Below, piece after piece: positions 1 to 64,000 of a stretch of DNA of 64,000 nucleotides. Positions within the stretch are counted from its first letter, which is position 1, and each line of letters begins with the position of its first letter. The stretch lies in the NCBI GenBank assembly GCA_017470165.1, contig JAFUEX010000012.1, positions 8,149 to 72,148 of the forward strand, in the 5' to 3' direction. Source of the DNA: Alphaproteobacteria bacterium. GTDB taxonomy: Bacteria > Pseudomonadota > Alphaproteobacteria > RF32 > CAG-239. The position numbers and the translations under genes were made by a program. The notes beneath the pieces were generated by a model, which saw only the letters and a list, made by a program, of their open reading frames with translations, did not search any database and had not been told where the DNA came from.

Positions 1-102
1 ATTTTGCACACAGTGAAACTCTGCCGCTTGGGCTTGGGTAAAGCCTAATAATTGCCGGAGGATTTTATACTCGGCGGCGGTTAAGTAGCCTTTTTTAGAC
101 AT
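1..102 (-). CDS. HTH (XRE/phage-type) DNA-binding protein, N-terminal part only; gene runs off the left edge
   Basis: My own minus-strand translation from the ATG at 102 gives MSKKGYLTAAEYKILRQLLGFTQAQAAEFHCVQN... The start overlaps the stop of the upstream 99-aa ORF by 8 nt (ATGTCTAA). Confidence 0.4.
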   Translation of the reverse strand, partial: MSKKGYLTAAEYKILRQLLGFTQAQAAEFHCVQN

Positions 103-394
103 TAAAATCCTCCTTTACAGCTAAGCCGCGCAAACAATCGACGGCCGAGTAATATATTTGCTCTCTTTTTGTCAGTTTGTCAAAATTGGGGAAACCTTTG
201 TTATGATCCCATTTCTGGCAGTCTAGGCAATGTTTTATGTGTTTTTTTATATCTGAAAAAGAAACTTTTTCCCCGGCAAGCAACATTTTTTCCGCTCTAA
301 ATTCATAATTATCTACATTGTAGCAAAGATTATGAATAGTGTCATCGATAGATATTAATTTGTTATAAATTTGCAACAAGTTTGTCATTTTCAT
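95..394 (-). CDS. hypothetical small protein (99 aa), probable mobile-element cargo
   Basis: ORF track entry. It is translationally coupled to the downstream HTH gene. No family recognised; HCLDCQKWDH may bind metal. Confidence 0.5.
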   Translation of the reverse strand: MKMTNLLQIYNKLISIDDTIHNLCYNVDNYEFRAEKMLLAGEKVSFSDIKKHIKHCLDCQKWDHNKGFPNFDKLTKREQIYYSAVDCLRGLAVKEDFNV

Positions 395-526
395 TCCCCT
401 TTAGAATTTTAAGGATTGCCCCTTTGGCTTCCTTTTATAATTTCATTGTATGTCATATTTTACGACAGGTCAAGAAGTTTTTATAAAAAATGAAAAAAAG
501 TTTGTGTAAGGGTGTAAATTTATAAG

Positions 527-547
527 TTGCACAAAACTTGCACAAAA
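527..547 (+). repeat. two direct copies of ttgcacaaaa spaced 11 bp apart (527-536, 538-547)
   Basis: Read directly from the sequence: aagTTGCACAAAAcTTGCACAAAAt. They sit in the AT-rich region next to the att-like junction, which fits arm-type recombinase sites. Confidence 0.6.
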
Positions 548-597
548 TATAAAATTATACAAAATAAAATAAATATTATCAAATATATAGTTTATGT

Positions 598-665
598 AAT
601 GCAGCAGATTGCTAATCTGTCATCGGGATACCGATGCAGAGGTTCGAATCCTCTACGCTCCGCCA
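598..665 (+). pseudogene. tRNA-Ser(GCU) 3' fragment; the 5' acceptor strand and D arm are missing
   Basis: It has an anticodon arm gcaga-TTGCTAA-tctgt, a long variable arm catcggg-ata-ccgatg and a T arm agagg-ttcgaat-cctct. The acceptor 3' strand acgctcc+g+CCA is present, but upstream sequence is AT-rich with no ggagcgt partner. Confidence 0.7.
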
Positions 666-726
666 GTTGAAAAACACTCCTTGATGGAGTGTTTTTTTAT
701 ATGCGGAGCAAGAGGACTATCACTTT
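652..726 (+). repeat. 75-bp direct repeat, copy 1 (last 14 nt of tRNA-Ser, terminator hairpin and flank)
   Basis: It matches 836-909 except for one substitution (cttGatgg vs cttTatgg) and one T-run length difference. Confidence 0.85.
669..698 (+). terminator. hairpin plus T-run downstream of the tRNA-Ser fragment
   Basis: aaaacactcc-ttgat-ggagtgtttt followed by a T-run. It is duplicated at about 854-881. Confidence 0.6.
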
Positions 727-835
727 GGAATGTAAGCTCATATACGGACAATTTACATTGTCCTAATTCGCTAACATTTTCCAAAGATGTTACAGACAAA
801 AACAACCGGAGCAACGGTTGTTTTTTGCTTAGCCA

Positions 836-909
836 TCTACGCTCCGCCAGTTGAAAAACACTCCTTTATGGAGTGTTTTTTATATGCGGAGCAAGAGGAC
901 TATCACTTT
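836..909 (+). repeat. 75-bp direct repeat, copy 2 (att-like scar)
   Basis: See 652-726. It carries only the last 14 nt of the tRNA plus the same downstream flank. Confidence 0.85.
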
Positions 910-1134
910 TTTTGTCACTGTTTTTCCTCTTTTTATTTTCAGCACTATCACCTCTTTTTTCTGCGGTGCATACCGCAGAAAAAATAGAGGGCTCGTCGTC
1001 AAAGGGAACAATAGTCACGAGACCGCTTATTCGCTCGTTCCTCGCTCAACGGTAACATAAAAAAGAAAGGCAGCTCAACGGTGACATTACAGCGCTATAG
1101 GGGAGGGGGTAGGATTCAATAAAAGCATCAAGCA

Positions 1135-1177
1135 CAAAAAATCCCTTAAGCCTTTGGCAAAAGGGATTTGTTTTTTT
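1135..1177. terminator. bidirectional hairpin terminator after tRNA-Val
   Basis: atccctt...aagggat stem flanked by an A-run on the left and a T-run on the right. Confidence 0.6.
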
Positions 1178-1253
1178 TGGTAGGCGCTGAGAGGTTCGAA
1201 CTCCCGACCCTCTCGGTGTAAACGAGATGCTCTTCCAGCTGAGCTAAGCGCCC
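1178..1253 (-). tRNA. tRNA-Val(UAC)
   Basis: The reverse complement gggcgcttagctcagctggaagagcatctcgTTTACACcgagagggtcgggagttcgaacctctcagcgcctacca folds as a cloverleaf. The anticodon loop is tTTACAc and CCA is encoded. Confidence 0.9.
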
Positions 1254-1328
1254 GTTGCAATCAACAAGAGGATTTATACACTCATCATTTTTAATAATCA
1301 AGTATTTTTTTTATTTTTTTGCATTTTT

Positions 1329-1928
1329 TTATTTGAGACCTTTCAAACGCCCGATTTGCGCGGCCCGCGGCTTGATGCACTCTTTTGCATAACATACGTT
1401 TTGCAGCTCATTGCCTGTAAAATACAGTTCGATTACTCCTTCACCGATACCCATTTTGACGCTTTGTCTCCAGTCATCAAAGTGCTGAGTTCGACTTGAG
1501 TCAATCACTCGGAGTCGGAGCATATTTTCAGTTCGGGCAAGCTCGTCGGTTATTATCGCAATATGTCCCCAGCGATGCTGCGGTGATCTGTTTACCAACG
1601 CCAGCAAATCCCCAGCCTGCAAGCGCTGCTGCCAATTAACCACATCCCAAGATGAGGAGCCGGTTTTAGATAATTCGCAAAAGAAATCATAAAAATCAAA
1701 TGAATATAGCCGTTCAATCCGATATTTTTTGACATCGCGCACTTGATTGATATAAGCATATATCTCCGCTAATGCTCTTGGGTGCGCTTGTTGCAGCCAA
1801 TATTCGGCCAAAGCCGAACAGTCGGCCTCCAAAATTCCGCGCGCTTCGTCTATCAGAGTTTGGTGCGAATAGGCGGTTTTGATGTTGCCTTGTTTTATCT
1901 CATTCAGCAGTTGACGCAAATAAAGCAT
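1329..1928 (-). CDS. hypothetical protein (199 aa)
   Basis: ORF track entry with no competing frame. It sits between two tRNA genes. No family recognised. Confidence 0.6.
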   Translation of the reverse strand: MLYLRQLLNEIKQGNIKTAYSHQTLIDEARGILEADCSALAEYWLQQAHPRALAEIYAYINQVRDVKKYRIERLYSFDFYDFFCELSKTGSSSWDVVNWQQRLQAGDLLALVNRSPQHRWGHIAIITDELARTENMLRLRVIDSSRTQHFDDWRQSVKMGIGEGVIELYFTGNELQNVCYAKECIKPRAAQIGRLKGLK

Positions 1929-2017
1929 AGTTTTTTCCCTTGGGATAATGACAAAGGCGAAGGTAACTTATAATAAGTCATCTCCGCCTTTTGTATCATT
2001 GCAGATTATAGTTCAGC

Positions 2018-2290
2018 TTAGTTTACGGAATCCTGCAAAGCCTTGCCTGCCTTAAATTTAGCCTGTTTGCGGGCAGGAATTTTGATGGCAGCGCCGGTGC
2101 GCGGGTTGCGGCCGGTAGTAGCCGATCTTTTGGCAACCGAGAAAGTCCCGAAACCAACCAAGCGAACATCGTCGCCTTTTTTCAAAGAATAAGTAACCGA
2201 ATTCAAGAAAGCATCCAAAGCCTTGGCGCAGTCGGTCTTGGTCAAACCGGTTGAATTAGCAATGCTGGAAATCAATTCATTTTTATTCAC
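2018..2290 (-). CDS. hup: HU family nucleoid DNA-binding protein
   Basis: 90 aa with MNKNELISSIA...GFGTFSVAKRSATTGRNPRTGAAIKIPARKQAKFKAGKAL, the classic HU/IHF signature. Confidence 0.9.
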   Translation of the reverse strand: MNKNELISSIANSTGLTKTDCAKALDAFLNSVTYSLKKGDDVRLVGFGTFSVAKRSATTGRNPRTGAAIKIPARKQAKFKAGKALQDSVN

Positions 2291-2464
2291 GGTAATAACT
2301 CCTATGCAAAATAAAGTTATAAACTAAACGCGATGTCTGCGGTATGCAATGCCCCGCGGTCATCTACAGCCTTGATTTGAGCATCAAAAAATAACTCTGT
2401 CAAACAAAATGCCAAGGTTATCAACGCTTTTGCACAGGTGGATGCATTTTTTTGTTTTTATTTA

Positions 2465-2494
2465 AGGAAAAACCCCGCTTGAAAAGAGCGGGGC
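2465..2494 (-). terminator. intrinsic terminator after tRNA-Thr
   Basis: On the minus strand, ccccgct-cttttca-agcgggg is followed by tttttcc. Confidence 0.65.
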
Positions 2495-2506
2495 GGATAA
2501 AAAACT

Positions 2507-2581
2507 GGTGCCGCTTGCGTGACTCGAACACGCGACCAACTGATTACGAATCAGCTACTCTACCAACTGAGCTAAAGCGGC
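2507..2581 (-). tRNA. tRNA-Thr(CGU)
   Basis: The reverse complement gccgctttagctcagttggtagagtagctgaTTCGTAAtcagttggtcgcgtgttcgagtcacgcaagcggcacca has acceptor gccgctt/aagcggc and anticodon CGT. Confidence 0.9.
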
Positions 2582-2613
2582 GCTCAACGCGAATATGTTT
2601 AGTATATATTTTT

Positions 2614-3882
2614 TTATTTGGCAAGTGATTTTATGCAATTGCTGAAATCTTTGCCGCGTTCTTCAAAATTTTTATAGGCATTATAACTGGGAGCTGCCGG
2701 TGATAATATGACTGTCCCGCCCGCGGGTGTTGCGGCAATGGCGCAGGCAACAGCTTGGTGCATATCGGCGGCGGCGCTTGTTTTGAGGCCGGCGGCTTCG
2801 GCCGGAGGAATAATTCGCGCACCGGTATCCGGCACAACTACCAGTTGCAGCCTTTCTTTCAGGCCGGCCAGCTCATCAATCAGCGAGGTATAATCTTGTC
2901 CGCGGTCAAAACCACCGACAATCAAGGTGAGGGGTTGACCTTTATCTAAGGCGCGGACGGCAGCGGCGGCGGTTTCCGGCGTGGTGGAGATGCTGTCGTC
3001 GACAAACTCTATCCCGCCGAACTTGCCTAAATTCTGCAGTCGATGCGCCAAGGGAGTGAACGAGGCAAAGGGTAGGGCATATTTACTCAACGGTTCGCCC
3101 ATAATTTTTAACACACTCAGCACGGCGCAGGCGTTGATGCAGTTGTGCTCGCCGGCAAGATTGAGCTTGCTCATAGCAAAAAGCTCGTGCGCTCCATCAT
3201 AAAAGCAGCCGTTTTCCAAGTGAATGGTGTCAGCAGTGTTAAAATATTCCCCCTTGAGCTCGCCGGTTAATTCAGAGGTGCGCTTATCTTGCGCATTAAG
3301 CAGTTTTATCTCGGCTTTTGCTATCATATTGAGTTTGTCGGCATAATATCTTGCGTGAGTTTGGTGCCATTGCAAATGTTCTGGATACAAATTCAGCAAG
3401 ACCCCGATATCTGCACCATAAGCCAAATCAGCACATTGATAACTCGACATCTCGGCAATTACCCAATCGGCAGAAGTGTCAGCCAATTCCACCAGCGGAC
3501 GACCAATGTTGCCGGCCAATTCCACCTTTTTGCCAAAATATTGCAAGCTGTGCGCCAACAGCGAGGCTGTAGTGCTTTTGCCTTTGGTGCCGGTTATGGC
3601 AACCACTTTGGTGGAGGGGGTTTTGTTGGCAAAAAACAAATTACTGGATGAGGTAAAGCGCACGCCTTCAGCTTTTGCCTTGGCAATTTCGCTGCGATAC
3701 AGGCTCACTCCGGGGGACTTTATTATCACCGCGCATTGCGATATATTGGCCAGATTATCTTCGCTTATTTCCATAATATTCGCGTTGGGACAGTGCTGCT
3801 TAAGGGCTGTTTTGGCGGCAAGACCTTCTTTGCCCATTCCCCATATTCCGACAGTGCGATTATTCAAATCTTGCCAGTACAT
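2614..3882 (-). CDS. murD: Mur ligase, MurD-type (UDP-MurNAc-L-Ala:glutamate ligase); possibly the L-Glu-adding MurD2 variant
   Basis: It has GIWGMGKEG (N-terminal Rossmann-like) and AITGTKGKSTT (Mur ligase P-loop), at MurD length. I prefer the ATG at 3882 over the TTG at 3888. It overlaps the upstream gene by about 23 nt. Confidence 0.85.
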   Translation of the reverse strand: MYWQDLNNRTVGIWGMGKEGLAAKTALKQHCPNANIMEISEDNLANISQCAVIIKSPGVSLYRSEIAKAKAEGVRFTSSSNLFFANKTPSTKVVAITGTKGKSTTASLLAHSLQYFGKKVELAGNIGRPLVELADTSADWVIAEMSSYQCADLAYGADIGVLLNLYPEHLQWHQTHARYYADKLNMIAKAEIKLLNAQDKRTSELTGELKGEYFNTADTIHLENGCFYDGAHELFAMSKLNLAGEHNCINACAVLSVLKIMGEPLSKYALPFASFTPLAHRLQNLGKFGGIEFVDDSISTTPETAAAAVRALDKGQPLTLIVGGFDRGQDYTSLIDELAGLKERLQLVVVPDTGARIIPPAEAAGLKTSAAADMHQAVACAIAATPAGGTVILSPAAPSYNAYKNFEERGKDFSNCIKSLAK

Positions 3883-5173
3883 CGCCAAATTCCTTGGGGA
3901 TTAAATGTTTTTTGTTGGGAATGAACAGTTTTTTAGCTGACTGCGGCGGAATTTTGCCGGACAGTGCTTTGATAACACAATCATTTTGCCACTCGGGCTT
4001 TTGGCTCAAGCTGTAAAAAGCAAACCGACACTCTCCTTTGGTGCCGACACACTCAAACGGCTTGTGTCCTTTTAGTCCCAACAGCTCTTTATAGCCTTCG
4101 ATTTGGGTTGCGTCATCCAGCGGATTTTTCCCGATGATTTCAATCAGCTTTTGTTTTTCCATAAACAAAGCCAGCACCAAAAACACAAAACGGCATTTGT
4201 CGCAGTTGCCGCACCAATGGTCCAAACGAGCGGTTTTGTCCAGCTTAAAGGCTTTGTTGCAACTGGTAAATACATCAAAATAATCCGCACATTTTTCGCA
4301 GAATAATTTGGCAATATGCACCTCACTCAACGGACGCAGCAGAGAAAAATAGCGAAATTCCGGAGTTATGGTTCGGGTGAGGGCATAAAAATCACGCTCA
4401 AACTCGGCTGATTTGCTGTATTGATGGTTGATGGTGATGCCGGCCAGTTCAAAATTACCCTCGGAGGCCGAGCGCTCACAAGACATCATCACATATTTTT
4501 TGTTATAAACAATCGCGGCAATCCACATTACAAAAGCCAAAATACCGGTAACCGGCACATGGCCGTTATAAACATTGCCCGAGGCATTGAGCTCGGCCAA
4601 ATTGGGCGAGATGCGGCGTTTGATAATATAAGATGTGCCGCCGGTTATGTCCATTACGTTTTGTATCGGAGCAGCATCACCGCAGGCAATTGTGGAGGAT
4701 TCAATCCCCATTTCTTGCGCCAGTTTGATGGTAACGCACGAGTCCTTGCCGCCACCCACCGGTATCAGCGCTTCGTCTGCCATATAAGGAAATTCTGCTT
4801 TGCGCGGAGGAACATCAGTATAAGGAAAATTAATCCGCGAGAAAAAGTTGAGCCGGTTGCGCGCAGCAAATTCCCCCAATCCGTTGATATAAAATTTGTT
4901 GAAAAATGCGGCTTCCGCCTCGTTGATGGTGAACTCGCTCAGCGCCAAAAAATAGGGCAATACGGTTTTGTAATAACTCACTCCTGCGGCAATATGCAGA
5001 TAGTTGAGTGCATATTTCAGAGTCGCTTTTTGTTGCTCGCTCAGATAAAACGGGGCATTGGGAAACTCATATTCTTCCGTGAAATGATATTTGTCATCGA
5101 TATCATATTCCAGCCTGATAATTCCGGTATCAAGGGCGAATCTTGCCTTGCTGAAATACATTACTGCTGCCAT
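3860..5173 (-). CDS. PP-loop ATPase-like protein, candidate MurL (UDP-MurNAc-L-Ala-L-Glu epimerase)
   Basis: 437 aa with a PVGGGKDSCV motif (SGGxDS-like PP-loop) and a WCGNCDKCRF Cys motif. It is coupled to a murD that lies outside any dcw context. The functional call is inference. Confidence 0.55.
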   Translation of the reverse strand: MAAVMYFSKARFALDTGIIRLEYDIDDKYHFTEEYEFPNAPFYLSEQQKATLKYALNYLHIAAGVSYYKTVLPYFLALSEFTINEAEAAFFNKFYINGLGEFAARNRLNFFSRINFPYTDVPPRKAEFPYMADEALIPVGGGKDSCVTIKLAQEMGIESSTIACGDAAPIQNVMDITGGTSYIIKRRISPNLAELNASGNVYNGHVPVTGILAFVMWIAAIVYNKKYVMMSCERSASEGNFELAGITINHQYSKSAEFERDFYALTRTITPEFRYFSLLRPLSEVHIAKLFCEKCADYFDVFTSCNKAFKLDKTARLDHWCGNCDKCRFVFLVLALFMEKQKLIEIIGKNPLDDATQIEGYKELLGLKGHKPFECVGTKGECRFAFYSLSQKPEWQNDCVIKALSGKIPPQSAKKLFIPNKKHLIPKEFGDVLARFE

Positions 5174-5193
5174 TTCTATCTCCTTTATTTTTT

Positions 5194-7563
5194 TTAAGAC
5201 TGAGCCTGATGAACCACAATTTGACTAAACGGAATTTCGATATTGTTTTCAATAAATTTTTCATTAATCATAAAGCGGATATCACTGGGCGTTGTCCATC
5301 CTTTCCAAATGTCGTTAACATAAAAACGCACTTCAAAATCCAACGAACTGCTGCCAAAATCCTTGAACAATACGTAAGGTGCCGGCTTTTTGACCACTTT
5401 GGGATGATTGAGTGCGCAATCCAATAAAATTTGCTCAACCTTTTTGACATCACTGCCATAAGCAACCCCGACTTTTACCGAGTAGCGAGCCCAGTTGTTT
5501 TGATGGGTGAGGTTAGTCACCGCATTGGATAAAACCTTGGAGTTGGGGATAATCAGACTGGAGCGGGTAAAAGTTTCAATTTCGGTGGAGCGAATGTTGA
5601 TTTGCTTAATTTGGCCTTCTTCGCCGTTGATAATTACCCAATCTCCAACCTTAATCGGGCGTTCGAACAGCATAATGATGCCCGAAACAAAGTTGTTGAC
5701 AATATCTTGCAGACCCAAACCGATACCAACCGACAGAGCGCCGGCAATCAGTGCGATGTTGCTCAAATTACCTCCCATAATGGCAATAGCCAAAAGTCCG
5801 GAAAGTACATAGCCGATATAGGCAAACCCCGAAGCTAGCGAGTGTTTGGTGCCGGCATCAATCGAAGTGCGCTCCAATATTTTGAACTCGATTCTGTCTT
5901 GCAAAAAGCGGATAATCCACAAGCAGATTACAAAAGCCAAAATTCCCCAAAATATTGAGACCAGTGAAATTTTTACCCCGCCGACAGTAAAACCGTAAAC
6001 GGCCTTGTAAGCAATACTTTGCAATACGTCGGTCGGCATTCCCCACAATATCAGCAAAAGAGCCATAAATCCGAGAGTTATCAGCGGCTCGATGGCAAAT
6101 CCGAACCAAAAATCAACTTTGCGCAGAAAAATTCTCCGCATATGAAAGTTTTTGACCCACAACCCCATAAACAACAACCGGCGGCCGACGTCATAAATAA
6201 AGCGCCGCAAAATAGTGTAAACAAATAAGGCGGCCAATGACAATAATGTGCGGTTTACCACGAAAAATGCCAGTTGGGCATAGCCCAAAAAGGCCAAACT
6301 GATGACACAAAAGACAAACAGCATTACAACAACACCAATTCTTGAGGCGCGGTTTTTGGCAGATGTTGCGGCTTCGGCGGCGTTTTTAGTATTTTTGGCA
6401 GATTCGTCGGAATCACTCATAAAATAGATATAAGTCAGCCACACCATACAAATTGCTCGAAGCGAGGCTGAAAGCGCCATCAGATAGCTTAACAGCTCCA
6501 ATGAATAATGTTGCAGCATTACAATCGCCATCAAGATGGAGAACAGACCTACGGTATAGATGGTGAAATTAATTGCCTTAAACAAGCGTTTGGCTTTTTC
6601 GGTTGACATATTAATCAGGCGCCATTTTTCATTATAAGGGGTGAGGATAACCCGAGCAAAGGCGCGTCCCATGGTTACAAACAGCGCATAAGAAAGCGAG
6701 GTTTGTAGCACCAGTTTGAAAAAGGCGTTATTCCAAAATACAATCAGACTCAGGTGATACCAGCAATAGATAATAATCGCTGTAGGTATAATGCCATAGG
6801 CACACCACACCGCAACCGAGGCGGCAATTTTGCGCCCCAAACGCAGGTTGTCAATGTCGCTGCGATAGCCCCAATGAGTTATGACAAAGCGCCGCATATA
6901 ATATCCCAGTGCGGTAATCAGGGCCAAGAGAGCTAAAAATTTGCCGATGGCTGCTCCGGCGCCTTGTTCGCCACTCTCTTTATATTCCAAATATGCCGCA
7001 TAAGGCGATTTGGCAATATCGGCTAGCAAAACCATCAGTTCGCTGTTGGCTTTCCATAATACAGCGGGATTAATAAAACGCAAATCCAGTTTCAACAGAT
7101 TACCCCACAACCTTTGGTTGCGGATGTCAAAAATGCGTAAGTTTATTTCTTCTATCTTGGCTGATAAAACATCAATCTCGGACAAGCGGGTTTTCTCGGT
7201 GGTCAGTTCCTGATTAAATTCGTGACGTTGCTGAGCAATAACCTTGGCCTCGGGGGATTCGCCTGAGCTTTCTCCCAATGCTTCGATGCGTTTTTCAATC
7301 AGCTTTATCTCGCCGTTGATGCTCTCGCGAGAGGAAGAAAGCGAGGTAAGCGTGGCGTTAAGATAGGATATTTTGGCAACCAATGCCTTGACGTCGGGCT
7401 TTTCCGCCTTGGTCATTGCTTCAATCTCTTTTAGGCTTTTGGATATCTCTTTATAGCTCAGGTTATATCCCAAATCATCGATGTGATTGGTTTGCGCTTG
7501 CGCAGTAAAACTCAACAACAGCGCCGCAGTCAGCCAAATTCCGAGTTTGTGTATCATTCTCAT
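5194..7563 (-). CDS. large mechanosensitive channel of the MscS family (MscK/MscM-like)
   Basis: 789 aa with a signal peptide, a coiled-coil periplasmic region and many TM helices. The C-terminal MscS core reads GLQDIVNNFVSGIIMLFERPIKVGDWV. Confidence 0.85.
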   Translation of the reverse strand: MRMIHKLGIWLTAALLLSFTAQAQTNHIDDLGYNLSYKEISKSLKEIEAMTKAEKPDVKALVAKISYLNATLTSLSSSRESINGEIKLIEKRIEALGESSGESPEAKVIAQQRHEFNQELTTEKTRLSEIDVLSAKIEEINLRIFDIRNQRLWGNLLKLDLRFINPAVLWKANSELMVLLADIAKSPYAAYLEYKESGEQGAGAAIGKFLALLALITALGYYMRRFVITHWGYRSDIDNLRLGRKIAASVAVWCAYGIIPTAIIIYCWYHLSLIVFWNNAFFKLVLQTSLSYALFVTMGRAFARVILTPYNEKWRLINMSTEKAKRLFKAINFTIYTVGLFSILMAIVMLQHYSLELLSYLMALSASLRAICMVWLTYIYFMSDSDESAKNTKNAAEAATSAKNRASRIGVVVMLFVFCVISLAFLGYAQLAFFVVNRTLLSLAALFVYTILRRFIYDVGRRLLFMGLWVKNFHMRRIFLRKVDFWFGFAIEPLITLGFMALLLILWGMPTDVLQSIAYKAVYGFTVGGVKISLVSIFWGILAFVICLWIIRFLQDRIEFKILERTSIDAGTKHSLASGFAYIGYVLSGLLAIAIMGGNLSNIALIAGALSVGIGLGLQDIVNNFVSGIIMLFERPIKVGDWVIINGEEGQIKQINIRSTEIETFTRSSLIIPNSKVLSNAVTNLTHQNNWARYSVKVGVAYGSDVKKVEQILLDCALNHPKVVKKPAPYVLFKDFGSSSLDFEVRFYVNDIWKGWTTPSDIRFMINEKFIENNIEIPFSQIVVHQAQS

Positions 7564-7566
7564 TGT

Positions 7567-8538
7567 CTAAACCTTCCAACTTTTTAATATTGCGGCAATA
7601 TCCGCAGCCGCGTTCAGGTTAATATCTCCGGAAACCCAAAAACCAAGACCGTTGTCTACCGTAGTGTCACTGCGGACTCGGCTGATGAAAATATCCGTTT
7701 CGCCCTGAGCATCGGTAAGGGTGGCATAGCCGCCGTCTTTTTGTTGGTCGTTAAGACGGATGCCGCGGGCATTGGCAAACTCTCCCATAGCTGCATCAAT
7801 ATCAGCATCAGCGTCCAATTCCGCATTGATAAACATTCCGGCTCCGATAAACACCGGCACTATTGCACAGTTGGCGTGAACTTTAATCTCGCTGCCGAGC
7901 CCGCGTTTAATCTGCGAGTTGAGCATCCATTCAAACTCCGTCTCCTCACCGATAAAACTTCCGGCCTGAGGGATGACATTGAATGCCAAAGTTTTGGGAA
8001 AAATCCTTTTGTCTTGCGGCACATCGTTCATCAAAATCCGCCTTGTGTGATTATACAGTTCGTTCATTCCCTCCTCGCCGGCCATATCCGCGCCGATATA
8101 AGCACTGAGGCGGATGGTTTTGATGCGGTATTTTTTTAAGACGTTTAAGGCGCGCAAGGCCGCGGCAGCCAAAGGATGCGGGTAATTAATCAAAGGGGCG
8201 GACTTCAAAACTTCGGCTCCGCTGACAACCAGCGGGGCAAAGGCAAAATCGGCTGCTTCGGTGGCATTGATAACCCGAGCTTTACCCTTGAGCGCTTGAG
8301 GAATATAATCTTTGGCCAAAACCTCATCAGCAACAAACACCACAGACGCAAAAGAATCCCAATCGGCTTGAGCAACGTTCGCATAACGGAGGGTGTCATC
8401 GCCAAAACTCAGTTCATCGTTGCCGCCGGCAGCTTTAAGCAAGGTTATGTCGTCCTTTTTTACGCCTCTTAAGTGCAAAAATTCCAAAAGGTGCGATATT
8501 ATTGCATTACGCGCTCCGACAATTGCCAGTTTTGCCAT
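7567..8538 (-). CDS. aspartate-semialdehyde dehydrogenase-like protein with degenerate catalytic motifs
   Basis: ASD-like blocks are retained (GMNELYNHTR, AFNVIPQ, DGGYATL, ISRVRSD). The Rossmann, Cys, Gln, Arg and His motifs are replaced. The start is ambiguous (8538, 8550 or 8592); MAKLAIVG fits the family N-terminus best. Confidence 0.7.
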   Translation of the reverse strand: MAKLAIVGARNAIISHLLEFLHLRGVKKDDITLLKAAGGNDELSFGDDTLRYANVAQADWDSFASVVFVADEVLAKDYIPQALKGKARVINATEAADFAFAPLVVSGAEVLKSAPLINYPHPLAAAALRALNVLKKYRIKTIRLSAYIGADMAGEEGMNELYNHTRRILMNDVPQDKRIFPKTLAFNVIPQAGSFIGEETEFEWMLNSQIKRGLGSEIKVHANCAIVPVFIGAGMFINAELDADADIDAAMGEFANARGIRLNDQQKDGGYATLTDAQGETDIFISRVRSDTTVDNGLGFWVSGDINLNAAADIAAILKSWKV

Positions 8539-8712
8539 CGGTTTTATCATTTCCTTTTTTTGTGTTAAACTTGAGCTCAAAATTACACGCAATTACTGTT
8601 CATCTCAATAAAATATCACTCTCTATTAACAAGTTTCTTGACATATTGCCTAAAATGGCGTTATTTTAGCTCCGCAAAACAAATTAACCGTAAATTTATA
8701 AGGAACAGAGCA

Positions 8713-10017
8713 ATGACTGCACGCACATTACAAGGTTTTATGGAACTTTTGCCGCAAGAACAATTGGTGTTCAACCATATTAAATCGGTCATTGCTCATA
8801 CTTATGAATTGTTTGGTTTTGTGCCGTTGGATACTCCAGTGCTGGAGCTGGCGGAGGTGTTGTTGTCAAAGTCCGGCGGTGAGACCGAAAAACAAATTTA
8901 TGAGTTCAAAAAAGGCGATACGGATTTGGCAATGCGGTTTGATTTGACCGTGCCTTTGGCGAAGTATGTGGCTTTGTACAACAATGATTTGACCTTTCCG
9001 TTCAAGCGTTATCAAATCGGCAAAGTTTATCGCGGCGAACGTCCGCAAAAAGGGCGCTTCAGAGAGTTTTATCAGTGTGATATCGATGTTATTGACCGCG
9101 ATGAGCTGAATATTGTGTATGATGCGGAGCTTTTGGCGGTTATTTATACCATATTTTCGCGTCTTGAGCTGCCGGCTTTCAAGATTTATATCAACAATCG
9201 GCGCTTGCTGAGCGGCTATTTGGCCTCTTTGAATATTGCCGACAAAACCGTTGAGGTGCTGAGACTGGTTGATAAGATTAAAAAACTGCCGCATGAGGTG
9301 TTTTTGGCAGAGCTGCGTGATTTGCAATTGTCGGAAGAGCAAAATAATGCACTGTTGGATTTTATCAAGATTCAGGGCGATAATGCGACGATTTTGGCTA
9401 AACTCGGTGCTTTGGCTCAAGACAATGCCGAATATACTACCGGATTGGCCGAGTTGAAAACAGTGGTTGACAATGCACTGGCTTTGGGCGTTCCGGCGCA
9501 AAATATACAAATTGATTTGAGCATTACTCGCGGGCTGGATTATTATACCGGCACGGTTTACGAGACATTTTTTGATGATTATCCGCAGTTTGGCTCGGTT
9601 TGTTCCGGCGGACGTTATGACAATCTCTCCTCGGTATTCGGCGGGCAGAAATTCCCCGGAGTGGGGATTTCCATCGGGCTTACCCGCTTGTTTGACCAGT
9701 TGCGAGCGCATAATTTGTTGTCGTTCCCCAAACTGACGCCTAACAAAGCATTGATTATCACTCAGGGAGAAGAGTTTACGGCTGCTGCGGTTAAGCTGGC
9801 GCAAGCACTCAGGGAGGCGGATATTGCCACCGATATTATGTATCGCAGCTGCAAATTCAAAAAGAAGATGGAATATGCCAATAAAATCGGCATTCCTTAC
9901 TTGATTATCATCGGCGAGGATGAGGCGGCGACCGGTGAGTTTACACTCAAAGATATGTCAAGCGGCGAGCAAAGCAGGGTAGGGCAAGCGGCTCTGATTG
10001 CCAAACTACGGGGATGA
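8713..10017 (+). CDS. hisS: histidyl-tRNA synthetase
   Basis: Class II aaRS motifs are present: FRYERPQKGRFREFYQ-like (YRGERPQKGRFREFYQCD) and GGRYDNL...GVGISIGLTRL. I prefer the ATG at 8713, preceded by aaggaac, over the ORF-track start at 8638. Confidence 0.9.
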   Translation: MTARTLQGFMELLPQEQLVFNHIKSVIAHTYELFGFVPLDTPVLELAEVLLSKSGGETEKQIYEFKKGDTDLAMRFDLTVPLAKYVALYNNDLTFPFKRYQIGKVYRGERPQKGRFREFYQCDIDVIDRDELNIVYDAELLAVIYTIFSRLELPAFKIYINNRRLLSGYLASLNIADKTVEVLRLVDKIKKLPHEVFLAELRDLQLSEEQNNALLDFIKIQGDNATILAKLGALAQDNAEYTTGLAELKTVVDNALALGVPAQNIQIDLSITRGLDYYTGTVYETFFDDYPQFGSVCSGGRYDNLSSVFGGQKFPGVGISIGLTRLFDQLRAHNLLSFPKLTPNKALIITQGEEFTAAAVKLAQALREADIATDIMYRSCKFKKKMEYANKIGIPYLIIIGEDEAATGEFTLKDMSSGEQSRVGQAALIAKLRG

Positions 10018-10081
10018 AAAACGCAAATAAACCACCCCGAAGTTCAACCGGCGGGCATTGGTCTATAGATTGACAACCGGT

Positions 10082-10107
10082 CGACAGGGCAGAACGACAG
10101 GGCAGAA
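10082..10107 (+). repeat. tandem 13-bp repeat cgacagggcagaa x2
   Basis: Read directly in the hisS-aspS intergenic region. Confidence 0.8.
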
Positions 10108-10197
10108 TAACATAAGTAAATAATTTTAGTTGCTTTTTGACCGAATAGGGAATAAAAGTAAGTGGTTTGAGTTTTTTTACATCATGAGGTTGAACAG

Positions 10198-11970
10198 ATG
10201 AACGAATATCGCACCCACACCTGCGGGGATTTGAGAAAGCAGGATGCCGGCAAAACGGTGAAATTAGCCGGTTGGTTACATCGCAAACGTAATTTGGGAA
10301 ATTTGTGTTTTGTGGATTTGCGCGACCATTACGGCATAACCCAGTGTGTGTTTGATAAGAGTTCGCCGTTGTTTGCCAAGGTGGAGAATACTCGGGTCGA
10401 ATCGGTGGTGGGAATCGAAGGTCAGGTTGTGGTGCGCGAAAGCGTAAACCCCAATATGCCGACCGGTGATGTGGAAATTAAGGCTTCTTCGTGGGAGGTT
10501 TATTCCGAAGCTGAAGTTTTGCCGTTTCAGATTGCCATAGAAGATGATGCGCCGGAGGATATTCGGCTGAAATATCGTTTTTTAGATTTGCGCAAAGAGC
10601 GAATTCACAACAATATTATGCTACGCTCCAGGGTTATTCAAAGAGCGCGCGAGTTGATGAGAGAGCAGGGGTTTGTTGAGTATCAAACTCCGATTTTGAC
10701 CGCTTCGTCGCCGGAAGGTGCGCGCGATTTTTTGGTGCCGTCGCGGCTTAATCCGGGGAAATTTTATGCCCTGCCGCAAGCGCCGCAGCAATTTAAGCAA
10801 TTGCTGATGGTTTCGGGATTTGACAAATATTTTCAGGTTGCACCGTGTTTTCGTGATGAAGATACGCGAGCCGACCGCAGTCCGGGGGAATTTTATCAGC
10901 TTGATATGGAGATGAGTTTTGCCTCTCAGGAAGATGTTTTTGCTGTTGTGGAGTATAATTTGGGCACTATTTTCCGAGAGTTTGCCAATGGTAAGACGGT
11001 GGATGCGGCGCCGTTTGTGCGTATTCCTTTCCTTGAGGCTATGGCAAAATATGGGTCGGACAAGCCTGATTTGCGCAATCCGTTGGTGTTTGCCGATGCA
11101 ACAGCGATATTCGGCAACAGCGGTTTTGGCGTGTATGATAATCTGGTAAAAGAAGACAAAAAGGTCAAAGCGCTGGTGCTGAGAGGATGCGGAGAAAAAC
11201 CGCGCTCGTTTTTTGATAAATTGGATGCTTATGCCAAAGAAGAAGGAATGGGCGGTGCAGCTTATGTGGCGTTGGCCTCAGGCGGGGCTAAGGGAATTGC
11301 CCGAATGCTGAGCGAAGATAAGCTGACGGAGCTTAAGGCCGCCTTAGATTTGCAAGATGGCGATGCCGTGGTTATGATAATCGGCAAAGGGGTGAAATTC
11401 GACAAGTTTTCCGGTCGGCTGCGCAACAAAATCGGCGAAGAACTGGGGTTGGTCGACAAAAACGCATTTAAGATGTGCTGGGTGGTTGATTTTCCGTTTT
11501 ATGAGGAAAATGAAGAGACCGGTGAAATTGAATTTTCACATAATCCTTTTTCGATGCCGCAAGGCGGAATGGATGATTTACTTAGAAAAAATCCGCTGGA
11601 TATTTTGGCTTATCAATACGACTTTGTGTGCAACGGGGTCGAGCTTTTGTCGGGTGCTGTGCGTAATCATCGGCCGGATATTATGTACAAGGCTTTTGAG
11701 ATTGCCGGATATCCCAATGAGGTGGTGGATACCAAGTTCGGCGGTATGATTAATGCATTTAAGTTTGGGGCACCGCCGCACGCCGGTTCGGCTTATGGAA
11801 TTGACCGCTTGGTTATGTTGCTGTTGGACGAGCCGATTATTCGCGATGTGATTTTATTCCCGCTGAACGGCAAAGCGCAAGATTTGATGATGCAAGCGCC
11901 GAATTATCCGACGGCTAAGCAATTGCAAGAACTGCATATTAAAGTTGATATGGAAAATCAGGACAAATGA
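10198..11970 (+). CDS. aspS: aspartyl-tRNA synthetase
   Basis: 590 aa with an N-terminal OB fold and the motifs [22 protein letters not shown] and [16 protein letters not shown], typical of bacterial AspRS. Confidence 0.95.
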
Positions 11971-12284
11971 AGCGGTTTAGTCGACGAAAAGAAGACTTTG
12001 TGTGCGAGCACTGCGGTGCGGAAGTAAGCGGAAGCGGGTATACGAACCATTGTCCGAAATGTCTTTATTCCAAGCACGTTGATGTTATGCCGGGGGACCG
12101 CGCCGAGGAGTGTCACGGGATGATGCGCCCGATAGGAATCGAGATGACGCGCGATGGCTATATAATTGAACATCAGTGCGAAAAGTGCGGTGTCGTAAAA
12201 CGCAACAAAGCCAATGAGAATGACAATTTTGAAGAGTTGCTGCATTTGGCACGCTCGCAGGTTGATAAGCTGAAAAAGTGCTAA
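11967..12284 (+). CDS. RNHCP domain zinc-ribbon protein
   Basis: It reads CEHCG...[15 protein letters not shown]...EHQCEKCG and overlaps the aspS stop by ATGA. Confidence 0.7.
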
Positions 12285-12293
12285 CATCCGAAA

Positions 12294-12328
12294 ACTCCGC
12301 CGGAAATTTCAACCGACGGAATTTTTTT
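12294..12328. terminator. hairpin between convergent genes
   Basis: ctccgccgg-aaatttcaa-ccgacggaa followed by ttttttt. The stem has one internal mismatch. Confidence 0.5.
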
Positions 12329-12354
12329 AATTCAAACGAACAATGGAAAGTAAA

Positions 12355-12843
12355 TTATTTCTTGGCCGCTTTAGCTGAGGTGCGACGTTTGGTTTTCTTT
12401 TCGCCGGCAAGGTTGATTTTTTTGCGGCTGGAACGCTCCTGCTTGGTTTTGGGAATGGTAACGCTCAAAACACCGTTGGCGTAATCGGCACTGGCGGCAG
12501 CATATTCTAAATCCCACGGCAGGGGAATGGTGCGGCTGAATGAACCGTAAGATATTTCCGAAAAACATCCTTCATTGGAGGCAGAAGTGTTTTCGTGACG
12601 TCTTTCGCCGCTGATGGTGAGATAACCGTTGGAAGATATTTCCAAATCGATGTCGCTTTCGGACAAACCGGGGAGTTCGGCCGTCACAACAACATCGGCC
12701 GCATTGTCCGCCACTTCGATTTTGGGAGATATAACCGTCAGAGCATCATTTTGGTGCAGGCCGAACAAATGAAACAAATTGCTCATAAAATGAGGAGCGG
12801 TTTTAACAGCAGACTTGCTGCCGGAGGATAATTGGGTATTCAT
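12355..12843 (-). CDS. Hsp20/alpha-crystallin small heat-shock protein
   Basis: It has an alpha-crystallin domain (VVTAELPGLSESDIDLEISSNGYLTISGERR...GSFSRTIPLP...ADYANGVLSVTIPK) and a basic Lys-rich tail. Confidence 0.9.
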   Translation of the reverse strand: MNTQLSSGSKSAVKTAPHFMSNLFHLFGLHQNDALTVISPKIEVADNAADVVVTAELPGLSESDIDLEISSNGYLTISGERRHENTSASNEGCFSEISYGSFSRTIPLPWDLEYAAASADYANGVLSVTIPKTKQERSSRKKINLAGEKKTKRRTSAKAAKK

Positions 12844-12923
12844 AATCAGACTAACTCCTTACAAAATTGAAATAACCAGAGATAGAGATAATCGCCGGAG
12901 GCAGAATTTCAAGGAGGAGGAAA

Positions 12924-13955
12924 CTAATCCAAATTGATACCTTTTTGCTTGCAACGGTTGAGCCATTGCAGTTTGGCATATTTTTGCATATCGGTAATGG
13001 TGTCGGTTTCATCCACAATCTCTTTACCGATAATGGTTTCGATGATGTCTTCAAGGGTGATGATACCCACCCAGTTGCCCAGTTGATCAACCACCAAAGA
13101 CATATGGTTGTGGTCTTCCAGCATTGCCGAAAGTACATCTTGCAATTTGGCTTCGGGAGAAAAAGAGCGCATATCACAGGAAAATTTTTTCACTTTGTCG
13201 TCATCTTTGGCCTTAAAGGAGCTTGATTTGTGGATATAGCCCTTAAAAATCTGCTTGGCCTCATCAATAATAGGAAAGCGCGAAAAAGGCGCGGTCGTGA
13301 GGAATTTGTCAAATTCTTTAATCGTCATATCCGGCTTGACGGTGCGCACAACCGTACGCGGGGTCATCACATCTTCGATATTTATTTGCTTGAGGTTAAT
13401 AGTGTTGACCAAAATGCGATATTCAACATCATCAATCACCCTTGCGGCTTGTCCCATTCGGGATAAGGCTTTGATTTCCTCGCGGGTGTTGGAGCAATCG
13501 ACCGCAGCATTAAAACGCTTGGTAATAAGGTTGGACAGCCAAATAAACGGCCGCATTATCACAGTAAGAAAAGACAAAGCCGGAACTAACAGCGGAATTA
13601 GGCGTTTCCAATATCTGGCGCCGATGGATTTGGGCAAAATTTCCGAGAAGGTGAGAATGGCAAAAGTCATAATACCGCTGGCAATGCCGATATATTCCTG
13701 TCCGAAAATTTGCGACACTTCCGCACCGACTCCGGTGGCGCCGACCGTGTTGGCAATGGTGTTAAGTGACAAAATTGCCGCCAGCGGCTCGTTGATGTGT
13801 TCTTTCATATCCGAAAGTTTGGCAAACAATTTGGGCTTTTGGTCTTCCAGTTGGGATATATAGCTCGGCACTATGGACAACAATGATGCCTCTAATACCG
13901 AACAAATAAACGATATGATAACAGCAGTAGCGGCAAATAAAATCAAATAAAACAT
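12924..13955 (-). CDS. CNNM/TlyC-family membrane protein (DUF21 plus CBS pair)
   Basis: The N-terminus has a 4-TM DUF21-like region. It is followed by a CBS-pair-like region (DVMTPRT...PIIDE...LVVDQLGNWVGIITLEDIIE). Confidence 0.85.
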   Translation of the reverse strand: MFYLILFAATAVIISFICSVLEASLLSIVPSYISQLEDQKPKLFAKLSDMKEHINEPLAAILSLNTIANTVGATGVGAEVSQIFGQEYIGIASGIMTFAILTFSEILPKSIGARYWKRLIPLLVPALSFLTVIMRPFIWLSNLITKRFNAAVDCSNTREEIKALSRMGQAARVIDDVEYRILVNTINLKQINIEDVMTPRTVVRTVKPDMTIKEFDKFLTTAPFSRFPIIDEAKQIFKGYIHKSSSFKAKDDDKVKKFSCDMRSFSPEAKLQDVLSAMLEDHNHMSLVVDQLGNWVGIITLEDIIETIIGKEIVDETDTITDMQKYAKLQWLNRCKQKGINLD

Positions 13956-14116
13956 ATTCTCTTGAACCGGAGTTGTTAATGATAAAAAGGTCTATAACAA
14001 ATTTTTAGGCAAAAATAAAGCATTATTTTTACGGCTATGGAGTAGTTTTAATAAAATACGGAATTACATTTTGCCATCATAAACTGCCTTGAAAGGTAAA
14101 AACAGGAGAAATTGAA

Positions 14117-15427
14117 GTGAATAACGATAAAAATGCCAGTGTTTACAACATCAATAAAGAATATCGCATAGTTAATTTGAAGGGAAATAAGTGCTCGTTG
14201 TTTTTTAAGAACAAGCAAAATATGCTGTTGGCAACTTTGGAGGGCTGCGGGCAGGTGTTGACCAATATTCTGACCAGCTCCGAGCGTGATTTGAGTGAGA
14301 TTGAAAAGGGATATTTATTGTCGTTTATTCGCGCCAAAAAATATTCCATCGCCAAAGAAGTGGCCGAGTTTTTGAGTGTGTCAATCATTCAATACGAAGA
14401 CGGGCGGGAAGAATATTTGTCCGAAAAAATGCTCAAAAAACGGATTGCCTCCGGCATCAATTTTGCCAAAGTTTTTGTGGGCAAACTAAAGAGCGCGCAT
14501 CTGATTATTCCGGCCGAAACCCGTAATTGCAGTTATAACTTGAGCAAGGCGGAAGTAGGAGTATTGACGCTGGAAGAAGGTAACAGTATCAATATTGATT
14601 TACGGGATAATGAATTTGTCGAAAGATTGGTGATAAAAGACAAGTTTTCCGGAACTTTGAGTTTGGCGCGCACTAATCTTGAGAGTGTGGCAATCGGCAA
14701 CAACTGTCGCTGCAATTTGATGATGAGTGATTCGAAAAAATGTGTCAATTTGCAAATCGGCGATGTTTTGAGCGGCAACATAAACATTATTAACAGTTGT
14801 TTATATGCGCTTAATATCGGTTATTATGCTTATGCCGATATTATGCTGTCAAACAATACGGTGAAAAAAGAAATCGCAATCGGTGATGCGTTTCGCGGCG
14901 GTATTTATGCGATTAATCAGGCAACCGATTGGTTTAAAATCGGCAATGATTGCAAAGGGTGGGTTAAACTGAATAATCAAAATATTATCTCCGGAGTAAG
15001 AAACTTGCTGGCGGATAATGATTTTGCCGGAAATATTAACTTATCAGGAGACGGCAGTGTGCGCAACATTAATATCGGCGAAAGATTGATGGGCAAGATT
15101 GATGCTACTTATGCCGGAGGACTGGAAAGAGTGGTGATTGGCAAATATTTTAACGGGACGGTGGATTTGAGCGGGGCAAAAGTGCGGCAGGTTTTTGCCG
15201 ATTACGGAGCCAGCGGGGTGGTCAATTTGCAAAACTGCCGGCAGATTGATTTTTTGCAGGCTACGGTGGATAATGATTTGCAGATTACCGGCGAGATAAA
15301 ATCAGTGGATGCATTGTCGGGAGACGGCAAGATAATGTATTATTTTCGCGATAGAGACAATGATGCAGTAAAAGTGCCGCTATTAAAGCGTTGGTACCAA
15401 AATTGGCATAATAAATATCGTCTGTAA
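14117..15427 (+). CDS. HTH domain protein with a C-terminal tandem-repeat (beta-solenoid-like) region
   Basis: The GTG start has aggag 7 nt upstream. Residues about 62-110 look XRE-HTH-like (YSIAKEVAEFLSVSIIQYEDGRE). Residues about 170-385 carry some 10 repeats with period 20-24 and consensus xIGdxfxGxixl. Confidence 0.6.
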   Translation: MNNDKNASVYNINKEYRIVNLKGNKCSLFFKNKQNMLLATLEGCGQVLTNILTSSERDLSEIEKGYLLSFIRAKKYSIAKEVAEFLSVSIIQYEDGREEYLSEKMLKKRIASGINFAKVFVGKLKSAHLIIPAETRNCSYNLSKAEVGVLTLEEGNSINIDLRDNEFVERLVIKDKFSGTLSLARTNLESVAIGNNCRCNLMMSDSKKCVNLQIGDVLSGNINIINSCLYALNIGYYAYADIMLSNNTVKKEIAIGDAFRGGIYAINQATDWFKIGNDCKGWVKLNNQNIISGVRNLLADNDFAGNINLSGDGSVRNINIGERLMGKIDATYAGGLERVVIGKYFNGTVDLSGAKVRQVFADYGASGVVNLQNCRQIDFLQATVDNDLQITGEIKSVDALSGDGKIMYYFRDRDNDAVKVPLLKRWYQNWHNKYRL

Positions 15428-15429
15428 AA

Positions 15430-15448
15430 TGTTACAATTTTGTTACAA
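15430..15448 (+). promoter_or_regulatory. direct repeat tgttacaa x2 with 11-bp phasing, immediately upstream of a -35 element
   Basis: aaaaTGTTACAAtttTGTTACAAatgg, read directly. It looks like an operator or activator site. Confidence 0.35.
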
Positions 15449-15453
15449 ATGGC

Positions 15454-15482
15454 TTGTGTTTTACCGAAAAATATGGTATATT
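15454..15482 (+). promoter_or_regulatory. putative sigma70 promoter with extended -10
   Basis: ttgtgt, 17 nt, then (tgg)tatatt. It shares aaaaatatggtata with the promoter at 47069-47097. Confidence 0.4.
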
Positions 15483-15515
15483 TAACTTATAAACAGACAG
15501 ATAAGGAGAAGGCCG

Positions 15516-15884
15516 ATGAAAACAGCTAATAAAAAAGGGCTAAACTTCCTTGAGGCGATTGATAGGCCGCATCTGAGGAAGGATGAGTTGTTTGCGGCGT
15601 TGTTTACAGCCTGCGGCAGCGGAGATAATGTGAATGCCAACCATGTGTTTTTTCAAGATGTAATTGTTAAATTTAATGCTCAAAAGGCAAGGGGGATGAT
15701 ATTACGCAACTCAGAATTGGCAACCCCCAGTCATTATGTTGATGTGGCATTGGGCAAATATTTGGAGATGGGTTTGCCGATTAAGCAATTCAACGCTGAT
15801 TTACAAGAGGCAAAACTGCAGCGTGAGGCGATGCTCGGAGCAATTGCCAAAAAAAAAGCCGTGAGCTTTGAGCGGCTGAATTGA
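15516..15884 (+). CDS. hypothetical protein (122 aa)
   Basis: ORF track entry with a good SD (aaggagaagg) upstream. No family recognised. Confidence 0.55.
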   Translation: MKTANKKGLNFLEAIDRPHLRKDELFAALFTACGSGDNVNANHVFFQDVIVKFNAQKARGMILRNSELATPSHYVDVALGKYLEMGLPIKQFNADLQEAKLQREAMLGAIAKKKAVSFERLN

Positions 15885-15908
15885 CCGATGATTTGATTGC
15901 GGTCAAAA

Positions 15909-15955
15909 ATAAAAAAATTCCGTCGTTTTCTCTCCTTTACGACGGAATTTTTTTC
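15909..15955. terminator. bidirectional terminator between convergent genes
   Basis: attccgtcg...cgacggaat stem flanked by an A-run and a T-run. Confidence 0.7.
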
Positions 15956-17722
15956 TTAGACCATCGGAGAGGCATAAAACACCTGACCTTCAACAGCTTG
16001 CCCGTCCTCATAGCGCAGGGTTAGTTTTTCGCTTTTAACCAGTGTAAGTGAATTTGCTTCAAGTAATTGTTTAACATATTTCGGATTATGTAAAAAACGA
16101 CCGGAGGGACGGATTTGCCAGCAATTGATATCATTAGAGGCCTCAATGGTGAAGATAAGCGAGCTGTTGCGACAAAGGCTGATAAACTCCGACAAATCGC
16201 CAAGATAACAAATAACATCAGCGGCAATAATCCAATCAAAAGACTTTTGCGTCGATTTCAGATAGTTAAGAATATCTGACTTTATCAATTGCTGATAGAT
16301 GTTTTTTTGCCGCGCCAATTCAAGCATTTTGGTCGACAAATCCACTCCTATGATTTGATTTTTGCTATTTTTAACAGCTTGCCCAGCCAACCCCGAACCA
16401 CAGCCCAAATCCAACACACTCCCTTGCAGAGGTCCTGCAATTCTTCCCACAGCCAACGGAGCTGAATAAGCCAAATTCTGCATAACCAATTCGTAATTAT
16501 CAGCAAAAGCGTCAAACAACTTCTCATTAAAAAGATGATTATCTTCAATATTTTCTCCTTTGAGAGTGGTGTTAATGTGACGAGCAAACAAGTTGTCGGG
16601 ATAAGATTTGAGCCAATTGGCAGCAATTTTTTGTGCTAAAGCGAGGTCTTCACGGGAGAGAAGTACCAAAGTTTCGACAATCTGCACCGAGATATAATCC
16701 GGTTCTCGGGCCTGATGCAAGGCATTAAAAAAGAGTCCGAGTGCTTCGGTGTAATCGTGCTGCTCGCGAAGAATAAGGCCAAGATTGTAAGATGCTTTGT
16801 CCGACTTAGGATCAAGCAAAATAGCGGCGCGATACTCTTCCAAAGCCTCGGGCAGACGATGTTGGCGGTAAAGCATTTCGGCGTAATTGTGATGAACAGC
16901 AAAAACATTGCCATCCAGTTCAATCAGGCGTTTATAGCGCGGTTCGGCTTGGGAAAAATCATCGTTGCGGCTGAAAATATCGGCGGCGGCCAATTTGGCA
17001 TTATAATGAAGCGGATCGGCGGCCTCGGCTTGCAAAAAATAATCTAATGCCGAAGAGGGGTTATTAAGCTTTGTTGAGGCAAGACCGGCCAGATAATTGA
17101 GGTCAGCATCTTGCGGAGTAAGGGCAAGACCAGATAATGCACTGTTTAGAGCCGATGAATAGTCTTGGGTTTGATGATAAACATCCGCGAGGTAGAACCA
17201 TACAAGAGGTTCTTGGGGAAATTTTCGGCTCAAGGATGTTAAGTCGGTAATGGTTTGCACAGGGTAGAAGTTGGCATTGCTATAAGCTATATTGGCCGCA
17301 GGGGCAGGGTAGTTCGGGTCCAGTTTGAGAGCTTGCTGCCAGTGAAAATGCGCTTGGGTGAGGTCGCCTGCGGCCTGATAGACGGCACCTAGCTCATTGT
17401 GAGCCTCTTTAAGAGACGGAACGAGCTCCAATGCTTTGCGATAATGGATGATAGCATCGGCAAAATGCTGCAGCCTTTGAGCGGAGAAGGCCAAATTGTA
17501 GTGATATTCCGCTTTAGCGGCGTCCAAACGCAAAGCGGCGGCAAAATAAGAGCAAGCCGGCTCGTGCAAACCTTGAGCCTGTGCCACCAAACCCAAAAGA
17601 TTGAGCACCGCGTGGTTGTCGGGAAAAGTCTGTATAATCCGGCGTAAGGCTTGTTCGGCTTCAGCAAACCGTCCTTGGTCATACAACAAAGCCGCCGAAG
17701 ATAACAACTGATTGTAAGACAT
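15956..17722 (-). CDS. TPR-repeat protein with a C-terminal SAM-dependent methyltransferase domain
   Basis: It has many TPR-like units (A..Y..AL.L.P) and the methyltransferase motif I VLDLGCGSGLAG. I prefer the ATG at 17722 (ggtga SD) over 17734. Confidence 0.8.
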   Translation of the reverse strand: MSYNQLLSSAALLYDQGRFAEAEQALRRIIQTFPDNHAVLNLLGLVAQAQGLHEPACSYFAAALRLDAAKAEYHYNLAFSAQRLQHFADAIIHYRKALELVPSLKEAHNELGAVYQAAGDLTQAHFHWQQALKLDPNYPAPAANIAYSNANFYPVQTITDLTSLSRKFPQEPLVWFYLADVYHQTQDYSSALNSALSGLALTPQDADLNYLAGLASTKLNNPSSALDYFLQAEAADPLHYNAKLAAADIFSRNDDFSQAEPRYKRLIELDGNVFAVHHNYAEMLYRQHRLPEALEEYRAAILLDPKSDKASYNLGLILREQHDYTEALGLFFNALHQAREPDYISVQIVETLVLLSREDLALAQKIAANWLKSYPDNLFARHINTTLKGENIEDNHLFNEKLFDAFADNYELVMQNLAYSAPLAVGRIAGPLQGSVLDLGCGSGLAGQAVKNSKNQIIGVDLSTKMLELARQKNIYQQLIKSDILNYLKSTQKSFDWIIAADVICYLGDLSEFISLCRNSSLIFTIEASNDINCWQIRPSGRFLHNPKYVKQLLEANSLTLVKSEKLTLRYEDGQAVEGQVFYASPMV

Positions 17723-17971
17723 TTTTTCACCCATAGATTAAAGTTTATTTTCGGCTTATAGCAAAAATATCTGCAAAAATCCAGCAAATAATGCAAAAAG
17801 TGCTTGCTTTTTACAAACTAATGGTGTAGGAAAGGAGTACTTCCGAGAAAGTAGATGCCGGTTTGGGGCATCTCGTTTGGCGTTGCGCTATAGGGGCGGG
17901 GTTGTGCCTTGAGAGCGGCGGCAAAACTATCGGGACAATAATGTATAACTAAAACAAAAGGTGATTTTAAT

Positions 17972-18583
17972 ATGAAAAGCATTGTTTCTGCAAAGAAAAA
18001 GAAAGAACGTCAATATGGCGTGATTTGGGGCAACCCCAACAGCTCGGTTGCCAAGAGAGAATATGCTCCCGGCCAACATGGTCAGCGTCGCAAGAAGCCG
18101 ACTGATTATGGTGAGCAATTGTCTGCCAAGCAAAAGTTGAAGACTTATTACGGCAACGTTTCGGAAAAGCAGTTCCACAAATATTATGTTGAGGCTATTC
18201 GTCGTTCGGGCGATGCGGCCGAGAACTTGGTCGGTATTTTGGAATCGCGTTTGGACAACATTGTTTACAAAGCAAAGTTTGTGCCGACTATTTTTGCGGC
18301 GCGTCAGTTTGTAAACCATGGACATATTTTGGTTAACGGCAAAAGAGTAAACATTCCCTCTTATATGCTTAAGGCCGGTGATGTGATTGAGGTAAAAGCT
18401 AAGTCTAAGCAATTGCCGATAGTTATCAGTGCGCTGGAGTCGAGTGCTCACGAGGTTCCGGCTTATGTTGAGCTGGATGCAAAAAAGGTTTCGGCCAAAT
18501 ACGGTTTTGTGCCGAAATTTGAAGATGTGCCTTATGCTTCGGTTATGCAACCCAATTTGGTTATTGAGTTCTACTCGAGATAG
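17972..18583 (+). CDS. rpsD: 30S ribosomal protein S4
   Basis: 203 aa with GQHGQRRKK...YG.QL..KQK and S4 domain [39 protein letters not shown]. Confidence 0.95.
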
Positions 18584-18600
18584 TAATCGACCGGCAATGG

Positions 18601-18645
18601 AAAAAATCCTCAGAAGTTGTGCAAACTCTGAGGATTTTTGTTTTA
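18601..18645 (+). terminator. rpsD intrinsic terminator
   Basis: aatcctcag...ctgaggatt followed by tttgtttt. Confidence 0.7.
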
Positions 18646-18714
18646 TATTGTCATAATATCGTTTATCTTGGGGCAGAGATGTATTTTTTTTTTGTAACAT
18701 AAGGTTGGAAAACA

Positions 18715-21471
18715 ATGGGCGATATACGAGTTGATGACGGAGATTTGCGAAAACAATCGGCAAAAAACCTGCAAAGAAGAAATCAGATGAAGAAAAAACG
18801 CGGATTTTGGCGATTTTGTTTTGATTTGATAATCAAGTCTTTGTTGTTGACATTGTTGCTGGCGACCGATTTTGCCTTGTTTGCCAATGCCGGAAATTAC
18901 AGCATTTTTACTACATTGGGATCGATTAATATTGAGGCGGTGCTGATTTTTGCGGGAATCGGCGCATTGAGTTTAGCAATAATGCTGTTATCAATGATAT
19001 TGTTGCCGTTGGATAATGTGGTATTGGCGGCGGCATTCGGCGCGATGGGAGTTGCTCTGATTAATCAGTTTGCCACTTTTGATAAAAATTCATTGTTGTT
19101 GATTTTGTTCGGCGAAGGTTTGAGCGATGATGTGAATGTATTATTGTACAAATATTCGGCTTTGATTATCGGCGGGGTATTGTTCCTGATATTTTATGTA
19201 TTGTTTAAGGTTCTCTCGAAGAAGCTGATGTTGGGGCTGACTTTGGTAATGGCCGGACTATGCGGCTGGGCATTGAGTGTGTCGTATTTTGATTCGGGGC
19301 GGCCGATATTCCGCAAGGTAAGTGACCGTCCTTTGAGTATTAATAATGAGACAGAAGGGCAAAATTTGGTATTTTTGGCCTTTAACCGTATGACTTCGCC
19401 AAATAATTTGGCCGATTTGCAGACATCTCAAGCAGCGATAAATGCAGAAAAGGCCTTTAACAATGCATTGGGTTTTTATGCCGACAACAAATTTAAGCTC
19501 TATCCCAATGCGGTGATTGACCGGAATCGAAGCGCCGCGGAGAATTTGTTTGCAATGTATAATCCGGAAAACCCCGATAGTGCCGGAAATAGCGCCGTGG
19601 TTGCGAAGGATAGTTATTTCGATTTGAGCCGGCTGCATTCGGAGGTGGCTTATTTGAGCAAAAGCTCGCTGATGGCCGGACTGAAAAAACAAGGGTTTGA
19701 TATTAATGTTTATCAGGTGAGCGATATCGGTATATGTCATTTGAGCGAGGTAGGCAATTGTGTGGAGAAGGTGGCTTATCCGCTGGCTTTTCCTTCCGAC
19801 AGGGTTACCTTAAAAGACAGGGTGATAGTCTTGGCCGCGCAATGGGTAGTGTCTATGGGGGTTGTTGATTCAGTCAATCCTTTGCTGGGGGTTATTCGCT
19901 ATGTAGCGGATGTTAAACCCTACAATTTTGAGGCTACCGAGGTTGATGTGATTAACTCTTTGAATATGCTGGATATGATTACGACTGATATCTCGCGCAA
20001 AGGGGGTAAGCAGGCTTATTTTGCCGTAGTGGATTTTCCATCGGAGACTTTTTTGTATGACGAGCACTGCGATATGAAGATTTTTGAGCAGTGGAACAGC
20101 AGCAAAACAGCCTATGTCTCGCTGACGACACGGCAAAATTCTTATTTGGAGCAAAGCAGTTGTCTGTATGGCTATTTGCAAAAGTTTATCAAACAACTGG
20201 ATAGTATTGATGAAGGGAATACTACGTTGATTATTGCCGGTATCAGCAATCCGACCGAGCTGATAAGTATGGCAAAGAGTGATAATTTATATCAAACCAT
20301 CAAACCTCAGCTGAGCGGGTTGGCAATTCGCTCGCCGAAGTCAAAGATCTTTGCTGCGGATTATTCGGTGTGCACGACAGCGCAATTGCTGGATGCATAT
20401 TTTAACAATCGCAAGGGATGTCGTGAGTTTGCCTTTGTCAAGGAGAGCGATAAGAAAATTAATGCGGCTAAGGCAGAAGCGGCTCAAGCCAAATTCAGCG
20501 ATGATATAATAAGCAAAGCCAAAGCCGCTTTTAAGACTTGGTTTTCCGGTTGGGCTCACGCTAACGGTTATAAAGAGTCAATCGGCCGACCGGTGGAGAT
20601 AAAGGCTGCATCGGCTGTAATGCCGGAGGATGAGGCAACCGCCGCAGCACCGGCGGCAGAAGAGATAGTTGAGGATGCGAGGATGCCTCAGTCAGCAGAA
20701 ATGCCGCAAGTAAATCAATCTGAGGCTGAGGAGGTGTTGAACGCACCGGAGACTGAGGCGGCTGATGACGAGCCGGTTTTGGTTGATGCCGCAGGCGAGG
20801 TTATACCGGAAACGTTGTTTGACAACGGGTTGGACCCGAAGTTTAAGGTTGAGGAAGTAAAAGAGGTAATTAAGGAAGAGGCTGCGGCTTCGGCGATAAA
20901 CGATATGCCAGCAATGGTGGAGGAACTGCCGGAAATTCCGAGTAATTTGGAAAATATGGCCGCCGCCGCATCTGGTTCGGCCGAGGCGGGGGAGGCTCCG
21001 GCTGCTGAGCCGAAAACAGTTGACAATGATGATGATACAGCGCCGACGATTTTGGTACCTCTTACCACGACAACCCCCGAGCCGGAGGTCGATAATCCTA
21101 AGCAGGGATATGATTTAAACGCGGCGATTTTGGAGGCTAAACGCAAGGCACAGATGAGCGCGCAAGAATTGGCATCGGAAAAGGCTGAGCAAGTGGCAAA
21201 ACAACAAGCGGAGGCTCTGCAGAACATCGGTGATAAAGCTGAGAGGGTTAACGAGACTGTCAAGCAGCAAACTCAGTCATTGAACGAAGCCAAGGCGGCA
21301 GCCGCAGCAGCCAAAAAAGCAGCTGAGGACAAAGCTGCAGCCGAAGCCGAGAAACAAAAGGAAGAGTTGAAGAAGATTTTGGTAGCGCCGCAAACCAACG
21401 GACAAAAACTGTCCCCCGAAGAGTTGAAGAAGCAATATCATAAGATGTTGTCCGAAGGATATAATAAGTAA
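18715..21471 (+). CDS. large membrane protein: N-terminal multi-TM region, central extracytoplasmic domain, about 300-aa acidic Ala/Glu/Pro-rich tail
   Basis: 918-aa ORF with hydrophobic segments in residues about 30-200. The low-complexity tail starts near residue 630. The start could instead be MKKKRGFW at 18787. No family confidently recognised. Confidence 0.7.
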   Translation: MGDIRVDDGDLRKQSAKNLQRRNQMKKKRGFWRFCFDLIIKSLLLTLLLATDFALFANAGNYSIFTTLGSINIEAVLIFAGIGALSLAIMLLSMILLPLDNVVLAAAFGAMGVALINQFATFDKNSLLLILFGEGLSDDVNVLLYKYSALIIGGVLFLIFYVLFKVLSKKLMLGLTLVMAGLCGWALSVSYFDSGRPIFRKVSDRPLSINNETEGQNLVFLAFNRMTSPNNLADLQTSQAAINAEKAFNNALGFYADNKFKLYPNAVIDRNRSAAENLFAMYNPENPDSAGNSAVVAKDSYFDLSRLHSEVAYLSKSSLMAGLKKQGFDINVYQVSDIGICHLSEVGNCVEKVAYPLAFPSDRVTLKDRVIVLAAQWVVSMGVVDSVNPLLGVIRYVADVKPYNFEATEVDVINSLNMLDMITTDISRKGGKQAYFAVVDFPSETFLYDEHCDMKIFEQWNSSKTAYVSLTTRQNSYLEQSSCLYGYLQKFIKQLDSIDEGNTTLIIAGISNPTELISMAKSDNLYQTIKPQLSGLAIRSPKSKIFAADYSVCTTAQLLDAYFNNRKGCREFAFVKESDKKINAAKAEAAQAKFSDDIISKAKAAFKTWFSGWAHANGYKESIGRPVEIKAASAVMPEDEATAAAPAAEEIVEDARMPQSAEMPQVNQSEAEEVLNAPETEAADDEPVLVDAAGEVIPETLFDNGLDPKFKVEEVKEVIKEEAAASAINDMPAMVEELPEIPSNLENMAAAASGSAEAGEAPAAEPKTVDNDDDTAPTILVPLTTTTPEPEVDNPKQGYDLNAAILEAKRKAQMSAQELASEKAEQVAKQQAEALQNIGDKAERVNETVKQQTQSLNEAKAAAAAAKKAAEDKAAAEAEKQKEELKKILVAPQTNGQKLSPEELKKQYHKMLSEGYNK

Positions 21472-21494
21472 TAACAATCGATTAAGAGATTAAG

Positions 21495-22520
21495 TTGAAG
21501 TTGTTTGGCGGAAATTTACAACGCAAATGGCAACGGTTTGATAAAAACCGCCGCGCTAAGTATTCGCTGATAATTTTGGGGGTAATTCTGCTGTTGAGTT
21601 TGTTAGCGGAAGTTATTGCCAACGACAAACCGTTACTTTTGAGCTATCAGGGAAAAATCTATCTGCCTTGGCTGGTGGAATATCAAGAAACCGAGTTTGG
21701 CGGCGATTTTCCGACGGCGGCGGATTATAAAGACCCGTATATTGCCGAAAATATTAATAATAACGGATGGATGGTGTTTCCGGTTATTCCTTTCTCGTTT
21801 AACAGTGTGGACTATGATATTGATAAACCTACGCCTTCGGCACCGGATAACAGACATTGGCTGGGAACAGATGATGAGGGAAGGGATGTGCTGGCCAGAA
21901 TTTTATACGGGTTGCGACTATCGATATTTTTTGCATTTTTGCTGACGTTGCTGTCATCAGCTATTGGGATTATGGTGGGAGCAGTGCAGGGATATTGGGG
22001 CGGCAAAACCGACATAATCATCCAAAGATTGTTGGAAATATGGGATTCCCTGCCTCAGTTGTTTATATTGATTATTGTGGCCAGTATTTTTGAGCCTGAT
22101 TTTTGGACATTGTTGGTAATTATGCTGTTTTTCAGTTGGACATCATTGACCGGTGTGGTGCGTGCGGAGTTTTTGCGAGTGCGGAATTTTGAATTTGTAA
22201 AAGCGGCCAAAGTGTTGGGAGCAGGGGATTTGCGGATAGTGTTCCGACATATTCTGCCCAATGCGTTGGTATCATCAATAACCTTTATCCCGTTTATTAT
22301 GTCGGAGGCGATTGTGGCGCTGACCGCGTTGGATTTTTTGGGCTTAGGTTTGGGGCATGAATATCCGTCGTTGGGTGATTTGGTGCGGCAGGGAAAGGAT
22401 AACCTGCAGTCGCCGTGGATAGGTATATCCATATTTACGGTGTTGGCAGCTGTGCTGAGTATGCTGATTTTTGTCGGCGAAGGGGTGCGCGATGCTTTTG
22501 ATACACGGAGAAAAAGCTGA
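21495..22520 (+). CDS. yejE: ABC peptide/microcin-type transporter permease, YejE/OppC family
   Basis: The TTG start has aagag upstream. The N-terminus reads [16 protein letters not shown]...[13 protein letters not shown], as in YejE. An EAA-loop-like [22 protein letters not shown] is present. Confidence 0.85.
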
Positions 22521-24133
22521 TGGCTTTGTTAGAAATCAGAAAACTTACCATCGGTTTCAGACATGAAGATGGCGGCAAGTACAGCGTGGTTAAAAATGTT
22601 AATCTGGAGCTGAACCGCGGCGAGGTGCTGGGAATTGTCGGAGAATCCGGCTCGGGGAAATCGTTGACCGCTTTGTCGATTGTGGGGTTGCTGCCTTATC
22701 CCAAGGCTTATCACGGTAAGGAGAGCTCAATTAAGTTTTCCGGGGTGGAACTGTTGGATAATCGCAGCCTCAATGAAATACGCGGACAAAAGATTGGGTT
22801 TGTGTTTCAAGAGCCGATGTCCAGTCTTAATCCGTTGCACAAAATCGGCGACCAGATTGCCGAAAATCTGTTGGTTCATCAAAAAATGAGCAAAAAAGCC
22901 TCTTTAAGCGAGGCAATTAACCTATTGAAATTAACCGGAATTAAAGATGCTGAACATAAAATTAATGCTTATCCGCACGAGCTTTCCGGCGGGCAGCGGC
23001 AGCGGGTGGTGATTGCGATGGCGGTAGCCAATCGACCGGATATTTTAATATTGGATGAGCCGACAACCGCGTTGGATGTAACGATTGCCGCGCAGATATT
23101 GGAGTTGTTGAAGAAACTCAAGCGGCAGATGAATATGTCATTTATATTTATCAGTCATGACTTGAATATTATTCGCCGGATTTGCGATAGAGTGGCGGTG
23201 ATGCGCAACGGCAAGATAATAGAGCAGGGGAAAGTTGAAGATATTTTCGAACATCCCGAGAATAGTTATACCAAAAGTTTGATTTATTCATCTAATTTAT
23301 TGAAAAAAAACAATAATATTAAATCAGGTTTTGTCTTAACCGCTCGCGGACTGAAGGTGAAATTTCCCTTAAAAAAAAGTTTTTGGGGAAGAGTTACCGA
23401 ATATTTTTATGCTGTGGATGGGGTTTCTTTTAAGTTAAAGAAAGGCAAGACGCTGGGGGTAGTAGGTGAATCCGGTTCAGGGAAAACCACTTTGGCACAT
23501 ACTTTGATGCAACTGGTTGATTTTGATGGAAAAATTGCTATTGAAGGAAAAGATATTCGGCAGATGACACGATTGGAGTTGGCTAAAAAAGTGCAAATCG
23601 TATTCCAAGATCCATTCAACTCGCTTAATCCGCGGATGACTGCGGGCGAAATTATCGGTGAGGGGTTGAAAATTCATCATAAAAATATGGCCTCGGATGA
23701 ACAAAAAAACATAGTCGGGCGTTTGTTGAAAGAAGTTGGATTGAAAGATGATGCCTTTGATAAATATCCTCACGAGTTTTCGGGAGGACAAAGGCAGAGA
23801 ATTGCCATTGCTCGGGCTTTGGCGGTTGAGCCGGATATTTTGATATTGGATGAGCCGACAACCGCGTTGGATGTAACAATTGCTGCGCAAATTATAAAAT
23901 TATTGCAGAAAATTCAAAGAGAAAGAGAGCTTTCTTATTTGTTTATATCTCATGATATGCGAGCGGTCAGGGCTTTGGCTGACGATATCGCGGTGATGAA
24001 GGACGGAAAAATCGTGGAGATGAACAATGCGCAGCAACTATTTAAAAAACCGCAACATAGTTACACAAAATATTTGATTGAAGCCAGCGCTGACAAAAAA
24101 TCTAGTCATCAAGCCACGAAACGAGTTGGTTGA
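22520..24133 (+). CDS. yejF: ABC transporter ATP-binding protein with duplicated ATPase domains (YejF-like)
   Basis: It has two Walker A motifs ([16 protein letters not shown]) and two signatures ([16 protein letters not shown]). Its start overlaps the yejE stop (TGATG). Confidence 0.9.
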
Positions 24134-24890
24134 ATGACATTGCCAAATCTTCGGGATGGGTAGTTGTCGGACAAAGCGAAAAAATAGTGTAACTATCGGC
24201 AATTTTATCTTGCAAAAACTGAGCAAAATCAACATTTCCTTCACCTAAAACAACATATCTCTTAAGCTCGGCATCATAATCCGAAAGATGAAAATAATGA
24301 CAAGTGTTGATAATATCTTGTAATTCCTGAGGGGTAAAATCATCTTCAGAAGCGATGATTTTTCCCGTATTAAGCAAAGGATGAATATTGGAAAAATTAT
24401 AATTTTCAAATAGTTGGTGAATTTTATTAATGTTGGATATTGTGCAGTTTGCATTAATATTGAGTTGGAGACCGATACCGCGCTCCAAAGCCATTTGGCT
24501 ATATTTATCCAAATCATCACCCAGTGCGCTAATTTCCAAATGTGAGCTTTGCAGATAAGAATAAATGCTGATATTCTGAGCGCCGAGAATATCGGCAACA
24601 TCCATCAGTTTGATGAAATAGTCTTCTTGTGAATCAACAACTTGCCCCATAATGGAAAAGTTTTTCTCACCTTGAGGCCAATACAAGAACGGGGAATTTA
24701 TCTGAGAGACCAAAACACCGGCCTGAGCTATCTTATGCGAAATTGCCGCAAGCTCGGAAGCTGTAAAATCAATGATGTTTTTGCCGTCAAGCGTGCGGAG
24801 TTCGATATAGCGGAATTGGTTTTTGCGCGCAAAACTAAGTGCATCATCTATAGAGGCGGAATATTCGTCATTAATAAAACTGATGTCCAT
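24102..24890 (-). CDS. sugar phosphate isomerase/epimerase (xylose-isomerase-like TIM barrel) family protein
   Basis: 262 aa whose general pattern matches the AP_endonuc_2/TIM family (FRYIELR..., ...LSDYD...VLGEGNVDF). Its 3' end overlaps the yejF 3' end by 32 nt. Confidence 0.6.
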
Positions 24891-25159
24891 TATATTTATG
24901 TCCCGATGTTGAAGAAATATGATGCCGATTATTATGCTAATTTGTTATGAAAATCAAGCAAAATATTTTATCGATATTTAAGTTTTTTGTTTTCCTTGAG
25001 TCAACATAATATGCATTATGCGACATTTTTGATATGGGGTGATGTAACCCACCCTCTAACGATATTTAAAAAACGTCACCTTGAACTATCCTCTAAGCAA
25101 GTTTGGACAGTTCATAATGGTGGCGGATTTTTTTTATTTAAATCAATATAAATGTTTTT

Positions 25160-26113
25160 TTAGTTGCGCCCGTACTTTTCTCTAAACAGCTGCAAGTTAG
25201 GTAGATGCTTGTTGAAATTGGTATCCTGCTGAGGAATATACAGTCCGCGGTTTTGGGTGAATTTGATAAATTTTCCGCGCTGTTCGGCCACTTCGCTTTT
25301 CTGATAATCCGGAGCCTTGCGTTCTTGCATACTCTGCTCAACATTATCCCACAAGGTGTCTATATAAGCCAAAGTGGTTTTATAAATATAACTTTCGCGA
25401 CACTTATTAAGTGCAGCCTTGATACCGGCGCCGGTGGGATTGGCGGTGTGTTCGGTATCATAAAATTCTTTAAATTTGCGATTGACCACCCTTACCCTAT
25501 CGGCATTGCCGGCTTCGTACATTTGCGCCACCACCTCGGGCAGGAGCTCATAAGCCTTATCATGATGCGTTACCGTGACCGGAAAACCATCTTTCCCTGC
25601 CCTAATTTGAGCCTCGCGACGGTAATACATTGAGACCATACTTAAGACTTCCGGCACACCGATAACCACACACTCAATCTTATATCCGTGTTCTTTGGCG
25701 CGCATAATGGTGCCCATTTTATAATCATTGGGGCTGGAGAGGATGGTGTCGACTTGGATGTTATAGCCGTTTTTCATACAATCATCGACCAAACGTTCTC
25801 GTGCCCAAGACATATCCGGCTTGGAGATAAACAGATATTCTTCGGGGTTGTCGCGCCACAGCTGAGTAGCATAAGGCAGAGTTTCCCTTATCTCATCGCC
25901 GCTGAAGCGGGCGGGATGAGTGTCGGCCTCTTGAGCTAATATTTTGGCGGTAGTGGTTTTTCCGGCGCCGGACTGAGCGGTAATCAGAGTGAAAGTCGGA
26001 TGCTTGCTCGGTTTGATGCCGTCAAGAAAGTTGGTTACCACTGTCGTGTTGTACCAATCTTCACGCTCCTGTTCGGTTAAGGGATAGGTTATCGGGCTAG
26101 GATTTGCGGTCAT
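25160..26113 (-). CDS. zeta-toxin-family P-loop kinase (PezT/zeta-like) with a C-terminal extension
   Basis: Walker A is TAQSGAGKTT, followed by GDEIRETLPY (the DxxR region of zeta) and then NIQVDTIL and VVIGVPEVLSMVSMYYRRE. At 317 aa it is longer than the typical zeta core. Confidence 0.7.
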   Translation of the reverse strand: MTANPSPITYPLTEQEREDWYNTTVVTNFLDGIKPSKHPTFTLITAQSGAGKTTTAKILAQEADTHPARFSGDEIRETLPYATQLWRDNPEEYLFISKPDMSWARERLVDDCMKNGYNIQVDTILSSPNDYKMGTIMRAKEHGYKIECVVIGVPEVLSMVSMYYRREAQIRAGKDGFPVTVTHHDKAYELLPEVVAQMYEAGNADRVRVVNRKFKEFYDTEHTANPTGAGIKAALNKCRESYIYKTTLAYIDTLWDNVEQSMQERKAPDYQKSEVAEQRGKFIKFTQNRGLYIPQQDTNFNKHLPNLQLFREKYGRN

Positions 26114-26375
26114 AGTGTTTGTGCTCCATTTGTTTTAATAAAGGGGTATAAAGTTTTTCGACTTTGTTGAGCAGCTGCGGGTGCTCCAAATGCTTCATAT
26201 CTTCTTTGATTGCTCGCATTTTGGCCAAACATTCTTGCTTGGGTGCTAAATTCTGCAACATTTCAATCGAATATTCGCGATAGAGTGATAACATCACAAA
26301 ATAGGCGTGTTCCAGCTCAATGTCGTGGTCTTCCTCTTTAATCATCGCGGCTATATCATCTCGATAATCTGCCAT
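26097..26375 (-). CDS. small helical acidic protein, candidate epsilon-like antitoxin
   Basis: 92 aa, directly upstream of the zeta-like gene and overlapping it by 17 nt. There is no recognisable motif, so the call rests on position and size. Confidence 0.45.
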   Translation of the reverse strand: MADYRDDIAAMIKEEDHDIELEHAYFVMLSLYREYSIEMLQNLAPKQECLAKMRAIKEDMKHLEHPQLLNKVEKLYTPLLKQMEHKHYDRKS

Positions 26376-26938
26376 TGGTCATTATCCTTGCGCAAGTGCA
26401 AAATTGCACCGTTTTTAACATCTTGAGACGGAGTGTTCAAAGCCCCCATAATCTGCGTTATGGCGATACCATGCGAAGATATGGCAATGGTTTTATATTT
26501 ATTATCATTAGCCCAACGGTTCAAGCCGGCCCAAATGCGTTGTCTTACCTGACGCTGGGTTTCGCCTTGGGGATAGCACACGTCAAACCCCTCCCCTTCG
26601 TGGGGCGAATGCAGTTTTTCAAATATCTCGCGGTAACGGTTTAATATCTCGGTATAGTGCATTCCTTCAACCACCCCGACATTAACCTCAATAAAATCAT
26701 TGTCGGTAACCAGCGGGACTTTGAGCGACTGGTTGGCCAAGGTTGCGGTTTGTACGGCACGCTGCAGCGGCGAAGTGGCAATGAGCTCGACCCCCTTGTC
26801 TTGCAATTTTTGCCCGATGGACAAGGCCTGCTCTTCTCCCAGCGGGGTAAGCACCGAATCATTGGTTTGCCCTTGGGTGCGGCCGGCCAGATTGTAAGTG
26901 CTCTGTCCGTGACGAAAAACATAAAAGTCTTTAGTCAT
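26351..26938 (-). CDS. histidine phosphatase superfamily protein (phosphoglycerate-mutase-like)
   Basis: The RHG motif appears at the N-terminus (FYVFRHGQSTYN), with a later SSHG. I prefer the ATG at 26938 (ATGACTAA overlap with pip) over the ORF-track start at 27055. Confidence 0.8.
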   Translation of the reverse strand: MTKDFYVFRHGQSTYNLAGRTQGQTNDSVLTPLGEEQALSIGQKLQDKGVELIATSPLQRAVQTATLANQSLKVPLVTDNDFIEVNVGVVEGMHYTEILNRYREIFEKLHSPHEGEGFDVCYPQGETQRQVRQRIWAGLNRWANDNKYKTIAISSHGIAITQIMGALNTPSQDVKNGAILHLRKDNDQWQIIEMI

Positions 26939-27854
26939 ACAGCTCCTCCTTAAAATAACGACGAATGGTGCGCTGCAACAGCTTGCCGACATGGCCGAAT
27001 TCCGGCACGATAACCAATGTGGATTTATTGAGTGAGCGGTGCAAATCATAAGCACCTTTGAACGGACAAACCATATCCAAGCGGTTGTGAATTATCAAGA
27101 CGGGGATATCTTTGAGCTTTCTAGAAGCATCCAAAATATTGTTACTGCCGAGAAAAAATTTGTGGGCAGCATAATGCATATAAATACGATTGCCGGCCAA
27201 TTGTTCGGGGCTTATCTCACTAAAAGAGGCAAACTTCGGGGTTAAACTGCAACAAATGCGCTCGAACCAACCGTAATGATTCACAGCGTCCAATTGCTTG
27301 GATTGCTCATCTGATTGAATAAGGCGGTTGTAATAGCCGGTGATATCATCTTGAGAGGCATGGTTCATCTGCTCGATAAACTCCGGATAAAAATAAGCAG
27401 CGTCGTCAAGCTCCCAGCGGCGCGCCTCGTCATTGGCCAAAAATATTTGTGACAGCAGTAGTTTTTCCACGCGCTCGGGGTGCTTTTGCGCCCAAAGCAA
27501 GGCCAAAGTTGAGCCCCACGATGCTCCTTGGAGCACGATTTTGCCATTTATTTTAAGATGCTCCAGCAAACGGGAGATATCTTCCAACAGGTCGGAAGTG
27601 GTGTTATTGTCAGTTTTGCCCAAAGGCAGAGACTGGCCGCAGCCGCGTTGGTCAAACATAATCACCCGATAGCGCCGGAGGTTGGCCAACTTAGCCTTTG
27701 GAGCGCGGTGTGAGCCGCCGGGGCCGCCGTGGAGCATCAGTAAAGGTTTGCCTTGAGGGTTGCCGAACTCGGTATAATAGACCAAATGACCGTCAGCCTC
27801 GGGCAAGTATCCGCTGTTAAAGGGCTTGGAAACAAATAAATTGCGCCAAAACAT
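26931..27854 (-). CDS. pip: proline iminopeptidase (alpha/beta hydrolase)
   Basis: It has HGGPGG, DQRGCGQS and the nucleophile elbow GASWGSTL. The ATG at 27854 overlaps the queH stop (TGATG). Confidence 0.85.
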   Translation of the reverse strand: MFWRNLFVSKPFNSGYLPEADGHLVYYTEFGNPQGKPLLMLHGGPGGSHRAPKAKLANLRRYRVIMFDQRGCGQSLPLGKTDNNTTSDLLEDISRLLEHLKINGKIVLQGASWGSTLALLWAQKHPERVEKLLLSQIFLANDEARRWELDDAAYFYPEFIEQMNHASQDDITGYYNRLIQSDEQSKQLDAVNHYGWFERICCSLTPKFASFSEISPEQLAGNRIYMHYAAHKFFLGSNNILDASRKLKDIPVLIIHNRLDMVCPFKGAYDLHRSLNKSTLVIVPEFGHVGKLLQRTIRRYFKEELYD

Positions 27855-28408
27855 CAATTATCTCCTAATGAGGGTGAAACAACCTTATGCGGGCGACAAC
27901 CGCAATAAGTCTGATTGTACAAATTCAGTTCTTTAATCAAACGCATACGCGCCTCTTGCCGACCGCCTTTGCGTGCCTCGATTTCCAGATAAGGCAGTCC
28001 GGCGCGCTCAGCCTCCTGATGTGCAATGCGATTTACTTGAGCCAAATCTTTATAGCGCGAGACACCAAGCACACTGGCAACCGCATCATAACCGTTAGCA
28101 GCAGCGTATTCAAAAGCACGTCTTAAGCGCAGGCCAAAACAAATTGAGCAACGTTCGCCGCGCTCCGGCAAGTCTTCCAAACCGGCAACCGCCTCACACC
28201 AACGATGGTTGTCATATTCAAGTTCGATAAACGGCACCCCAAACAGACGACAAACTCTACGGTTTTCTTCACATCTTTTTTGATATTCAGCCTGCGGGCG
28301 GATGTTGGGATTGTAAAACAAAACGGCAAAATCCGCAGCGGATTTTGCAAGCTCCTTTATAACCGCGCAGGAGCAAGGCGCACAACAAGACAGCAATAAA
28401 AAGCGCAT
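27854..28408 (-). CDS. queH: epoxyqueuosine reductase QueH (DUF208)
   Basis: It has LLLSCCAPCS, FYNPNIRP, RCSICF and QTYCGC, matching the QueH Cys pattern. Confidence 0.8.
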   Translation of the reverse strand: MRFLLLSCCAPCSCAVIKELAKSAADFAVLFYNPNIRPQAEYQKRCEENRRVCRLFGVPFIELEYDNHRWCEAVAGLEDLPERGERCSICFGLRLRRAFEYAAANGYDAVASVLGVSRYKDLAQVNRIAHQEAERAGLPYLEIEARKGGRQEARMRLIKELNLYNQTYCGCRPHKVVSPSLGDN

Positions 28409-28484
28409 TTTGGTTGATTCCTGATTACTTTGGTAGTATAGATGTTTCTTGAAGACGGAGCAATTTATATTTGAAAGTTATCAA

Positions 28485-29192
28485 ATGCGAAAATACAAAA
28501 ATATTGTGATATTGACCGGTGCCGGCATTTCGGCAGAATCCGGACTGAGCACCTTTCGGGCGGAAAACGGCTTATGGAACAATCATCGGGTGGAAGATGT
28601 GGCAACCTATGAGGCGTTTATACGTAATCCGGAATATGTGCACGCATTTTATAACGAGATGAAACCGGAACTATACCGCGCTAAACCCAACAGTGCGCAT
28701 CTGGCCTTAAGCCGCCTGCAACAAGAATATGACACCGCAAAAGTTGATATCATCACACAAAATATCGACACTTTGCACGAGAAAGCGGGCAGTCGGAATA
28801 TTTATCACATTCATGGAGTGATAAATCAAGCGGTGTGTCTTAATTGCTATCGGATAATGGAAAGCTGGGGCGATGTGGATACACAGACAATTTGCCCGCA
28901 TTGTCAGATAAGCGGGATGATGAAACCGAATATTGTGTTTTTCGGCGAGGATTTGTTGGAGATGGACAAGGTGGATGGCATCTTGCGCCGGTGCGATTTG
29001 TTTCTGTCGGTGGGAACATCCGGCGTAGTGTTTCCGGCCGCGGCATTTGTGCAAACTGCTAAATATTACGGAGCCGAAACGGTGGAATTTAATTTGGAAA
29101 CCACTTCAAACAATTTTTATTTTGACCACCATATCCAAGGAAAAGCCGGCACCACCCTCCCCGCCTTTGTTGATGAGTTGTTGCAAAATTGA
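28485..29192 (+). CDS. cobB: NAD-dependent protein deacylase (Sir2/CobB)
   Basis: It has ILTGAGISAESGLSTFR, QNIDTLH and the Zn ribbon CLNC...CPHC. I prefer the ATG at 28485 over the TTG at 28449. Confidence 0.9.
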   Translation: MRKYKNIVILTGAGISAESGLSTFRAENGLWNNHRVEDVATYEAFIRNPEYVHAFYNEMKPELYRAKPNSAHLALSRLQQEYDTAKVDIITQNIDTLHEKAGSRNIYHIHGVINQAVCLNCYRIMESWGDVDTQTICPHCQISGMMKPNIVFFGEDLLEMDKVDGILRRCDLFLSVGTSGVVFPAAAFVQTAKYYGAETVEFNLETTSNNFYFDHHIQGKAGTTLPAFVDELLQN

Positions 29193-29240
29193 TGATAACG
29201 GCTTTTTTAACACCTTAGGATGGTGCGGCAAAGCAGCACC

Positions 29241-30482
29241 TTAGCGCGATTTGGTATATGCTTTTATTATTTCTTTAACTATTTTCACTATCCAGTTGAA
29301 AAGACGTCTTTTTTGTGCTTTGGTTAAAGTGCTCCAAGCATCAGAAAACCAGCTTTTTTTTCTCACGTTTGTACTTACCGACTTTTCGTCTTTCGGGTGA
29401 GTATCAGCAGGGGGGAGTTCATTGCTGACCGCGGGCATTGGTTTGATTTTGCAGCGATACGGCGAAAGCATTGCTGCAATGTTTTCATCAGAGATATAAG
29501 CACCATGTGCGCGTTTGAGGTTGCCGTCGGAGGCTAAAAACAAACAATCGCCGCGGCCAATCAAATTTTCGGCTCCGACTGTATCCAAAATGGTGCGAGA
29601 ATCCGTGCCGGAAGCGGTTTTGTAGGCCAATCGAGAGGGAAAATTAGCCTTGAGCACGCCGGTTACCACATCAACCGACGGCCTTTGGGTGGCCATAATC
29701 AGATGGATGCCGGCCGCCCTCGCCTTTTGAGCCAGCCGCTGCACATAGCTTGCAATGTTTTTATCCGATGACATAAGGTCGGCAAACTCATCAATAACAC
29801 ACACGATATAAGGCATAACCTCAGATGCTTTGGCGTTGTATTCATCGATGTTTTTGACCAAATTGTCTTGCATTACGGAAAAACGGTGTTCCATCTCATC
29901 AACCAGATTTTTCAGCGCCGCCACCGCCAAACCATTGTCGCTGATTACCGGATAAAGCAGATATTTTTGGTCGTTATAGATAGTAAACTCAATGCGCTTG
30001 GGGTCAATCATCACCAATTTAAGCTCTGAGGGTGTTTTGCGAGCAATCAGCGAGAGAACAAAGGTATTGAGCCCGACCGATTTGCCGGAACCGGTAGTGC
30101 CGGCTACCAGCAGATGCGGCATTTTGGCCAAATCGGCAAATAAAGGCTTACCGGTAATATCGGCTCCTAAACATATCGGCAACTCGCCCTTGGCCGAACG
30201 AAAATCGGCAGTGTCTAAAATCTGCTTAAAATCGACGGTTGCAAACTCGGTGTTGGGTATCTCAAAGCCTAAATCAGTGCTGTTTTCGATTGCCTCAACT
30301 CGCAAGGATTTTTGCTTGAGTTCACGGGCAATATCTTCCAGATGCGCAGTAATGTTTTTCAGCTTGGTGCCGGCTTTGGGAACAAACACGATTTGAGTTA
30401 CCAAGGGACCGCGATTGATGCCGCGCTCAGTGCCGAAGATGCCATAATGGCTCAAAACTTCTTCCAGTTCAGTCATAAACAA
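29241..30482 (-). CDS. FtsK/SpoIIIE-family DNA translocase, motor (alpha/beta) domains only
   Basis: 413 aa with Walker A AGTTGSGKSV, Walker B VCVIDEFADL and GIHLIMATQRPSVDV. There is no N-terminal TM region and no recognisable gamma wHTH. The tail is basic. Confidence 0.85.
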   Translation of the reverse strand: MFMTELEEVLSHYGIFGTERGINRGPLVTQIVFVPKAGTKLKNITAHLEDIARELKQKSLRVEAIENSTDLGFEIPNTEFATVDFKQILDTADFRSAKGELPICLGADITGKPLFADLAKMPHLLVAGTTGSGKSVGLNTFVLSLIARKTPSELKLVMIDPKRIEFTIYNDQKYLLYPVISDNGLAVAALKNLVDEMEHRFSVMQDNLVKNIDEYNAKASEVMPYIVCVIDEFADLMSSDKNIASYVQRLAQKARAAGIHLIMATQRPSVDVVTGVLKANFPSRLAYKTASGTDSRTILDTVGAENLIGRGDCLFLASDGNLKRAHGAYISDENIAAMLSPYRCKIKPMPAVSNELPPADTHPKDEKSVSTNVRKKSWFSDAWSTLTKAQKRRLFNWIVKIVKEIIKAYTKSR

Positions 30483-30582
30483 ATGTCCTTAAATATATAT
30501 TGCACAACAAAATATTTGACTTTACTTTTAACAATTTGAAAGATAAAAACAAGTGAAAAAATGCAATTAATCAGAGGGATTG

Positions 30583-31965
30583 ATGATAAAAAACTTAACC
30601 AAAGGCTCTCCGCTTAAACTGATTGTGATGTTTGCCATGCCGATTTTAATCGGCAACTTGTTTCAGCAATTGTTTCATATTTCGGATATTTTGATTGTGG
30701 GGCGATTGCTGGGGGTTAAGTCGTTGGCGGCGGTCGGTTCGTCGGCTCCGCTGATATTTATGTTTTTGATGGTGGCGTTCGGGTTTACTTCGGGGCTGAC
30801 CATTATCACGGCACAACGCTTTGGTGCGCATGATGAAAAAGGCATCAAATCGTCGGTTTTTCATTCATTAACAGCGGCAGGTGTGCTGAGTTTGACGGTC
30901 AGCACGTTTTTTATCGCCTGTCTGAGGTATTTGCTCAGATATATGAACATCCCCGAAGAAATTATGGATCAGGCTTATAGCTTTACGCTGATTTTGGGGC
31001 TGGCGATGACGCCGGTGATATTATACAACCTGCTATCAGGGTTTATTCGGGCGCTGGGGGATGCCAAAACTCCGCTGTATTTTTTGATTTTTTGCTCGTT
31101 GATTAACATCGCTCTGAATTTTGTATTTATCTACTATTGCGGGTTGGGCGTGGCCGGTTCGGCCTTGGGGTCGTGCTGCTCGATGTTGCTGACGGTAGCC
31201 GCCTGTGTGTGGATTATTGCTAAAAGATTTCCGCTGTTAAAAATCAGTTTGGCCGATTGCCGTTATAATCACAAATTTATGCTGGAACATCTGAAAGTGG
31301 CAGCTCCGATGGCAGTGCAATTTTCGATTTTGGCGCTGAGTATGATGATTATCCAGAGTGTGTGTAATTCTTTCGGCACGGAGGTGATTGCCGGATTTAC
31401 CGCGGCGCTACGCATTGAGCAGATATCTACCCAGCCGGTGTTTGCCATTGGTGTGGCCTTTGCCACCTATGCAGCACAAAACTATGGTGCCGCCCTGATA
31501 AAGCGTATCAGGCAAGGGGTTAGACAGTGCTTGGCGGCCTGTTTGGTGCTGAGTGTACTCATATCGTTGGGAGTGCGTTTTTTCGGCACCCATTTGGTGG
31601 GAGCGTTTATTGAAGGAGGAGATGAAGGGATTATCACCATAGGGCAGCAATATCTGATGATAAGCTCGTATTTTTATTTCTTTTTGGCGTGTATTTTTAT
31701 CACCCGCAACGCGCTGCAAGGGATGGGGCGTCCTTCGATTCCGCTGGCCTCAGGAGTATTTGAGTTGATAATCAGGGCGTTTGCTGCGGTTTATTTGGCC
31801 AATATCATCGGCTATTACGGCATATTTTGGGCCGGACCAATTGCTTGGGTCGGCGGCGCATTGGTAACCTCTTTGGGATATTGGTGGACCATTACTCACC
31901 TGAACAACGGTGATATGCGCGGAATTTTTGCTCGCAAAAAGGCGCTGCAAAAAGCCGGTTGTTGA
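30583..31965 (+). CDS. MATE family efflux transporter
   Basis: 12-TM protein with N-terminus PLKLIVMFAMPILIGNLFQQLFHISDILIVGRLLG, typical of MATE. Confidence 0.85.
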   Translation: MIKNLTKGSPLKLIVMFAMPILIGNLFQQLFHISDILIVGRLLGVKSLAAVGSSAPLIFMFLMVAFGFTSGLTIITAQRFGAHDEKGIKSSVFHSLTAAGVLSLTVSTFFIACLRYLLRYMNIPEEIMDQAYSFTLILGLAMTPVILYNLLSGFIRALGDAKTPLYFLIFCSLINIALNFVFIYYCGLGVAGSALGSCCSMLLTVAACVWIIAKRFPLLKISLADCRYNHKFMLEHLKVAAPMAVQFSILALSMMIIQSVCNSFGTEVIAGFTAALRIEQISTQPVFAIGVAFATYAAQNYGAALIKRIRQGVRQCLAACLVLSVLISLGVRFFGTHLVGAFIEGGDEGIITIGQQYLMISSYFYFFLACIFITRNALQGMGRPSIPLASGVFELIIRAFAAVYLANIIGYYGIFWAGPIAWVGGALVTSLGYWWTITHLNNGDMRGIFARKKALQKAGC

Positions 31966-32043
31966 TTACCGATACAAAAGTACGAAAAAAAATCCCCCGC
32001 CGTGGTTCAACCCAAACGAGGGATTTTGTTTGTTTGCTTCAGG

Positions 32044-32625
32044 TTAAAAAGAATATCTTAAACCTGCAGTTACTTCAGCCGCATGGTTGAGGTCGGAAGC
32101 GCCGATATAAGCATAGCGACCGACAATACGGGCAGAAACCTGCTGAGTGATGTTATACATGGCGCCGCCGCCGATACGCCAACCGATGTGGTTGTTGGTA
32201 TCGTTGACATCACCGTTGAAGCCTTTGTAGTAATAATCGGCAACACCGATGGTGCCCAACAGCTCGTATTTACCCTCACACCCCAAAGGCAAATAGCCGT
32301 ACATATCCAAACCGTAAGCATTGACACGGGTTTTGATTTTGCCCTCGACGGTGTCTTTGGTGCGGCCGAAACTCCACTGTCCGAACACCTCGCCACCGAC
32401 ATTGTCAACGCGGGTACCAAAGTTTACCAAACCGGAATGATAGGATTTTTTGGCATCATGCAGGCTGCCTTTGAAGTCAAAATCATCAAAAGCATAATCT
32501 GCACCGACATAAACTTTGGCATTTTGCGACATATGGTCAGCTTTGTTGGAAAACCAGTTGGCCGCTTGGGCTTGGGTGGTCATCAAAGCGCAGGCAACAC
32601 CTGCAAGTAATAATGTCTTTTTCAT
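32044..32625 (-). CDS. small outer-membrane beta-barrel protein (Omp25/OmpA-barrel-like)
   Basis: It has the signal peptide MKKTLLLAGVACALMTTQAQA, alternating aromatic/Gly strands and a C-terminal ...GLRYSF. Confidence 0.75.
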   Translation of the reverse strand: MKKTLLLAGVACALMTTQAQAANWFSNKADHMSQNAKVYVGADYAFDDFDFKGSLHDAKKSYHSGLVNFGTRVDNVGGEVFGQWSFGRTKDTVEGKIKTRVNAYGLDMYGYLPLGCEGKYELLGTIGVADYYYKGFNGDVNDTNNHIGWRIGGGAMYNITQQVSARIVGRYAYIGASDLNHAAEVTAGLRYSF

Positions 32626-32912
32626 ATTATTTAAAACTCCATTTATAAATAGGTTTCTTGTTATAACTAATAGTCCTATTTAAACCGAGCTTTTATTCGG
32701 TTTGCAAAATTTAGATAATTCGCATAAATAAATTTTAAAGGGGGTGAGGAAAATATTTTTTTATTTCAAGCGCAACTGCTTATATATTTTCCTTTTAATA
32801 CCGGTTATGCCAAAATAATCAAGGAAATGTTTAATCCATCAGGCGTCTTTTTCATAAAATATTAAATAGTGCAATGTTATGCTAAACTATGGATTAATTT
32901 TTTATATAAAGG

Positions 32913-33557
32913 ATGAAAAGCACTATGTTCTGCGCACCGCAAAAAAACTGCAGTCTCTGCCCGCGTTTGGTGGAGTTTCGGCAAAACAACATCCGTAAAT
33001 TTCCCGCCTATTACAATGCGCCGGTGCCCTCGTTCGGCGATATTTCGGCAAGGTTGCTGGTGGTGGGATTGGCTCCGGGGCTGAACGGAGCCAATCAAAC
33101 CGGACGGCCTTTTACCAATGACTATGCCGGAGATATTTTATATCCGGCGCTGAAAAAATGCGGATTGGCCAAGGGTAAATATGCCAAACGCGCCGATGAC
33201 GGCTTTGAACTGCAAGATGTCCGCATAACCAATGCCGTGCGCTGTGTGCCGCCGCTAAACAAAGTTACCGGTGATGAGGTAAAAACCTGCGGCGAATTTT
33301 TGGTGCAAGAGATTGCCGCCATGCCTAATCTTAAAGTTATCCTAACCTTAGGCAGCGTGGCGCATAATGCCGTGTTGGGGGCATTGGGCTACAAAAAATC
33401 GGGTTTTAAGTTTGCCCATGGAGCCAAGCACCTGCTGTTTAAGCACAATATTTATATGATAAACTCTTATCACACTTCGCGCTATAACATCAACACCGGA
33501 GTTTTAAGCGAGGAAATGTTTGCCGAGGCGTTGAACCGCGCGGTCGCCCTGCTCTAA
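32913..33557 (+). CDS. uracil-DNA glycosylase superfamily protein (family 4/5 type, Fe-S)
   Basis: It has CSLCPRL, then GLAPGLNGANQTGRPFT, then SYHTSRYN. The stop overlaps the rnfA stop convergently. Confidence 0.8.
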   Translation: MKSTMFCAPQKNCSLCPRLVEFRQNNIRKFPAYYNAPVPSFGDISARLLVVGLAPGLNGANQTGRPFTNDYAGDILYPALKKCGLAKGKYAKRADDGFELQDVRITNAVRCVPPLNKVTGDEVKTCGEFLVQEIAAMPNLKVILTLGSVAHNAVLGALGYKKSGFKFAHGAKHLLFKHNIYMINSYHTSRYNINTGVLSEEMFAEALNRAVALL

Positions 33558-34129
33558 TAAGATATTCCGGCAAACCCCATAAATGCCATCGACAACAAGG
33601 CAGCGGTTATCAGAACTATCGGTGTGCCTTGCATCAGCTTAGGTATCGGAGTGCGCTCCAAGCGCTCGCGGATACCGGCAAAGATAACTATCGCTAATGT
33701 AAAGCCCAAAGCAGCAGCCAAACAATAACAAATGCCGGCAATCAGTGAAAAATTCTTTTGAATGGTGAGGATGGCAATGCCCAGCACCGCACAGTTGGTG
33801 GTAATCAGCGGTAAAAAAATCCCTAGTGCCTGATAGAGCGCCGGTGAGCTTTTTTTCAAAATTATCTCTACCATCTGTACCAAGGAGGCAATAACCAAAA
33901 TAAAGGCCACGGTAGTCATAAACTGCAAACCAAGCGGCTGCAAAAAGGTATAATACAGCAAAAACGTTACAACAGTGGACAAGGTCATAACAAAAGTTAC
34001 CGCCATTCCCATACCCAAGGCCGTGGATATCTTCTTGGAAACGCCCAAAAACGGACATATTCCTAAAAACTGTGACAATATAATGTTGTTGACAAAAATG
34101 CCGGTTATAAAAATCATCAGATAGGACAT
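33554..34129 (-). CDS. rnfA: Rnf electron transport complex subunit A
   Basis: 191-aa polytopic protein with NNIILSQFLGICPFLGVS. Confidence 0.9.
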   Translation of the reverse strand: MSYLMIFITGIFVNNIILSQFLGICPFLGVSKKISTALGMGMAVTFVMTLSTVVTFLLYYTFLQPLGLQFMTTVAFILVIASLVQMVEIILKKSSPALYQALGIFLPLITTNCAVLGIAILTIQKNFSLIAGICYCLAAALGFTLAIVIFAGIRERLERTPIPKLMQGTPIVLITAALLSMAFMGFAGISY

Positions 34130-34726
34130 TTATTTCTCCCCTTTCAACCGGTTGACAACCGCAATAATTCCACCCAAGGCCAAAAATGCTCCCGGCGGCA
34201 TAATAAACAACAATATAGGCGAAGCATTTTCCGACAAAAATGACCAGCCAAACAGCGAACCGTTGCCCAGCATCTCGCGCAGACTGCCCAGCAAGGTGAG
34301 TGCCAAAGTAAAGCCCAGCCCCATACCGATAGCATCCAGCAACGACTGGAAGACACTATGTTTGGAGGCAAAGGCTTCGGCCCGTCCGAGAATAATGCAA
34401 TTTACCACAATTAAGGGAATATAAATTCCCAAGGCATCGTACATTAAAGGCGCATAGGCCTGCATCAACATTTCCAATATTGTGACAAACGAAGCGATAA
34501 TCACAATAAACGAGGGGATACGCACAATATCGGGAATAAAAGACTTAACGGCGGCTATTGCTATATTGGAAAGCATCAGCACCAAAAGAGTGGCCAATCC
34601 CATCCCCAAACCATTGCCGGCCGAAGTGGTAACTCCCAAGGTGGGACACATCCCCAGCAACATCACCAAAACCGGATTTTCGCGGATAATGCCGCGAGTG
34701 AGGTTTTCCATTGATTTATTTGTCAT
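34130..34726 (-). CDS. rnfE: Rnf complex subunit E
   Basis: It has ENPVLVMLLGMCPTLGVT. I prefer the ATG at 34726 (gaggtg SD) over 34762. Confidence 0.9.
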   Translation of the reverse strand: MTNKSMENLTRGIIRENPVLVMLLGMCPTLGVTTSAGNGLGMGLATLLVLMLSNIAIAAVKSFIPDIVRIPSFIVIIASFVTILEMLMQAYAPLMYDALGIYIPLIVVNCIILGRAEAFASKHSVFQSLLDAIGMGLGFTLALTLLGSLREMLGNGSLFGWSFLSENASPILLFIMPPGAFLALGGIIAVVNRLKGEK

Positions 34727-35303
34727 CATCACCTCTTGAATTAAAATTGTGGAACGCAGCAAAGGCTCTCTCTATGGCTCTGAGCACAGCGCGCGAACTG
34801 ATGGTGGCTGCGGTGACAGCATCTACATCACCGCCGTCTTGCCGCACTTTGAGAATTTGTTTTTGCGGGTGAAAACCGTTTAACTGCGATTTGAACCGCG
34901 GCTCGTCGGTCTTGGAACCCAAACCGGGGGTTTCGTTAGACGATATAATTTTGAAAGTTTTGATAGAGCCATCGACATTAAATCCGGTCATCAAATCAAT
35001 CCGCCCGCCGAATCCGGTGTTGGTATAGCTTTTGATGGCAACTGCATTCAGTTTACCATCCAAACGTGCCGGATACATCTCAAATTTTTGCTTTTTATCG
35101 GGAGTGGTGATAAGCTGCTTTTCGGCATAAGGGTCGTTATCAAACTCGCCGGCCACCTCAGAAATTGCCGCCAAGATTTTGGCATTTTGCGCCGCAGCTA
35201 TCGGTTTAAGGGTGGAATAATGAACAAAGCCCAGCATCATTGCCATTATGGCCGAGATTCCTCCTAATACCGCCACCGGTTTGATAATTGTTCGGTTCAT
35301 CAT
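34716..35303 (-). CDS. rnfG: Rnf complex subunit G (FMN-binding)
   Basis: It has one N-terminal TM helix and an FMN-attachment region: ETPGLGSK ... DAVTAATISSRAV. Confidence 0.85.
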   Translation of the reverse strand: MMNRTIIKPVAVLGGISAIMAMMLGFVHYSTLKPIAAAQNAKILAAISEVAGEFDNDPYAEKQLITTPDKKQKFEMYPARLDGKLNAVAIKSYTNTGFGGRIDLMTGFNVDGSIKTFKIISSNETPGLGSKTDEPRFKSQLNGFHPQKQILKVRQDGGDVDAVTAATISSRAVLRAIERAFAAFHNFNSRGDDDK

Positions 35304-36289
35304 TTTTTCTCCCCGTAAAAACGTTGAACGGCATAACGGTCAATCAACGGCACAAGCGCGTTCATAATCAATATAGCAAAAGACACTCCCTCAGGATAAG
35401 CACTGAAGGCGCGGATAACTACCGTTAAAACCCCGCATCCGACGGCAAAAATCAGCTGTCCTTTAATCGTCATCGGCGAGGTGGTATAGTCGGTAGCCAT
35501 AAAAATTGCCCCCAACAGCAATCCGCCGGACAAAAGATGCGGTAAGGGCAAAAAGCGCTCATTGCCGGTGAATACATACAATATTCCGACCAACGCCACT
35601 ACCGTTGAGATATAAACCACTGGAATGTGCCAAGTTATAACCTTGCGAAAAATCAGCCAGCCGCCGCCCAGCAACAATGCCAAAGCCGAAATCTCGCCGA
35701 TACAGCCGCCGGTGTTGCCGATAAACATATCAAACAGGTTGGGCAAATCATCAAGAGTGTACATTTGCTGAGCCCCATCCGAAACCTTACCGAAAGTTTT
35801 GAGCATTCGCAAGGTTGTGGCACCGGTTCTGCCATCCGGAGCAAACAAACTCCCCCAATGCGGAAGCGGCCAATTGGTCATCTGTACCGGAAATGAAATG
35901 AACAAAAACACCCTGCCCGCCAAGGCCGGATTGAATATATTGCAGCCCAAACCGCCAAAACACATCTTGGTGATGACAATCGCGACAAATGCGCCGATTA
36001 AAATCATCCAGCAAGGCATACTCGACGGCAGATTATAAGCCAGCAGCAAGCCGGTTATAACCGCAGAATAATCACCGGTCGTGTTGGGAATTTTGAACCA
36101 ATAGCGACAGACGAGATATTCAAACATTACACAAGCTGCAACTGAAGTGAGGATGACCGTCAGCGCCTCAATACCGAAAAACGCCACGGCCGCCAAAGCA
36201 GCCGGCAATAGCGCGATGACAACATCGCGCATCAACGAACGAGTGTCGCGCGGGGTTTGAAGGTGCGGTGAAGTGGATATTTTTAACAT
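35300..36289 (-). CDS. rnfD: Rnf complex subunit D
   Basis: MLKISTSPHLQTPRDT...ALLPA matches the RnfD/RsxD N-terminus, with the FMN site ...ATDYTTSP. I prefer the ATG at 36289 over 36382. Confidence 0.9.
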   Translation of the reverse strand: MLKISTSPHLQTPRDTRSLMRDVVIALLPAALAAVAFFGIEALTVILTSVAACVMFEYLVCRYWFKIPNTTGDYSAVITGLLLAYNLPSSMPCWMILIGAFVAIVITKMCFGGLGCNIFNPALAGRVFLFISFPVQMTNWPLPHWGSLFAPDGRTGATTLRMLKTFGKVSDGAQQMYTLDDLPNLFDMFIGNTGGCIGEISALALLLGGGWLIFRKVITWHIPVVYISTVVALVGILYVFTGNERFLPLPHLLSGGLLLGAIFMATDYTTSPMTIKGQLIFAVGCGVLTVVIRAFSAYPEGVSFAILIMNALVPLIDRYAVQRFYGEKK

Positions 36290-36294
36290 AAGGT

Positions 36295-37617
36295 TTATTT
36301 CTTTCGTAGTTCTTGTTTGGCTAATTTGCAATAATCCAATAACGGCAAATGCGCCGGACAGGTATAAGCGCAGCAGCCGCACTCAATGCATTCGGCAGCG
36401 TGCAACCGCCGCAGCTCATCAATTCCGCCGTCATAAAGCATAGCATCTTTGATGACATAGGGGCGCAAACCTGCCGGACAAACGCGGGCGCACTGGGCAC
36501 AACGAATGCAGGAAGTTGACGGTTGTTTACAAAACTGAGCACCGGAAAGCAGCAACACTCCTGATGTTAGTTTGGTGACCGGTGCATTGATATTGGTGAT
36601 GGGTGTGCCCATCATCGGTCCGCCTAAGATAATTTTATCAAGCCCTGCAACATCGCTCAAGGTTTTGTCGATGAGATAGGACACCGGCGTACCCACCCGC
36701 ACCAAATAGTTGGAGGGATTGGCGCAGGCATTACCAGAAACGGTTACCACCCTCTCAAATAAAGGCTTGTTTTTCAACACCGCCTCATATACCGCATTGA
36801 CCGTACCGACATTTTGCACCACGCAACCGGTGTCAATCGGCAATTTGCCGGAGGGAACTTCGCGGCCGGTAATAGCGCGGATGAGCTGTTTTTCTCCGCC
36901 TTGCGGATATTTGGTTTGACAAACACGGACATTCACCCCGACATAAAGTTTGCTCAAACGCTGCAGTTCGGCAATGGCCGCCGGTTTGTTCTCATCAATG
37001 GCAATAATGGCATTTTGAATTCCCAAAGCTCGATTGAGCAGACGCGCACCAACGATTATTTGCTCGGCTTTTTCCACCATCAGGCGGTCATCCGCCGTCA
37101 AAAACGGCTCGCACTCAATCCCGTTAACAATCAATATCTCAGCTTTTTTACCCTCGGGAACCGAAGTTTTAATCGGGGTGGGAAAACCGGCACCGCCCAT
37201 ACCCACAATACCGCTTTCACGGATTTTTTGGACAATCTCCTGCGGTGAGAGGTTAATCTCCCGAACAATTGCGGTTGAGCGGTCAATGGATTTTTCCCAA
37301 TCATCTCCCTCAACCTTGATGGTTATCATTGTTTCTTCATAACCGGCAGCATTAGGAGTGGTTTCCATCTTGATGATTTCGCCGGATACCGAAGAGTGCA
37401 CATCCGAAGAAACCACCCCGTCAAAATCAGCCAGCAGCGTGCCGACTTTTACCTTGTCGCCCTTGGCAACAATAATTTTGGAGGGGGCTCCGATGTGTTG
37501 TTTAACGGGAATTGTTACAAATTCCGGCAGACCGGCCTCAATAATCGCCGAAGCTGAGGTGAGTTTATATTTGTTGACGTGAATCCCCCCCATCGGAAAA
37601 GTATATTTCTTAAGCAT
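36295..37617 (-). CDS. rnfC: Rnf complex subunit C (NADH-binding, 2x[4Fe-4S])
   Basis: It has GIVGMGGAGFPT and two ferredoxin motifs, CIRCAQCARVCP and CIECGCCAYTCP. Confidence 0.9.
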   Translation of the reverse strand: MLKKYTFPMGGIHVNKYKLTSASAIIEAGLPEFVTIPVKQHIGAPSKIIVAKGDKVKVGTLLADFDGVVSSDVHSSVSGEIIKMETTPNAAGYEETMITIKVEGDDWEKSIDRSTAIVREINLSPQEIVQKIRESGIVGMGGAGFPTPIKTSVPEGKKAEILIVNGIECEPFLTADDRLMVEKAEQIIVGARLLNRALGIQNAIIAIDENKPAAIAELQRLSKLYVGVNVRVCQTKYPQGGEKQLIRAITGREVPSGKLPIDTGCVVQNVGTVNAVYEAVLKNKPLFERVVTVSGNACANPSNYLVRVGTPVSYLIDKTLSDVAGLDKIILGGPMMGTPITNINAPVTKLTSGVLLLSGAQFCKQPSTSCIRCAQCARVCPAGLRPYVIKDAMLYDGGIDELRRLHAAECIECGCCAYTCPAHLPLLDYCKLAKQELRKK

Positions 37618-38449
37618 CGGCCTTCTCCTTATAAACTATAGCACCGGTGGGACAGGTATCTCTAAGCTCGGCCCCGCAAGCATCTGCGTCGACTTCCGGC
37701 GGAATGGTCGAGAGATTATTCTCTACCACAACCTTGGGATTGAGACGAAAACATTTGGCGCAGCCGATGCAGGCATTGCGGCAATTTTTGCGAGCAATTG
37801 CTCCTTTTTGTATATTGCGGCAAGCGGTATAAACCAAAGCGCCTTTAGGGCTTAAGGGACGCAGCTCGAACAAAGCGCGCGGACAGGCCTTAACACAGGC
37901 GCCGCAAGCTGTACACAGCTTGGTATTTACCACCGGCAACATTGTTGCTTTGTCAAAAGAAAGCGCACCGAATTTGCACATTTTAACACAATCGCCCAAA
38001 TGTAAACACCCTTGAGGACATCCGCTGGAACCGATGGAAATCTGACCGGCAATACGGCAGGATGAAACCGCGTCATAGCTGACTTTGGACGGGGCAGCAG
38101 CACAATCGCCCTGACAGCGCAGTACCGCCACTTTGCGAGCTCCGCCGCCAAAATTAAAACCTTTGCGGACAGCAATTTTGCTCATTACCGCATTGCCGCC
38201 TACCGGACACAACAAACCGGAAAACTCCTCCTCATCGGCTTTGGCACAGGCACGGGCAAAATCCGCACATCCGGCAAAACCGCACCCCCCGCAGTTGGCT
38301 TGCGGCAAAAGTTGGGCAATGTCATCGGCCAAAACATCCGGTTCTACCTTAAATTTTTGCGAAACCAAATACAAAACAACCGCAGAGATAAGCGCAACTC
38401 CGCCCAAGATTCCCACATTTGTCAACAAGGCATATATCATATCGTTCAC
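37610..38449 (-). CDS. rnfB: Rnf complex subunit B (polyferredoxin)
   Basis: It has an N-terminal TM helix, CGGCGFAGC and several CxxCxxCxxxCP motifs. Confidence 0.9.
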   Translation of the reverse strand: MNDMIYALLTNVGILGGVALISAVVLYLVSQKFKVEPDVLADDIAQLLPQANCGGCGFAGCADFARACAKADEEEFSGLLCPVGGNAVMSKIAVRKGFNFGGGARKVAVLRCQGDCAAAPSKVSYDAVSSCRIAGQISIGSSGCPQGCLHLGDCVKMCKFGALSFDKATMLPVVNTKLCTACGACVKACPRALFELRPLSPKGALVYTACRNIQKGAIARKNCRNACIGCAKCFRLNPKVVVENNLSTIPPEVDADACGAELRDTCPTGAIVYKEKADA

Positions 38450-38859
38450 ATTTTCTTTATATCATATTCAACACTACAACCCAAAATATCTCGGCAAGAT
38501 GATATTACATAATAGCAGAGAATCAAGACAATTATTCCACATATACCACTGATGTAATCGGCAAAACCGAGCAAATGCATCAATATCACGGCCGCCAACA
38601 TTGCTGCCAGTGGTATAAGATAGCCTATCAGGGCCGCTTTGAGAAGAGAGGCATCGCTGAGCGAAACTTTTAGGCGACTGCCGATGGCAAAAGCTGCCGA
38701 ATCGTCAACCGGTAATTTCATCTCGCGCAGGGAGGCTTTGTCAGGATGACAATGGCGGCGCAAATCGCAAGACTGACAGGCCTCACAAGAGGTATTATCA
38801 ACTTGGATATTCAAGTATCCGTCTTGGTTATTGATAACGATTCCGGTTATGGTTTGCAC
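38446..38859 (-). CDS. RseC/MucC-family (SoxR-reducing system) membrane protein
   Basis: 137 aa with N-terminal ...GYLNIQVDNTSCEACQSC and two C-terminal TM helices. It overlaps the rnfB start by 4 nt. Confidence 0.7.
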   Translation of the reverse strand: MQTITGIVINNQDGYLNIQVDNTSCEACQSCDLRRHCHPDKASLREMKLPVDDSAAFAIGSRLKVSLSDASLLKAALIGYLIPLAAMLAAVILMHLLGFADYISGICGIIVLILCYYVISSCRDILGCSVEYDIKKM

Positions 38860-38884
38860 TTCAAATTTCCTTAAAAGAACTGTC

Positions 38885-39880
38885 TTAAAACATATCGGCA
38901 GCGGCGGCTGAGATATGCTGCTGATAATTCAAATCATAGATAATGACTTTTAATTTGTGACGCTCAGCAAATTTAAGCCCCTTTTCTACTCCCATGGCTA
39001 CAATAGCGGTAGCGTAAGCATCGGCCATCATACAAGAATCGTGAAAAACGCTGGCCGAAAGCACATCGGTTTCAACCGGATAGCCGGTTTGTGACGAGAT
39101 GGTGTGACCATAAGTTTTACCGTTGAGATTATAAAAATTGCGGTAGTTGCCGGAGGTGGCAACCGCCATATTACTGAGCGAAAGCACCAAAATATTTTCC
39201 CCTGATGCGGGAGACGGCTTGTTAATGCCGATTGTCCAAGGCTCGCCGGAAGATGTGCGATAACCTTTGGTTTTGATTTCGCCGCCGATTTCCACAATAT
39301 AGTCGTGATACCCCTCTTCATCAAGCAATTGGGCAACTGCATCCACACCATATCCCTTGGCAATGGCTGACAGGTTGAGTAATAAAGATGAATTTGTCTT
39401 GGCAACATATTGATAATCTTGCGAAAACTTTAACTTATTAAATCCGCTGGACTGCAACGCGGTTTTTATCTGCTTGGTTGAAGGAGCAAGAGGCTCGGAT
39501 GCACCAAACCCCCATAATTCTATCAGGCGTCCCAAAGACGGATCAAATGCCCCGTTGGTTTGGTAATAGACCAAGTCAGCCGCTTTGAGCACATGGCGCA
39601 TAATCGGTGATAATGCTATCTTTTTGCCGGCTTTGGCACGGTTGAGCTCCGAGATTTCGCTTTGCGTCTCAAATACAGATTGTGAATTGTTTATTTCTTG
39701 AAGTTTTTGTTCAATTTCGGCTTTTAAGTTACTGTTTTTATTATCGGTTCTTATTTTGATATTGTAGTAAGTTCCAAAGATTTCGCCTTTGATTATTTTG
39801 TAATGCGGAGAATAAGAATAGATAAATATCCCCACCAAAACCACAATTAACAGTATTGAAATATATTGAAAAAATCGCAT
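38885..39880 (-). CDS. apbE: FAD:protein FMN transferase (ApbE)
   Basis: 331 aa with ApbE-like blocks (GTYYNIK, GAFDPSLG, AKGYGVD, VATSGNY, MMADAYATA). Confidence 0.85.
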   Translation of the reverse strand: MRFFQYISILLIVVLVGIFIYSYSPHYKIIKGEIFGTYYNIKIRTDNKNSNLKAEIEQKLQEINNSQSVFETQSEISELNRAKAGKKIALSPIMRHVLKAADLVYYQTNGAFDPSLGRLIELWGFGASEPLAPSTKQIKTALQSSGFNKLKFSQDYQYVAKTNSSLLLNLSAIAKGYGVDAVAQLLDEEGYHDYIVEIGGEIKTKGYRTSSGEPWTIGINKPSPASGENILVLSLSNMAVATSGNYRNFYNLNGKTYGHTISSQTGYPVETDVLSASVFHDSCMMADAYATAIVAMGVEKGLKFAERHKLKVIIYDLNYQQHISAAAADMF

Positions 39881-39981
39881 ATTAACCTTGCATAAATATC
39901 TTTTAGCTTTTTACAAAAAACAAAAGTTGTTTTATAGTCATTGGCGGATGTTGTCAACAAAAAGAAGGAAGATTTCGGCTT

Positions 39982-40659
39982 ATGTTAAAAGAAATATATC
40001 ACAAATATACGGAAACAGCGCAAAAAATCAGAGAATCCGATTTTTGCAAAAATGCGCAGTGTTTCCAAAATCTGCTCATGACAAAAGTTAATGCCTTGGG
40101 TAAATATTTGGCCAAAAACAATGTCAGCGCCATTTCGGTTAGTATTTTCGGGTTTATTATCGGGCTTATGGCAATTAATTTTTTGGCTATGAATATGTAT
40201 TTTGAGGCCTTGGTGTGCATTCTGATTAATCGTTTCTGCGATATTTTGGATGGTGCGGTTGCCAAATTTGAGGGCGAAAGCGAATTTGGCAAATTTATTG
40301 ATGCTACATTGGATTTTATTTTTTACGGCGGAGTAATTTTCGGGTTTGCCTTGGCGGATATTCAGGAAAATGCCACAGCCGCGTGCTTTTTGCTGTTTGC
40401 CTTTATGTCGTCTGCCACCACGATGCTGGCGTTCGGAGTGGTGGATAAAAACGCCAAAGAGTTGAAGAAATCACCATTTTATTTGGGTGGTTTGGCGCAA
40501 GGGTTCGAGACATTGTGTGCATTGGTATTGCTGTGTGTGATGCCGTTTATTTTCAAGATGATTGCCATATTGCTGGGCTGCTGGTGCATTTTGAAGGTGC
40601 TGATTATTATTTCGGGAGCTTATTGGAAGTTTAACATCGCCGGCAAAGGCAAAAAATAA
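39982..40659 (+). CDS. CDP-alcohol phosphatidyltransferase family protein
   Basis: It carries the motif DILDGAVAK(x8)G(x3)D(x3)D (DILDGAVAKFEGESEFGKFIDATLDFIFY) and several TM helices. A good SD (gaaggaag) precedes the ATG at 39982. Confidence 0.7.
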   Translation: MLKEIYHKYTETAQKIRESDFCKNAQCFQNLLMTKVNALGKYLAKNNVSAISVSIFGFIIGLMAINFLAMNMYFEALVCILINRFCDILDGAVAKFEGESEFGKFIDATLDFIFYGGVIFGFALADIQENATAACFLLFAFMSSATTMLAFGVVDKNAKELKKSPFYLGGLAQGFETLCALVLLCVMPFIFKMIAILLGCWCILKVLIIISGAYWKFNIAGKGKK

Positions 40660-42176
40660 TGCGATACAAAGGGGTGCTGCTGGCAGCTTGGCTGATGCTG
40701 ACCGCAAACAATGCGGCACAGGCTCAGGTGCAACTTACCGCGGAGGCGGGATATAACGACAGCGGACGACTGGAGGTGCTGCTGGAGTTTGATATTGCCC
40801 GCGGCTGGCATATTTTTGCCCCGTTAGAACAAGAGTTCGGACAGCCGCTCAAAGTAGATTGGCAGCAACCGGCCAATGCGGTTGAGGTAAGTTTCAGCCG
40901 CCCTGTGACCTATAGTTCGGAAATGTTTTCGTATATGGGTTATGCAGGAAAGGCTTATTGGAAGACCACACTGGAGGTTGAAGACGAGACACCGCAGGCT
41001 ATAGTCAGCTGGCAGGCTTGCGCCGGTGATGAGTGCGTGCCACAAAGCAATATTTTGACCATTGACAAGCAAAACATTAACCGCAAGCGTTTTGAAGAAA
41101 AGCTACAAGCGGCCGAACGAACCTTTGTGACCGAACAAAACGAGAATGACTTTGATTGGCTGGCAGCATTGGTTGGAGCTTTAATCGGTGGAATTATCCT
41201 CAATTTGATGCCTTGCGTGTTGCCGGTACTGGGCTTCAAACTGATTACCTTGGCCAAAACTCCGGCCGCTCATCGCCGCAGCGAGGCGGTGGTTTACACA
41301 CTGGGTGTTTTGGCCTCAATGTTGGTTTTGGCATTGATTTTGTTGGTGTTGCGGCAAGCCAATCCGCATTTGGGATGGGGCTTTCAGATGCAGTCGCCGC
41401 TGTTTATTGCCGCGATGCTGGTTTTGTTTGTGGTGCTTACCCTTGTATTGTTTGAAAAAATCCATATCAGCGGCAGTTGGTTGAATAAGTTGAATAACAT
41501 TCATTTTACCGATTATCGAGCAGAGGCTTTCGGATCTGGTGTTTTGTCGGTACTGGTTGCCTCACCTTGCACGGCTCCGTTTATGGGTACGGCCGTCGGT
41601 TATGCGTTGTTTGCCCCTACCCTGAATTATATGGCGGTGTTTTGCTGTTTGGGGCTGGGATATGCCGCACCGTTTGCGCTATTGGCCTTGTTTCCCAAAG
41701 CGGTAAGCAGAATTTTGCCCAAACCGGGGAAATGGATGAACATATTTAAGGCGATATTGGGAATACCTTTGGTGTGCACAATTGTATGGCTGGCTTGGGT
41801 TTTGCTGGCGCAAACCGGAGTTTTAATCAACCAACGGCATTTGCAATGGGAGGAGTACAGCTTGGACAAGGTGGAGGCGGCTTTGCAGGTAAACCGTCCG
41901 GTATTGATAGATTTTACCGCTGATTGGTGCATCACTTGTTTGGTAAACAAAAAAACGGCACTGCAATCAAATACTATGGCGCAAATAGCTCAAGAAAAAA
42001 ACATTTTGCTGTTGAAAGCGGATATAACAACCAAAAACTCAAAAGCCGCCGCAGGTTTAGGCCGCTATGGAAGAGCTAGTGTGCCGCTTTATGTGTATTA
42101 TGACGGAAAATCAGAAGATTATGTCATATTACCGCAGATTTTAACTCCGCAGATTTTGCAGGAATATATCCGTTAA
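40659..42176 (+). CDS. dsbD: thiol:disulfide interchange protein DsbD/ScsB-like
   Basis: It has a signal peptide and a periplasmic N-domain. The CcdA-like TM core reads LNLMPCVLPVL ... ASPCTAPFMG, and the C-terminal thioredoxin reads DFTADWCITC. Its start overlaps the upstream stop (TAATG). Confidence 0.8.
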   Translation: MRYKGVLLAAWLMLTANNAAQAQVQLTAEAGYNDSGRLEVLLEFDIARGWHIFAPLEQEFGQPLKVDWQQPANAVEVSFSRPVTYSSEMFSYMGYAGKAYWKTTLEVEDETPQAIVSWQACAGDECVPQSNILTIDKQNINRKRFEEKLQAAERTFVTEQNENDFDWLAALVGALIGGIILNLMPCVLPVLGFKLITLAKTPAAHRRSEAVVYTLGVLASMLVLALILLVLRQANPHLGWGFQMQSPLFIAAMLVLFVVLTLVLFEKIHISGSWLNKLNNIHFTDYRAEAFGSGVLSVLVASPCTAPFMGTAVGYALFAPTLNYMAVFCCLGLGYAAPFALLALFPKAVSRILPKPGKWMNIFKAILGIPLVCTIVWLAWVLLAQTGVLINQRHLQWEEYSLDKVEAALQVNRPVLIDFTADWCITCLVNKKTALQSNTMAQIAQEKNILLLKADITTKNSKAAAGLGRYGRASVPLYVYYDGKSEDYVILPQILTPQILQEYIR

Positions 42177-42287
42177 TCACTTAATGTTAAAAAGACGTAA
42201 TATTTAATAAGCGCGGTTGACATCTGCAGCGCTTGGCGATAATTTCAAGCCTGATTTTAACTTATATTTTACAGGTGAACAGTATTG

Positions 42288-43544
42288 ATGAGAAGAGTTG
42301 TGATTACGGGTATGGGCGCTTTAACCCCGTTCGGTTTGGGCGTTGATTTGACATGGAAATCTTTGTTGGATGGCAAAAGCGGCATCACAAACATCAGCAA
42401 GTTTGATGCCGCCGATTATAGTGCGCAGATTGCCGGCGAGATAATAATGGGCAAAGAAGCGCCGTTGTTTGATCCGGATACTGTTATGGAGCCTAAAGAC
42501 CAACGGCGGGTGGATGATTTTATATTGTACGGGCTGGGCGCTGCCAACGAGGCAATTAGGGATGCAGCTTGGATGCCCGAAGACGAGCAGGAAAAATGCC
42601 GCACCGGTGTGGCTGTCGGTTCGGGTATCGGCGGATTGAAGACGATTTATGCCACTTCGCAGCTTTTGGCAACCTCAGGACCGAAACGCATCAATCCGTT
42701 TTTTATCCCCTCAAGCATTATCAATATGGCCTCGGGGCACGTGTCGATGAAATACGGCTTTAAGGGACCCAATTTGTCCAATGTTACGGCCTGTGCTACC
42801 GGAGCTCATGCAGTTATTCACGGTTATCAGGCAATTGTGCTGGGCGATGCCGATGTAATGATTAGCGGCGGGGCGGAATCGGCGATTTATCCACTGGCTG
42901 TGGGCGGTTTTATGCAAGCAAGAGCATTGTCACACAGCTATAATGATCGGCCGCAAGAGGCCTCACGTCCGTGGGATAAGGGGCACGACGGATTTGTAAT
43001 GAGCGAAGGCGCCGGTGTGTTGGTGCTGGAAGAATATGAACACGCCATCAAACGCGGAGCTAAAATTTATGCTGAAGTGGTGGGATACGGCTGCAGCGGC
43101 GATGCTTATCACATTACCTCGCCGGCACCGGATGGCAACGGCGCCAAAAGAGCTATGAGCGAGGCCTTGAAAAAGGCGGGAATGCGTCCGGAAGAGATTG
43201 ATTATATCAATGCGCACGGCACCTCGACAATGGTGGGCGATGCGATGGAGGCCAAAGCGGTCAGAGAATTGTTCGGCAAAGCGGATAATTTGAAAATGTC
43301 ATCGACCAAATCGGCATTGGGACATATGCTGGGAGCAGCCGGTGCCGTTGAGACGATTGTTTGTGCCAAAGCTATTGAGAGTGGAATAGTGCCGCCGACT
43401 TTGAACCTGCACGACCCGATTGACGAGGCCGAGGGGCTTGATTTGGTGCCCAATAAAGCGGTAAGCCACACGGTTAAGGCGGCGATGACCAATTCGTTTG
43501 GTTTCGGCGGAACCAACGCGTCGATTATCTTGCGCAAAATATAA
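42288..43544 (+). CDS. fabF: beta-ketoacyl-ACP synthase II
   Basis: It has RRVVITGMG, the active-site ACATGAH, then NAHGTST and NSFGFGGTN. Confidence 0.95.
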   Translation: MRRVVITGMGALTPFGLGVDLTWKSLLDGKSGITNISKFDAADYSAQIAGEIIMGKEAPLFDPDTVMEPKDQRRVDDFILYGLGAANEAIRDAAWMPEDEQEKCRTGVAVGSGIGGLKTIYATSQLLATSGPKRINPFFIPSSIINMASGHVSMKYGFKGPNLSNVTACATGAHAVIHGYQAIVLGDADVMISGGAESAIYPLAVGGFMQARALSHSYNDRPQEASRPWDKGHDGFVMSEGAGVLVLEEYEHAIKRGAKIYAEVVGYGCSGDAYHITSPAPDGNGAKRAMSEALKKAGMRPEEIDYINAHGTSTMVGDAMEAKAVRELFGKADNLKMSSTKSALGHMLGAAGAVETIVCAKAIESGIVPPTLNLHDPIDEAEGLDLVPNKAVSHTVKAAMTNSFGFGGTNASIILRKI

Positions 43545-43571
43545 GCAATATTTGTAAGGTATGTTAAAGAA

Positions 43572-44489
43572 ATGTTGATGAAGACACAAGCACTGGTTTT
43601 TCCGGGGCAAGGCTCGCAAAAAATCGGTATGGGCAGAGATTTGTATGACAATTTTGCCGTGGCCAAGGAGGTGTTTGCCGAAGTTGATGATGCTTTGGGC
43701 TGCAAACTGACTGACATTATGTTTGATGGTCAGCAAGAGGAATTAAACCTCACCAACAATGCTCAACCGGCTATTTTGGCAGTGTCGATGGCTTATTTTG
43801 AGGTGTTTAAGTCTACCGGATTGATTGATGAGCAGAATATTAAATTTGCAGCGGGGCATTCGCTGGGTGAATATTCGGCATTGTGTGCAGCCGGAGCTTT
43901 GAGCTTGGCTGAGGCAGCGCGGTTGTTAAAGCTGCGGGGCGAATATATGATGTCTGCCTGCCGAAAAGAAAAAGGTGCGATGGCGGCAATTATCGGCTGG
44001 GATTTGGCAAAAGTGCGGGTGTTGGCCGAGGCTTTGGGATGCTATGTGGCTAATTCGAATTCGCCGGCGCAAATTGTGATATCCGGCAGTGAGGAAAATA
44101 TTACCCGTGCTGTTGAACAGGCTGCGGCCGAAGGGGCAAAACGCGCCATAAGGCTTAGTGTGTCGGGGGCTTTTCATTCGCCTTTGATGCAAAGCGCGGC
44201 AGAGGCGATGGGCAAGGTTTTGCCAAAAGCAAAAATAGCCGAGCCGAAGTTTAAGGTTATCAGCAATGTTACCGCCAAAGAATATGCGGATACAAACGAG
44301 ATAAAACACTTGCTGGAAGAACAAATTACAAGTACGGTAAAGTGGCAGGAGAGCGTTGGCTATATGAAGGAGTGTAATGTTGATGAGTTTGTCGAGGTGG
44401 GTTTTGGCAATGTGTTGAGCGGTTTGATAAAAAAGACTGTGCCGGATGCAGCCGTGCTGACCTCGAATGATTTGCTTAACCAATTATAA
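43572..44489 (+). CDS. fabD: malonyl CoA-ACP transacylase
   Basis: It has FPGQGSQ, GHSLGEY and SGAFHSPLM. The start may be 43578. Confidence 0.9.
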   Translation: MLMKTQALVFPGQGSQKIGMGRDLYDNFAVAKEVFAEVDDALGCKLTDIMFDGQQEELNLTNNAQPAILAVSMAYFEVFKSTGLIDEQNIKFAAGHSLGEYSALCAAGALSLAEAARLLKLRGEYMMSACRKEKGAMAAIIGWDLAKVRVLAEALGCYVANSNSPAQIVISGSEENITRAVEQAAAEGAKRAIRLSVSGAFHSPLMQSAAEAMGKVLPKAKIAEPKFKVISNVTAKEYADTNEIKHLLEEQITSTVKWQESVGYMKECNVDEFVEVGFGNVLSGLIKKTVPDAAVLTSNDLLNQL

Positions 44490-44506
44490 TAAAAGGAGTT
44501 GAAATA

Positions 44507-45148
44507 ATGATAAAAAAGATAATTTGCGCAGCTTTGGCTGTATCAATGATGAGCGCTTGTGCTGCTGATCCTTACACCGGCGAATCGAAGGTGGCCAAAA
44601 CCACTTGGGGCACCGGTATCGGTACTGCAGTCGGAGCAGGAATCGGCGCTTTGGCCGGCGGCAAAAAAGGTGCGCTTATCGGCGCGGGAGTCGGCGCCTT
44701 GGCCGGAGCCGGTGCCGGCGGATATATGGATTATCAGGCCAGCAAACTGCGGCAAGAGCTGGTGGGCACTGGAGTGCAGGTACGCGAAGAAAACGGGCAG
44801 ATTTATTTGATTATGCCGGGTAATATTACTTTTGACACCAACGAGGCTTATATCAAACAATCGTTCCAGCCGGTTGTGACCTCGATTGCCAAAGTGCTTA
44901 CCGAATATGACAAGACCTTGGTGATGGTCAACGGCTATACCGACAACACCGGCAGTGATGCGATTAATAATCCTTTGTCGGTAAAACGTGCCAACGCCGT
45001 GGCTGACTTTTTGCGGGTTAAAGGGGTGGCAGCTACACGGCTGCGTGCCAACGGCTATGGCTCGGCTAATCCGATTGCCTCCAATGCCACCGAGTCCGGA
45101 AGAGAGCAAAACCGACGGGTAGAGATTGTGTTGGTTAATATGCAATAG
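44507..45148 (+). CDS. OmpA-family lipoprotein with a glycine-zipper region
   Basis: It has lipobox VSMMSAC and a Gly-zipper (GAGIGALAGGKKGALIGAGVGALAGAG). The OmpA_C domain reads NGYTDNTGS...N..LS..RA..V..FL...NRRVEI. Confidence 0.85.
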   Translation: MIKKIICAALAVSMMSACAADPYTGESKVAKTTWGTGIGTAVGAGIGALAGGKKGALIGAGVGALAGAGAGGYMDYQASKLRQELVGTGVQVREENGQIYLIMPGNITFDTNEAYIKQSFQPVVTSIAKVLTEYDKTLVMVNGYTDNTGSDAINNPLSVKRANAVADFLRVKGVAATRLRANGYGSANPIASNATESGREQNRRVEIVLVNMQ

Positions 45149-45188
45149 CTTGATTTGAGGCTGATTTTCGGCCGATAAAAATGTATTT

Positions 45189-45226
45189 ACAGTCCCTGCC
45201 CTGAGGTGCGGGGACTGTTTTTTTGA
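45189..45226 (+). terminator. intrinsic terminator
   Basis: cagtccc...ggggactg followed by ttttttt. Confidence 0.7.
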
Positions 45227-45245
45227 ATTTATTTATTTTTTACAC

Positions 45246-45274
45246 TTGACACATTTGACAAAATCGGTTATATT
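45246..45274 (+). promoter_or_regulatory. putative sigma70 promoter
   Basis: ttgaca, 17 nt, then tatatt, 35 nt upstream of the ATG at 45309. Confidence 0.4.
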
Positions 45275-45308
45275 TGGCAACGTAATTTAATTAAATATTT
45301 TTATAATT

Positions 45309-45605
45309 ATGGAAAAAAGAAAAATTAATATCTCATTGGATGAGATGAAGAAATTGCGTCAAAATCAGGTTAGTTTAGAAGATTCTTTGAATTTTTTGAA
45401 GAAAAAAGGGTTAAGTAACGAGGAGATGGTAAAAGGCTGGAATGAGGCCTATGAGACGAAATGTCTGGGCATTCAGCGCAATCAGTTTCCTGGAGAGAAT
45501 CTCTCTCCTAGAGAGGCGTTCAGGTTCTTGTTCAAGAGTGTGGACGCCCACACTATGAAAGCCAAATATCCAGAGTTTCTGGATTTTATTCAAAATCAGG
45601 AATGA
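45309..45605 (+). CDS. hypothetical protein (98 aa)
   Basis: ORF track entry in AT-rich sequence with its own promoter-like element. No family recognised. Confidence 0.5.
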   Translation: MEKRKINISLDEMKKLRQNQVSLEDSLNFLKKKGLSNEEMVKGWNEAYETKCLGIQRNQFPGENLSPREAFRFLFKSVDAHTMKAKYPEFLDFIQNQE

Positions 45606-45658
45606 CGCAAAAAAGAAAAAGCCGTTGGTTATGCAATAAACCGGCGGCTTTTCGCGTT

Positions 45659-46354
45659 TCAGATACCCAAATCTTTGGGCCAAGGCAGTTTATTAAGACG
45701 GAAAAACTGCATTATCTCACTCCAATACAGTCGTTCGTTATAATGCATACGCCCGTCGGCCAAGCATATTTTGAGCAAGGTTTTCAGCAAATTATTAACA
45801 TCGGCCGTCGATTTGCCGGCCAGCTTGCTGAGCGAATCATAAAATTCCACTTGCGAGATACTTAAGGAACACAGATATTTGTTGATATAATGCAAGCTGA
45901 CATTATCAAACAAGTTGAGCCGGTATTGGATATATTCGTCAATAACTCCGATTTTGAGCTTTTGACTGTCATCATCACTGCAAGCCATAAACAGCATCAG
46001 CACAATATCATCATACAGCGGCTGCAACAGCTCGCCGTTTTTGCGCTTTTGCTGGCGAATTGAGGCGGTTTCGTCAGTATGGGAGCCGACAGCATCTTCG
46101 CCCAGCAGCGCATAAAAATCGCGGATAAATTCAACAGGGGTGTCATAAACCTTGTCACGGCTTAAATCGCGGATGGTTTGAATATAATGCTGCTCAAAAA
46201 TAAATGTCTTTTCCAAACGATAGATATAAATACTGAAAAAATACACTCCCCCTTTTTGCACAATACTGCGGACAGCGGCGGTTTCGGTATAAATGCGGCC
46301 GGAATTGACCAAATCTATGTTCAGATTATAAAATTTGTCCGTGGTTTGCGGCAT
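45659..46354 (-). CDS. hypothetical protein with a possible TerB-like C-terminal domain
   Basis: 231 aa. The C-terminal half (LMLFMACSDDD...LLKTLLKICLADGRMHYNERLYWSEIMQFF) resembles TerB/DjlA-N helical repeats. The call is weak. Confidence 0.45.
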   Translation of the reverse strand: MPQTTDKFYNLNIDLVNSGRIYTETAAVRSIVQKGGVYFFSIYIYRLEKTFIFEQHYIQTIRDLSRDKVYDTPVEFIRDFYALLGEDAVGSHTDETASIRQQKRKNGELLQPLYDDIVLMLFMACSDDDSQKLKIGVIDEYIQYRLNLFDNVSLHYINKYLCSLSISQVEFYDSLSKLAGKSTADVNNLLKTLLKICLADGRMHYNERLYWSEIMQFFRLNKLPWPKDLGI

Positions 46355-46431
46355 AAAATCAGCCCTTAAAAAACATTATTGTCGAAAATATACTATAAAT
46401 AAAAAATGATAAAAAATTGTTAACTGCGGGA

Positions 46432-46460
46432 TTGATTTTAGATTTTGAATATGTTAACAT
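46432..46460 (+). promoter_or_regulatory. putative promoter with extended -10
   Basis: ttgatt, 17 nt, then (tgt)taacat. Confidence 0.35.
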
Positions 46461-46503
46461 CATCGATGTAGAGATGAATTATTAACTTAAAACAATATAT
46501 ATT

Positions 46504-46986
46504 ATGTACACAATCAGATTAGGGGATGTTTATGAAGTTTTCGGCGCTTCAAAACTTGATACCCGCAGAATTTGTAACTTATGTTTGCGTTCTGTATCGC
46601 CGGTCGCCTTAGAGTATGATAAGACTTATGGATTTTGCGTCAACTTTTTGGGAATCTCCGGAGAAGATTTGATGGGCTATTTAGACCTGAACGAAGGTCG
46701 CAAAAATGTCTATCAATATTTGAGCAATGGGGTTGTGCTTGATGAGGATTTGCGTTTTCTTAAGGCCAAATTGACCGAAATGCGAGTGGCTCGTTTTGAA
46801 TACAAAAGTGTGCCTTGGTTGAAATTGTCCAAGAAACTGCGTGCTCGTAAAAAGTTAAGCAAACTTGCCAATGTGCCGATAGATGCTCAATATGTCTTTG
46901 ATATGACGTATTATTATTTTACCCGCACTTTGGGATTGTCTAAAGATGATGCAAGGAAAAACATAATACATTGCATCAATAGCTAG
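46504..46986 (+). CDS. hypothetical protein (160 aa)
   Basis: ORF track entry. No family recognised. Confidence 0.5.
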   Translation: MYTIRLGDVYEVFGASKLDTRRICNLCLRSVSPVALEYDKTYGFCVNFLGISGEDLMGYLDLNEGRKNVYQYLSNGVVLDEDLRFLKAKLTEMRVARFEYKSVPWLKLSKKLRARKKLSKLANVPIDAQYVFDMTYYYFTRTLGLSKDDARKNIIHCINS

Positions 46987-47068
46987 AGAGGCGGACTAAC
47001 TACCTGACCGAAAAAACTGTTTATCAGTTTTTTCGGTTTTATTTTTGGCAAATTTTGACATTTTGGAG

Positions 47069-47097
47069 TTGATTTTGAAGAAAAAATATGGTATAAA
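47069..47097 (+). promoter_or_regulatory. putative promoter with extended -10
   Basis: ttgatt, 17 nt, then (tgg)tataaa. It contains aaaaatatggtata, also seen at 15468-15481. Confidence 0.4.
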
Positions 47098-47136
47098 ACT
47101 CGCATAAGCTAAATTATTAATAATAAAAAATATATT

Positions 47137-47637
47137 ATGATGAGCATGGTAGACATACGCAGTGCTTACAGGTGTCTGAGCACTCGGGAGAAAGCCAGCC
47201 AAAATTATGACCGGTTGATTGATTGGGTAGTTTTGAGCTTGGCACGGGTTAGAAGCGAATACCGCATCGTCTATGACCTGATAGCGATGGGAACTTCAAA
47301 TCCGCAGTACCTTTTCCACTACTGCGACTTTACTATCTCCCGGCCGGAGATAGCAGAGTTGGTACACCGCCAATATGATACTGACAACAATCCGGTTTTG
47401 GTAAAATGTCAGGCAATTGATGGTTTGTATTTTTTGAAAAAACAACAAAATTTTTTCAAAGGAGTTGTTTATACACTCAGGTTAAGAAAAAGATTCAAAG
47501 AGATTCCTAACAAGGAAGACCTGCTCGAAGCCTGTGTGATACGCCTGAAAGAGGTAAAAACGAACGAGCAATTGGAAAGAGACTTAATGGCTCGCATTGA
47601 GCAATTGCAAGCGCTGACCTCACAAGAAGAAGTTTAA
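47137..47637 (+). CDS. hypothetical protein (166 aa)
   Basis: ORF track entry with a C-terminal coiled-coil-like segment. No family recognised. Confidence 0.5.
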   Translation: MMSMVDIRSAYRCLSTREKASQNYDRLIDWVVLSLARVRSEYRIVYDLIAMGTSNPQYLFHYCDFTISRPEIAELVHRQYDTDNNPVLVKCQAIDGLYFLKKQQNFFKGVVYTLRLRKRFKEIPNKEDLLEACVIRLKEVKTNEQLERDLMARIEQLQALTSQEEV

Positions 47638-47643
47638 TTTTAA

Positions 47644-47676
47644 CCCCCGCTGTAATCGTTTACAGCGGGGATTTGT
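47644..47676. terminator. hairpin between convergent genes
   Basis: ccccgctgtaa-tcgt-ttacagcgggg, a perfect 11-bp stem. Confidence 0.65.
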
Positions 47677-50600
47677 TTAGTGCAAAAGCTCGGCAATTTT
47701 GCTGATATATTGCTTGATGGTGCGCACTCTGGTTTCATAAGATGAGAAATCACCGGCTATGAGCAACCGCTGGTCGGGACGGATTTTGATGGCACCGAAT
47801 GATTTGTTAATCATTGCAATCAAGCGCTCGGGATAAGCAAATGTATTGTTGTGAAAACCCAGCAATATACCCTTGGCTCCGGCGTTAATTCTATCAATAC
47901 CGCACTGTTGGCAAATAATTTTTATTTCTACCACGGTTAAAAGGTTGGACACCTCAAGCGGCAGCTGACCGAAACGGTCAATCAGTTCTTCTTTCATATC
48001 ATCAACCGCAGCGAAATTATCAATATCGCCGATGCGTTTATAAAGCCCCAAACGCAGTCCCAAATCCCCGACGTAGCTTTCGGGAATAAGGATGGGAATA
48101 CCGATGGCAATTTGCGGCGCCCAATCATCTTTGGGAGCGGCAGCGGTATGCGAATTTTCGGCCTTGAGGCGAGCAATTTCTTCTTCCAGCATATGCTGAT
48201 AAAGCGAGATGCCGACATCTTTGATATGACCGGATTGCTCTTCACCCAAAAGATTGCCCGAGCCGCGCAAATCCATATCATAGCTGGCCAAAGAAAATCC
48301 GGCGCCCAGCGAATCCAAAGATTGTAAAATTTGCAGTCTTTTTTGCGCCAAATCACGCAGACGATGGTTTTTCTGAACGGTAAAATAAGCATAACCGCGG
48401 ATTTTTGAGCGGCCGATGCGCCCTTTGAGCTGATAAAGCTGTGCCAATCCGAACATATCCGCGCGGTGAATAATCATAGTATTAACCCGCGGCATATCAA
48501 TGCCGGATTCAATAATGGTAGTCGAGAGCAAAATATCACCGCTGCCGGAGGCAAAATCGCTCATTACATCTTCAAGATGCGATGGCGACATCTGCCCATG
48601 GGCCACCAAAACCTTGACATCAGGCACCATCTCGCTTAATACGCGCTCAACCTCCGGAATGTCAGCGATTTTGGGGCAAACATAAAAGGTTTGGCCGCCG
48701 CGATGTTTTTCGCGCAAAATGGCCTCTTTTATCATCACCTTGTCAAAGGGAAGCACAAACGAGCGTGCTGCCAAACGGTCGACCGGCGGGGTGGCTATCA
48801 CGCTGAGTTGTTTAACTCCGGTCAAACTCAACTGCAAAGTCCGCGGTATAGGGGTTGCGGTCAAGGTCAGAACATGGACACCGTTTTTAAGAGTTTTGAG
48901 TTTTTCTTTGTGCGCCACGCCAAAATGCTGCTCTTCATCAATAATCAGCAATCCCAAATTACCAAACTCCACCTTTTGCGACAACAAAGCATGGGTTCCT
49001 ATAACAACATCAACCGCGCCGGATTTGAGGCCTTGGATGACCTCGGCGCTTTCTTTAGCGGTAACCAACCGTGAGAGCATCCGAATATTAATCGGAAAAC
49101 CGGCAAATCTCTGGCAAAAATTTTGATAATGTTGCCGCGCCAGCAAGGTGGTCGGTACAATAACCGCCACCTGAGCACCGGATGAAGCAACCACAAAGGC
49201 TGCCCGCATAGCCACTTCGGTTTTGCCAAAGCCGACATCTCCGCAGATAAGCCGGTCCATCGGCCTGCCCTGCTCCAAATCGGAGATAACATCAGCGATG
49301 GCATTGAGTTGGTCGTCGGTTTCGCTGTAAGGAAAACGCGCACAAAAATCACCGTATAATCCGGCAACCGGCGAAAATATTTCAGCTTTTTGCAACTGAC
49401 GAGCGGCGGCTATTTTGATTAATTTTTCGGCCATATCGTGAATTTTGTTTTTTACCCGAGCCTTTTTCAGGCTCCATGCCGTGCCGCCCAGCTCATCAAG
49501 CTCGACCTGAGCATTGTCATTGCCATAGCGCGACAACACATTGATGTTTTCAACCGGCACAAACAATTTGGAGTTTTTGGCATATTCGATTTTGAGACAA
49601 TCGTGCGGCGCCCCGTCCACCACCAAAGTCTCGAGTCCGACAAACCGCCCCAAGCCGTGCTCAATGTGCACCACCAATTCACCGGAAGTAAGAGTTGAAA
49701 TGTCAGCGATAAAATTAGCGGAAGAATACTTTTTCTGCTTGTGACGGTCGATTTTTTCACCCAAAATATCAGCCTCGGCCACCAAACAAATCCCCTGCCC
49801 TTTGAAACCGTGCTCAAACGGTGCGGTTATCAAAGCGATGTGCTTTTTGCCGCAAACGCAAGCCTCATCCCAGCTGTCTATAGAAACCAAATCGGTGATA
49901 GCGTGCTCTTGGAGCAGCGACTTGATCCGCTCGCGACTGCCGGCCGAATAACAGGAAATTATGCGCACGGATGAGGTGTTGGCCTGCAAAAACTGCTGCA
50001 AATCCTGATAAACCTGCTGCAAAGCAATGTTTTTTATTCCGGCAAACAGGCGCATCGGCACAAATCCGTAGTCACAGACCGCATCTGAGGCCGGTAAGTT
50101 GAGCGAGGTAAAAGAGACAGAATTTTTGCGCTGCAGTAATTGTGAAAAATCTTCTTCGGACAGATACAATAACTCGGGCGCAACCGGACGATAGACCTCG
50201 CCTTCCGCCGAGGGTTTTATCTCCAAGTCCTGCAAACGTGCAGTATAATAATCGGCGATGCTTTCGGTTTTGGATTTAAGTGCATCAAGCAAATTTTCGG
50301 CAGTGATAATATGCGCTTGAGGCAAATAATCAAACAAGCTCACCAACTGATTATTATAGAAAAACGGTAGCCAATTTTCCATACCGATATATTTATGCTT
50401 TTCGGAAACAGCGGCATAAATCTCGTCATTATTGGCCTCGGCTCCGAAAGCCTCGCGATAACAACCGCGAAAAGCAGCCACTGCCTTATCATCCAGCACG
50501 ACCTCGCTGACCACACGGAAACAATAACTGTCCAACACTCCGCTGGTGCGTTGGGTCATCACGTCAAAAGTGCGGATACGCTCAACCTCGTCATCAAACA

Positions 50601-51147
50601 AATCTATACGCAGCGGTTCTTTAGTGCCGATGGGAAAAATATCGATAATATCACCCCTGACGGCATATTCTCCCGCCTCAAACACCTGTTCGGTGCGAGT
50701 GTAGCCGTTGATGGACGCATAATGCAAAAACTCACCAAACTCCAGCTTCTGCCCGACTTTTATCTCGCGGATGGCATTAAGAAACACTTTTTTGGGGGGC
50801 AATTTTTGAAGAGCGGCGCCCAATGAGGTAACAATAATCCGACTATGTTTGACGGTTGGGCATAATGCCAGCTGCGATAAGGTTTCCACTCGCTTGGCGA
50901 TAATGTCGGAATTAGGCGAGGTGCGGTCGTAGGGCACGGTGTCCCATGCCGGAAAACGCAGTACCTCAAGTGTGGGGTACATATATTCCAACAAATCGGA
51001 CATAAGCGACAACTCTACCCCCGAAGAGGCAATATAAATTATGTCGCTTAAAGATGATTGGGCTAATTTACCCAGCACAAAAGCGCCGCTTTCTTTGGAA
51101 AGTGACGAAAACGTCCGGTAAGACAATTGTTCAATATTATACTGCAT
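47677..51147 (-). CDS. mfd: transcription-repair coupling factor
   Basis: 1156 aa with an SF2 helicase core (GDVGFGKTEVA, DEEQHFGV, TATPIPRTL) and a TRG-like region, at Mfd length. Confidence 0.95.
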   Translation of the reverse strand: MQYNIEQLSYRTFSSLSKESGAFVLGKLAQSSLSDIIYIASSGVELSLMSDLLEYMYPTLEVLRFPAWDTVPYDRTSPNSDIIAKRVETLSQLALCPTVKHSRIIVTSLGAALQKLPPKKVFLNAIREIKVGQKLEFGEFLHYASINGYTRTEQVFEAGEYAVRGDIIDIFPIGTKEPLRIDLFDDEVERIRTFDVMTQRTSGVLDSYCFRVVSEVVLDDKAVAAFRGCYREAFGAEANNDEIYAAVSEKHKYIGMENWLPFFYNNQLVSLFDYLPQAHIITAENLLDALKSKTESIADYYTARLQDLEIKPSAEGEVYRPVAPELLYLSEEDFSQLLQRKNSVSFTSLNLPASDAVCDYGFVPMRLFAGIKNIALQQVYQDLQQFLQANTSSVRIISCYSAGSRERIKSLLQEHAITDLVSIDSWDEACVCGKKHIALITAPFEHGFKGQGICLVAEADILGEKIDRHKQKKYSSANFIADISTLTSGELVVHIEHGLGRFVGLETLVVDGAPHDCLKIEYAKNSKLFVPVENINVLSRYGNDNAQVELDELGGTAWSLKKARVKNKIHDMAEKLIKIAAARQLQKAEIFSPVAGLYGDFCARFPYSETDDQLNAIADVISDLEQGRPMDRLICGDVGFGKTEVAMRAAFVVASSGAQVAVIVPTTLLARQHYQNFCQRFAGFPINIRMLSRLVTAKESAEVIQGLKSGAVDVVIGTHALLSQKVEFGNLGLLIIDEEQHFGVAHKEKLKTLKNGVHVLTLTATPIPRTLQLSLTGVKQLSVIATPPVDRLAARSFVLPFDKVMIKEAILREKHRGGQTFYVCPKIADIPEVERVLSEMVPDVKVLVAHGQMSPSHLEDVMSDFASGSGDILLSTTIIESGIDMPRVNTMIIHRADMFGLAQLYQLKGRIGRSKIRGYAYFTVQKNHRLRDLAQKRLQILQSLDSLGAGFSLASYDMDLRGSGNLLGEEQSGHIKDVGISLYQHMLEEEIARLKAENSHTAAAPKDDWAPQIAIGIPILIPESYVGDLGLRLGLYKRIGDIDNFAAVDDMKEELIDRFGQLPLEVSNLLTVVEIKIICQQCGIDRINAGAKGILLGFHNNTFAYPERLIAMINKSFGAIKIRPDQRLLIAGDFSSYETRVRTIKQYISKIAELLH

Positions 51148-51239
51148 TATTCATTTCTTTGAGTTTACAACTGCGCAAAAGTATATATAATTTGATACTA
51201 AATGCAAGTTGTTTATTTGTTATATGGAGCCTGAAATTT

Positions 51240-53321
51240 ATGCGTCCAGAAGTATTATATCCGCTGTTTAGCGATATCGCAAGCCTGCGCGGTGTCGGAC
51301 CCAAGAGTTTGGCTTATATCCAAAACCTAGTCGGGGGAAGATATATTGCAGATTTGTTGTTTCATCTGCCAAGTGGAGTAATTGACCGCAGCTATCGCCC
51401 CAAGCTGCGCGATGCCGAAACGGGTAGAATTTGCACCGTCAAAGTACGGATTGTTGAGCATATCGCACCCAAAACTTCTAAACAACCCTATCGGGTGATT
51501 GTCGAAGATGACACCGAACAGCTGACATTGGTGTTTTTCAAAGTGTATGCCGCCTCGATTGCCAAAAATTTGCCGGTCGGCGCGCTAAAGATTGTTAGCG
51601 GCAAACTGGAGAGTTTTAACGGACAATTGCAAATGACGCATCCGGATATTATCGCCGATGAGAAAGATGAAGAAAACCGGAGCGCTTTTGAGCCGGTATA
51701 TCCTCTGACCGCAGGGGTGAGCAACAAAATGATGCGCAAATATATCGAGCAAGCCTTGGCGTTGGTACCCAAACTGCCGGAGTGGGATGACGGCGAGCTG
51801 GTTAAACGGCAAGAATGGACGAGCTTTCGCGAATCGTTAATCAGAGCGCATCATCCGCAAAACCTGAATGATACCCTGCCTAAAGCCAAAGCGCGGGCAA
51901 GGCTGGCTTATGATGAGCTTCTGGCTAATCAGCTAACTTTGGCAATGCTGAGAGAGCGCAACCGCGAAGAGGGCGGAAAAATAATTGCCGGTGACGGACA
52001 TTTGCGGCAAAAGGTGATGCAGGGCTTGGGATTTGAGCTGACCGATGCACAAAAAAAGGTTTTGGAGGAGATATATGCCAATCAAGCGCAGCCCCGCAAA
52101 ATGCTGCGACTGCTGCAAGGCGATGTGGGTGCCGGCAAAACGATTGTGGCGGCTTTGGCAATGCTCAATGCTATAGAGGCCAAAACTCAAGCGGCTTTGA
52201 TGGTTCCGACCGAGATTTTGGCTAATCAGCATTTTGAGAGCTTGAAAGAAATGTGCCGCGATTGTGAGGTAAATATCGCACTGTTGAGCGGCAAAACTAA
52301 GAGCAAAGAGCGACGCGAAATTTTGGCCGGTTTAGCAGCCGGAGAGATTGATATTATTGTCGGTACTCACGCCTTGTTTTCAGATGAGGTGAAATATAAA
52401 AACCTCGCTTTGGCAGTGGTGGATGAACAACATCGTTTTGGAGTACAGCAACGGCTTAAACTCTCGCAAAAAAGCCCTGATTGCGATGTGTTGGTGATGA
52501 CGGCAACCCCAATTCCCCGCACACTGGTTTTGAGTGCTTACGGTGATATGGATTATTCTGTGATTAATCAACTGCCTAAAGGACGCAAGCCGGTGGATAC
52601 CCGAGTGTTGCCGCTAAGCAAGCTGACAGAAGTGGTGGAAGGCCTGCAACGCCTGATTGAGCAAGGGGTGATGGCTTATTGGGTTTGTCCGCTGGTGGAG
52701 GCCAGTGAGAAGTCGGATTTGGCGGCAGCCGAGGCAAGGTTTGCCGATTTGGCTCAGATTTTCGGCGACAAAGTCGGACTGGTGCACGGCAAGATGAAAG
52801 AAAACGAAAAAAATGCGGTTATGTCCAAGTTTAAGGTCGGTGAAATCAGGTTGCTGGTGGCCACTACGGTGATTGAGGTCGGGGTTAATGTGCCTCAAGC
52901 AACCGTGATGATTATTGAGCACGCCGAGAGGTTTGGTTTGGCGCAACTGCACCAATTGCGAGGACGAGTAAAACGCGGTAATCAAGCGGCGCGTTGTTTG
53001 CTGGTTTATGGCGGCAATCTAAGTCAGACGGCCTACGAACGACTGATGATTATGAAAAAAAGCGAGGATGGGTTCGAAATTGCCGAAAAAGATTTGGAAC
53101 TGCGCGGCGGCGGCGAGATTTTGGGTACTCGCCAAAGCGGTTTTGAAAATTTCAGGCTGGCGGATATGGAATATCATCGGCAACTTCTGGAGATTGCCAA
53201 TAAAGATGCCAAATTGATTATAAACAAAGACCCGCATCTGCTTTCAAAGCGCGGAGGGGGCTTGCGCACCCTGCTCTATTTGTTCGAAAAAGAAAACAGT
53301 TTTCAAAATTATAAAGCCTGA
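51240..53321 (+). CDS. recG: ATP-dependent DNA helicase RecG
   Basis: MRPEVLYPLFSDIASLRGVGPK matches the RecG N-terminus. The helicase motifs are GDVGAGKT, DEQHRFGV and TATPIPRTL. I prefer the ATG at 51240 over the ORF-track start at 51054, which would overlap mfd. Confidence 0.95.
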   Translation: MRPEVLYPLFSDIASLRGVGPKSLAYIQNLVGGRYIADLLFHLPSGVIDRSYRPKLRDAETGRICTVKVRIVEHIAPKTSKQPYRVIVEDDTEQLTLVFFKVYAASIAKNLPVGALKIVSGKLESFNGQLQMTHPDIIADEKDEENRSAFEPVYPLTAGVSNKMMRKYIEQALALVPKLPEWDDGELVKRQEWTSFRESLIRAHHPQNLNDTLPKAKARARLAYDELLANQLTLAMLRERNREEGGKIIAGDGHLRQKVMQGLGFELTDAQKKVLEEIYANQAQPRKMLRLLQGDVGAGKTIVAALAMLNAIEAKTQAALMVPTEILANQHFESLKEMCRDCEVNIALLSGKTKSKERREILAGLAAGEIDIIVGTHALFSDEVKYKNLALAVVDEQHRFGVQQRLKLSQKSPDCDVLVMTATPIPRTLVLSAYGDMDYSVINQLPKGRKPVDTRVLPLSKLTEVVEGLQRLIEQGVMAYWVCPLVEASEKSDLAAAEARFADLAQIFGDKVGLVHGKMKENEKNAVMSKFKVGEIRLLVATTVIEVGVNVPQATVMIIEHAERFGLAQLHQLRGRVKRGNQAARCLLVYGGNLSQTAYERLMIMKKSEDGFEIAEKDLELRGGGEILGTRQSGFENFRLADMEYHRQLLEIANKDAKLIINKDPHLLSKRGGGLRTLLYLFEKENSFQNYKA

Positions 53322-53331
53322 ATTTTTGAGC

Positions 53332-53718
53332 CTAGATGTCGTCCAATTTGCGAGTGAGATAATCCAGTTTTTCGGAAGAGAGTTTGCGGTTGGCAATTAT
53401 CTCGGCAAAAATCGCACGAATTGCCGGAGCATATTTGCGCCGCACTTTGGCAATCGAGGCCAAATGATTGGCAGCAGCCTTAAATATTTGATCTTCTTCG
53501 GCCAAAAGCTGTGCCGAAAGCTCCAAATAAGGCGCGGTATAGGTGTTGTGCTTGATATGCGAACTGCGAAAATGAGCATCTTTTTGGATGGTGACCGCCT
53601 CGGCCTCCGAGATGTTTTCATCGCGCAGTTTGGCCTTGGGCGAGCTTAAAAACCGCCGTTTGGTCTTGGCCATAATGTTTTTTAACTTAGCGATAACCGA
53701 TGTTTTTGCAACAACCAT
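53332..53718 (-). CDS. hypothetical basic helical protein (128 aa)
   Basis: ORF track entry. No family recognised. The start may be the internal MAKTKRRF. Confidence 0.5.
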   Translation of the reverse strand: MVVAKTSVIAKLKNIMAKTKRRFLSSPKAKLRDENISEAEAVTIQKDAHFRSSHIKHNTYTAPYLELSAQLLAEEDQIFKAAANHLASIAKVRRKYAPAIRAIFAEIIANRKLSSEKLDYLTRKLDDI

Positions 53719-53864
53719 TTGTTTACCCCGTATTTGTATTAAGCTGTTTGTCGGTTAAGATAACAAATAAAATATACCTTTACAAGTAAAATATTAGCCT
53801 TGACCTTAGAGTTTGATAACTTTAAGATTAGCTTATTAAGAAAATCAGCAAACTGGAAAAAATA

Positions 53865-54812
53865 ATGGAACTGTTTAAGAAAGAAAAACAAGGCAACTTG
53901 CGCAAGCTGACAATTTTGGGCAAGAGCTTTACTTATACCAAACGAGCCAAGATGCCGCCGCATATCAACCGCGAGCAGTTGGATGAAAAAATCGCCGCTT
54001 TTGACGGTATCGGTATTAATGCCGACAAACGTAAGCAAAAACTGATTGTGTCACTGGCATCTTTTCCGCCGAGGATGGGGGAAATTCATTATACGTTATA
54101 CTCGCTGCTAAATCAGAGCCTGAAGCCTGATGAGGTGGTGCTGTGGCTGTGCACCGACGAGTTTCCCAATCGCGAAAAAGATATTCCGCAAAAGGTGCTT
54201 GATTTGCAAAAAAACGGCCTGACCATCAGATGGTCGGAGGCTTATCTGCGCTCGTATACCAAACTGGTGCCATCAATGGGGGAGTTCAGTGATGCGGTGA
54301 TTGTCACTTCGGATGATGATATTTATTATCCGGCGGATTGGCTGGAACGGCTGTATAAACAGCATCTGAAGCATCCCAAAGATGTTATTTGCCATCGCTG
54401 TCACAGGGTAAAAATCAACAAGGACGGGACGGTTGCGCCTTATTCAAAATGGCCGCACAATGTTACGGCGCCCAAGCCGAGTTTTGCCAACTTTGCCACC
54501 GGTGTGGGCGGGGTGCTCTATCCGCCGCATTGTATGTACAAAGAGGTTAACAATATTGAGTTGTTTAAACAACTGGCGCCTTATGCTGATGATATTTGGT
54601 TTTGGGCGATGGAAGTTCTGGGAGGCACTAAGGTGCGCAGTTTTTGGGGAAGGATGCGTAAGCTGATACTGGTAAACCCCGAGCGTGAGATGCGTGCCGA
54701 CAACGAGATGACGCTGGCCAAAATCAACATCGCACAAGACGGCAACAACAAGCAGATGCGGCAGGTGCTGGAACATTATCCGCAGATTTTGGAAAAACTG
54801 AAAAATGAATAA
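53865..54812 (+). CDS. putative glycosyltransferase (GT-A-like, DDD motif)
   Basis: The pattern SLASFPPRM...LNQSLKPDEVVLWL...IVTSDDDIYYP is typical of polysaccharide glycosyltransferases. The family assignment is uncertain. Confidence 0.6.
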   Translation: MELFKKEKQGNLRKLTILGKSFTYTKRAKMPPHINREQLDEKIAAFDGIGINADKRKQKLIVSLASFPPRMGEIHYTLYSLLNQSLKPDEVVLWLCTDEFPNREKDIPQKVLDLQKNGLTIRWSEAYLRSYTKLVPSMGEFSDAVIVTSDDDIYYPADWLERLYKQHLKHPKDVICHRCHRVKINKDGTVAPYSKWPHNVTAPKPSFANFATGVGGVLYPPHCMYKEVNNIELFKQLAPYADDIWFWAMEVLGGTKVRSFWGRMRKLILVNPEREMRADNEMTLAKINIAQDGNNKQMRQVLEHYPQILEKLKNE

Positions 54813-55635
54813 GCGCAAATTGATTATAGCCGTTGCGGCGGTGATGCTGGCGGCTTATGCTTCTTTTTGCGCAGCCGTGCGGCTGAAGCCCCAATGGTTT
54901 TTCTATAACCCTGATGTAACAAAAGCTGACATCAACCAGCCGCTGTCATATGGGTTAAAGCTGCAAGAGGTGTCCTACACTACCTTTGATGGTCTCAATC
55001 TGTACGGCTGGATAAAAGCGCCGCGCCGCGGACAAAAGATGATAGTTTTTTATCATGGTAACTCACACAACATCGGCAGGTTTTATAATAAGCTGAAACC
55101 TTTGGCAGATGAAGGATATGGGGTGTTTATGCCGGAGTATCGCGGTTTTGGCGGTAATGACGGCGAAATTACTCAGGCCGGCTTTGAGCAAGATGCGCTG
55201 GCGGCGGTTGATTATCTGCACCGGCTGGGATACAAAAATCGGCAGATTGTTTTGTATGGGATGTCGCTGGGGAGCTACACCTCATCTTATGCTGCGGCTA
55301 ATTCTGACGGCGGCAGATTTGCCGGACTGATTTTGGAAGTGCCGTTTGATAGTTTGCTCAATGTGGTGCGACAGCGAATTTGGCCGGTGTTTCCCTTTCA
55401 GCTGCTGATAAAAGACCAATATGACAATCTGCTCAATTTGGCAAAATTGCAAATACCCTTGCTGGTGATGGCTGCCCGAAACGACACCACAGTTCCGCTG
55501 CAGCGGGCACAAGAATTGTTTGCTCAGGCCTTGGAGCCTAAGGAGTTGATAATTTATGACAACGCGGAACATTCCGAGCTGGTTGAACACTCCAACTGGC
55601 GTGATATTTTGCGCTGGCTCAAGCATCTAAAATAA
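54805..55635 (+). CDS. alpha/beta hydrolase
   Basis: It has an N-terminal TM or signal segment, HGNS and the nucleophile elbow GMSLGS, with a late D and H. It overlaps the upstream gene by 8 nt (ATGAATAA). Confidence 0.75.
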   Translation: MNKRKLIIAVAAVMLAAYASFCAAVRLKPQWFFYNPDVTKADINQPLSYGLKLQEVSYTTFDGLNLYGWIKAPRRGQKMIVFYHGNSHNIGRFYNKLKPLADEGYGVFMPEYRGFGGNDGEITQAGFEQDALAAVDYLHRLGYKNRQIVLYGMSLGSYTSSYAAANSDGGRFAGLILEVPFDSLLNVVRQRIWPVFPFQLLIKDQYDNLLNLAKLQIPLLVMAARNDTTVPLQRAQELFAQALEPKELIIYDNAEHSELVEHSNWRDILRWLKHLK

Positions 55636-55653
55636 ATCAACCTCTTGTTATTT

Positions 55654-55689
55654 GAAAAAAAAACTCCGGTATGAATCCGGAGTTTTTTA
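55654..55689. terminator. bidirectional terminator
   Basis: An A-run, then aactccgg-tatgaat-ccggagtt, then a T-run. Confidence 0.7.
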
Positions 55690-55722
55690 TGCAAAGTTCA
55701 ATTTACAAGGCTGATAACTAAA

Positions 55723-56133
55723 TTATTCACCCTTGTTCTCGCTTGAGGTGCCTTCGTTGGCAGCCTTTACCGAAGCGGTCAAATCATCGGCAATACGAGC
55801 CGAACGGCCACGCAAAGCACGCAAGAAATACAACTTGGCACGTCTTACCTTACCGATACGTGCAACCTCGATTTTTGCTACATTCGGCGAATACAGCGGG
55901 AATACTCTTTCAACACCTTCGCCAAACGAAATTTTGCGAACGGTGAAAGATGAGTTTAAGCCATCGTTTTTGCGAGCAATGCAAACGCCCTCATAAACTT
56001 GGATACGCTCTCTGTCACCCTCTTTAACTTTGGTGTGAACTTTTAAGGTATCGCCGGGTTTAAAGTTGGGAAGATTTTTGCCTTCCAACAGCTTTTCCAT
56101 CTGCTCTTTTTCAATATTTTCGATAATATTCAT
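55723..56133 (-). CDS. rplS: 50S ribosomal protein L19
   Basis: It has [32 protein letters not shown]...SFTVRK. Confidence 0.95.
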
Positions 56134-56182
56134 AGTTTTACCCTTTTCAAATTATCATTTGTGTTAGCTATTACACTAAAAT

Positions 56183-56866
56183 TTATTTAAGTTCAAGATA
56201 TTTTTTCCATAAGTCAGGTCGACGTTGCTGCGTTATCTGTTGTGATTGCACCAAACGCCATTCGTCGATTTTGCGGTGATGCCCCGAAAGCAAAACCTCG
56301 GGTATCATCCTGCCGCGCCAATCAACCGGACGAGTGTATTGCGGATATTCCAAAAGGCCGCTTTCAAAACTCTCGTCTTTAATGGATTCGGCATTACCCA
56401 AAACATCGGGCAACAGCCGCACAATCGCATCAAGCATAATCATCGCTGCCTGCTCGCCTCCGGTCAGTACATAATCGCCAATCGAAATATCCAAAGCGCC
56501 ATATTCTTCCAAAACCCGCTCATCAACACCCTCAAAACGCGAGCATATAATATTCAGCTCGTCTTCTGCGGCTAATTGATGAACCAACTTTTGGTTGAGC
56601 GGCACACCGCGCGGCGACATATTCAGCAATTTTCCGCCGGTGAAATTATGCTTTAAGGTCTCGCCCAAAACATCAGCGCGCATTACCATTCCGGCGCCTC
56701 CGCCCGAGGGGGTGTCATCAACCGAACCGTATTTATCAAAAGCATAATCGCGGATGTTGACAACTTTTAAGCTCCATTTTTCTTCCGCAAGAGCCTTACC
56801 GGTAAGCGATGAAGCTAAAAAACCGGGGAAAACTTCCGGGAGAATAGTGAAAACCTGCGCCCTCAT
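56183..56866 (-). CDS. trmD: tRNA (guanine37-N1)-methyltransferase
   Basis: It has FTILPEVFPG, SPRG and GGEQAAMIMLDAIVRLLP. The start is at 56866 (MRAQVF), or less likely 56878 or 56911. Confidence 0.9.
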   Translation of the reverse strand: MRAQVFTILPEVFPGFLASSLTGKALAEEKWSLKVVNIRDYAFDKYGSVDDTPSGGGAGMVMRADVLGETLKHNFTGGKLLNMSPRGVPLNQKLVHQLAAEDELNIICSRFEGVDERVLEEYGALDISIGDYVLTGGEQAAMIMLDAIVRLLPDVLGNAESIKDESFESGLLEYPQYTRPVDWRGRMIPEVLLSGHHRKIDEWRLVQSQQITQQRRPDLWKKYLELK

Positions 56867-56867
56867 C

Positions 56868-57386
56868 TTAAGCGTCATCTCCTTGAGGCTGATAAGTCGG
56901 CATTTCAACAATAATATAACCGTCTTTAATATTCACGACCGGAACAAAACTGCGGTTAAACGGCAGCATTTCCAAGGTACCGTCGAGCATTTTCAACTCC
57001 AAAATATCGCCGGCGCCAAAATTATAAATCGCATTTACCACTCCGATAGTCTCACCTGTGGTATTATCCGCCCGCAGGTCGATTAAATCAGCGTGATAAA
57101 ACTCCTCCTCCTGCAAAGATGGAAGTTTGTCTTTGGCGACATAAAGTCCGATACCGACATAAGTCTCGGCTTGCGTGCGGTCGGTTACGCCGTCAATTTT
57201 GGCTCTGAGCAAGTCTTTTGCGTGTCCAACCACCCGAATGGTAAAGGTTTTGTCGCCTTGTTCATTGCTCAAAGCACCATAGGCCGTTAAATGTTTTTCG
57301 TCAGAACAAAAACATTTAATCTTAACCTCGCCCTTGATGCCGTGAACTCCGACAATCGCGCCCAAACAAACCTTATCTTGTGCCAT
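56868..57386 (-). CDS. rimM: 16S rRNA processing protein RimM
   Basis: It has G.IVGVHGIKGEVKI and a PRC-barrel C-terminus, in the conserved operon position. Confidence 0.9.
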   Translation of the reverse strand: MAQDKVCLGAIVGVHGIKGEVKIKCFCSDEKHLTAYGALSNEQGDKTFTIRVVGHAKDLLRAKIDGVTDRTQAETYVGIGLYVAKDKLPSLQEEEFYHADLIDLRADNTTGETIGVVNAIYNFGAGDILELKMLDGTLEMLPFNRSFVPVVNIKDGYIIVEMPTYQPQGDDA

Positions 57387-57427
57387 TGGTCCGATACATT
57401 CCTGACAATTGGTTAAAACAACACAAC

Positions 57428-57832
57428 TTAAGCCGAAGCACTCTCATCGGCCGAAGCGGCTGCAGCAGCTTCCGCGGCAGCTTCAGCAGCAGCCTTGGCT
57501 TTCTCTTCTTTTTCTTTGATGCGCTCTAAGGCCTTGGCTTTCAATGCCGACTTCTTGGGCTGAGCCGGAATAACCGGAGCTTTAACCAAACCCAAAGTTG
57601 ACAGCAATTTTTCCAATCTTTCGGTGGGTTGAGCGCCCTGCGACAACCAATATTTTATACGCTCTTCGTTTACAACAAAACGTTGAGCATTATCTTGAGG
57701 CAGCATCGGGTTGTAGGAGCCCAATCTTTCAATAAAACGACCGTCGCGAGGAGCTCTGCTGTCGGCAGCAACTACTCTATAGAACGGACGCTTTTTGGAA
57801 CCGCCGCGAGACAATCTGATACGTACTGACAT
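57428..57832 (-). CDS. rpsP: 30S ribosomal protein S16 with an Ala/Lys-rich C-terminal extension
   Basis: [35 protein letters not shown]. Confidence 0.95.
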
Positions 57833-57882
57833 TTATTTTCCTTTCGTTGTTAAAATTTTTATTATGGCAAACCCGCTTTCGG

Positions 57883-59274
57883 TTAAAAAGGAAATTTGCC
57901 GCCCATGCCTCCGAAGGGGGTGCCCCCGAACGGAGATTTTTTTAATACAGCAGACCCGAGCAGTTTGGAAAGACCGCCGAATCTACCCATTTGCTTCATC
58001 AAGGCCGACATTTGCTCATAAGACTTGAGCAATTTGTTGACCTCCTGAACTTCTACTCCGGCGCCGGCGGCAATTCTTTTCTTGCGCGACGCCTTGATAA
58101 TGTCGGGATGTCTTCTCTCAGACAAGGTCATGGAGAGAATTATCGCCTCCTGTTTTTTAATAATTTTATCACCGCCCGCAGCCTCAACCGCGCCGGCAAA
58201 CTTGTTCAATCCGGGGAGCATCCCCATAATGCCGCCCAAAGAGCCGATTTTTTGCAATTGGCGCAACTGCGCAAGCATATCTTCCAAATTGAAAGTGCCC
58301 TTCATCATCTTGGCGGCCATCTTTTCGGCATCTTCTTGGTTGATGCGGTCAATGGTTTTTTCTACCAAAGAGACAACATCGCCCTGCCCCAAGATGCGGC
58401 CGGCCAGTCGGTCGGCGTGAAACTCCTCCAAGTCATCGGTCTTTTCGCCTAAACCTAAAAATTTAATCGGAACATTGGCCACCATTTTCATCGACAAAGC
58501 GGCACCGGCGCGCGATGAGCCGTCAATACGGGTCAAAACCAGACCGGTGATGCCGATTTGCTCATTAAACTCCTTGGCTACAACACAAGCATCCTGACCA
58601 AGCATGGCATCGGCCACCAGCAAAACCTCTGTCGGATGGGCTATTTGCTTGACCTCTTTGACCTCGTCCATCAGGGCTTGGTCAATATGCAAACGACCGG
58701 CCGAATCCAAAATCACCACATCAAAACATTCGCTCTTGGCAACCTTAAGTGCTCGCTTTGTTGTATCTTGCGGGGTTTCACCCTCTATAATCGGCAATGA
58801 ATGCCCGCCGATTTGTGCAGCCAGTTGCTCCAACTGCAATTTTGCGGCCGGACGATAAATATCCAAAGATGCCAACAAAACTTTTTTGCGCTGTTTAGCG
58901 GCCAAGCGCTTGGCAATTTTGGCGGCAGTGGTGGTTTTGCCGGAGCCTTGAAGCCCCACCATAAGCACCACAACCGGCGCCGGAGCATTAAGATTAAGCT
59001 GCGTATTATCTGCTCCCAAATGCCGTACAAGCTCATCGTGGACAATTTTTATCACCATCTGGCCAGGCTGAACGGAGCGGACAATCTTCTCACCTTGAGC
59101 TTGCTGTTTGACTTGAGCAATAAAGTCTTTTACCACCGGCAAAGCCACATCGGCCTCCAGCAGAGCCACTCTTATCTCGCGCAAAGCTGCATCGACATCT
59201 GCCTCGCTCAATACCCCGCGCGAGGTGATTTTATTGAATACAGCGGTCAACTTATCGCTCAAATTTTCAAACAA
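57883..59274 (-). CDS. ffh: signal recognition particle protein Ffh
   Basis: It has the N domain, the G domain (GLQGSGKTTT, DTAGR-like DSAGRL, TRIDG-like) and a Met-rich M domain. Confidence 0.95.
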   Translation of the reverse strand: MFENLSDKLTAVFNKITSRGVLSEADVDAALREIRVALLEADVALPVVKDFIAQVKQQAQGEKIVRSVQPGQMVIKIVHDELVRHLGADNTQLNLNAPAPVVVLMVGLQGSGKTTTAAKIAKRLAAKQRKKVLLASLDIYRPAAKLQLEQLAAQIGGHSLPIIEGETPQDTTKRALKVAKSECFDVVILDSAGRLHIDQALMDEVKEVKQIAHPTEVLLVADAMLGQDACVVAKEFNEQIGITGLVLTRIDGSSRAGAALSMKMVANVPIKFLGLGEKTDDLEEFHADRLAGRILGQGDVVSLVEKTIDRINQEDAEKMAAKMMKGTFNLEDMLAQLRQLQKIGSLGGIMGMLPGLNKFAGAVEAAGGDKIIKKQEAIILSMTLSERRHPDIIKASRKKRIAAGAGVEVQEVNKLLKSYEQMSALMKQMGRFGGLSKLLGSAVLKKSPFGGTPFGGMGGKFPF

Positions 59275-59477
59275 AACTCTTATCCTTTTTGCTCTTGCGC
59301 TTGTATATAAACAACTACACGCCAGTGTGCGAAACCTCGCTGACTGACGGCACTCCGTAGAGTGGGTTGAATTTTCAAGTGCTTTAATTAGAAAATCTGG
59401 GTGGTTTATAAAACCATTTTTCTATTCTGTCAAGAGTTTTTTGCGCCTATATAGCTTTTGATGAGAAAGGAGAATTA

Positions 59478-61073
59478 ATGCATATAGTGATTATCGGCGG
59501 GTCAACCACGGCCATCGGCGCGGCGGCACATTTGCGCCGCAACTTGGAGAAGGCGACCATTACACTGGTTGCAAAATCACCTGATTTGGGAGAAGCCTTA
59601 TGCGGCATACCGCAGTTTTTGGGAGGCCATATCGCCGCTTTGGATGATTTGCAAACTGCCTCGGCTAAATTGTTGGAAAAAACTTTTAAGCTGCGAGTGC
59701 TGCTCAACACCGAGGTGATAAAAATCGACCCGCAACGGCAGATATTGCATTATTCCGCCAATCACCGGCTGTATTATGACAAACTGTTGCTGGCTGATGA
59801 GCCCTTGCGCATAAGACCGGATATCAAAGGGATTTTGAGCGATAATATTTTTACCCTGCACAATGCATCGGCAGCGCAGCGGGTGAATGATTATTTTTGG
59901 GGACTTAATGCCAAAAGGATACTTATCTTGGGCGGTGGAATGATGGGAGTGCAAACCGCAGTTGCATTGGCACAAAACGGCGGTGAGGTAACCATTGCCG
60001 ACCACGCCGGACATATCCTCAAATACGCGGATGAAGAATTTGCAAAATACGCAGAAAAAATTATGCAAAATCATAATATTAAAACAATAACTTCAACCAA
60101 AATGAAAGAATTTTCACCCCTTTATGCTATTTTTAACAACGGCAAAAAAATACCTTATGATATGGCAATTATTGCCACCGGCAGCCAACCGGATATGCGG
60201 TTGCCGATAACCACCGGCATTCTATCGGGAGAAGGCGGAGGAATAGCGGTTGACTGTTATATGCAAACCAATATCAAAAATATTTATGCTTGCGGTAATG
60301 GGGTCGAGCTGAAAAATTCCATCAGCGGACAGCCGTTTCGCATTAGCAATGCAGTCTTGGCAGCACAGTCTGCCAAAGCTGCCGCGGATAATATTTCGGG
60401 CATAACCAAAACGCTGCCAAGAGTGTTTAATAATGAGATAATTCGTATTTTTGATTATTATTTAGGGGTGTGCGGCGCCAGCGAAGAGGAGTTGCAGAAT
60501 GCTGATATCGACTATCGCAAAGTGTATGTGAACTCCGAAAGAAATGAAAACTACATCGTACCGACAGAAAAATTGTGGCTGAAACTGCTGTTTTCACCCA
60601 AAGGTGAGATTTTGGGTACACAAATTTGGGGAAAAAGCGGAGTTTTTACCCGACTGAATATTGTGGCAGCCTATATGCAACATAAAGGCAGCGTGCAAGA
60701 TTTGAGCGAATTTTATATCGCTTATACCCCGCAACTGGCCAAAACCAAAGATATCTTGGCTATAGCAGCGACACTGGCGGTAAAGATTAATGATAATCGT
60801 CTGAGGGTGATTAGGTGGAAGGAGTTGCAAAAACAAGATATTGTGTTGAACGTCGGTGCCAAAATCACACTAAAAGACGGCGGTTTCGAGGTTTGGCATA
60901 TACCTTTCGGGCAGCTTAGGGAACACTTGAGAGCTTTGCCCAAAGACCGTATTATCGCCCTATTCTGCCGCAACGGCTATTCGGCATATTTGGCTTATTG
61001 TCTAATGAGCCAAAGCGGATTTGATAATGTCTATCTGCTAAACGATGCGTCTGAGTGGGATGAAATTGGTTAA
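59478..61073 (+). CDS. CoA-disulfide reductase/NADH oxidase family flavoprotein fused to a C-terminal rhodanese domain
   Basis: It has IVIIGGSTTAIGAA (FAD) and the redox Cys in ALCGIPQFLGG. A second Rossmann reads ILILGGGMMG, and the rhodanese loop is FCRNGYSA. Confidence 0.8.
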   Translation: MHIVIIGGSTTAIGAAAHLRRNLEKATITLVAKSPDLGEALCGIPQFLGGHIAALDDLQTASAKLLEKTFKLRVLLNTEVIKIDPQRQILHYSANHRLYYDKLLLADEPLRIRPDIKGILSDNIFTLHNASAAQRVNDYFWGLNAKRILILGGGMMGVQTAVALAQNGGEVTIADHAGHILKYADEEFAKYAEKIMQNHNIKTITSTKMKEFSPLYAIFNNGKKIPYDMAIIATGSQPDMRLPITTGILSGEGGGIAVDCYMQTNIKNIYACGNGVELKNSISGQPFRISNAVLAAQSAKAAADNISGITKTLPRVFNNEIIRIFDYYLGVCGASEEELQNADIDYRKVYVNSERNENYIVPTEKLWLKLLFSPKGEILGTQIWGKSGVFTRLNIVAAYMQHKGSVQDLSEFYIAYTPQLAKTKDILAIAATLAVKINDNRLRVIRWKELQKQDIVLNVGAKITLKDGGFEVWHIPFGQLREHLRALPKDRIIALFCRNGYSAYLAYCLMSQSGFDNVYLLNDASEWDEIG

Positions 61074-61125
61074 AAATTCGGCTTGGATAATAGTTGATAT
61101 CAGGCGGATACTGCAGCCGGTAAAC

Positions 61126-61162
61126 AAAGAAAAAAGCGGGTTGTTGCCAACTCGCTTTTTTT
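61126..61162. terminator. bidirectional terminator
   Basis: aaaaaagcggg-ttgttgccaa-ctcgcttttttt. Confidence 0.55.
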
Positions 61163-61164
61163 AG

Positions 61165-61524
61165 CTAACGCCCGTACATACGTTTGTACATATTATAGAA
61201 GCGCAGAGCTTCTTCTTTATCGCAATCGTATGTCACGCTATCACTGATGAGCAGCGACAAAGCGCTAAGATTAGCCGGATCAAATTTATCAACCTTAGCC
61301 AATCTTATTAGCTTCGGCCAATCACGATCAATAATGGCATCGGCCTCTACACTGCTTTTGCAACGAGCGGCCAAAGAAACACATTCGCCATCGTGAAAGC
61401 CGTATTTGGCATCATATTTACGAACCAACTCTTCGGTTAGTGAATAGTCACCGTAAGATGCCCACTTCTTAAACAAGGCAGCTTCCTGAGACGGAGCTAC
61501 TTTTTGCAATCTAAAATTTTCCAT
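61165..61524 (-). CDS. hypothetical protein (119 aa)
   Basis: ORF track entry. No family recognised. Confidence 0.5.
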   Translation of the reverse strand: MENFRLQKVAPSQEAALFKKWASYGDYSLTEELVRKYDAKYGFHDGECVSLAARCKSSVEADAIIDRDWPKLIRLAKVDKFDPANLSALSLLISDSVTYDCDKEEALRFYNMYKRMYGR

Positions 61525-61704
61525 AATTCTTTTTTTATTTATTAATAATCAGATAACGGTTTGGTTTATACCATATTTTATGAGCTTACGCAAGACAAAT
61601 TTGGTAAAAAAATCAGCCGCCGCGATATTTTTTCACAAAAAATATAAAAAAACACTTGCAAGTTGGAAAAAAGTGGGTTATTAGGTTGGGCGTTGGAAAG
61701 TTAT

Positions 61705-61780
61705 GGTCCCATCGTCTAGCGGTCTAGGACATCGCCCTCTCACGGCGGTAACGCGAGTTCGAGTCTCGCTGGGATCACCA
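61705..61780 (+). tRNA. tRNA-Glu(CUC)
   Basis: ggtcccatcgtctagcggtctaggacatcgccCTCTCACggcggtaacgcgagttcgagtctcgctgggatcacca has a Glu-type D arm, anticodon CTC and an encoded CCA. Confidence 0.9.
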
Positions 61781-61787
61781 ATACAAG

Positions 61788-61816
61788 CGGCGCTTAGTTT
61801 TAAGCGTCGTTTTTCT
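61788..61816 (+). terminator. tRNA-Glu intrinsic terminator
   Basis: cggcgctta-gttt-taagcgtcg (one G-U pair) followed by tttttc. Confidence 0.7.
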
Positions 61817-62131
61817 TTTTAAATCAAGCACTTAATTGAATTCGAAAGTTTATTTTTTGAAAAAGCACATTTTGGGATATTTTACGAACTTTCACGAATC
61901 ATAAAGGTAATTTTAGTCAATTAAATTAATAAATTAGACAATTTTTAGGTGGTCAATTTACACGTACGTTTTTGCAATTAGATAAGTTGACATTATCCTT
62001 GGCTGTGTCAGGAAAAACGCCGGACACGCGTTCTTTCGGAGTATAATCAATTAGGCGGTATATTAAAAGTTTTAATGCACGTTGGGCGAATAATCGCCGA
62101 GTTGTTTGGCTGTTTTCAAATTATTATTCAT

Positions 62132-62216
62132 CATTTTGCAGATTCTGCTTGCCTCTATCTTTTTTGACAATATAATATTCATTGTAATTAGGTAATTTAT
62201 AAGACATTTTGCAGAT
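62132..62216 (+). repeat. 12-bp exact direct repeat cattttgcagat (62132-62143 and 62205-62216) bracketing 61 bp
   Basis: Read directly. The 73-bp offset is not a multiple of 3 and coincides with a frame change in the radical-SAM-like remnant. Confidence 0.8.
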
Positions 62217-62447
62217 GACAAAAGGTTTGTTTTTCATAGTCCTTTCTTTACGCCAAAAGATTGTTTTGTGGGTCGGATTTTACATATAAATCCTTGGGGA
62301 TACTTTACACCTTGCCCGCTATCTAATAAAGTTTTGGGGAACATCTTTACGATTTCTGACGAAGACTTAGATACTTTAATAAACAATACACCAAAACTCA
62401 TTTGTTTAAATAACGAGGATATAAGAAATGATGCAAAGCAATATTAA
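62196..62447 (+). pseudogene. C-terminal remnant of a radical-SAM enzyme with a twitch/SPASM-type auxiliary-cluster motif (no start codon; upstream parts frameshifted or lost)
   Basis: This is a stop-free frame with no Met: ...FHSPFFTPKDCFVGRILHINPWGYFTPCPLSNKVLGNIFTISDEDLDTLINN...KLIC...*. It contains C-x11-G-x4-C, which fits CX9-15GX4C, followed by GN. It overlaps the PqqD-like start by 20 nt. Confidence 0.4.
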
Positions 62448-62718
62448 GTTAGTGCTAAGTCCTAAAGTAATTACCAGGAAGCAAGATGGTAAGTTTTATT
62501 TATACAATCGAGATACTGAAAATGTGCTTGAATTGAATAGTATTGGCATGGAAATTGTTGAAAAACTTCAAACAAAAATTTCCTCTGAGGAATTAGCCAT
62601 ATATTTTTCAAATAAGTATAATATTTCTGTTGATGAAGTAATTACCGATATTAAAGATTTCATAGAAGCATGTATTGATAAAAAGTTCTTGTTGCAGGTA
62701 GAAAATGAAGACTCTTGA
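62428..62718 (+). CDS. PqqD-family protein (RiPP recognition element-like peptide chaperone)
   Basis: 96 aa reading ...KFYLYNRDTENVLELNSIGMEIVEKLQTKISSEELAIYFSNKYNISVDEVITDIKDFIEACIDKKFL. This matches the PqqD pattern (x-LN-x-G-x-I-W..., E.., Y.v...D...F...L....l). SD gagga lies upstream. Confidence 0.65.
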   Translation: MMQSNIKLVLSPKVITRKQDGKFYLYNRDTENVLELNSIGMEIVEKLQTKISSEELAIYFSNKYNISVDEVITDIKDFIEACIDKKFLLQVENEDS

Positions 62719-63901
62719 TGTTCTGGAAAAATTGATAGCCTTTGATACGGATGTTCAGAACTCTTCATTGGGTGCTGTACATTTTGTGGCAAACTATCTT
62801 TCAGACCACAAAGCAAATGTTTCACTTATTAGTAAAAACTATGGAGGACAACAGGATGCTAATCGTGAATCATTGATTGCATCGTTCGGAGAGATTGAAA
62901 AACCGGGAATTATATTTTCAGGACACTTGGATACCACAACAATAGTTGAACAAGAATATTTATGGGAGCGAGATCCTCTTAAAATGACTGTCGTTGATGG
63001 TCGTGTTTTTGGTAAAGGTTCAACAGATATGAAAGGAGCAATTTCTGTTCTTTTATCGCAAGTTGAAAAATTGAAAGTATTAGCAAAAAAATATCCTGTA
63101 CATATTGTTTTGACACATGATGATGAAGAAGGAGTTTTTACAGCTATAAATCAACTGAAAGACAATAATTTTTATAATCTTTTTCCCATAAAACAAAAAG
63201 GTTGTATTGTTATGGAACCATCGGAGTTACATCCGGTAAGTGCACATCGAGGAAACAAAAGAATATCCGTAGATGTTTATGGCAAAACTGCTCATGGAAG
63301 TGTTCCCCATATGGCTGTTGATGCTGTTTATTACACATTTCAGCTTTACAAAAAAGCAAAAGAGTTGGCTAAAATTTATTTCACCGAACAAGATAATCGT
63401 TTTGAATATCCGAGAACAAGTCTAAACATAAGTAATTTTCACGCCGGTATGTCTGATTCAATGATTCCTGATAAATCTCATTTTGACTTAAGTTGTCGAT
63501 ATGTTCCGAATGAGAATATTGAAAAATTTTTTGAAAGATTTTATTCATCTATCAGAATTATAGAAGATGAGATGAAAGAAAAATCTCCTGAATGTTCTGT
63601 TATCATTACAAAGAGAAATCACGTTCTTCCCTTAAACACAAAACCAAACAGTGAGATTTTAAAACTTGTGCAATATTCTGCTAACAATAATAATGCAAAA
63701 TCCGTAACATATGGTAGCGAAGCCGGATATTTTCAGAGCATGGGGATTGATACTGTTATTTGCGGTCCTGGTAATATAATGTACGCTCACAAACCAAACG
63801 AATTTGTTTTAATGGCTGATTTAATAAAATACGAAAGATTTTTATCAAATATGATATCTTTCAACAATTTTCACAGAAAGGAGTTTTTTAGAAATGATTA
63901 A
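62705..63901 (+). CDS. M20-family metallopeptidase (ArgE/DapE/acetylornithine deacetylase-like)
   Basis: It has FSGHLDTT...W..DPL...DGRVFGKGSTDMKG, then LTHDDEEG, MEPSE, the AHRG.. dimerisation region and SEAGYF...ICGPG....AHKPNEFV. Confidence 0.85.
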   Translation: MKTLDVLEKLIAFDTDVQNSSLGAVHFVANYLSDHKANVSLISKNYGGQQDANRESLIASFGEIEKPGIIFSGHLDTTTIVEQEYLWERDPLKMTVVDGRVFGKGSTDMKGAISVLLSQVEKLKVLAKKYPVHIVLTHDDEEGVFTAINQLKDNNFYNLFPIKQKGCIVMEPSELHPVSAHRGNKRISVDVYGKTAHGSVPHMAVDAVYYTFQLYKKAKELAKIYFTEQDNRFEYPRTSLNISNFHAGMSDSMIPDKSHFDLSCRYVPNENIEKFFERFYSSIRIIEDEMKEKSPECSVIITKRNHVLPLNTKPNSEILKLVQYSANNNNAKSVTYGSEAGYFQSMGIDTVICGPGNIMYAHKPNEFVLMADLIKYERFLSNMISFNNFHRKEFFRND

Positions 63902-64000
63902 GCTTGTTATTCCCTCTTCTAAATATAAACAAACATTTATATCAGCCGTTAAGGAAATAAAAAAACTTCAAGGTTTCATCTCTCCGTCAGTGCAACAATT
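63894..64000 (+). CDS. N-terminus of a further coupled gene (cut by the window end); weak resemblance to starts of some GNAT acetyltransferases
   Basis: My own translation gives MIKLVIPSSKYKQTFISAVKEIKKLQGFISPSVQQ... The ATG overlaps the M20 stop (ATGATTAA). Confidence 0.35.
   Translation, partial: MIKLVIPSSKYKQTFISAVKEIKKLQGFISPSVQQ

Follow-up and report, generated by a model that had tools for sequence, protein, structure and literature searches.

The MurD2/MurL route to peptidoglycan D-glutamate was published for Xanthomonas oryzae in 2017 (as reviewed in PMC8788868; PMC5808125). In that organism, XOO_1319 is MurL and XOO_1320 is MurD2 (PMC8788868), and the MurL reaction proceeds with a stoichiometry of ATP to AMP (PMC8788868; PMC5808125). 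MurL has been said to lack known domains (PMC8788868; PMC5808125), and the partner ligase has been dissected by mutagenesis: an E197D/R358K double mutation turns X. oryzae MurD2 into a D-Glu ligase, while P433A and F435L leave its specificity unchanged (PMC8788868). The Streptococcus mutans MurD carries Arg at the position of K348 and is still a D-Glu user (PMC8788868), so an Arg here is not diagnostic by itself. The two reviews name just three alphaproteobacterial genera, Devosia, Pelagibacterium, and Parvularcula (PMC8788868; PMC5808125).

Here we describe a pair of genes in a 64,000-nucleotide stretch of DNA (the window) from an uncultured rumen/gut alphaproteobacterium with a 1.45 Mb genome, a host that is not among the reviewed genera (PMC8788868; PMC5808125). 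The two genes very probably make up an operon with coupled translation that supplies peptidoglycan D-glutamate by the MurD2/MurL route; the pathway itself is already known, and the window pair is another instance of it. Support comes from homology, specificity residues, clade membership, gene coupling, the lack of murI and of any further murD, and a QueC-like fold. The initial annotation had proposed this route as a candidate, and homology, the E/R residues, the ligase clade, and the missing murI now speak for it, although its naming of MurL as XOO_1320 was mistaken, that locus being MurD2 (PMC8788868). Its description of the locus was accurate: the 437-aa ORF with PVGGGKDSCV and WCGNCDKCRF is present, the MurD-type ligase lies between this gene and tRNA-Thr, and the overlap that it put at about 23 nt is exactly 23 nt when counted from ATG 3882. 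The features of the locus are as follows.

2472–2494 (-): intrinsic-terminator-like hairpin just past tRNA-Thr (8 pairs, 6 of them GC, and a T-run; consensus match)
2506–2581 (-): tRNA-Thr(CGU), found by ARAGORN; downstream boundary of the slot
2614–3882 (-): murD2-type ligase gene, 422 aa from ATG 3882 (TIGR01087, clade, and residues)
2902–2904 (-): Arg329 (TTG numbering), aligned with X. oryzae MurD2 Arg358 and E. coli MurD Lys348
3379–3381 (-): Glu170 (TTG numbering), aligned with X. oryzae MurD2 Glu197 and E. coli MurD Asp182
3860–3882 (-): overlap of the murL 3' end (stop codon 3860–3862) with the murD2 start
3860–5173 (-): murL, encoding the 437-aa MurL homolog (NF041275 match)
3891–3895 (-): AAGGA, Shine-Dalgarno sequence of murD2, inside murL, with an 8-nt spacer to ATG 3882
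4193–4261 (-): Cys305-x15-Cys321-x2-Cys324-x2-Cys327 cluster of MurL (alignment)
4739–4756 (-): GGGKDS PP-loop motif of MurL, residues 140–145 in IPVGGGKDSCV (sequence and alignment)
5180–5185 (-): AAGGAG, Shine-Dalgarno sequence of murL, 6 nt before ATG 5173
5194–7563 (-): MscS/MscK-like mechanosensitive-channel gene, 789 aa, stop codon 5194–5196; upstream boundary of the slot

The gene order is identical to that of X. oryzae, with murL immediately upstream of the ligase gene, and both window proteins are homologous to their X. oryzae counterparts over their full length; the window operon differs in lying between a mechanosensitive-channel gene and tRNA-Thr. Similarity of the 437-aa protein to MurL, on which the first reading had hinged, extends from end to end: it matches positions 10–442 of the 447 in NCBIfam NF041275 (E 6.8e-123), and its 410 bits fall below an equivalog cutoff of 700 bits in a model named and tuned for Xanthomonadales. 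Genomes above this cutoff served as our reference MurL/MurD2 set in place of X. oryzae itself. The window MurL is 37–39% identical to their MurLs, which score 770–823 bits, and the window ligase is 35–38% identical to the Xanthomonadales type. In a 401-genome sample of the phylum, a strong MurL match was obtained in 19 genomes, 13 of which fall below the cutoff; murD directly follows murL in 12 of 12 flank-readable cases among these 13, none of which has a real murI. MurL homologs number at least 7,975, and two MurL motifs were matched in 215 species genomes; the best 80 of these consisted entirely of uncultured Alphaproteobacteria from gut or rumen. Such findings add to the evidence that MurD2/MurL is far commoner than the "relatively few genera" of the reviews (PMC8788868; PMC5808125). 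A Pfam-A scan of the window MurL gave no match even at E ≤ 10, and a sequence search of the PDB gave none; precomputed database tags on MurL are PF26298 and PF26299. Some MurLs carry the pipeline name "endonuclease domain-containing protein".

Two motifs stand out in a 27-sequence MurL alignment that includes the Xanthomonadales type, and both are shared with the MurLs above 700 bits. In GGGKDS, G140 to D144 are invariant and S145 nearly so (one Ala). Cys321, Cys324, and Cys327 of WCGNCDKCRF (4193–4213) and the upstream Cys305 (4259–4261) are all invariant and form a Cys4 cluster that is probably a QueC-type zinc site. H205, E233, H250, and K254 of MurL are invariant as well. The AlphaFold model of the whole window MurL is confident (pLDDT 89, pTM 0.91), and a fold search with the entire chain returned weak, mixed matches (best E 1.6e-3) that included generic Rossmann proteins such as GalE. 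The central domain folded alone (residues 120–345, pLDDT 88.7), unlike the whole chain, gave a clear match to QueC, with 3bl5 at the top (E 9.6e-7, TM 0.63/0.71), 2pg3 close behind (E 1.1e-6), and 46 matches at E ≤ 1e-3 that were mostly PP-loop enzymes. The earlier guess of a PP-loop ATP-pyrophosphatase is thus borne out at the level of the model, in which the central domain folds like QueC and supports the idea of adenylation.

QueC (7-cyano-7-deazaguanine synthase) and the QueC-like Cap9 and QatC are the closest fold kin of MurL residues 120–345. The first step of QueC chemistry is an ATP-dependent adenylation of the substrate carboxylate, with release of AMP. MurL and QueC share a PP-loop at the junction of the first strand and first helix (strand 132–138 and helix 143–154 in the MurL model) and Cys residues clustered toward the C terminus as C...CxxCxxC. 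However, MurL is just 15–17% identical to QueC and has no Pfam QueC match, its loop reads GGGKDS and not SGGxDS, and it adds an N-terminal beta/alpha domain (residues ~1–118) and a C-terminal helical extension (~346–437). The substrates also differ, as does the outcome, which is predicted to be epimerization for MurL and is nitrile formation for QueC. The QueC-like fold offers a concrete structural hypothesis for substrate adenylation by MurL.

The window ligase scores 298 bits against TIGR01087, above the cutoff of 212, and pipelines consequently name it a D-glutamate ligase. It shares the three-domain Mur ligase architecture and the ATP P-loop GTKGKST with canonical MurD (E. coli b0088), to which it is 27% identical. 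Specificity residues were mapped by aligning E. coli MurD with 95 murL-linked ligases, including the partners of six MurLs above 700 bits; published residue numbers do not count the initiator Met. At four of these positions the window ligase carries E170/I300/R329/P400, the same E-I-R-P that every one of the 95 murL-linked ligases shows, in place of D182-K319-K348-A414 in E. coli; D-K-K-A was found in 21 of 21 canonical MurDs from murL-negative genomes. Ligases of the reference genomes read E-I-R-P-F, in agreement with the published E197/R358/P433/F435, and the E/R pair and the Pro are thus common to the window and X. oryzae enzymes. The fifth position of the window ligase is Tyr402 in place of Phe435, and since canonical MurDs are aromatic there too, it does not discriminate. 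In the ligase tree, the murL-linked clade, which contains the window ligase, splits from canonical MurD at 100/99 and 100/100. Assignment as a canonical MurD was rejected on account of the E/R pair and the Ile at the Asp182, Lys348, and Lys319 equivalents, respectively, and the residues and tree support a MurD2-type enzyme that would add L-Glu. The isolated position of the gene had also been taken as a MurD2 cue: the gene does lie outside the dcw cluster, and not between mraY and ftsW, but this is not specific, as the only murD of murI-bearing congeners sits there as well.

Translational coupling of murL and murD2 is predicted from the 23-nt overlap. ATG 3882 is the likelier start of the ligase; a TTG at 3888, given in the ORF list, would leave a Shine-Dalgarno spacer of 2 nt against 8 nt for the ATG, which homolog alignments also favor. 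In 78 of 80 related loci, the two genes follow one another on the same strand, either as direct neighbors or with an overlap, and they are likewise adjacent in every sampled genome of the phylum that has murL. The hairpin past tRNA-Thr is probably the end of the transcription unit.

By analogy with the enzymes of X. oryzae, Micromonospora, and Salinispora, from which the chemistry is taken, the MurD2-type ligase would join L-glutamate, and not the D-isomer, to UDP-MurNAc-L-Ala at the expense of ATP. At the cost of one further ATP, MurL would then adenylate the terminal L-Glu on its alpha-carboxylate, presumably within its QueC-like PP-loop domain, with the GGGKDS loop and the probable Cys4 zinc site; adenylation would acidify the C-alpha proton, and the residue would be inverted. 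Because such a route supplies D-Glu on the precursor, neither a glutamate racemase nor a pool of free D-Glu would be needed.

The gene content of the host agrees with this scheme, and the genome survey proposed in the initial annotation did not refute it. Profile searches of the host genome with TIGR00067 and PF01177 found no murI, and a search with PF01063 found no class-IV or D-amino-acid aminotransferase; both gene types are also missing from the X. oryzae system. The sole MurD-family ligase is the non-canonical one at window positions 2614–3882 (-), with no second murD found, and the remaining peptidoglycan pathway is encoded (murC, murE, murF, mraY, murG, and ddl). The conserved partner gene of murI lies mid-contig in an 80-kb contig (C7:20225-20806) with just a 205-bp spacer upstream, and tBLASTn found no murI remnant; by this empty-site test, murI is truly missing from the host genome. 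An ordinary D-Glu-adding MurD, fed from an undetected source of D-Glu (encoded in the 11% of the genome that is missing, made by a promiscuous racemase, or taken up from the gut) while the 437-aa protein acts otherwise on a stem peptide or nucleotide, is nevertheless conceivable, given that the assembly is 88.9% complete and could hold a non-orthologous D-Glu source elsewhere, that an alanine-racemase-like (Alr-like) ORF is present (C17:40499-41590), and that MurL scores under the equivalog cutoff. We regard it as very unlikely, since E/R and not D/K occupy the ligase positions shown by mutagenesis to set stereospecificity, the murI site is empty within a long contig, murL and murI are within the genus mutually exclusive in 24 of 25 genomes, and the tight murL-murD coupling has been kept in nearly all related loci.

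It is also conceivable that the pair is a recently transferred cassette, non-functional or redundant, or a mis-binned contig, and not the D-Glu supply of the host. The nearest cassettes belong to other gut Alphaproteobacteria in different genomic contexts, which fits horizontal arrival, yet neither ORF is disrupted, each has a good Shine-Dalgarno site, they include the only murD of the genome, and the arrangement is common to at least four species. Furthermore, the adjoining channel gene shares 70–78% identity with its counterparts in the nearest congeners, the slot is syntenic, and contamination of the assembly is 0.47%; together, these points make an inert or foreign pair extremely improbable. 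A MurD2/MurL operon serving the host thus remains our preferred reading.

The same slot holds different ligases within the genus. In 21 of 24 sampled congeners, murI is present, murL is absent, and a third ligase type with V-I-N-P-F at the specificity positions occupies the place of the window pair between the channel gene and tRNA-Thr; the other three carry murL and lack murI. In 24 of 24 congeners, the gene immediately upstream of the ligase is an ortholog of the channel gene (the one in L212 carries PF00924/PF21082), and tRNA-Thr follows the ligase by 30–80 nt in most congeners of both types. A wider comparison within the class found real murI in none of 19 murL-positive genomes and in 16 of 20 murL-negative ones. 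An AU test rejected the possibility that either ligase type arose in place from its counterpart (p = 0.009), and a homolog-for-homolog cassette swap within the genus, a new result of this analysis, is thereby supported.

The polarity of the swap is less constrained. Placement of V-I-N outside the E-I-R-P crown was not rejected (p = 0.13), nor was monophyly of the murI-type congeners on rpoB (p = 0.31), owing to a very long outgroup branch; two nearer candidates for an outgroup, L212 and L214, were placed inside the genus. We tentatively suggest, at somewhat less than an even chance, a natural and possibly two-way switch of the D-Glu route at one slot, in which a MurD2-derived V-I-N ligase went back to D-Glu and murL-murD2 was then re-acquired in the window subclade. 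Most species would accordingly combine murI with a ligase from the MurD2 side that lacks E/R and would use D-Glu by means of residues other than D/K. In the window subclade, comprising at least four species, a cassette from another gut alphaproteobacterium would have replaced the resident ligase in place, with loss of murI. This alternation supplies a natural comparison of closely related genomes whose D-Glu routes diverge at a single defined locus, and the substrate preference of the V-I-N-P-F ligase would be a direct test of the residues that set Glu stereospecificity in Mur ligases. Among the matches listed for the congeners' MurI, all are close relatives with at least 66% identity, and V/I and N/L in place of the E/R pair recur in at least 120 sequence clusters of ligases on the MurD2 side.

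A gene pair on the reverse strand, comprising murL and a MurD-family ligase gene, occupies the interval between a mechanosensitive-channel gene and tRNA-Thr, and its reading as a MurD2/MurL system—that is, ligation of L-Glu by MurD2 followed by epimerization to D-Glu by MurL, in place of a glutamate racemase (MurI)—is supported, with the functional assignment resting on homology, diagnostic residues, context and predicted fold. The features of the locus are as follows.

Features at and around the murL-murD2 locus (window coordinates)
95-394 (-): ORF of 99 aa near the window start
1178-1253 (-): tRNA-Val(UAC), downstream of the operon's terminator
1329-1928 (-): ORF of 199 aa near the window start
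2018-2290 (-): HU-like gene, downstream of the operon's terminator
2506-2581 (-): tRNA-Thr(CGU)
2614-3882 (-): MurD-family ligase ORF, ending at 2614, likeliest start ATG 3882
3860-5173 (-): MurL ORF, 437 aa
3862-3860 (-): MurL stop codon, TAA
4739-4756 (-): GGGKDS motif, MurL residues 140-145
Within the MurL ORF (-): WCGNCDKCRF, holding Cys321, Cys324 and Cys327; Cys305 is a further invariant Cys

The murL gene has its own AAGGAG and starts 20 nt past the stop of the 789-aa channel gene, and the sole strong terminator-like hairpin on this strand lies just after tRNA-Thr. For the ligase, ATG 3882 has AAGGA 8 nt upstream, whereas TTG 3888, the ORF caller's choice, is disfavoured by a Shine-Dalgarno spacing of only 2 nt. 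With the ATG start the two genes overlap by 23 nt, as the initial annotation had described, and both motifs that it listed in the 437-aa protein (PVGGGKDSCV and WCGNCDKCRF) are real.

The 437-aa protein had no match in local Pfam or among PDB sequences; comparison with a MurL HMM, which had been proposed as a check, gave an end-to-end match to NCBIfam NF041275 'MurL_Xanthmoales' (model positions 10-442 of 447, E 6.8e-123), at 410 bits, under the Xanthomonadales-tuned equivalog cutoff of 700 bits. With 298 bits against the murD model TIGR01087, the ligase exceeds that model's cutoff of 212. In Xanthomonas oryzae, it is XOO_1319 that is MurL, epimerizing to D-Glu with consumption of ATP and release of AMP, and XOO_1320 that is MurD2 (PMC8788868); the two locus tags had been swapped in the initial annotation.

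MurL has been described as having no known domains, and adenylation of the alpha-carboxylate has been proposed (PMC8788868, PMC5808125). The full-length AlphaFold model (pLDDT 89, pTM 0.91) gave weak and mixed matches in a whole-chain fold search. Residues 120-345 modelled alone (pLDDT 88.7) gave 46 matches at E<=1e-3; this central domain is closest in fold to QueC (3bl5, E 9.6e-7, TM 0.63/0.71; 2pg3, E 1.1e-6), followed by QueC-like Cap9 and then MnmA, NAD/NMN synthetase, argininosuccinate synthase, TtuA and LarE. QueC is an enzyme that adenylates a carboxylate. GGGKDS is predicted to lie in the loop that follows strand 1 of the central domain, and its first five residues and the four Cys are invariant in 27 sequences, including the Xanthomonadales type, with Ser replaced by Ala in one. 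The PP-loop reading of the protein thus holds, given the QueC-like fold and the conserved GGGKDS.

The stereospecificity of MurD2 is controlled by Glu197 and Arg358 (Asp182 and Lys348 of E. coli MurD), and the double mutant E197D/R358K is a D-Glu ligase (PMC8788868). We aligned the window ligase with E. coli K-12 MurD, 95 murL-adjacent ligases (including the partners of six Xanthomonadales-type MurLs, 770-823 bits) and 21 canonical MurDs of genomes lacking murL (20 from the same class). At E. coli D182/K319/K348/A414/L416 the window ligase carries E170/I300/R329/P400/Y402; E-I-R occurs in 95/95 murL-linked ligases, followed in almost all by P, and D-K-K-A in all 21 canonical MurDs. The Xanthomonadales-type ligases are E-I-R-P-F, in agreement with the published MurD2 residues; the fifth position does not discriminate, because it is aromatic in both groups. 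Two maximum-likelihood trees separated canonical from murL-linked ligases (100/99 and 100/100), with the window ligase placed in a gut-alphaproteobacterial subclade of the latter. Residues and tree position alike assign it to the MurD2 type.

Within the window genome (1.45 Mb, 26 contigs, 88.9% complete), the proposed search for murI, a D-amino-acid transaminase and a second murD found none of the three. Profile searches for glutamate racemase (TIGR00067, PF01177) and class-IV aminotransferase (PF01063) returned no matches, and the window ligase is the only murD, alongside murE, murF, mraY, murG, ddl, ftsW/ftsI-like genes, ftsA and ftsZ; the mraY-murG gap, only ~1.2 kb, is too short to hold a murD. 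Given the incomplete assembly, the murI site itself was inspected. In four congeners murI abuts a ~195-aa histidine-phosphatase-like gene, whose ortholog here lies mid-contig (C7:20225-20806); upstream of it come a spacer of 205 bp and then an MscL-like gene (site C7:20225-21506), and tBLASTn with the congeners' MurI detected no remnant across the genome. The empty site and null search indicate that the absence of murI is real. With the MurL match, ligase residues and ligase clade, this absence supports the route originally proposed. Two MurC/Mpl-like paralogs (C17:17669-19027 and 31413-32807; 272 and 299 bits) score under the murC equivalog cutoff of 335; one adjoins an LD-carboxypeptidase-like gene, which suggests an Mpl-like recycling ligase beside a biosynthetic MurC.

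The MurL family has at least 7,975 protein-database matches. Two MurL motifs were matched in 215 species genomes, the best 80 loci all belonging to uncultured gut or rumen Alphaproteobacteria; in 78 of these 80 the ligase comes next after murL, in the same orientation, and the remaining two contigs stop right after murL. In a phylum sample, 20 of 401 genomes had a MurL match, with murD next wherever the flank was readable. A real murI was found in 0/19 strong-MurL genomes versus 16/20 murL-negative genomes of the same class. Given this broad distribution with a linked murD, the window pair is a known system, correctly recognised, in a lineage not listed for it, and no new kind of system. Four 100% complete genomes of the class (G004, G016, G028 and G080; 1.6-2.7 Mb) have neither murI nor murL and carry a canonical D-K-K-A MurD.

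Both D-Glu routes occur within the genus. Among 24 other species sampled (G402-G424, loci L133-L154; slot corresponding to window 2582-5193), murI without murL occurs in 21 and, as in the window genome, murL without murI in two (G412, G415); the remaining one, an incomplete genome, lacks both. A single murD directly follows the same channel gene in all 24, in most 30-80 nt before the same tRNA-Thr. The stand-alone murD, initially taken as a cue for MurD2, is therefore a lineage trait, since murI-type congeners also have their sole murD in this slot. Their ligase is a third type, with V-I-N-P-F at the five positions and 34-38% identity to the window ligase, versus 46-60% for the flanking channel protein; V/I-I-N/L-P-F is common to its 120 nearest database homologs (120/120). 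V-I-N ligases form one long-stemmed clade (100/100) that falls on the MurD2 side of the family; its sister (96/94) is a ligase linked to murL in a genome from the same order. Divergent members keep the asd-like/channel/ligase neighbourhood without murL. In one divergent V-I-L-type relative (GCA_949290215.1, L212:1-7371) this neighbourhood directly follows rsmH-ftsL-ftsI, so the isolated murD slot looks like the broken-off head of a dcw cluster with two inserted genes. The window counterpart of that rsmH-ftsL-ftsI side is hisS, 8638-10017(+).

A sister relation between the genus's two ligase types was rejected (AU test, p=0.009), which implies at least one homolog-for-homolog replacement in the slot. 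As to its direction, placement of the V-I-N ligases outside the E-I-R-P crown was not rejected (p=0.13), nor, in a test of the genus root on rpoB, was monophyly of the murI-type congeners (p=0.31). The murL-type clade grouped with seven (channel tree) or six (rpoB tree) V-I-N species at 100/100, and the cassette sits in the channel/tRNA-Thr slot in only 4 of the 80 best loci, all from the window's closest relatives; these two observations favour, short of proof, the view that the window's subclade acquired murL-murD2 secondarily. The within-genus swap, together with the V-I-N-P-F ligase, offers a natural test of the determinants of glutamate stereospecificity in Mur ligases. The pathway difference is hidden by NCBI names: some gut-alphaproteobacterial MurL homologs (P0053, P0074) are called 'endonuclease domain-containing protein', and MurD2-type and V-I-N-type ligases alike are annotated as D-glutamate ligase.

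Follow-up and report, generated by a model that had tools for sequence, protein, structure and literature searches.

The window, a 64,000-nt stretch of an alphaproteobacterial contig (JAFUEX010000012.1), carries a gene for a 436-residue protein that had been read, from its letters, as an XRE-like helix-turn-helix (HTH) fused to about ten tandem repeats: is this protein a DNA-binding regulator built on a beta-solenoid, and if not, what might it do? The gene itself is as originally described, with a GTG start and a well-placed Shine-Dalgarno site (AGGAG, 8 nt before the GTG at 14117). Its relatives have GTG or ATG starts preceded by comparable GGAG/GGAGA sites, and upstream of the GTG the open frame extends 8 codons at most. 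The solenoid gene is single-copy and occupies a stable chromosomal site beside housekeeping genes.

Table. Positions of the solenoid gene, its protein modules and its neighbourhood (nucleotides are numbered in the window, residues in the 436-residue protein)
Feature	Residues	Nucleotides	Strand	Basis or remark
Promoter-like block TAGTTTT ... ATTACAT		14043-14070	+	putative; comparison of sequences upstream of orthologues only
Shine-Dalgarno AGGAG		14104-14108	+	8 nt 5' of GTG; read from sequence
436-aa solenoid-protein gene		14117-15427	+	GTG start, TAA stop
N-terminal alpha/beta module	1-115	14117-14461	+	AF2 secondary structure
Degenerate XRE-HTH-like segment	62-112	14300-14452	+	weak hhalign alignment to HTH_3
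Beta-solenoid, 13 rungs	126-395	14492-15301	+	period 19-24, mostly 20-21; 41-42-residue double rungs
Most conserved core, rungs 2-8	146-293	14552-14995	+	per-rung conservation, invariant columns
C-terminal cap and flexible linker	396-420	15302-15376	+	AF2; least conserved segment, mean identity 0.33
Cationic, aromatic amphipathic helix PLLKRWYQNWHNKYRL	P421-L436	15377-15424	+	AF2 and composition across orthologues
Operator-like direct repeat TGTTACA-ATTT-TGTTACA		15430-15447	+	conserved in 16 loci; 5' of the 122-aa gene's promoter
122-aa gene promoter		15454-15482	+	sequence; -35 TTGTGT 15454-15459, 17-nt spacer, extended -10 TGgTATATT 15474-15482
122-aa five-helix orphan protein gene		15516-15884	+	real, conserved
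Bidirectional intrinsic terminator		15911-15954	unstranded	common to the convergent TPR-methyltransferase gene

The anchors noted in the original prediction (172, 192/193, 214, 234, 254/255, 275, 299, 320, 341 and 361) fall in a clean rung register. Its periodicity of about 21 residues stands, but its count of about ten repeats was too low: the array comprises 13 rungs, whose I/A anchors lie at residues 131, 151, 172, 193, 214, 234, 255, 275, 299, 320, 341, 361 and 380. Repeat detection, which had been proposed as a check, finds the periodicity significant: in a profile-profile alignment drawn from a 36-sequence family alignment, residues 165-275 align with residues 276-385 at P = 1.3e-11, alternative alignments of the same halves shifted by whole rungs give P = 2e-8, and the N-terminal domain, serving as a control, shows no internal-repeat similarity (E 0.4-0.7). 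BLOSUM self-similarity of the single sequence has its peaks at a lag of 41 residues (z = 6.4) and one of 21 residues (z = 3.2); shuffled sequences give a maximum whose 95th percentile is 3.2. The rungs follow the consensus h-x-x-L-x-I-G-[DN]-[DN]-[FC]-x-G-N-[IL]-[ND]-[LI]-S-[ND]-S-x and alternate between two types, "F-x-G-x-I-N-L-S" and "C/x-x-G/C". The 41-42-residue double rung is the evolutionary (duplicated) unit of the array, and the solenoid grew by its duplication. We also considered a cluster of cysteines (C197, C199, C209, C228 and C374) as a metal site and rejected it: these residues sit at core or ladder positions where other rungs carry F, G, V or L, and their roles are more simply structural.

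An AlphaFold2 (AF2) model of the protein (pLDDT 90.2, pTM 0.81) agrees with the uncharacterised beta-solenoid that had been proposed, and divides the chain into an N-terminal alpha/beta domain, the solenoid, in which each rung of ~21 residues contributes two short strands (block-mean pLDDT 90-98), and a detached C-terminal helix. The N-terminal module is basic (pI 9.06) and is modelled as five strands (7-53), helices 61-73 and 80-85, a hairpin at 89-101 and helix 103-112; orthologues from genus g2 lack residues 1 to ~100 and their genomes hold no separate copy elsewhere. Behind the solenoid, the cap and linker comprise strands 396-398 and 405-409 and a stretch with pLDDT <50 at 415-419, followed by a helix at 422-435 of low pLDDT. 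The protein is thus made of three modules: a dispensable N-module, a 13-rung solenoid and a linker with a C-terminal helix. Neither a signal peptide nor a transmembrane segment is found (the Kyte-Doolittle maximum over 19 residues is 1.06), and the protein is therefore taken to be cytoplasmic.

Scans against Pfam, NCBIfam (E <= 10), PHROGs and PADLOC gave no usable match to the solenoid protein. The 36 relatives searched against Pfam at E <= 1 matched no repeat or solenoid family and returned scattered chance matches only, such as DUF3800 in 6/36 members at E >= 1e-3. The earlier view that the repeats are neither pentapeptide nor bactofilin repeats was borne out: the pentapeptide repeat model (PF00805) has no Pfam match, the rung consensus has no 5-residue sub-period and the self-similarity has no peaks besides those at lags 41 and 21, and Bactofilin (PF04519) is matched neither by the window protein at E <= 10 (Pfam and NCBIfam) nor by the 36 relatives at E <= 1 (Pfam). 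Sequence searches of the PDB with the single sequence, the family profile or a rung-only profile produced nothing significant; the match to the GNAT protein 3d8p (E = 0.065), which lies within the solenoid, was dismissed as chance. A Foldseek search of the predicted model, also suggested at the outset, points to no significant known fold, with nothing at E <= 1e-3 for either the solenoid protein or its 122-aa neighbour. PcfJ-like phage proteins reached a Foldseek probability of 1.0, with E of only 0.07-0.35 over ~135 columns, and were given no weight.

Relatives are found among proteins that have no informative name: 56 full-length homologues share 29-69% identity, none with a Pfam domain, and an exhaustive phmmer search over 1.84 billion representative proteins yielded 34 cluster representatives. 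Neither this search nor a profile search that included distant members extended the family. Three candidate members were set aside: P0086, of 562 aa, is a repeat protein that bears no relation to the family, and P0087 and P0089, which resembled stand-alone N-domains, look like proteins truncated by contig ends. The solenoid protein belongs to a previously undescribed family that no described family includes, one of ~430 residues with a confident predicted fold, covered by no domain database or solved structure. The gene occurs in 56/151 genomes of the order, all from one family and all free of internal stops, and, among 401 genomes sampled from the class, was not found outside that family. Its carriers are uncultured gut and rumen Alphaproteobacteria with small genomes, about which there is almost no functional knowledge. 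Within the genus of the window, 7 of 35 genomes lack the gene, and the protein diverges faster than its housekeeping neighbours (~53% identity where RpsD has ~90%). What this amounts to is a catalogue-level finding rather than a solved mechanism.

Which known repeat does the solenoid resemble? The nearest pattern, although not a significant match, is that of the FGxxFN/FNIP leucine-rich repeats (LRRs; PF05725). FGxxFN repeats start with LxxLxFGxxF, carry an FN dipeptide with a shifted Asn ladder and an (I/L/W)P sub-motif, are structurally represented by Crov588/Crov539 (PDB 7zal), and, as described, belong to giant viruses, Dictyostelium and algae rather than to bacteria (PMC9525666). Like them, the solenoid has a 21-22-residue period, the pattern h-x-x-L-x-h-G-x-x-F over its first ten positions and a buried aromatic/Cys spine after the Gly, and its rungs begin with a repeat start of the FGxxFN type, [IVL]xx[LIV]x[IV]Gxx[FC], in which Ile/Val replaces the first Phe. 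In contrast to FGxxFN repeats, they have F-x-G in place of FN and no ladder Asn, no (I/L/W)P and no conserved rung Pro. The Pfam FNIP model matches 0/36 members. Structure 7zal is the best PDB match in Foldseek, at a level that is not significant (E = 0.29, probability 0.57, TM 0.28/0.38), and was not retrieved from PDB sequences by either the rung or the full profile; Foldseek matches in BFVD include giant-virus FNIP and LRR proteins. Outside this family, the signature of the rungs has its likeness in an LRR subclass of giant viruses and protists.

Two further likenesses are looser. The beta-rich repeats of bacterial BspA/TpLRR (LRR_5) proteins, ~21-25 residues long, contain an I-G-x-x-(A)-F motif and core Cys, and their resemblance to the rungs in repeat length, I-G motif and core Cys is a lead only: no match to LRR_5 (PF13306) appears at E <= 1 in 36 members, BspA-like proteins are typically at the surface whereas the solenoid protein is cytoplasmic and has no signal peptide, and the register of F against G/C is off by one. 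The best sequence-profile match in the PDB is FlrP (8z5u; E = 0.7, not significant), in which ~70 residues, arranged as G-x-[LI]-x-[LA] rungs, can be aligned to rungs 9-12 of the solenoid. FlrP, from the polar flagellar rod of Vibrio, is described as a beta-solenoid LRR; it has a mass of 21.5 kDa, carries a Sec signal and is periplasmic (bioRxiv 10.64898/2025.12.04.692373). Unlike the solenoid protein, it has neither an N-module nor a C-terminal amphipathic helix.

The HTH fared less well than the repeats. The XRE-like HTH that had been placed at residues ~62-110 finds no match among Pfam HTH models, and a six-frame scan of the genome with Pfam HTH_3 (PF01381) at E <= 1e-6 detected six loci, none of them the solenoid gene (C2:22265-23572 in contig coordinates). 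Alignment by hhalign to a clean HTH_3 profile, made from 12 sequences of the same lineage, is weak (P 1e-3 to 2e-3, probability 14-22%) and draws its score from a 10-residue core, KEVAEFLSVS, set against eLAxxLGVS. Residues 66-115 can be set co-linearly against HTH_3, over helix 1 and the S-x-x-E-[LV]-A-x-x-L-x-V-S and Y-E-D-G elements of XRE HTHs, but extending the alignment beyond the core takes a 3-residue deletion where the recognition helix (helix 3) begins, and the similarity lies below every HMM threshold. At this stretch the AF2 model places a helix (80-85) and then a beta-hairpin (strands 89-93 and 98-101; block-mean pLDDT 92-95 over residues 81-110); helix-turn-helix geometry with a recognition helix is absent from it. 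The "HTH" could at most be a degenerate remnant of XRE-like type, and an HTH-looking motif read from the letters of a protein can, as a caution, be a structural fossil. The weak XRE-like similarity (P ~1e-3) would still leave some room for DNA binding.

Conservation points elsewhere, to rungs 2-8. The core motifs DLRDN, F-x-G-x-x-NLSR, NNCRC, D-x-x-SG, GYYSYAD, FRG and DCKG are invariant or near-invariant, and invariant polar or aromatic residues run through these rungs: D161/R163/D164/N165, R185, N196, S219, Y236/Y237/Y239, R260 and D278/K280. Rungs 9-13 are gone from a variant of 334 aa, which retains rungs 1-8 and the terminal helix, and these retained parts are common to all natural variants examined. 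The natural deletions, of the N-module, of rungs 9-13 or of the whole gene, point to rungs 1-8 and the terminal helix as the probable working parts.

The C-terminal helix keeps its character even where its sequence differs. Across 36 orthologues its hydrophobic moment has a median of 0.61 (range 0.44-0.80) and ranks in each protein's top percentile, the last 20 residues carry a median net charge of +3 (range 0 to +7) and ~5 aromatics, and P421 is near-invariant. It is terminal, amphipathic, cationic, flexibly linked and conserved in character, as membrane-targeting helices are. With the terminal helices of MinD and FtsA it shares terminal position, a flexible linker and a cationic, aromatic amphipathic make-up; MinD, FtsA and bactofilins have no sequence or domain homology to the solenoid protein. 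By analogy with MinD and FtsA, the helix would tether the protein to the cytoplasmic membrane on its inner face, and the invariant residues of rungs 2-8 would form a putative binding surface for a protein or a small ligand. An amphipathic, cationic C-terminus of this kind could also serve for docking or as a signal for secretion.

The gene downstream has been read correctly as an orphan: the adjoining 122-aa gene is real and conserved, and its product is predicted by AF2 to form five helices (pLDDT 87), without a family or fold match in Pfam, NCBIfam, PHROGs, PADLOC or Foldseek. Between the two genes there is no hairpin. An operator-like direct repeat starts 3 nt past the stop codon of the solenoid gene, is unique in the 1.45-Mb genome at <=1 mismatch, and is retained in genomes that lack the solenoid gene as well as in genus g2, whose orthologues have no N-module. 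It belongs to the 122-aa gene, whose promoter pattern CTTGT ... TG-n-TATAtT is shared by every related locus, and not to the solenoid protein. An operator that persists after the solenoid gene is lost is unlikely to have the solenoid protein as its regulator. Beyond the 122-aa gene, the terminator forms a 16-bp stem between an A-run on one side and a U-run on the other (-21.5 kcal/mol, z = -4.3). Lineages with identity as low as 21%, and with altered flanking genes, still have a homologue of the small gene ~100 nt 3' of the solenoid gene. A survey of co-occurrence, which had been called for, found that the small gene accompanies the solenoid gene in most lineages but not obligatorily: seven same-genus genomes keep the small gene and lack the solenoid gene, and downstream of the solenoid gene the partner is missing from at least one distant lineage.

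On balance we tentatively favour a membrane-associated binding scaffold or adaptor over a transcription factor, a possible reading that follows from the putative helix tether and the putative binding surface; the protein may cooperate with the five-helix product of the downstream gene. The same tail and solenoid could instead belong to a translocated effector, with an LRR-like solenoid directed at a host or competitor and the charged tail acting as a VirB/D4-type type IV secretion system (T4SS) signal. LRR-type solenoids are common among secreted bacterial effectors, a VirB4-like ATPase occurs in 13/13 family genomes tested, this one included, the genome also encodes VirD4/TraG-type coupling proteins, the last 20 residues are Arg/Lys-rich, and the gene is patchy and evolves faster than its housekeeping neighbours. 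A charged C-terminus and a genome with a T4SS and a coupling protein are necessary rather than sufficient features of a VirB/D4 substrate, however, and we consider an effector unlikely: the tail is predicted to be a helix, strongly amphipathic and rich in aromatics, whereas described VirB/D4 signals are hydrophilic and disordered, the T4SS cluster is distant (contig C14, ~30.8-43.6 kb), secretion of protein (rather than transfer of DNA) by this T4SS is putative, and the gene keeps a single copy at a stable position. An enzyme is equally doubtful. Here the invariant D/R/N/Y/K residues would line a catalytic groove like that of right-handed parallel beta-helix lyases, hydrolases and epimerases, acting on a membrane-proximal glycan or lipid-linked substrate, as suggested by charged and aromatic invariant residues on seven successive rungs, by weak Foldseek matches (E 0.45-4) that include polygalacturonases, capsule lyases and tailspike depolymerases, and by the glycosyltransferase-like genes (so named by sequence appearance) that adjoin the gene in genus g2 and two other lineages. 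Yet PbH1, Beta_helix and pectate-lyase HMMs match 0/36 members, TM-scores to beta-helix enzymes (GH28, capsule lyases, TPS domains) are only 0.18-0.28, the model has two strands per rung rather than three, such enzymes are usually exported while this protein is cytoplasmic, and invariant residues on a solenoid face would fit a binding site equally well.

The regulator of the original prediction, a one-component protein in which the XRE-like HTH binds DNA and the solenoid serves as a sensory or oligomerisation domain, now appears improbable. The co-linearity with HTH_3, the basic N-module and the conserved, genome-unique operator just past the stop codon speak for it; against it stand the missing HTH match, the low hhalign probability and the hairpin in the model, as well as genus g2, which has lost the N-module and kept the operator, and the genomes that kept the operator after losing the solenoid gene. 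A polymer-forming scaffold, with solenoids stacked end to end on the membrane to recruit other proteins in the manner of bactofilins, is more improbable still. Bactofilins share the module logic of a cytoplasmic beta-solenoid with a terminal membrane-targeting-like helix, but no member matches the Bactofilin model, rung length and pattern are unlike those of bactofilins, and the solenoid ends appear capped (by the N-module with helix 103-112 at one end and the cap at residues 396-410 at the other), which argues against end-to-end polymerisation. As for the membrane-associated adaptor that we favour, an elaboration would make it a bacterial adaptor class of a new kind: an FGxxFN-like LRR, of a repeat type described to date in giant viruses and protists alone, would have been recruited in gut Alphaproteobacteria and, helix-tethered and capped by a fossil HTH, would work with a five-helix protein autoregulated through TGTTACA-N4-TGTTACA, as an undescribed two-gene circuit for sensing or partner sequestration. 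This elaboration is quite unlikely as a whole.

The promoter string AAAAATATGGTATA, shared with a gene 31 kb away, was considered as the mark of a regulon and discarded: it occurs just twice and is essentially an extended -10 element. Upstream of the orthologues, the blocks c-t-a/g-G-T-T-T-T and gATATTAcAT, separated by ~14 nt, recur at 10 or more loci.

The solenoid gene is a 436-codon open reading frame with a GTG start codon 8 nt 3' of AGGAG. This start, originally predicted along with a well-placed Shine-Dalgarno sequence, is sound because the open frame continues upstream by eight codons only and relatives have an equivalent GTG or ATG start with a similar ribosome-binding site ahead. The repeats of the encoded protein are genuine, as established by three tests of periodicity. 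Within residues 151-400 of the single sequence, the top off-diagonal local alignment scored 55 (shuffles, 33 +/- 6; 1/100 reached 55). In a 36-sequence family alignment, hhalign matched residues 165-275 to residues 276-385 at P = 1.3e-11, with two alternative alignments at whole-rung shifts (a rung being one ~21-residue repeat; P = 2e-8), and the N-terminal domain, used as negative control for internal repeats, gave E = 0.4-0.7. BLOSUM self-similarity over residues 126-395 peaked at lags 41 (z = 6.4) and 21 (z = 3.2), against a 95th percentile of 3.2 for the maxima from shuffles. The register of the original prediction lines up ten rungs cleanly on the printed protein; its periodicity is borne out, and its count of about ten rises to 13 rungs (residues 126-395). 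Duplication acted on double rungs (41-42 residues), in which two rung types alternate, and the rung consensus is h-x-x-L-x-I-G-[DN]-[DN]-[FC]-x-G-N-[IL]-[ND]-[LI]-S-[ND]-S-x.

AlphaFold2, run on the family alignment, gave a confident model (mean pLDDT 90.2, pTM 0.81) in which an N-terminal alpha/beta module (the N-module, residues 1-115) precedes a solenoid with two short strands per rung, so the protein was rightly called an uncharacterized beta-solenoid. From the model, its geometry could be either curved and LRR-like or that of a straight parallel beta-helix.

Coordinates of the genes, sites and protein segments described
Feature	Located in	Position	Strand	Remarks
CNNM/CorC-type transporter gene	window	12924-13955	-	divergent, upstream of solenoid gene
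Solenoid gene	window	14117-15427	+	
Operator	window	15430-15447		TGTTACA-ATTT-TGTTACA
Operator and promoter block	window	15430-15482		
122-aa gene	window	15516-15884	+	
Bidirectional intrinsic terminator	window	15911-15954		16-bp stem, A-run and U-run, -21.5 kcal/mol, 12-nt loop
Five strands	solenoid protein	7-53		AlphaFold2 model
Helix	solenoid protein	61-73		AlphaFold2 model
Short helix	solenoid protein	80-85		AlphaFold2 model
Hairpin	solenoid protein	89-93 and 98-101		AlphaFold2 model
Helix	solenoid protein	103-112		AlphaFold2 model
Solenoid	solenoid protein	117 to about 410		AlphaFold2 model; two short strands per ~21-residue rung
Low-confidence stretch	solenoid protein	415-419		AlphaFold2 model; pLDDT < 50
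C-terminal helix	solenoid protein	422-435		AlphaFold2 model; low confidence
Locus lacking the solenoid gene (L058)	genome G030, contig C1	54000-60500		same genus
Gene for 351-aa protein (L026)	genome G003	1474-2529		genus g2
Gene for 334-aa variant (L068)	genome G046	2021-3025		
Gene cluster with VirB4-like ATPase gene	contig C14	about 30.8-43.6 kb		ATPase of 809-813 aa
VirD4/TraG-type coupling-protein gene	contig C15	152.4-154.0 kb		
VirD4/TraG-type coupling-protein gene	contig C5	23.0-24.3 kb		

Searches of Pfam, NCBIfam, PHROGs, PADLOC and PDB sequences returned nothing significant, nor did Foldseek against PDB and BFVD at E <= 1e-3, and no well-characterized family thus emerged to claim the protein. 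The best PDB fold match is 7zal, a Cafeteria roenbergensis virus protein of the FGxxFN/FNIP LRR type (E = 0.29, TM 0.28/0.38, not significant), and the best PDB sequence-profile match is FlrP, an LRR solenoid of the Vibrio flagellar rod (8z5u; E = 0.7, not significant). The published FGxxFN consensus, LxxLxFGxxFNQxIxxxxLPxx, with a 21-residue variant VxxLxFGxxFNQxIxxxIPxx (PMC9525666), has its first ten positions in common with the solenoid rung; however, the solenoid family has F-x-G in place of F-N, lacks the (I/L)P sub-motif and does not match the Pfam model. It resembles this repeat class without being a member. Membership in the pentapeptide, bactofilin, BspA/LRR_5 and PbH1 families was tested and each test was negative, in agreement with the prediction for the first two. 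In sequence and in its combination of domains the family is new, yet it is of a known structural kind. Phage 'PcfJ-like' proteins in BFVD matched the model with Foldseek probabilities of 0.97-1.0 over 55-135 columns, but at E 0.07-0.9.

A word-indexed search recovered 56 full-length homologues (about 430-445 aa, 29-69% identity), none with a Pfam domain or informative name, and an exhaustive phmmer search of 1.84 billion cluster representatives only 34 family matches; a profile search including the most distant members added none. Every named record with the gene is a metagenome-assembled genome, recovered from rumen, sheep colon or human gut, of an uncultured alphaproteobacterium; the window's genome is 1.45 Mb at 45% G+C. 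The gene is single-copy in 56/151 genomes of the order, all within one family (9/20 genera), and present in 28/35 genomes of the window's own genus. Outside that family, a 401-genome sample of the class gave no convincing match, the one other hit covering about 100 positions at E = 9e-4. The result is a sharply delimited orphan family, with a function as yet only proposed, in a gut lineage about which little is known.

The architecture, location, and pattern of kept and lost parts point to a membrane scaffold or adaptor. Rungs 2-8 are the most conserved part, with motifs of polar and aromatic residues that are invariant or nearly so (DLRDN, F-G-x-x-NLSR, NNCRC, D-x-x-SG, GYYSYAD, FRG, DCKG), and rungs 9-13 and the linker are much more variable. 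Genus g2 proteins (about 351 aa) begin at the equivalent of residue ~100, with no separate N-module copy in g2 genomes, and in a 334-aa variant rungs 9-13 are missing but rungs 1-8 and the C-terminal helix are present; rungs 1-8 and this amphipathic helix are common to every variant examined. The last 20 residues keep a common character in all 36 orthologues even where their sequence has diverged (median hydrophobic moment 0.61, in the top percentile within each protein; median net charge +3; about five aromatics), and a near-invariant Pro precedes the helix, which is modeled at low confidence and so is not packed against the body. The protein lacks both a signal peptide and a transmembrane segment (the highest Kyte-Doolittle score in any 19-residue stretch is 1.06). 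We tentatively favor a cytoplasmic scaffold or adaptor that would be held at the membrane by its C-terminal helix and would bind partners through a surface made up of the invariant residues of rungs 2-8, a reading to which we give somewhat less than an even chance. The conserved cysteines, considered as a metal site, look like core or ladder residues, their positions being occupied by Phe, Gly, Val or Leu in other rungs.

The same invariant residues could instead form the catalytic groove of a beta-helix enzyme, which we consider unlikely. To a type IV-secreted LRR-like effector we assign a similarly low probability: the protein's tail is positively charged, a VirB4 homologue occurs in 13/13 tested genomes of this bacterial family, and this genome encodes VirD4-type proteins. 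A bactofilin-like polymer, given the negative membership test, is the least probable reading. The presence of VirB4 in all 13 genomes makes a type IV system look like a core feature of these small genomes, and in this genome the VirB4-like gene is clustered with genes for large membrane and exported proteins.

The original prediction also saw an XRE-like HTH, and hence a regulator. Pfam HTH models did not match the protein, and a whole-genome HTH_3 scan found six loci without the solenoid gene among them. Compared with the family's N-terminal region, an HTH_3 reference alignment built from this bacterial lineage scored weakly (P = 1e-3 to 2e-3, probability 14-22%); the score stems from a 10-column core (KEVAEFLSVS vs eLAxxLGVS), and co-linear extension needs three residues to be deleted where the recognition helix begins. 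AlphaFold2 models this part of the HTH-like stretch (residues 62-112) as a beta-hairpin, with block-mean pLDDT of 92-95 over residues 81-110; the stretch is possibly an XRE-type HTH fossil remodeled into the alpha/beta module. The regulatory reading is weak and mostly contradicted. A separate line of evidence is the operator, a direct repeat directly ahead of the -35 and extended -10 promoter of the downstream 122-aa gene. Conservation of this repeat extends across genera, to 16 related loci, and in this genome it is unique allowing <= 1 mismatch, which makes it a dedicated operator. Both repeat and promoter are still present in same-genus genomes with clean loss of the solenoid gene, and the repeat also in g2, whose solenoid protein lacks the N-module. 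Whatever binds it is unlikely to require the solenoid protein, and an HTH regulator is improbable, more so than enzyme or effector. One candidate binder is the 122-aa protein itself. The 7+4+7 repeat with 11-bp phasing resembles OmpR/PhoB-type regulator sites.

In the other 7/35 same-genus genomes (e.g. loci L058-L061), the 122-aa gene, operator, and flanking RNHCP, TPR-methyltransferase and rpsD genes are kept, which suggests that the solenoid gene was cleanly lost more than once or was inserted late. A CNNM/CorC-type gene also lies near relatives' solenoid genes (L005-L007, L019, L064, L065), including the most distant member (21% identity), an adjacency that may be due to inherited gene order and not to any functional tie.

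The 122-aa gene is served by a promoter of its own, with no hairpin between this gene and the solenoid gene. It ends at a strong terminator, shared with the convergent TPR-methyltransferase gene and missed by a consensus scan because of its 12-nt loop. Its predicted five-helix product (pLDDT 87) has no fold or family match and belongs to an equally orphan family. The suggested co-occurrence holds in most lineages: a homologue follows the solenoid gene at ~100 nt in all close relatives, as it does in lineages whose flanking genes differ and beside the most distant member (hhalign probability 93%). The pairing is not obligatory, as the 122-aa gene persists without the solenoid gene and, in one distant clade, the solenoid gene stands without a downstream partner. 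Most 120-121-aa orthologues (L002-L019) share a conserved [FY]-[AV]-[NS]-A C-terminus (FANA, YANA, FVSA), possibly a tag for degradation or recognition; the protein encoded in the window has a different end, SFERLN.

Follow-up and report, generated by a model that had tools for sequence, protein, structure and literature searches.

The window, by which we mean the whole 64,000-nt stretch of DNA analyzed here, ends in an AT-rich island that begins directly after a tRNA-Glu gene and carries reading frames for a radical-SAM remnant, a PqqD-like protein, an M20 peptidase, and a further protein. This raised the question of whether the island is a working peptide-modifying cluster of an uncharacterized kind, as the original prediction proposed, or what is left of one. 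It is considered highly probable that the islet is a deletion remnant of a rare five-gene cassette, and the copy in the window is nonfunctional as a peptide-modifying cluster. The features of the locus are as follows.

61705-61780, plus strand: tRNA-Glu, anticodon CTC (ARAGORN; Rfam tRNA, 57.4 bits), the left flank of the island; contig L021 opens with a 62-nt match to its 3' part and carries an intact cassette approximately 2.7 kb downstream.
61785-61812, plus strand: terminator-like hairpin with a T-run, 3' of tRNA-Glu (consensus scan; equivalent to 9081-9108 of contig L001).
61781-64000, no strand: AT-rich island, defined by GC composition and continuing to approximately 65180 in the identical contig L001.
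61964-62200, plus strand: conserved upstream/promoter region of the cassette, 81% identical to positions 1743-1988 of contig L015, with a hairpin inside it at 62005-62027.
62149-62176, plus strand: sigma-70-like promoter match, TTGCCT-16-TATAAT (10 of 12 matches, by consensus only), just 5' of the deletion.
62197-62200, no strand: deletion junction, from alignment to contigs L015 and L021.
62211-62447, plus strand: radical-SAM 3' remnant, a pseudogene of 78 codons and the natural stop that aligns with the family C termini.
62428-62718, plus strand: PqqD-family peptide chaperone (RRE), intact ORF of 96 aa (Pfam PqqD, PF05402).
62705-63901, plus strand: M20 metallo-hydrolase of the ArgE/DapE type, intact ORF of 398 aa (Pfam M20 and M20_dimer).
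63894-64000, plus strand: 5' part of a GNAT acetyltransferase gene that ends at 64445 on the identical contig (183 aa in full).

The GC content of positions 61781 to 64000 was found to be 0.321, compared with 0.455 (standard deviation, 0.026; minimum, 0.382) when 2,220-nt windows were taken over the remainder of the window, confirming the reported shift to AT-rich sequence right after the tRNA-Glu terminator. As the island lies approximately 5 standard deviations low, this is not due to chance, and the island is compositionally foreign. Across hosts of 29 to 46% GC, the cassette itself has a GC content of 30 to 33%. The 90-kb contig L001, which matches the window exactly over 11,296 nt, places the far edge at approximately 65180, just ahead of the lon stop codon at 65241. 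Horizontal acquisition, which had been proposed from the position and composition of the island, was borne out in part. In addition to the foreign composition, the same cassette was found in differing, mobile-looking contexts among relatives. However, of the hallmarks of a tRNA-targeted integrative island, only the deviant composition beside a tRNA was present; neither an integrase-like ORF between tRNA-Glu and lon nor an att-type direct repeat of the tRNA-Glu 3' end at the far border was found. An Rfam scan of the noncoding parts returned the tRNA alone above threshold, with other matches falling on the terminator hairpin below the gathering score. The expectation that the cluster would run on past position 64000 with further enzymes failed, as the identical contig has the remainder of the GNAT gene (to 64445), a terminator, approximately 500 nt of junk, and then lon. 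A 91-codon open frame 3' of the GNAT terminator (L001 12142-12417) has no start codon and belongs to no family; it was set aside as junk or a pseudogene.

The ORF coordinates agree with the reported chain of four overlapping frames: 62268-62447 and 62428-62718 share 20 nt, 62428-62718 and 62705-63901 share 14 nt, and the M20 ORF overlaps the GNAT ATG at 63894 by 8 nt (ATGATTAA). The 96-aa protein scored 28.4 bits against PF05402 (gathering score, 23.4). The profile of its family matched TfuB1, TbiB1 (E = 1.5e-7), a lasso PqqD chaperone (1.2e-7), and PqqD 3g2b (2.5e-5) in the PDB, with matches spanning E = 1e-7 to 1e-4 overall. In its AF2 model (pLDDT 78), a β-sheet is followed by three helices, giving the three-strand, three-helix arrangement of a winged helix, and the model superimposed on TfuB1 (6jx3; TM 0.79, rmsd 1.4 Å), TbiB1 (5v1v; TM 0.76), and PqqD (5sxy; TM 0.72); the TfuB1 and TbiB1 structures matched are leader-peptide complexes. 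The Pfam score, profile matches, and predicted fold bear out the claim that this is truly a leader-binding protein of the PqqD/RRE type. The assignment of the 398-aa protein to the M20 family also stood (PF01546, 74.7 bits; PF07687, 55.4 bits), as did that of the third gene as a possible acetyltransferase, the full-length 183-aa protein from the identical contig exceeding the thresholds of PF13302 (38 bits; cutoff, 25.4) and PF00583 (34.6 bits; cutoff, 20.7). Searches of the PDB with the GNAT gave weak matches only (YpeA, E = 0.02), with no informative characterized relative. Across the family, dN/dS values for PqqD, M20, and GNAT ranged from 0.11 to 0.29.

Alignment to relatives located the deletion. 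Positions 61964 to 62200 of the window align to 1743-1988 of L015, its closest relative, where this segment sits directly 5' of a precursor gene, and positions 62197 to 64474 align to L015 2717-4991. The deletion amounts to 728 nt relative to L015 and 712 nt relative to L021; compared with L015, the lost sequence comprises the precursor gene of 17 codons with its hairpin and approximately the first 195 radical-SAM codons (some 70% of about 275). What is retained is the promoter region, the final 78 codons of the radical-SAM gene, PqqD, M20, and GNAT. The radical-SAM remnant reported originally is real, its 78 codons and natural stop aligning residue for residue with the C terminus of all members of a radical-SAM family of 265 to 277 aa, including the invariant C217, C234, and C264. 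The precursor, which had been expected downstream, is encoded 5' of the radical-SAM gene in the intact relatives and is deleted in this genome. As the 71-nt junction string is present exactly in six assemblies (L001 to L006) from several samples, an assembly artifact was ruled out as the source of the truncation. Sigma-70-like matches in the region were no more numerous than expected from shuffled sequence. The island is of more modest interest, as a recent deletion remnant in which the cassette has decayed with its hydrolase and acetyltransferase pair kept.

In the intact cassette, the order is promoter, precursor gene, hairpin, radical-SAM, PqqD, M20, and GNAT, with the last four genes joined by short overlaps. 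One ORF of 17 to 18 codons was identified at each locus with this radical-SAM gene (L012, L015, L016, L018, L020, L021, and L028), with the consensus MW-x-K-P-x-[IV]-[IL]-x-x-x-K-L-x-L-T-C-stop and an invariant C-terminal Thr/Ser-Cys. The L029 version is 47 aa, and only its C-terminal 16 residues are conserved with the others. The copies show synonymous differences, ribosome-binding sites, and a hairpin 3' of the gene, and in L020 the ORF sits downstream of the radical-SAM, PqqD, and threonyl-tRNA synthetase (ThrRS) genes. The radical-SAM proteins of the intact relatives, the only ones to carry PF04055 and thus to be placed in the superfamily, are 265 to 305 aa in length and share an invariant CX3CX2C motif (C15, C19, and C22) together with C217, C234, and C264. 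Pfam SPASM scored 17.3 bits on the remnant (cutoff, 21.5), and the full seven-Cys SPASM pattern was not found. As there are only three invariant C-terminal Cys residues, the SPASM score is below cutoff, and the protein is short, a short, twitch-like C-terminal domain that would bind one auxiliary cluster is indicated in place of a full SPASM domain. The best PDB match in both sequence and fold was the RiPP maturase SkfB (58 bits; TM 0.74; 18% identity). With good confidence, the peptide, the radical-SAM enzyme, and the RRE are regarded as a RiPP-type maturation system.

Known pathways were compared with this system. The PQQ core resembles it in having a very short precursor, a stand-alone PqqD-fold chaperone with a radical-SAM partner encoded alongside, and chemistry predicted to involve a few residues close to the C terminus. 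Three PqqA sequences, validated on the Pfam and TIGRFAM PqqA models (36 to 48 bits), were used for comparison; two begin with MW[KT]KP, matching the M-W-x-K-P start of the cassette peptide, and the third lacks the motif. However, the cassette peptide ends in Thr/Ser-Cys and has no Glu…Tyr pair, and when the 17-aa peptides (padded with three X) were searched against Pfam and NCBIfam, including PF08042 and TIGR02107, no match was obtained, so PqqA membership is not supported. On the PqqE model, the radical-SAM enzyme reached 47.8 bits (cutoff, 381), and its auxiliary Cys residues number only three. No PqqB, PqqC, or PqqF gene was present in the cassette loci, and pqq operons in turn lack M20, GNAT, and ThrRS genes.

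Mycofactocin biosynthesis likewise combines a short peptide, a PqqD-like RRE, radical-SAM chemistry on a C-terminal dipeptide, and a releasing hydrolase; its MftE is the hydrolase dedicated to removing the modified C-terminal unit (PMC10885120). The cassette radical-SAM enzyme, however, scored 44 bits on the MftC model TIGR03962 (cutoff, 265), its hydrolase is of the M20 family whereas MftE is a creatininase homologue, and its peptide ends in Thr/Ser-Cys rather than Val-Tyr. MftD and MftF genes are absent from the cassette, no creatininase, FMN oxidase, or glycosyltransferase was found nearby, and mycofactocin clusters have no ThrRS association. In the pearlin/3-thiaglutamate pathways, whose amino-acid product is released by a protease of the carboxypeptidase type, the C-terminal residue of a scaffold peptide becomes the product and is cleaved off by a metalloprotease (PMC10885120). 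These pathways would share with the cassette a product from the C terminus of a scaffold peptide and a link to the aminoacyl-tRNA world, but the cassette has no PEARL/LanB-like ligase and no MNIO enzyme, release there is by M50 or TldD/E rather than M20, and the Cys of the cassette is genetically encoded and not added from tRNA. Among the sacti/ranthipeptide thioether synthases, SkfB provides the best radical-SAM match, with a short auxiliary-cluster domain and a substrate with a conserved Cys. Identity to SkfB is nevertheless only 18%, the cassette enzyme has 265 to 305 aa against 410 aa for SkfB, and thioether formation would be a prediction from this similarity; the cassette enzyme has no fused N-terminal RRE because its RRE is a separate protein.

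The reading that we favor, with moderate confidence, is that the island is the dead remnant of a PQQ- or mycofactocin-like pathway acting on a C-terminal Thr/Ser-Cys, with M20 and GNAT processing or detoxifying the product and ThrRS serving as a resistance copy. For the intact system, we infer the chemistry at every step. PqqD would bind the peptide at its conserved N-terminal W-x-K-P segment, the motif found in two of the three PqqA sequences checked, and hand the peptide to the radical-SAM enzyme, which would modify the invariant C-terminal Thr/Ser-Cys, likely through a C-S or C-C cross-link and possibly with decarboxylation as in mycofactocin. The M20 enzyme may then cut the scaffold peptide to free its modified C-terminal unit or, alternatively, hydrolyze that unit as self-protection, and GNAT would N-acetylate the freed amine. 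ArgE and DapE hydrolyze an amide on the amino side of a residue with a free carboxylate. The cassette M20 shares their fold family, dimerization domain, and metal and catalytic motifs; when it was aligned with E. coli ArgE (7rsf), the GH-DT, DMKG, D-EE, EP, and AH-P-E motifs were kept, and its catalytic motifs, with the metal-binding His/Asp/Glu/His and the catalytic Glu, are intact. That M20 releases a small molecule from the peptide C terminus is proposed only tentatively. The ThrRS found beside the cassette in half of the contexts would most simply be a resistant copy of the target, which would in turn imply a threonine-mimicking or ThrRS-directed product. With the producing half dead in the strain of the window, M20 and GNAT may have stayed on there as a self-standing pair for processing or immunity, as in L010 and L014.

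Of the eight contexts, four have a ThrRS gene next to the cassette, and these genes are of three architectures. The gene is found upstream of the cassette in L012/L013 and L016, where the L012 and L016 enzymes are editing-less, and upstream of the distant cassette in L028, where it is full-length. In L020, a Bdellovibrionota MAG, it is TGS-less and sits within the cassette, flanked by PqqD and the peptide gene. No ThrRS gene was found in the window or with the copies in L015, L018, and L021. The L020 enzyme is 73% identical to a second ThrRS in L024, which heads another biosynthesis-like operon and, as a different ThrRS stands next to it, is an extra copy. That ThrRS is the target of the product or a resistance copy is judged close to an even matter, leaning slightly to the doubtful side. 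It is also possible, though rather doubtful, that the adjacency is positional, with the cassette landing, as other small islands do, in the thrS-infC region or by tRNA genes and its product having nothing to do with ThrRS. In L025, an editing-domain-less ThrRS is located upstream of infC, and in L025 to L027 a different peptide/radical-SAM/GNAT cassette lies between such a ThrRS and infC, suggesting a hot spot. A gut alphaproteobacterial lineage may simply use the editing-less ThrRS as its housekeeping enzyme, in which case the cassettes of L012 and L016 could owe their position beside it to insertion at such a site; the cassette copies that have no ThrRS fit this explanation as well. It accounts poorly, however, for the three architectures that adjoin the cassette in at least three distant lineages, for the L020 gene lying within the cassette, and for its counterpart in L024 being an extra copy at the head of a biosynthesis-like operon. 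Chance placement beside one given gene in three to four independent contexts is very unlikely.

A second alternative, which is unlikely, is that M20 and GNAT, rather than being biosynthetic, form a detoxifying immunity pair of the microcin C type, directed against a toxic aminoacyl-type warhead and working with a resistant aminoacyl-tRNA synthetase, the pair being left as an orphan in the window once the producer genes were lost. Processed microcin C is countered by MccE, which is a GNAT, and by the peptidase MccF, both of which have homologues that are widespread outside mcc clusters. The M20-GNAT pair was found without the rest of the cassette in L010 and in L014, where it lies directly 3' of an atypical AspRS/AsnRS-like gene. 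Conversely, the most distant peptide/radical-SAM/PqqD cassettes, L028 and L029, both lack the pair, which is therefore accessory. Purifying selection on both genes between the window and L015 (dN/dS of 0.16 for M20 and 0.14 for GNAT, figures based on few substitutions) and the extra ThrRS copy in L024 are also in keeping with immunity. However, no similarity of the GNAT to the MccE or RimL structures was detectable by sequence, M20 is unrelated to MccF, an S66 peptidase of a different clan, though the pairs may still be analogous in function, and in the alphaproteobacterial cassettes M20 overlaps PqqD (14 nt in the case of the window) or, in L018 and L021, follows it end to end, as expected of a pathway enzyme.

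The 17-codon ORF might instead be an attenuation leader that senses Thr or Cys charging for the operon or for thrS, rather than an enzyme substrate. Although it is very short, has a terminator-like hairpin immediately 3', and is flanked by thrS and the operon in three loci, this is very improbable. There is a single Thr and a single Cys codon, with no tandem regulatory codons; conservation falls on the N-terminal W-x-K-P and the final two residues, as in PqqA-type substrates; and the extended L029 version keeps only the C-terminal portion. The position of the L020 ORF, downstream of three genes, is also at odds with a leader, and the ORF never occurs without a dedicated RRE and a radical-SAM enzyme resembling RiPP maturases. 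It is scarcely credible that the genes are a native arginine or lysine operon, with M20 as ArgE/DapE, GNAT as a short N-acetylglutamate synthase, and the PqqD ORF incidental, as, although the best named M20 matches are acetylornithine deacetylase models and E. coli ArgE, the protein falls below every NCBIfam ArgE/DapE cutoff (239.3 versus 297.7 for TIGR01892; 288 versus 412 for NF005710; all DapE models far under theirs), forms its own clade of approximately 8 clusters with at most 35% identity to any ArgE, and has no arg or dap genes around it, while GNAT matched no ArgA model, the GC content of the island is 13 points below that of the host, the context varies in relatives, and the genes are chained to PqqD and the radical-SAM remnant.

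No NCBIfam equivalog matched the RRE/M20/GNAT combination, and no description of the cassette (PqqD, M20, radical SAM, and ThrRS, with the peptide motif) was found in the open-access literature. This agrees with the earlier remark that an RRE with an ArgE-like M20 enzyme and a possible acetyltransferase was not recognized as a described RiPP class, and the gene cassette is apparently undescribed. A stronger proposal, which we regard as unlikely at present, is that it represents a new class of RiPP-derived small molecules, in which modification of the C-terminal Thr/Ser-Cys of a PqqA-like scaffold of 17 residues by a minimal radical-SAM/RRE pair, release by M20, and N-acetylation would yield a ThrRS-acting, threonine-mimicking antimetabolite, possibly zinc-binding, with the extra ThrRS as self-resistance and the M20-GNAT pairs, that of the window's remnant included, as orphan immunity modules. 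Should the system as inferred for the intact cassette be real, it would be the fourth pathway to derive a small molecule from the end of a genetically encoded peptide, after PQQ, mycofactocin, and the pearlins. The ThrRS association offers a concrete, testable target hypothesis, which is rare for an orphan cluster, and as the components are all small, direct synthesis and expression are feasible. The precursor would then be among the shortest known, and the radical-SAM enzyme is unusually small. The family of this enzyme is tiny: a set of 5.8 billion proteins contained ten clusters of it at 90% identity, and 1.84e9 representatives contained one 50%-identity cluster with three distant relatives.

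GC content is 0.321 from position 61781, immediately after the tRNA-Glu gene, to the end of the window, against 0.455 ± 0.026 (minimum, 0.382) in other 2,220-nt windows of the stretch, bearing out the AT-rich island of the original prediction. The reading frames predicted to be chained by overlaps were likewise seen in the ORF table, the last being completed on L001, a 90-kb contig that matches the window without difference across 11,296 nt. The features are as follows.

61705 to 61780, tRNA-Glu(CTC)
61785 to 61812, terminator-like hairpin directly after tRNA-Glu
62149 to 62176, promoter-like sequence TTGCCT-16-TATAAT
62268 to 62447, 3′ ORF of a radical-SAM gene, overlapping the PqqD ORF by 20 nt
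62428 to 62718, PqqD ORF (96 aa), overlapping the M20 ORF by 14 nt
62705 to 63901, M20 ORF (398 aa), overlapping the GNAT start by 8 nt
63894 (ATG) to window-equivalent 64445, GNAT gene (183 aa), read on L001

The proposed family assignments held. The 96-aa protein exceeds the Pfam PqqD threshold, and profile and fold matches agree: among PDB entries, its family profile matches PqqD and the RRE proteins of lasso peptides, and a single-sequence AF2 model (pLDDT 78) gave TM scores of 0.76 to 0.79 when superposed on leader-peptide complexes of TfuB1 and TbiB1. By Pfam, the 398-aa protein is an enzyme of the M20/M20_dimer type, in which the metal and catalytic motifs of ArgE/DapE are conserved, and the suspected acetyltransferase is a GNAT protein for which no informative characterized relative was found. 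Across the family, dN/dS is 0.11 to 0.29 for PqqD, M20, and GNAT. Identical M20 and PqqD proteins were found on several metagenome contigs. The small ORF at 62268 to 62447 has only a below-threshold Pfam match, to SPASM; nevertheless, 78 codons (62211 to 62447) align to the C terminus of the radical-SAM family and keep its natural stop, so the predicted radical-SAM remnant is present.

The precursor and further enzymes, expected downstream, are absent from there. Past the end of the GNAT gene, L001 has a terminator (a perfect hairpin of 21 bp), approximately 500 nt without a credible gene, and a convergent lon, inside which GC content returns to 0.49 to 0.53; the core genes fliN-like, kdtA, lpxK, infC, and ligA lie beyond. 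The island is therefore only approximately 3.4 kb, with three intact genes (PqqD, M20, and GNAT). No integrase was seen between the tRNA and lon on L001, and a search for a repeat of the tRNA end found none, leaving the anticipated far-end signatures of integration without a counterpart. The terminator hairpin (L001 11877 to 11923, window-equivalent 64581 to 64627) recurs with 92% identity at 2444 to 2480 of the related contig L021, where it stands upstream of the cassette and points to a rearrangement inside the island. Past the terminator on L001 comes an open frame of 91 codons (L001 12142 to 12417) that lacks a start codon and matched no family.

Comparison with the closest relative, L015, located the missing genes. 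Window positions 61964 to 62200 correspond to its promoter-proximal region at 81% identity, and 62197 to 64474 correspond to L015 2717 to 4991 at 95% identity; relative to L015, 728 nt are absent between the two blocks, and comparison with L021 agrees. The lost segment comprises the precursor gene, its hairpin, and approximately 195 radical-SAM codons, while the promoter-like sequence survives just 5′ of the junction. Six assemblies from several samples share exactly this junction, which excludes an assembly error. The window copy of the cassette is a nonfunctional remnant. The copy on L021 is intact (82% identical), and the first 62 nt of that contig match the 3′ part of this tRNA, which suggests that the island was already present at tRNA-Glu when the deletion took place. 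The upstream noncoding stretch 61964 to 62140, 81% conserved with L015, contains an inverted repeat, GTGTCAGG…CCGGACAC (hairpin at 62005 to 62027); a search of this stretch against Rfam matched no family, and it may be an operator or encode a small RNA.

The M20 clade is small, with seven clusters at 58 to 94% identity and one at 41%; the nearest sequences outside it are ordinary ArgE-like proteins with at most 35% identity. Radical-SAM (265 to 277 aa), PqqD, M20, and GNAT genes occur in this order at loci L012/13, L015, L016, L018/19, and L021 to L023; intact sets are found, for example, at L016 2641 to 5605, at L018 7891 to 10840, and on the contig encoding P0125. Locus L020, from a Bdellovibrionota MAG, lacks GNAT and has a threonyl-tRNA synthetase (ThrRS) gene inserted between PqqD and the precursor gene, and M20-GNAT alone is found at L010 and L014. 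The radical-SAM enzyme has a CX3CX2C motif and three more invariant cysteines within a short C-terminal domain; it reached no NCBIfam cutoff, and SkfB, a RiPP maturase, matches it best in both sequence and fold. When 1.84 billion representatives were searched exhaustively by profile, only three more distant relatives emerged, two of which (L028 and L029) were inspected. In L015, a horse-feces MAG 94 to 95% identical to the window, the radical-SAM gene is frameshifted by a 1-base loss in an A-run (about 2140 to 2270), which could be a sequencing error or a case of independent decay; P0125, a near-identical protein from other samples, is intact. The cassette has a GC content of 30 to 33% irrespective of host and neighbors phage-like genes (L015), IS110 (L012), or a type III restriction-modification system (L016), features consistent with mobility. 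In two different phyla, [FeFe]-hydrogenase maturase genes directly precede the cassette and are oriented like it, namely, HydG with a TM1266-like regulator (L018 5986 to 7770) and HydE (L020 6837 to 7841; TIGR03956, 387 bits).

When the short spacer 5′ of the radical-SAM gene was translated, a single conserved ORF of 17 codons appeared in each locus bearing this gene (for example, MWTKPIIITSKKLNLTC, MWIKPAVINEMKLTLTC, MWTKPLIISERKLSLTC, MWVKPRIISEKKLSLTC, MWTKPVILSEEKLDLTC, and MWIKPLILSERKLSLTC), each with a ribosome-binding site and a GC-rich hairpin 3′; the copies show synonymous codon changes. At L028, the radical-SAM gene and a gene for a PqqD-methyltransferase fusion come after the peptide ORF MKKWKKPVVKKVKVNFTC; at L029, a 47-aa ORF ending in LWEKPKINSIKAKFSC precedes the radical-SAM and PqqD genes. 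Taking these two peptides alongside the closer ones leaves W-x-K-P and a C-terminal [L/F]-[T/S]-C as the invariant set of the predicted precursor.

The logic of the cassette appears to resemble that of the PQQ, mycofactocin, and pearlin pathways, but it fails the membership tests of each. No NCBIfam model describes it, and no description was found in searchable open-access papers; it is most likely a radical-SAM/RRE peptide-maturation type of system, apparently an undescribed variant. By analogy, PqqD would bind the W-x-K-P leader; two of three PqqA sequences, validated against PqqA models, begin with MW[KT]KP. The radical-SAM enzyme would then modify the terminal Thr/Ser-Cys. M20 relatives of the ArgE/DapE type cleave the amide bond at the amino group of a residue whose carboxylate is free, and the M20 enzyme may similarly release or destroy the modified C-terminal unit, whose freed amine could be acetylated by GNAT. 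The associated ThrRS may be a resistant copy of the target.

The main rival, if a somewhat improbable one, leaves the roles of the peptide, radical-SAM, and RRE trio unchanged and makes M20-GNAT an immunity pair, which accounts for the pair kept in the window and for those standing alone at L010 and L014. The 17-codon ORF is unlikely to be an attenuation leader. Ordinary arginine or lysine metabolism is also unlikely, the M20 protein scoring under every cutoff of the NCBIfam ArgE/DapE equivalogs.

In L012/13, L016, and L028, the precursor gene is directly preceded by a ThrRS gene. Together with that of L020, the four cassette-linked enzymes represent three types: a rare clade without a detectable editing domain (L012 and L016), whose next relatives are at most 50% identical and not alphaproteobacterial; a TGS-less form (L020); and a full-length form (L028). 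The L020 type was found again (73% identical) as a second ThrRS beside the editing-less type in L024 (282 to 9833), where the two divergent genes stand back to back. The TGS-less gene heads an operon encoding U32-like, PLP, Asp/Glu racemase, Asn-synthase-like, methyltransferase, and D-Ala-D-Ala-ligase-like proteins, which may be another ThrRS-linked biosynthetic cluster. A caveat to the ThrRS link comes from L025 to L027, where an editing-less thrS lies upstream of infC; this enzyme may thus be the housekeeping ThrRS of that lineage, with the thrS-infC region a possible hot spot for insertions. A different cassette lies between the two genes (L025 8001 to 13000, also L026 and L027; human-gut MAG GCA_902464445.1), with the order Amidohydro_2, P-loop kinase-like, a 29-aa ORF (MKQDKKIDSVKIIKMQIANNTCSTSGSYK) with a hairpin, a 353-aa radical-SAM/SPASM protein, and GNAT. 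Its parts are nonorthologous, but the theme of peptide, radical-SAM enzyme, hydrolase, and GNAT by a ThrRS is the same. At L014 (8677 to 11778), which has no peptide, radical-SAM, or PqqD genes, an atypical 390- to 420-aa AspRS/AsnRS-like class II synthetase, scoring under all equivalog cutoffs, directly precedes M20 (41% identical) and GNAT.

Elsewhere in the window, a 119-aa ORF (61165 to 61524, minus strand) between a CoA-disulfide-reductase/rhodanese gene and tRNA-Glu matched no family above threshold and is conserved on related contigs at 114 to 119 aa. A low-GC patch (45600 to 47700; 0.39 to 0.41) contains three ORFs (231, 160, and 166 aa) that are flanked by mfd and the gene for an OmpA-like lipoprotein, and further low-GC patches lie at 1 to 1000, 14000 to 15000, and 24000 to 25000.

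Follow-up and report, generated by a model that had tools for sequence, protein, structure and literature searches.

A radical-SAM gene remnant downstream of tRNA-Glu, very probably left by an internal deletion in a rare RiPP-like cassette of an alphaproteobacterial genome

In the window (the whole stretch of 64,000 nucleotides analysed here), the G+C content falls from ~46% to ~32% downstream of a tRNA-Glu gene, and the low-GC islet extends up to ~65.2 kb, just before the native lon gene on the minus strand; the islet has ~32% G+C vs ~46% for the genome. Both the tRNA-Glu and the low-GC islet beside it had been pointed out in an earlier reading made from the letters of the sequence, and both were borne out. 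The features found from the tRNA to the end of the window were as follows.

61705..61780, + strand: native tRNA-Glu, anticodon CTC (ARAGORN; Rfam tRNA, 57 bits)
61781..61891, + strand: native flank downstream of the tRNA, including a terminator hairpin (61785-61812, terminator scan); matches in many genomes of the genus
62053..62131, + strand: non-coding segment upstream of the cassette, ~90% identical to L016 119-205
62132..62143, + strand: first copy of the 12-mer CATTTTGCAGAT, located in variable DNA upstream of the promoter
62143..62200, + strand: cassette promoter region and start of the 5'UTR, 88% identical to L012 2629-2686
62193..62200, + strand: probable deletion junction, TAATTTAT, aligning to both flanks of the segment deleted
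62196..62447, + strand: radical-SAM remnant, codons ~196-275 plus stop (tblastn, family HMM, alignment, dN/dS)
62428..62718, + strand: PqqD-like peptide chaperone (RRE), intact, now orphaned (Pfam PqqD)
62705..63901, + strand: M20 / ArgE-DapE-type metallo-deacylase or peptidase, intact (Pfam Peptidase_M20 and M20_dimer)
63894..64000, + strand: start of a GNAT gene (Acetyltransf_3 / RimL-type), which ends at 64445, past the window end (ORF list, Pfam)

The complete GNAT gene occupies L001 3894-4445, and the homology to intact cassettes stops exactly at its stop codon. Near the tRNA, positions 61781-61891 shared 85% identity with the flank (C19:59099-59209) of another tRNA-Glu copy, which lies on a different contig of the same genome. 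At this tRNA-Glu-like locus (C19:59099-59354), the tRNA and ~110 bp of downstream flank together matched window 61636-61891 with 79-85% identity. The following ~160 bp (61892-62052) had no match in the genus, in its own genome or in the related loci. The homologue of 62053-62131, L016 119-205, sits between a tRNA-Pro and an independently truncated radical-SAM gene. On the other side of the tRNA, a 119-aa ORF (61165-61524, minus strand) lies next to a CoA-disulfide-reductase-like gene; it gave a weak TPR_ELP1 signal below cutoff, no significant family match, and no DNA match in sister genomes.

The frame from 62196 to 62447 has no stops, no frameshifts and no Met, and reads FIRHFADDKRFVFHSPFFTPKDCFVGRILHINPWGYFTPCPLSNKVLGNI... 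It contains HFADDKRFVFHSPFFTPKDCFVGRILHINPWGYFTPCPLSNKVLGNI, a C-x11-G-x4-C arrangement (C-FVGRILHINPW-G-YFTP-C) that corresponds to the first half-motif, C-x(9-15)-G-x4-C, of SPASM/twitch domains. The open frame and its motif had been seen correctly in the sequence-only reading, and its assignment to the C-terminus of a twitch/SPASM-type radical-SAM enzyme was confirmed by homology. In tblastn, the remnant was 92-94% identical to intact 275-aa homologues over residues 198-275 (E 4e-44), and the family HMM scored 156.6 bits at positions 196-275. The SPASM profile PF13186 matched the remnant weakly (17 bits, E 0.007, vs a gathering score of 21.5 bits) and was not reported at E<=0.001 for the intact homologue P0010; an NCBIfam search of the remnant gave no match. 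The remnant represents a twitch-like auxiliary-cluster domain with Cys217, Cys234 and Cys264 (P0010 numbering), and C217, G229, C234 and C264 were invariant in five homologues, down to the 50%-identical P0013. The second half-motif, C-x2-C-x5-C-x3-C, is absent; there is one further conserved Cys (C264), and the protein ends 11 residues later. Thus the domain is twitch-like and not a full SPASM. No match to residues 1-195, which carry the radical-SAM core (PF04055, CxxxCxxC), was found in any frame of the window or genome-wide. Judged from its sequence, the stretch in the window is a remnant of a Radical SAM member and not itself a member.

Intact forms of the gene were recovered from at least seven related metagenome or MAG loci, all with the constant order promoter, 17-aa precursor, radical SAM, PqqD, M20 and GNAT; the recovery of orthologues from related islands had been proposed beforehand. 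In the metagenome contigs L012-L015, L038 and L039, a Radical_SAM gene of 275/276 aa overlaps the start of PqqD and is followed by M20 (397 aa) and GNAT (183 aa). The same four genes are present in L031, from the MAG of an uncultured alphaproteobacterium, with a radical-SAM identity of 65%. These relatives carry both genes, in agreement with the claim that the remnant is a pseudogenised maturase and the partner of the intact PqqD-like gene. The intact enzymes possess C15-x3-C19-x2-C22 (CxxxCxxC, residues 15-22) and score 77-81 bits with PF04055, vs a cutoff of 29.5. This cysteine core had been expected about 1 kb upstream of the remnant; the proper figure is ~590 bp, the gene being only 275 codons long. 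The predicted structure of the intact protein (mean pLDDT 76) contains a hairpin (E221-225/E230-234) and then a helix (249-258), and it aligns to the SkfB twitch hairpin. The best fold matches of the predicted enzyme were SkfB (E 1e-11), CteB and SuiB, likewise by sequence, and none of the curated NCBIfam families was reached.

Just ahead of every intact radical-SAM gene there is a conserved ORF of 17 codons, presumed to encode the precursor peptide, with the consensus MW[IT]KP[LI]I[LI][ST][ES][RK]KL[SN]LTC*, a Shine-Dalgarno sequence before it, and a hairpin between it and the radical-SAM gene. It was located at 2710-2763 in L012, 560-613 in L015, 2642-2695 in L031, ~243-296 in L038 and 1-15 in L037. 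The peptide reads MWIKPLILSERKLSLTC in L012, MWTKPLIISERKLSLTC in both L015 and L038, and MWTKPIIITSKKLNLTC in L031, while L037, a contig that holds the 3' end only, gives ...ALTC*. The C-terminal LTC is kept even in the 50%-identity homologue.

When the intact L012 was compared with the window by blastn, L012 2629-2686 corresponded to window 62143-62200 (88%) and L012 3399-5651 to window 62193-64447 (82%), and nothing in the window matched L012 2687-3398. The two segments overlap on window 62193-62200, an imperfect 8-bp microhomology within which TTAT (62197-62200) is exactly common. A single deletion of ~720 bp (712 bp plus one copy of the imperfect 8-bp microhomology), at the TTAT microhomology (4-8 bp), very probably separates the window copy from the intact copies; measured against copies that are 82-88% identical and not against its own ancestor, its exact length and microhomology are approximate. 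The window copy lacks the last part of the 5'UTR, the precursor gene, the hairpin and radical-SAM codons 1-195. We propose that a horizontally acquired operon of ~3 kb gave rise to the deletion derivative in the window through an illegitimate, microhomology-type event. Such an event would have fused the promoter and 5'UTR to radical-SAM codon ~196, and, along with the precursor gene and the hairpin, would have taken out the ribosome-binding site and the entire SAM-binding core with its CxxxCxxC. The gene had been thought to be truncated against tRNA-Glu and a native gene. However, the tRNA lies 415 bp from the remnant and was not involved; the loss is internal and includes the precursor gene.

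The block 62143-62200 matches the region just upstream of the 17-codon ORF in the intact loci, indicating that what was taken for a frame-breaking segment of 61 bp is in fact the promoter of the operon. A promoter scan identified TTGCCT-16-TATAAT, with the -35 at 62149-62154 and the -10 at 62171-62176 (10/12 matches), and the alignments showed that it is also conserved in L012 and L015. Going by this consensus and conservation, the kept promoter probably still transcribes remnant-PqqD-M20-GNAT.

The sequence-only reading explained the region differently: the gene decayed against tRNA-Glu, frameshifted pieces of it survive at 61990-62143, and a 12-bp repeat marks an insertion or duplication of 61 bp. 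It is true that the 12-mer CATTTTGCAGAT occurs exactly at 62132 and at 62205, that its second copy (62205-62216, inside the remnant, where it encodes HFAD) falls within ~10 bp of the homology breakpoint, and that IIIHHFAD resembles IIKHFAD. However, the supposed radical-SAM pieces at 61990-62070 and 62075-62143 scored no more than 0.8 bits with the family HMM in all six frames of 61781-62204, and they showed neither a significant tblastn match (word size 2) nor DNA homology to the intact gene. Pfam and NCBIfam searches of 62075-62164 and 61951-62043 returned no families. Moreover, 61781-61891 belongs to the native tRNA flank, 62053-62131 matches non-coding DNA of L016, and the 61-bp segment shares 88% identity with the promoter of intact cassettes. 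The positions orthologous to the upstream 12-mer read AAATTTGTAAAT in L012, ATATTATAGAT in L015 and AAACTTAAATTT in L038, all of them intact cassettes; the upstream copy thus aligns with variable non-coding positions, and the proposed in-frame fusion of IIIHHFAD to DKRF has no meaning. We find this account of decay and frameshifts hardly credible. The exact repeat itself stood; what it brackets is the operon promoter and not an insert in a coding frame.

The repeat may also be regarded as a mechanistic scar, i.e. a template switch or a short gene-conversion patch that brought radical-SAM sequence into the promoter-upstream region. Only the deleted lineage has the 12/12 match (8-9/12 in intact relatives), and Markov simulations placed such a repeat in 1.6% of 600-bp regions, so the 12-mer is only mildly unusual. 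However, a deletion between the 12-mers would have removed the promoter, which is kept, and the observed junction lies at another microhomology (TTAT). There are 141 exact repeats of at least 12 bp with a spacing of at most 100 bp in the 1.45-Mb genome, 0.18 per kb in low-GC DNA, and the pattern was chosen post hoc. The 12-mer repeat is therefore treated as chance, a conversion or template-switch scar being improbable. A target-site duplication of a mobile element was rejected as well, since the 61-bp interval between the two 12-mers is orthologous to the promoter of the intact cassettes.

An assembly or sequencing artefact, with a full-length gene really present, would be conceivable for a draft MAG of 26 contigs and 89% completeness. 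However, the junction lies in the middle of a 90-kb contig, and neither a radical-SAM N-terminus nor the precursor was found elsewhere in the genome, as a rearrangement or an assembly split would have it. Furthermore, six contigs from independent assemblies (L017-L022; ENA and Logan, at least two studies), which represent different samples and two assemblers, agree with the window in every base across the junction and have the same flanks. The junction is thus not an assembly error, and we give the artefact next to no probability. Two of these contigs, L021 and L022 (Logan, different runs), both begin at exactly window 62099, which suggests an assembly-graph branch at this point, either a population variant or a second context of the downstream sequence.

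The dN/dS between the remnant and the intact copies was 0.07-0.08, indistinguishable from the 0.10 obtained between intact copies. This indicates a recent deletion, almost all of the divergence having arisen under selection. The PqqD, M20 and GNAT genes are all full length (dN/dS 0.10-0.23). One may ask whether the remnant was kept for a function: it could encode a small twitch-domain protein of 59 aa from GTG 62268, or its translation could serve as a leader coupled to PqqD. The frame has remained open, and it overlaps the PqqD start as in the intact operons. However, a frame left by a recent deletion would be expected to be open anyway, and PqqD has its own GAGGA Shine-Dalgarno sequence at 62414-62418. 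The GTG at 62268 is the only in-frame start in the remnant, no Shine-Dalgarno sequence precedes it, and the 59-aa ORF lacks Cys217, one of the three conserved cluster cysteines. Retention for a function is accordingly very unlikely. With an auxiliary-cluster domain only, and no credible start or Shine-Dalgarno sequence, the remnant would be inert. It is an ordinary gene remnant of a cassette whose intact form represents a rare RiPP-like family that is not curated; annotation of the remnant as a maturase, or of the islet as a working RiPP cluster, should be avoided.

The PqqD-like protein (PF05402) scored 28.4 bits with Pfam, above the cutoff of 23.4, with every specific NCBIfam PqqD subfamily below cutoff, and it was 71-84% identical to the PqqD of the intact cassettes. 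The M20 protein was 80-85% identical to its cassette orthologues and reached 288 bits with the acetylornithine-deacetylase-like NCBIfam model, below the 412-bit cutoff. A replacement maturase downstream had been suggested as an alternative to island erosion; the islet holds none, only M20 and GNAT, and then the native lon. No ORF of the MWxKP... or ...LxLTC* type was found in the genome of the window, and the radical-SAM core is absent too, so that a functional RiPP cluster was not found. We infer that the peptide-modification pathway is dead in this organism, and the selective value may now possibly lie in M20 and GNAT, as leftover processing or self-protection genes.

Among solved structures, the best match to the intact homologue was SkfB, the twitch-domain, thioether-forming radical-SAM maturase of the sporulation killing factor in Bacillus subtilis (PDB 6EFN; sequence E 2.9e-15; Foldseek E 1e-11, TMq 0.65). 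Like the cassette enzyme, SkfB has a C-x(9-15)-G-x4-C hairpin followed by a helix, and its substrate is a short ribosomal peptide with Cys. However, the identity is only ~21%, and SkfB, a protein of 412 aa, carries its peptide-recognition domain fused at the N-terminus. In the cassette, recognition is left to a separate PqqD, and the enzyme is a minimal protein of 275 aa; the window keeps only the last 80 residues of this enzyme. The PqqE/PqqD and MftC/MftB systems share with the cassette a discrete PqqD-family chaperone, a very short precursor with a conserved C-terminus, and a peptidase in the operon. However, the NCBIfam scores are far below the cutoffs (PqqE 49/381, MftC 54/265, PqqD 20/46), and the cassette differs from PqqE and MftC in having a single twitch-like half-domain instead of a full SPASM, an M20 instead of an M16 or creatininase-like peptidase, and a GNAT. 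In the streptococcal WgkB/WgkC system, WgkC is the best NCBIfam match of the PqqD-like protein and WgkB is among the top radical-SAM matches; the cassette precursor also has a W-x-K near its N-terminus. Nevertheless, with scores of 29 vs 110 (WgkC) and 63 vs 650 (WgkB) the cassette is not a member, and the conserved part of its precursor is the C-terminal LTC. There are also bacteriocin or RiPP clusters that have eroded but keep downstream processing or immunity genes, for example RimL/MccE-type GNATs that protect against microcin C. The present cassette resembles them in the repeated loss of biosynthetic genes with the 3' GNAT kept (window, L016 and G016) and in the Acetyltransf_3/RimL type of that GNAT. 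The window differs in also keeping PqqD and M20, and an immunity role would follow by analogy only.

Erosion of the cassette is not limited to the window. L012 and L013, with the full cassette, share 97-99% identity with G016, a genome of the same genus that keeps only the last 120 bp of M20 together with GNAT. In L012/L013 the cassette is accompanied by a KAP-NTPase gene, and in G016 (contig C7, L035) the 120 bp of M20 and the GNAT are accompanied by an AAA_33/pyrophosphatase gene; a second GNAT copy lies on contig C3 of G016. L016 has lost the promoter, the precursor and radical-SAM codons 1 to ~47 at a different breakpoint, and a second internal deletion runs from the 3' end of M20 to the 5' end of GNAT. 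Its truncated radical-SAM gene (L016 1-300) lies within ~120 bp of tRNA-Pro and is joined to the homologue of window 62053-62131. Stand-alone GNAT relatives with 52-82% identity were detected in four other genomes of the genus. Altogether, at least three independent 5' erosions of the cassette were seen, two of them in lineages other than that of the window. This pattern would fit relaxed or negative selection on production with the 3' genes kept, and it provides a small natural experiment in which production genes are lost and downstream genes retained.

Homology among the copies runs from ~30 bp upstream of the -35 to the GNAT stop, and these limits define a mobile unit of ~3.05 kb. Its neighbours vary from tRNA-Glu (window and L012) to tRNA-Pro (L016) and a 5S/23S rRNA end (L015), with no integrase in view. 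No radical-SAM or M20 orthologue was found in 56 genomes of the genus, only distant radical-SAM proteins with 24-33% identity, indicating that the cassette is accessory and foreign in composition. A scan of genome contigs returned one locus, L031, among 185,579 species genomes. Likewise, phmmer with the 83-aa remnant against 1.8 billion cluster representatives retrieved one true relative, P0013; a second match, P0014, was set aside as a repetitive protein of 1072 aa matching over 22 residues. The cassette family, found in just one of the 1.8 billion representatives apart from the window, is very rare, and a literature search for cassettes combining radical SAM, PqqD, M20 and GNAT found no description.

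As for its function, we hypothesize from the analogy with SkfB-type enzymes and from the invariant LTC at the precursor's C-terminus that the intact enzyme probably modifies the C-terminal Thr-Cys, for example by a thioether or related cross-link. M20 might then be a hydrolase that trims or releases the product, and the RimL-type GNAT might serve in tailoring or self-protection. A wider and rather doubtful reading is that the cassette encodes an undescribed peptide-derived natural-product pathway of uncultured Alphaproteobacteria, in which the radical-SAM enzyme would modify Thr-Cys and M20, as a carboxypeptidase or deacylase, would free a small product. The window and the GNAT-only loci would then be producers turned resistant non-producers that keep the self-protection genes, those of the window under the original promoter. 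With its boundaries defined from the promoter to the GNAT stop, the cassette is a compact candidate for heterologous characterisation.

A classical tRNA-associated integrative island was also considered for the islet and rejected, since the ORFs from tRNA-Glu to lon include no integrase and att repeats of this tRNA are missing. The sole tRNA-3'-like sequence on the right side is the ATCACCAAT palindrome (L001 4555-4639), which is a genus-wide repeat and not a copy of this tRNA; Rfam found only the tRNA in the islet, and the hairpin matches were this palindrome. The element, at 64555-64639 and hence past the window end, is long and near-perfect (ATCACCAATAAAAAAGCCCTC-TTTAT-GAGGGCTTTTTTATTGGTGAT) and is preceded by a tRNA-T-arm-like hairpin, GCTCGTAACTTGCGAGGTAAGC. 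It has many copies in most genomes of the genus and also occurs upstream of the L012 cassette (2443-2505); it may represent a REP-like element or a terminator, and a hotspot of recombination. Between GNAT and lon, a stretch of 152 bp (L001 4818-4969, window coordinates 64818-64969) was 91% identical to C18:25035-25185 on another contig of the same genome, and it is an unannotated dispersed repeat.
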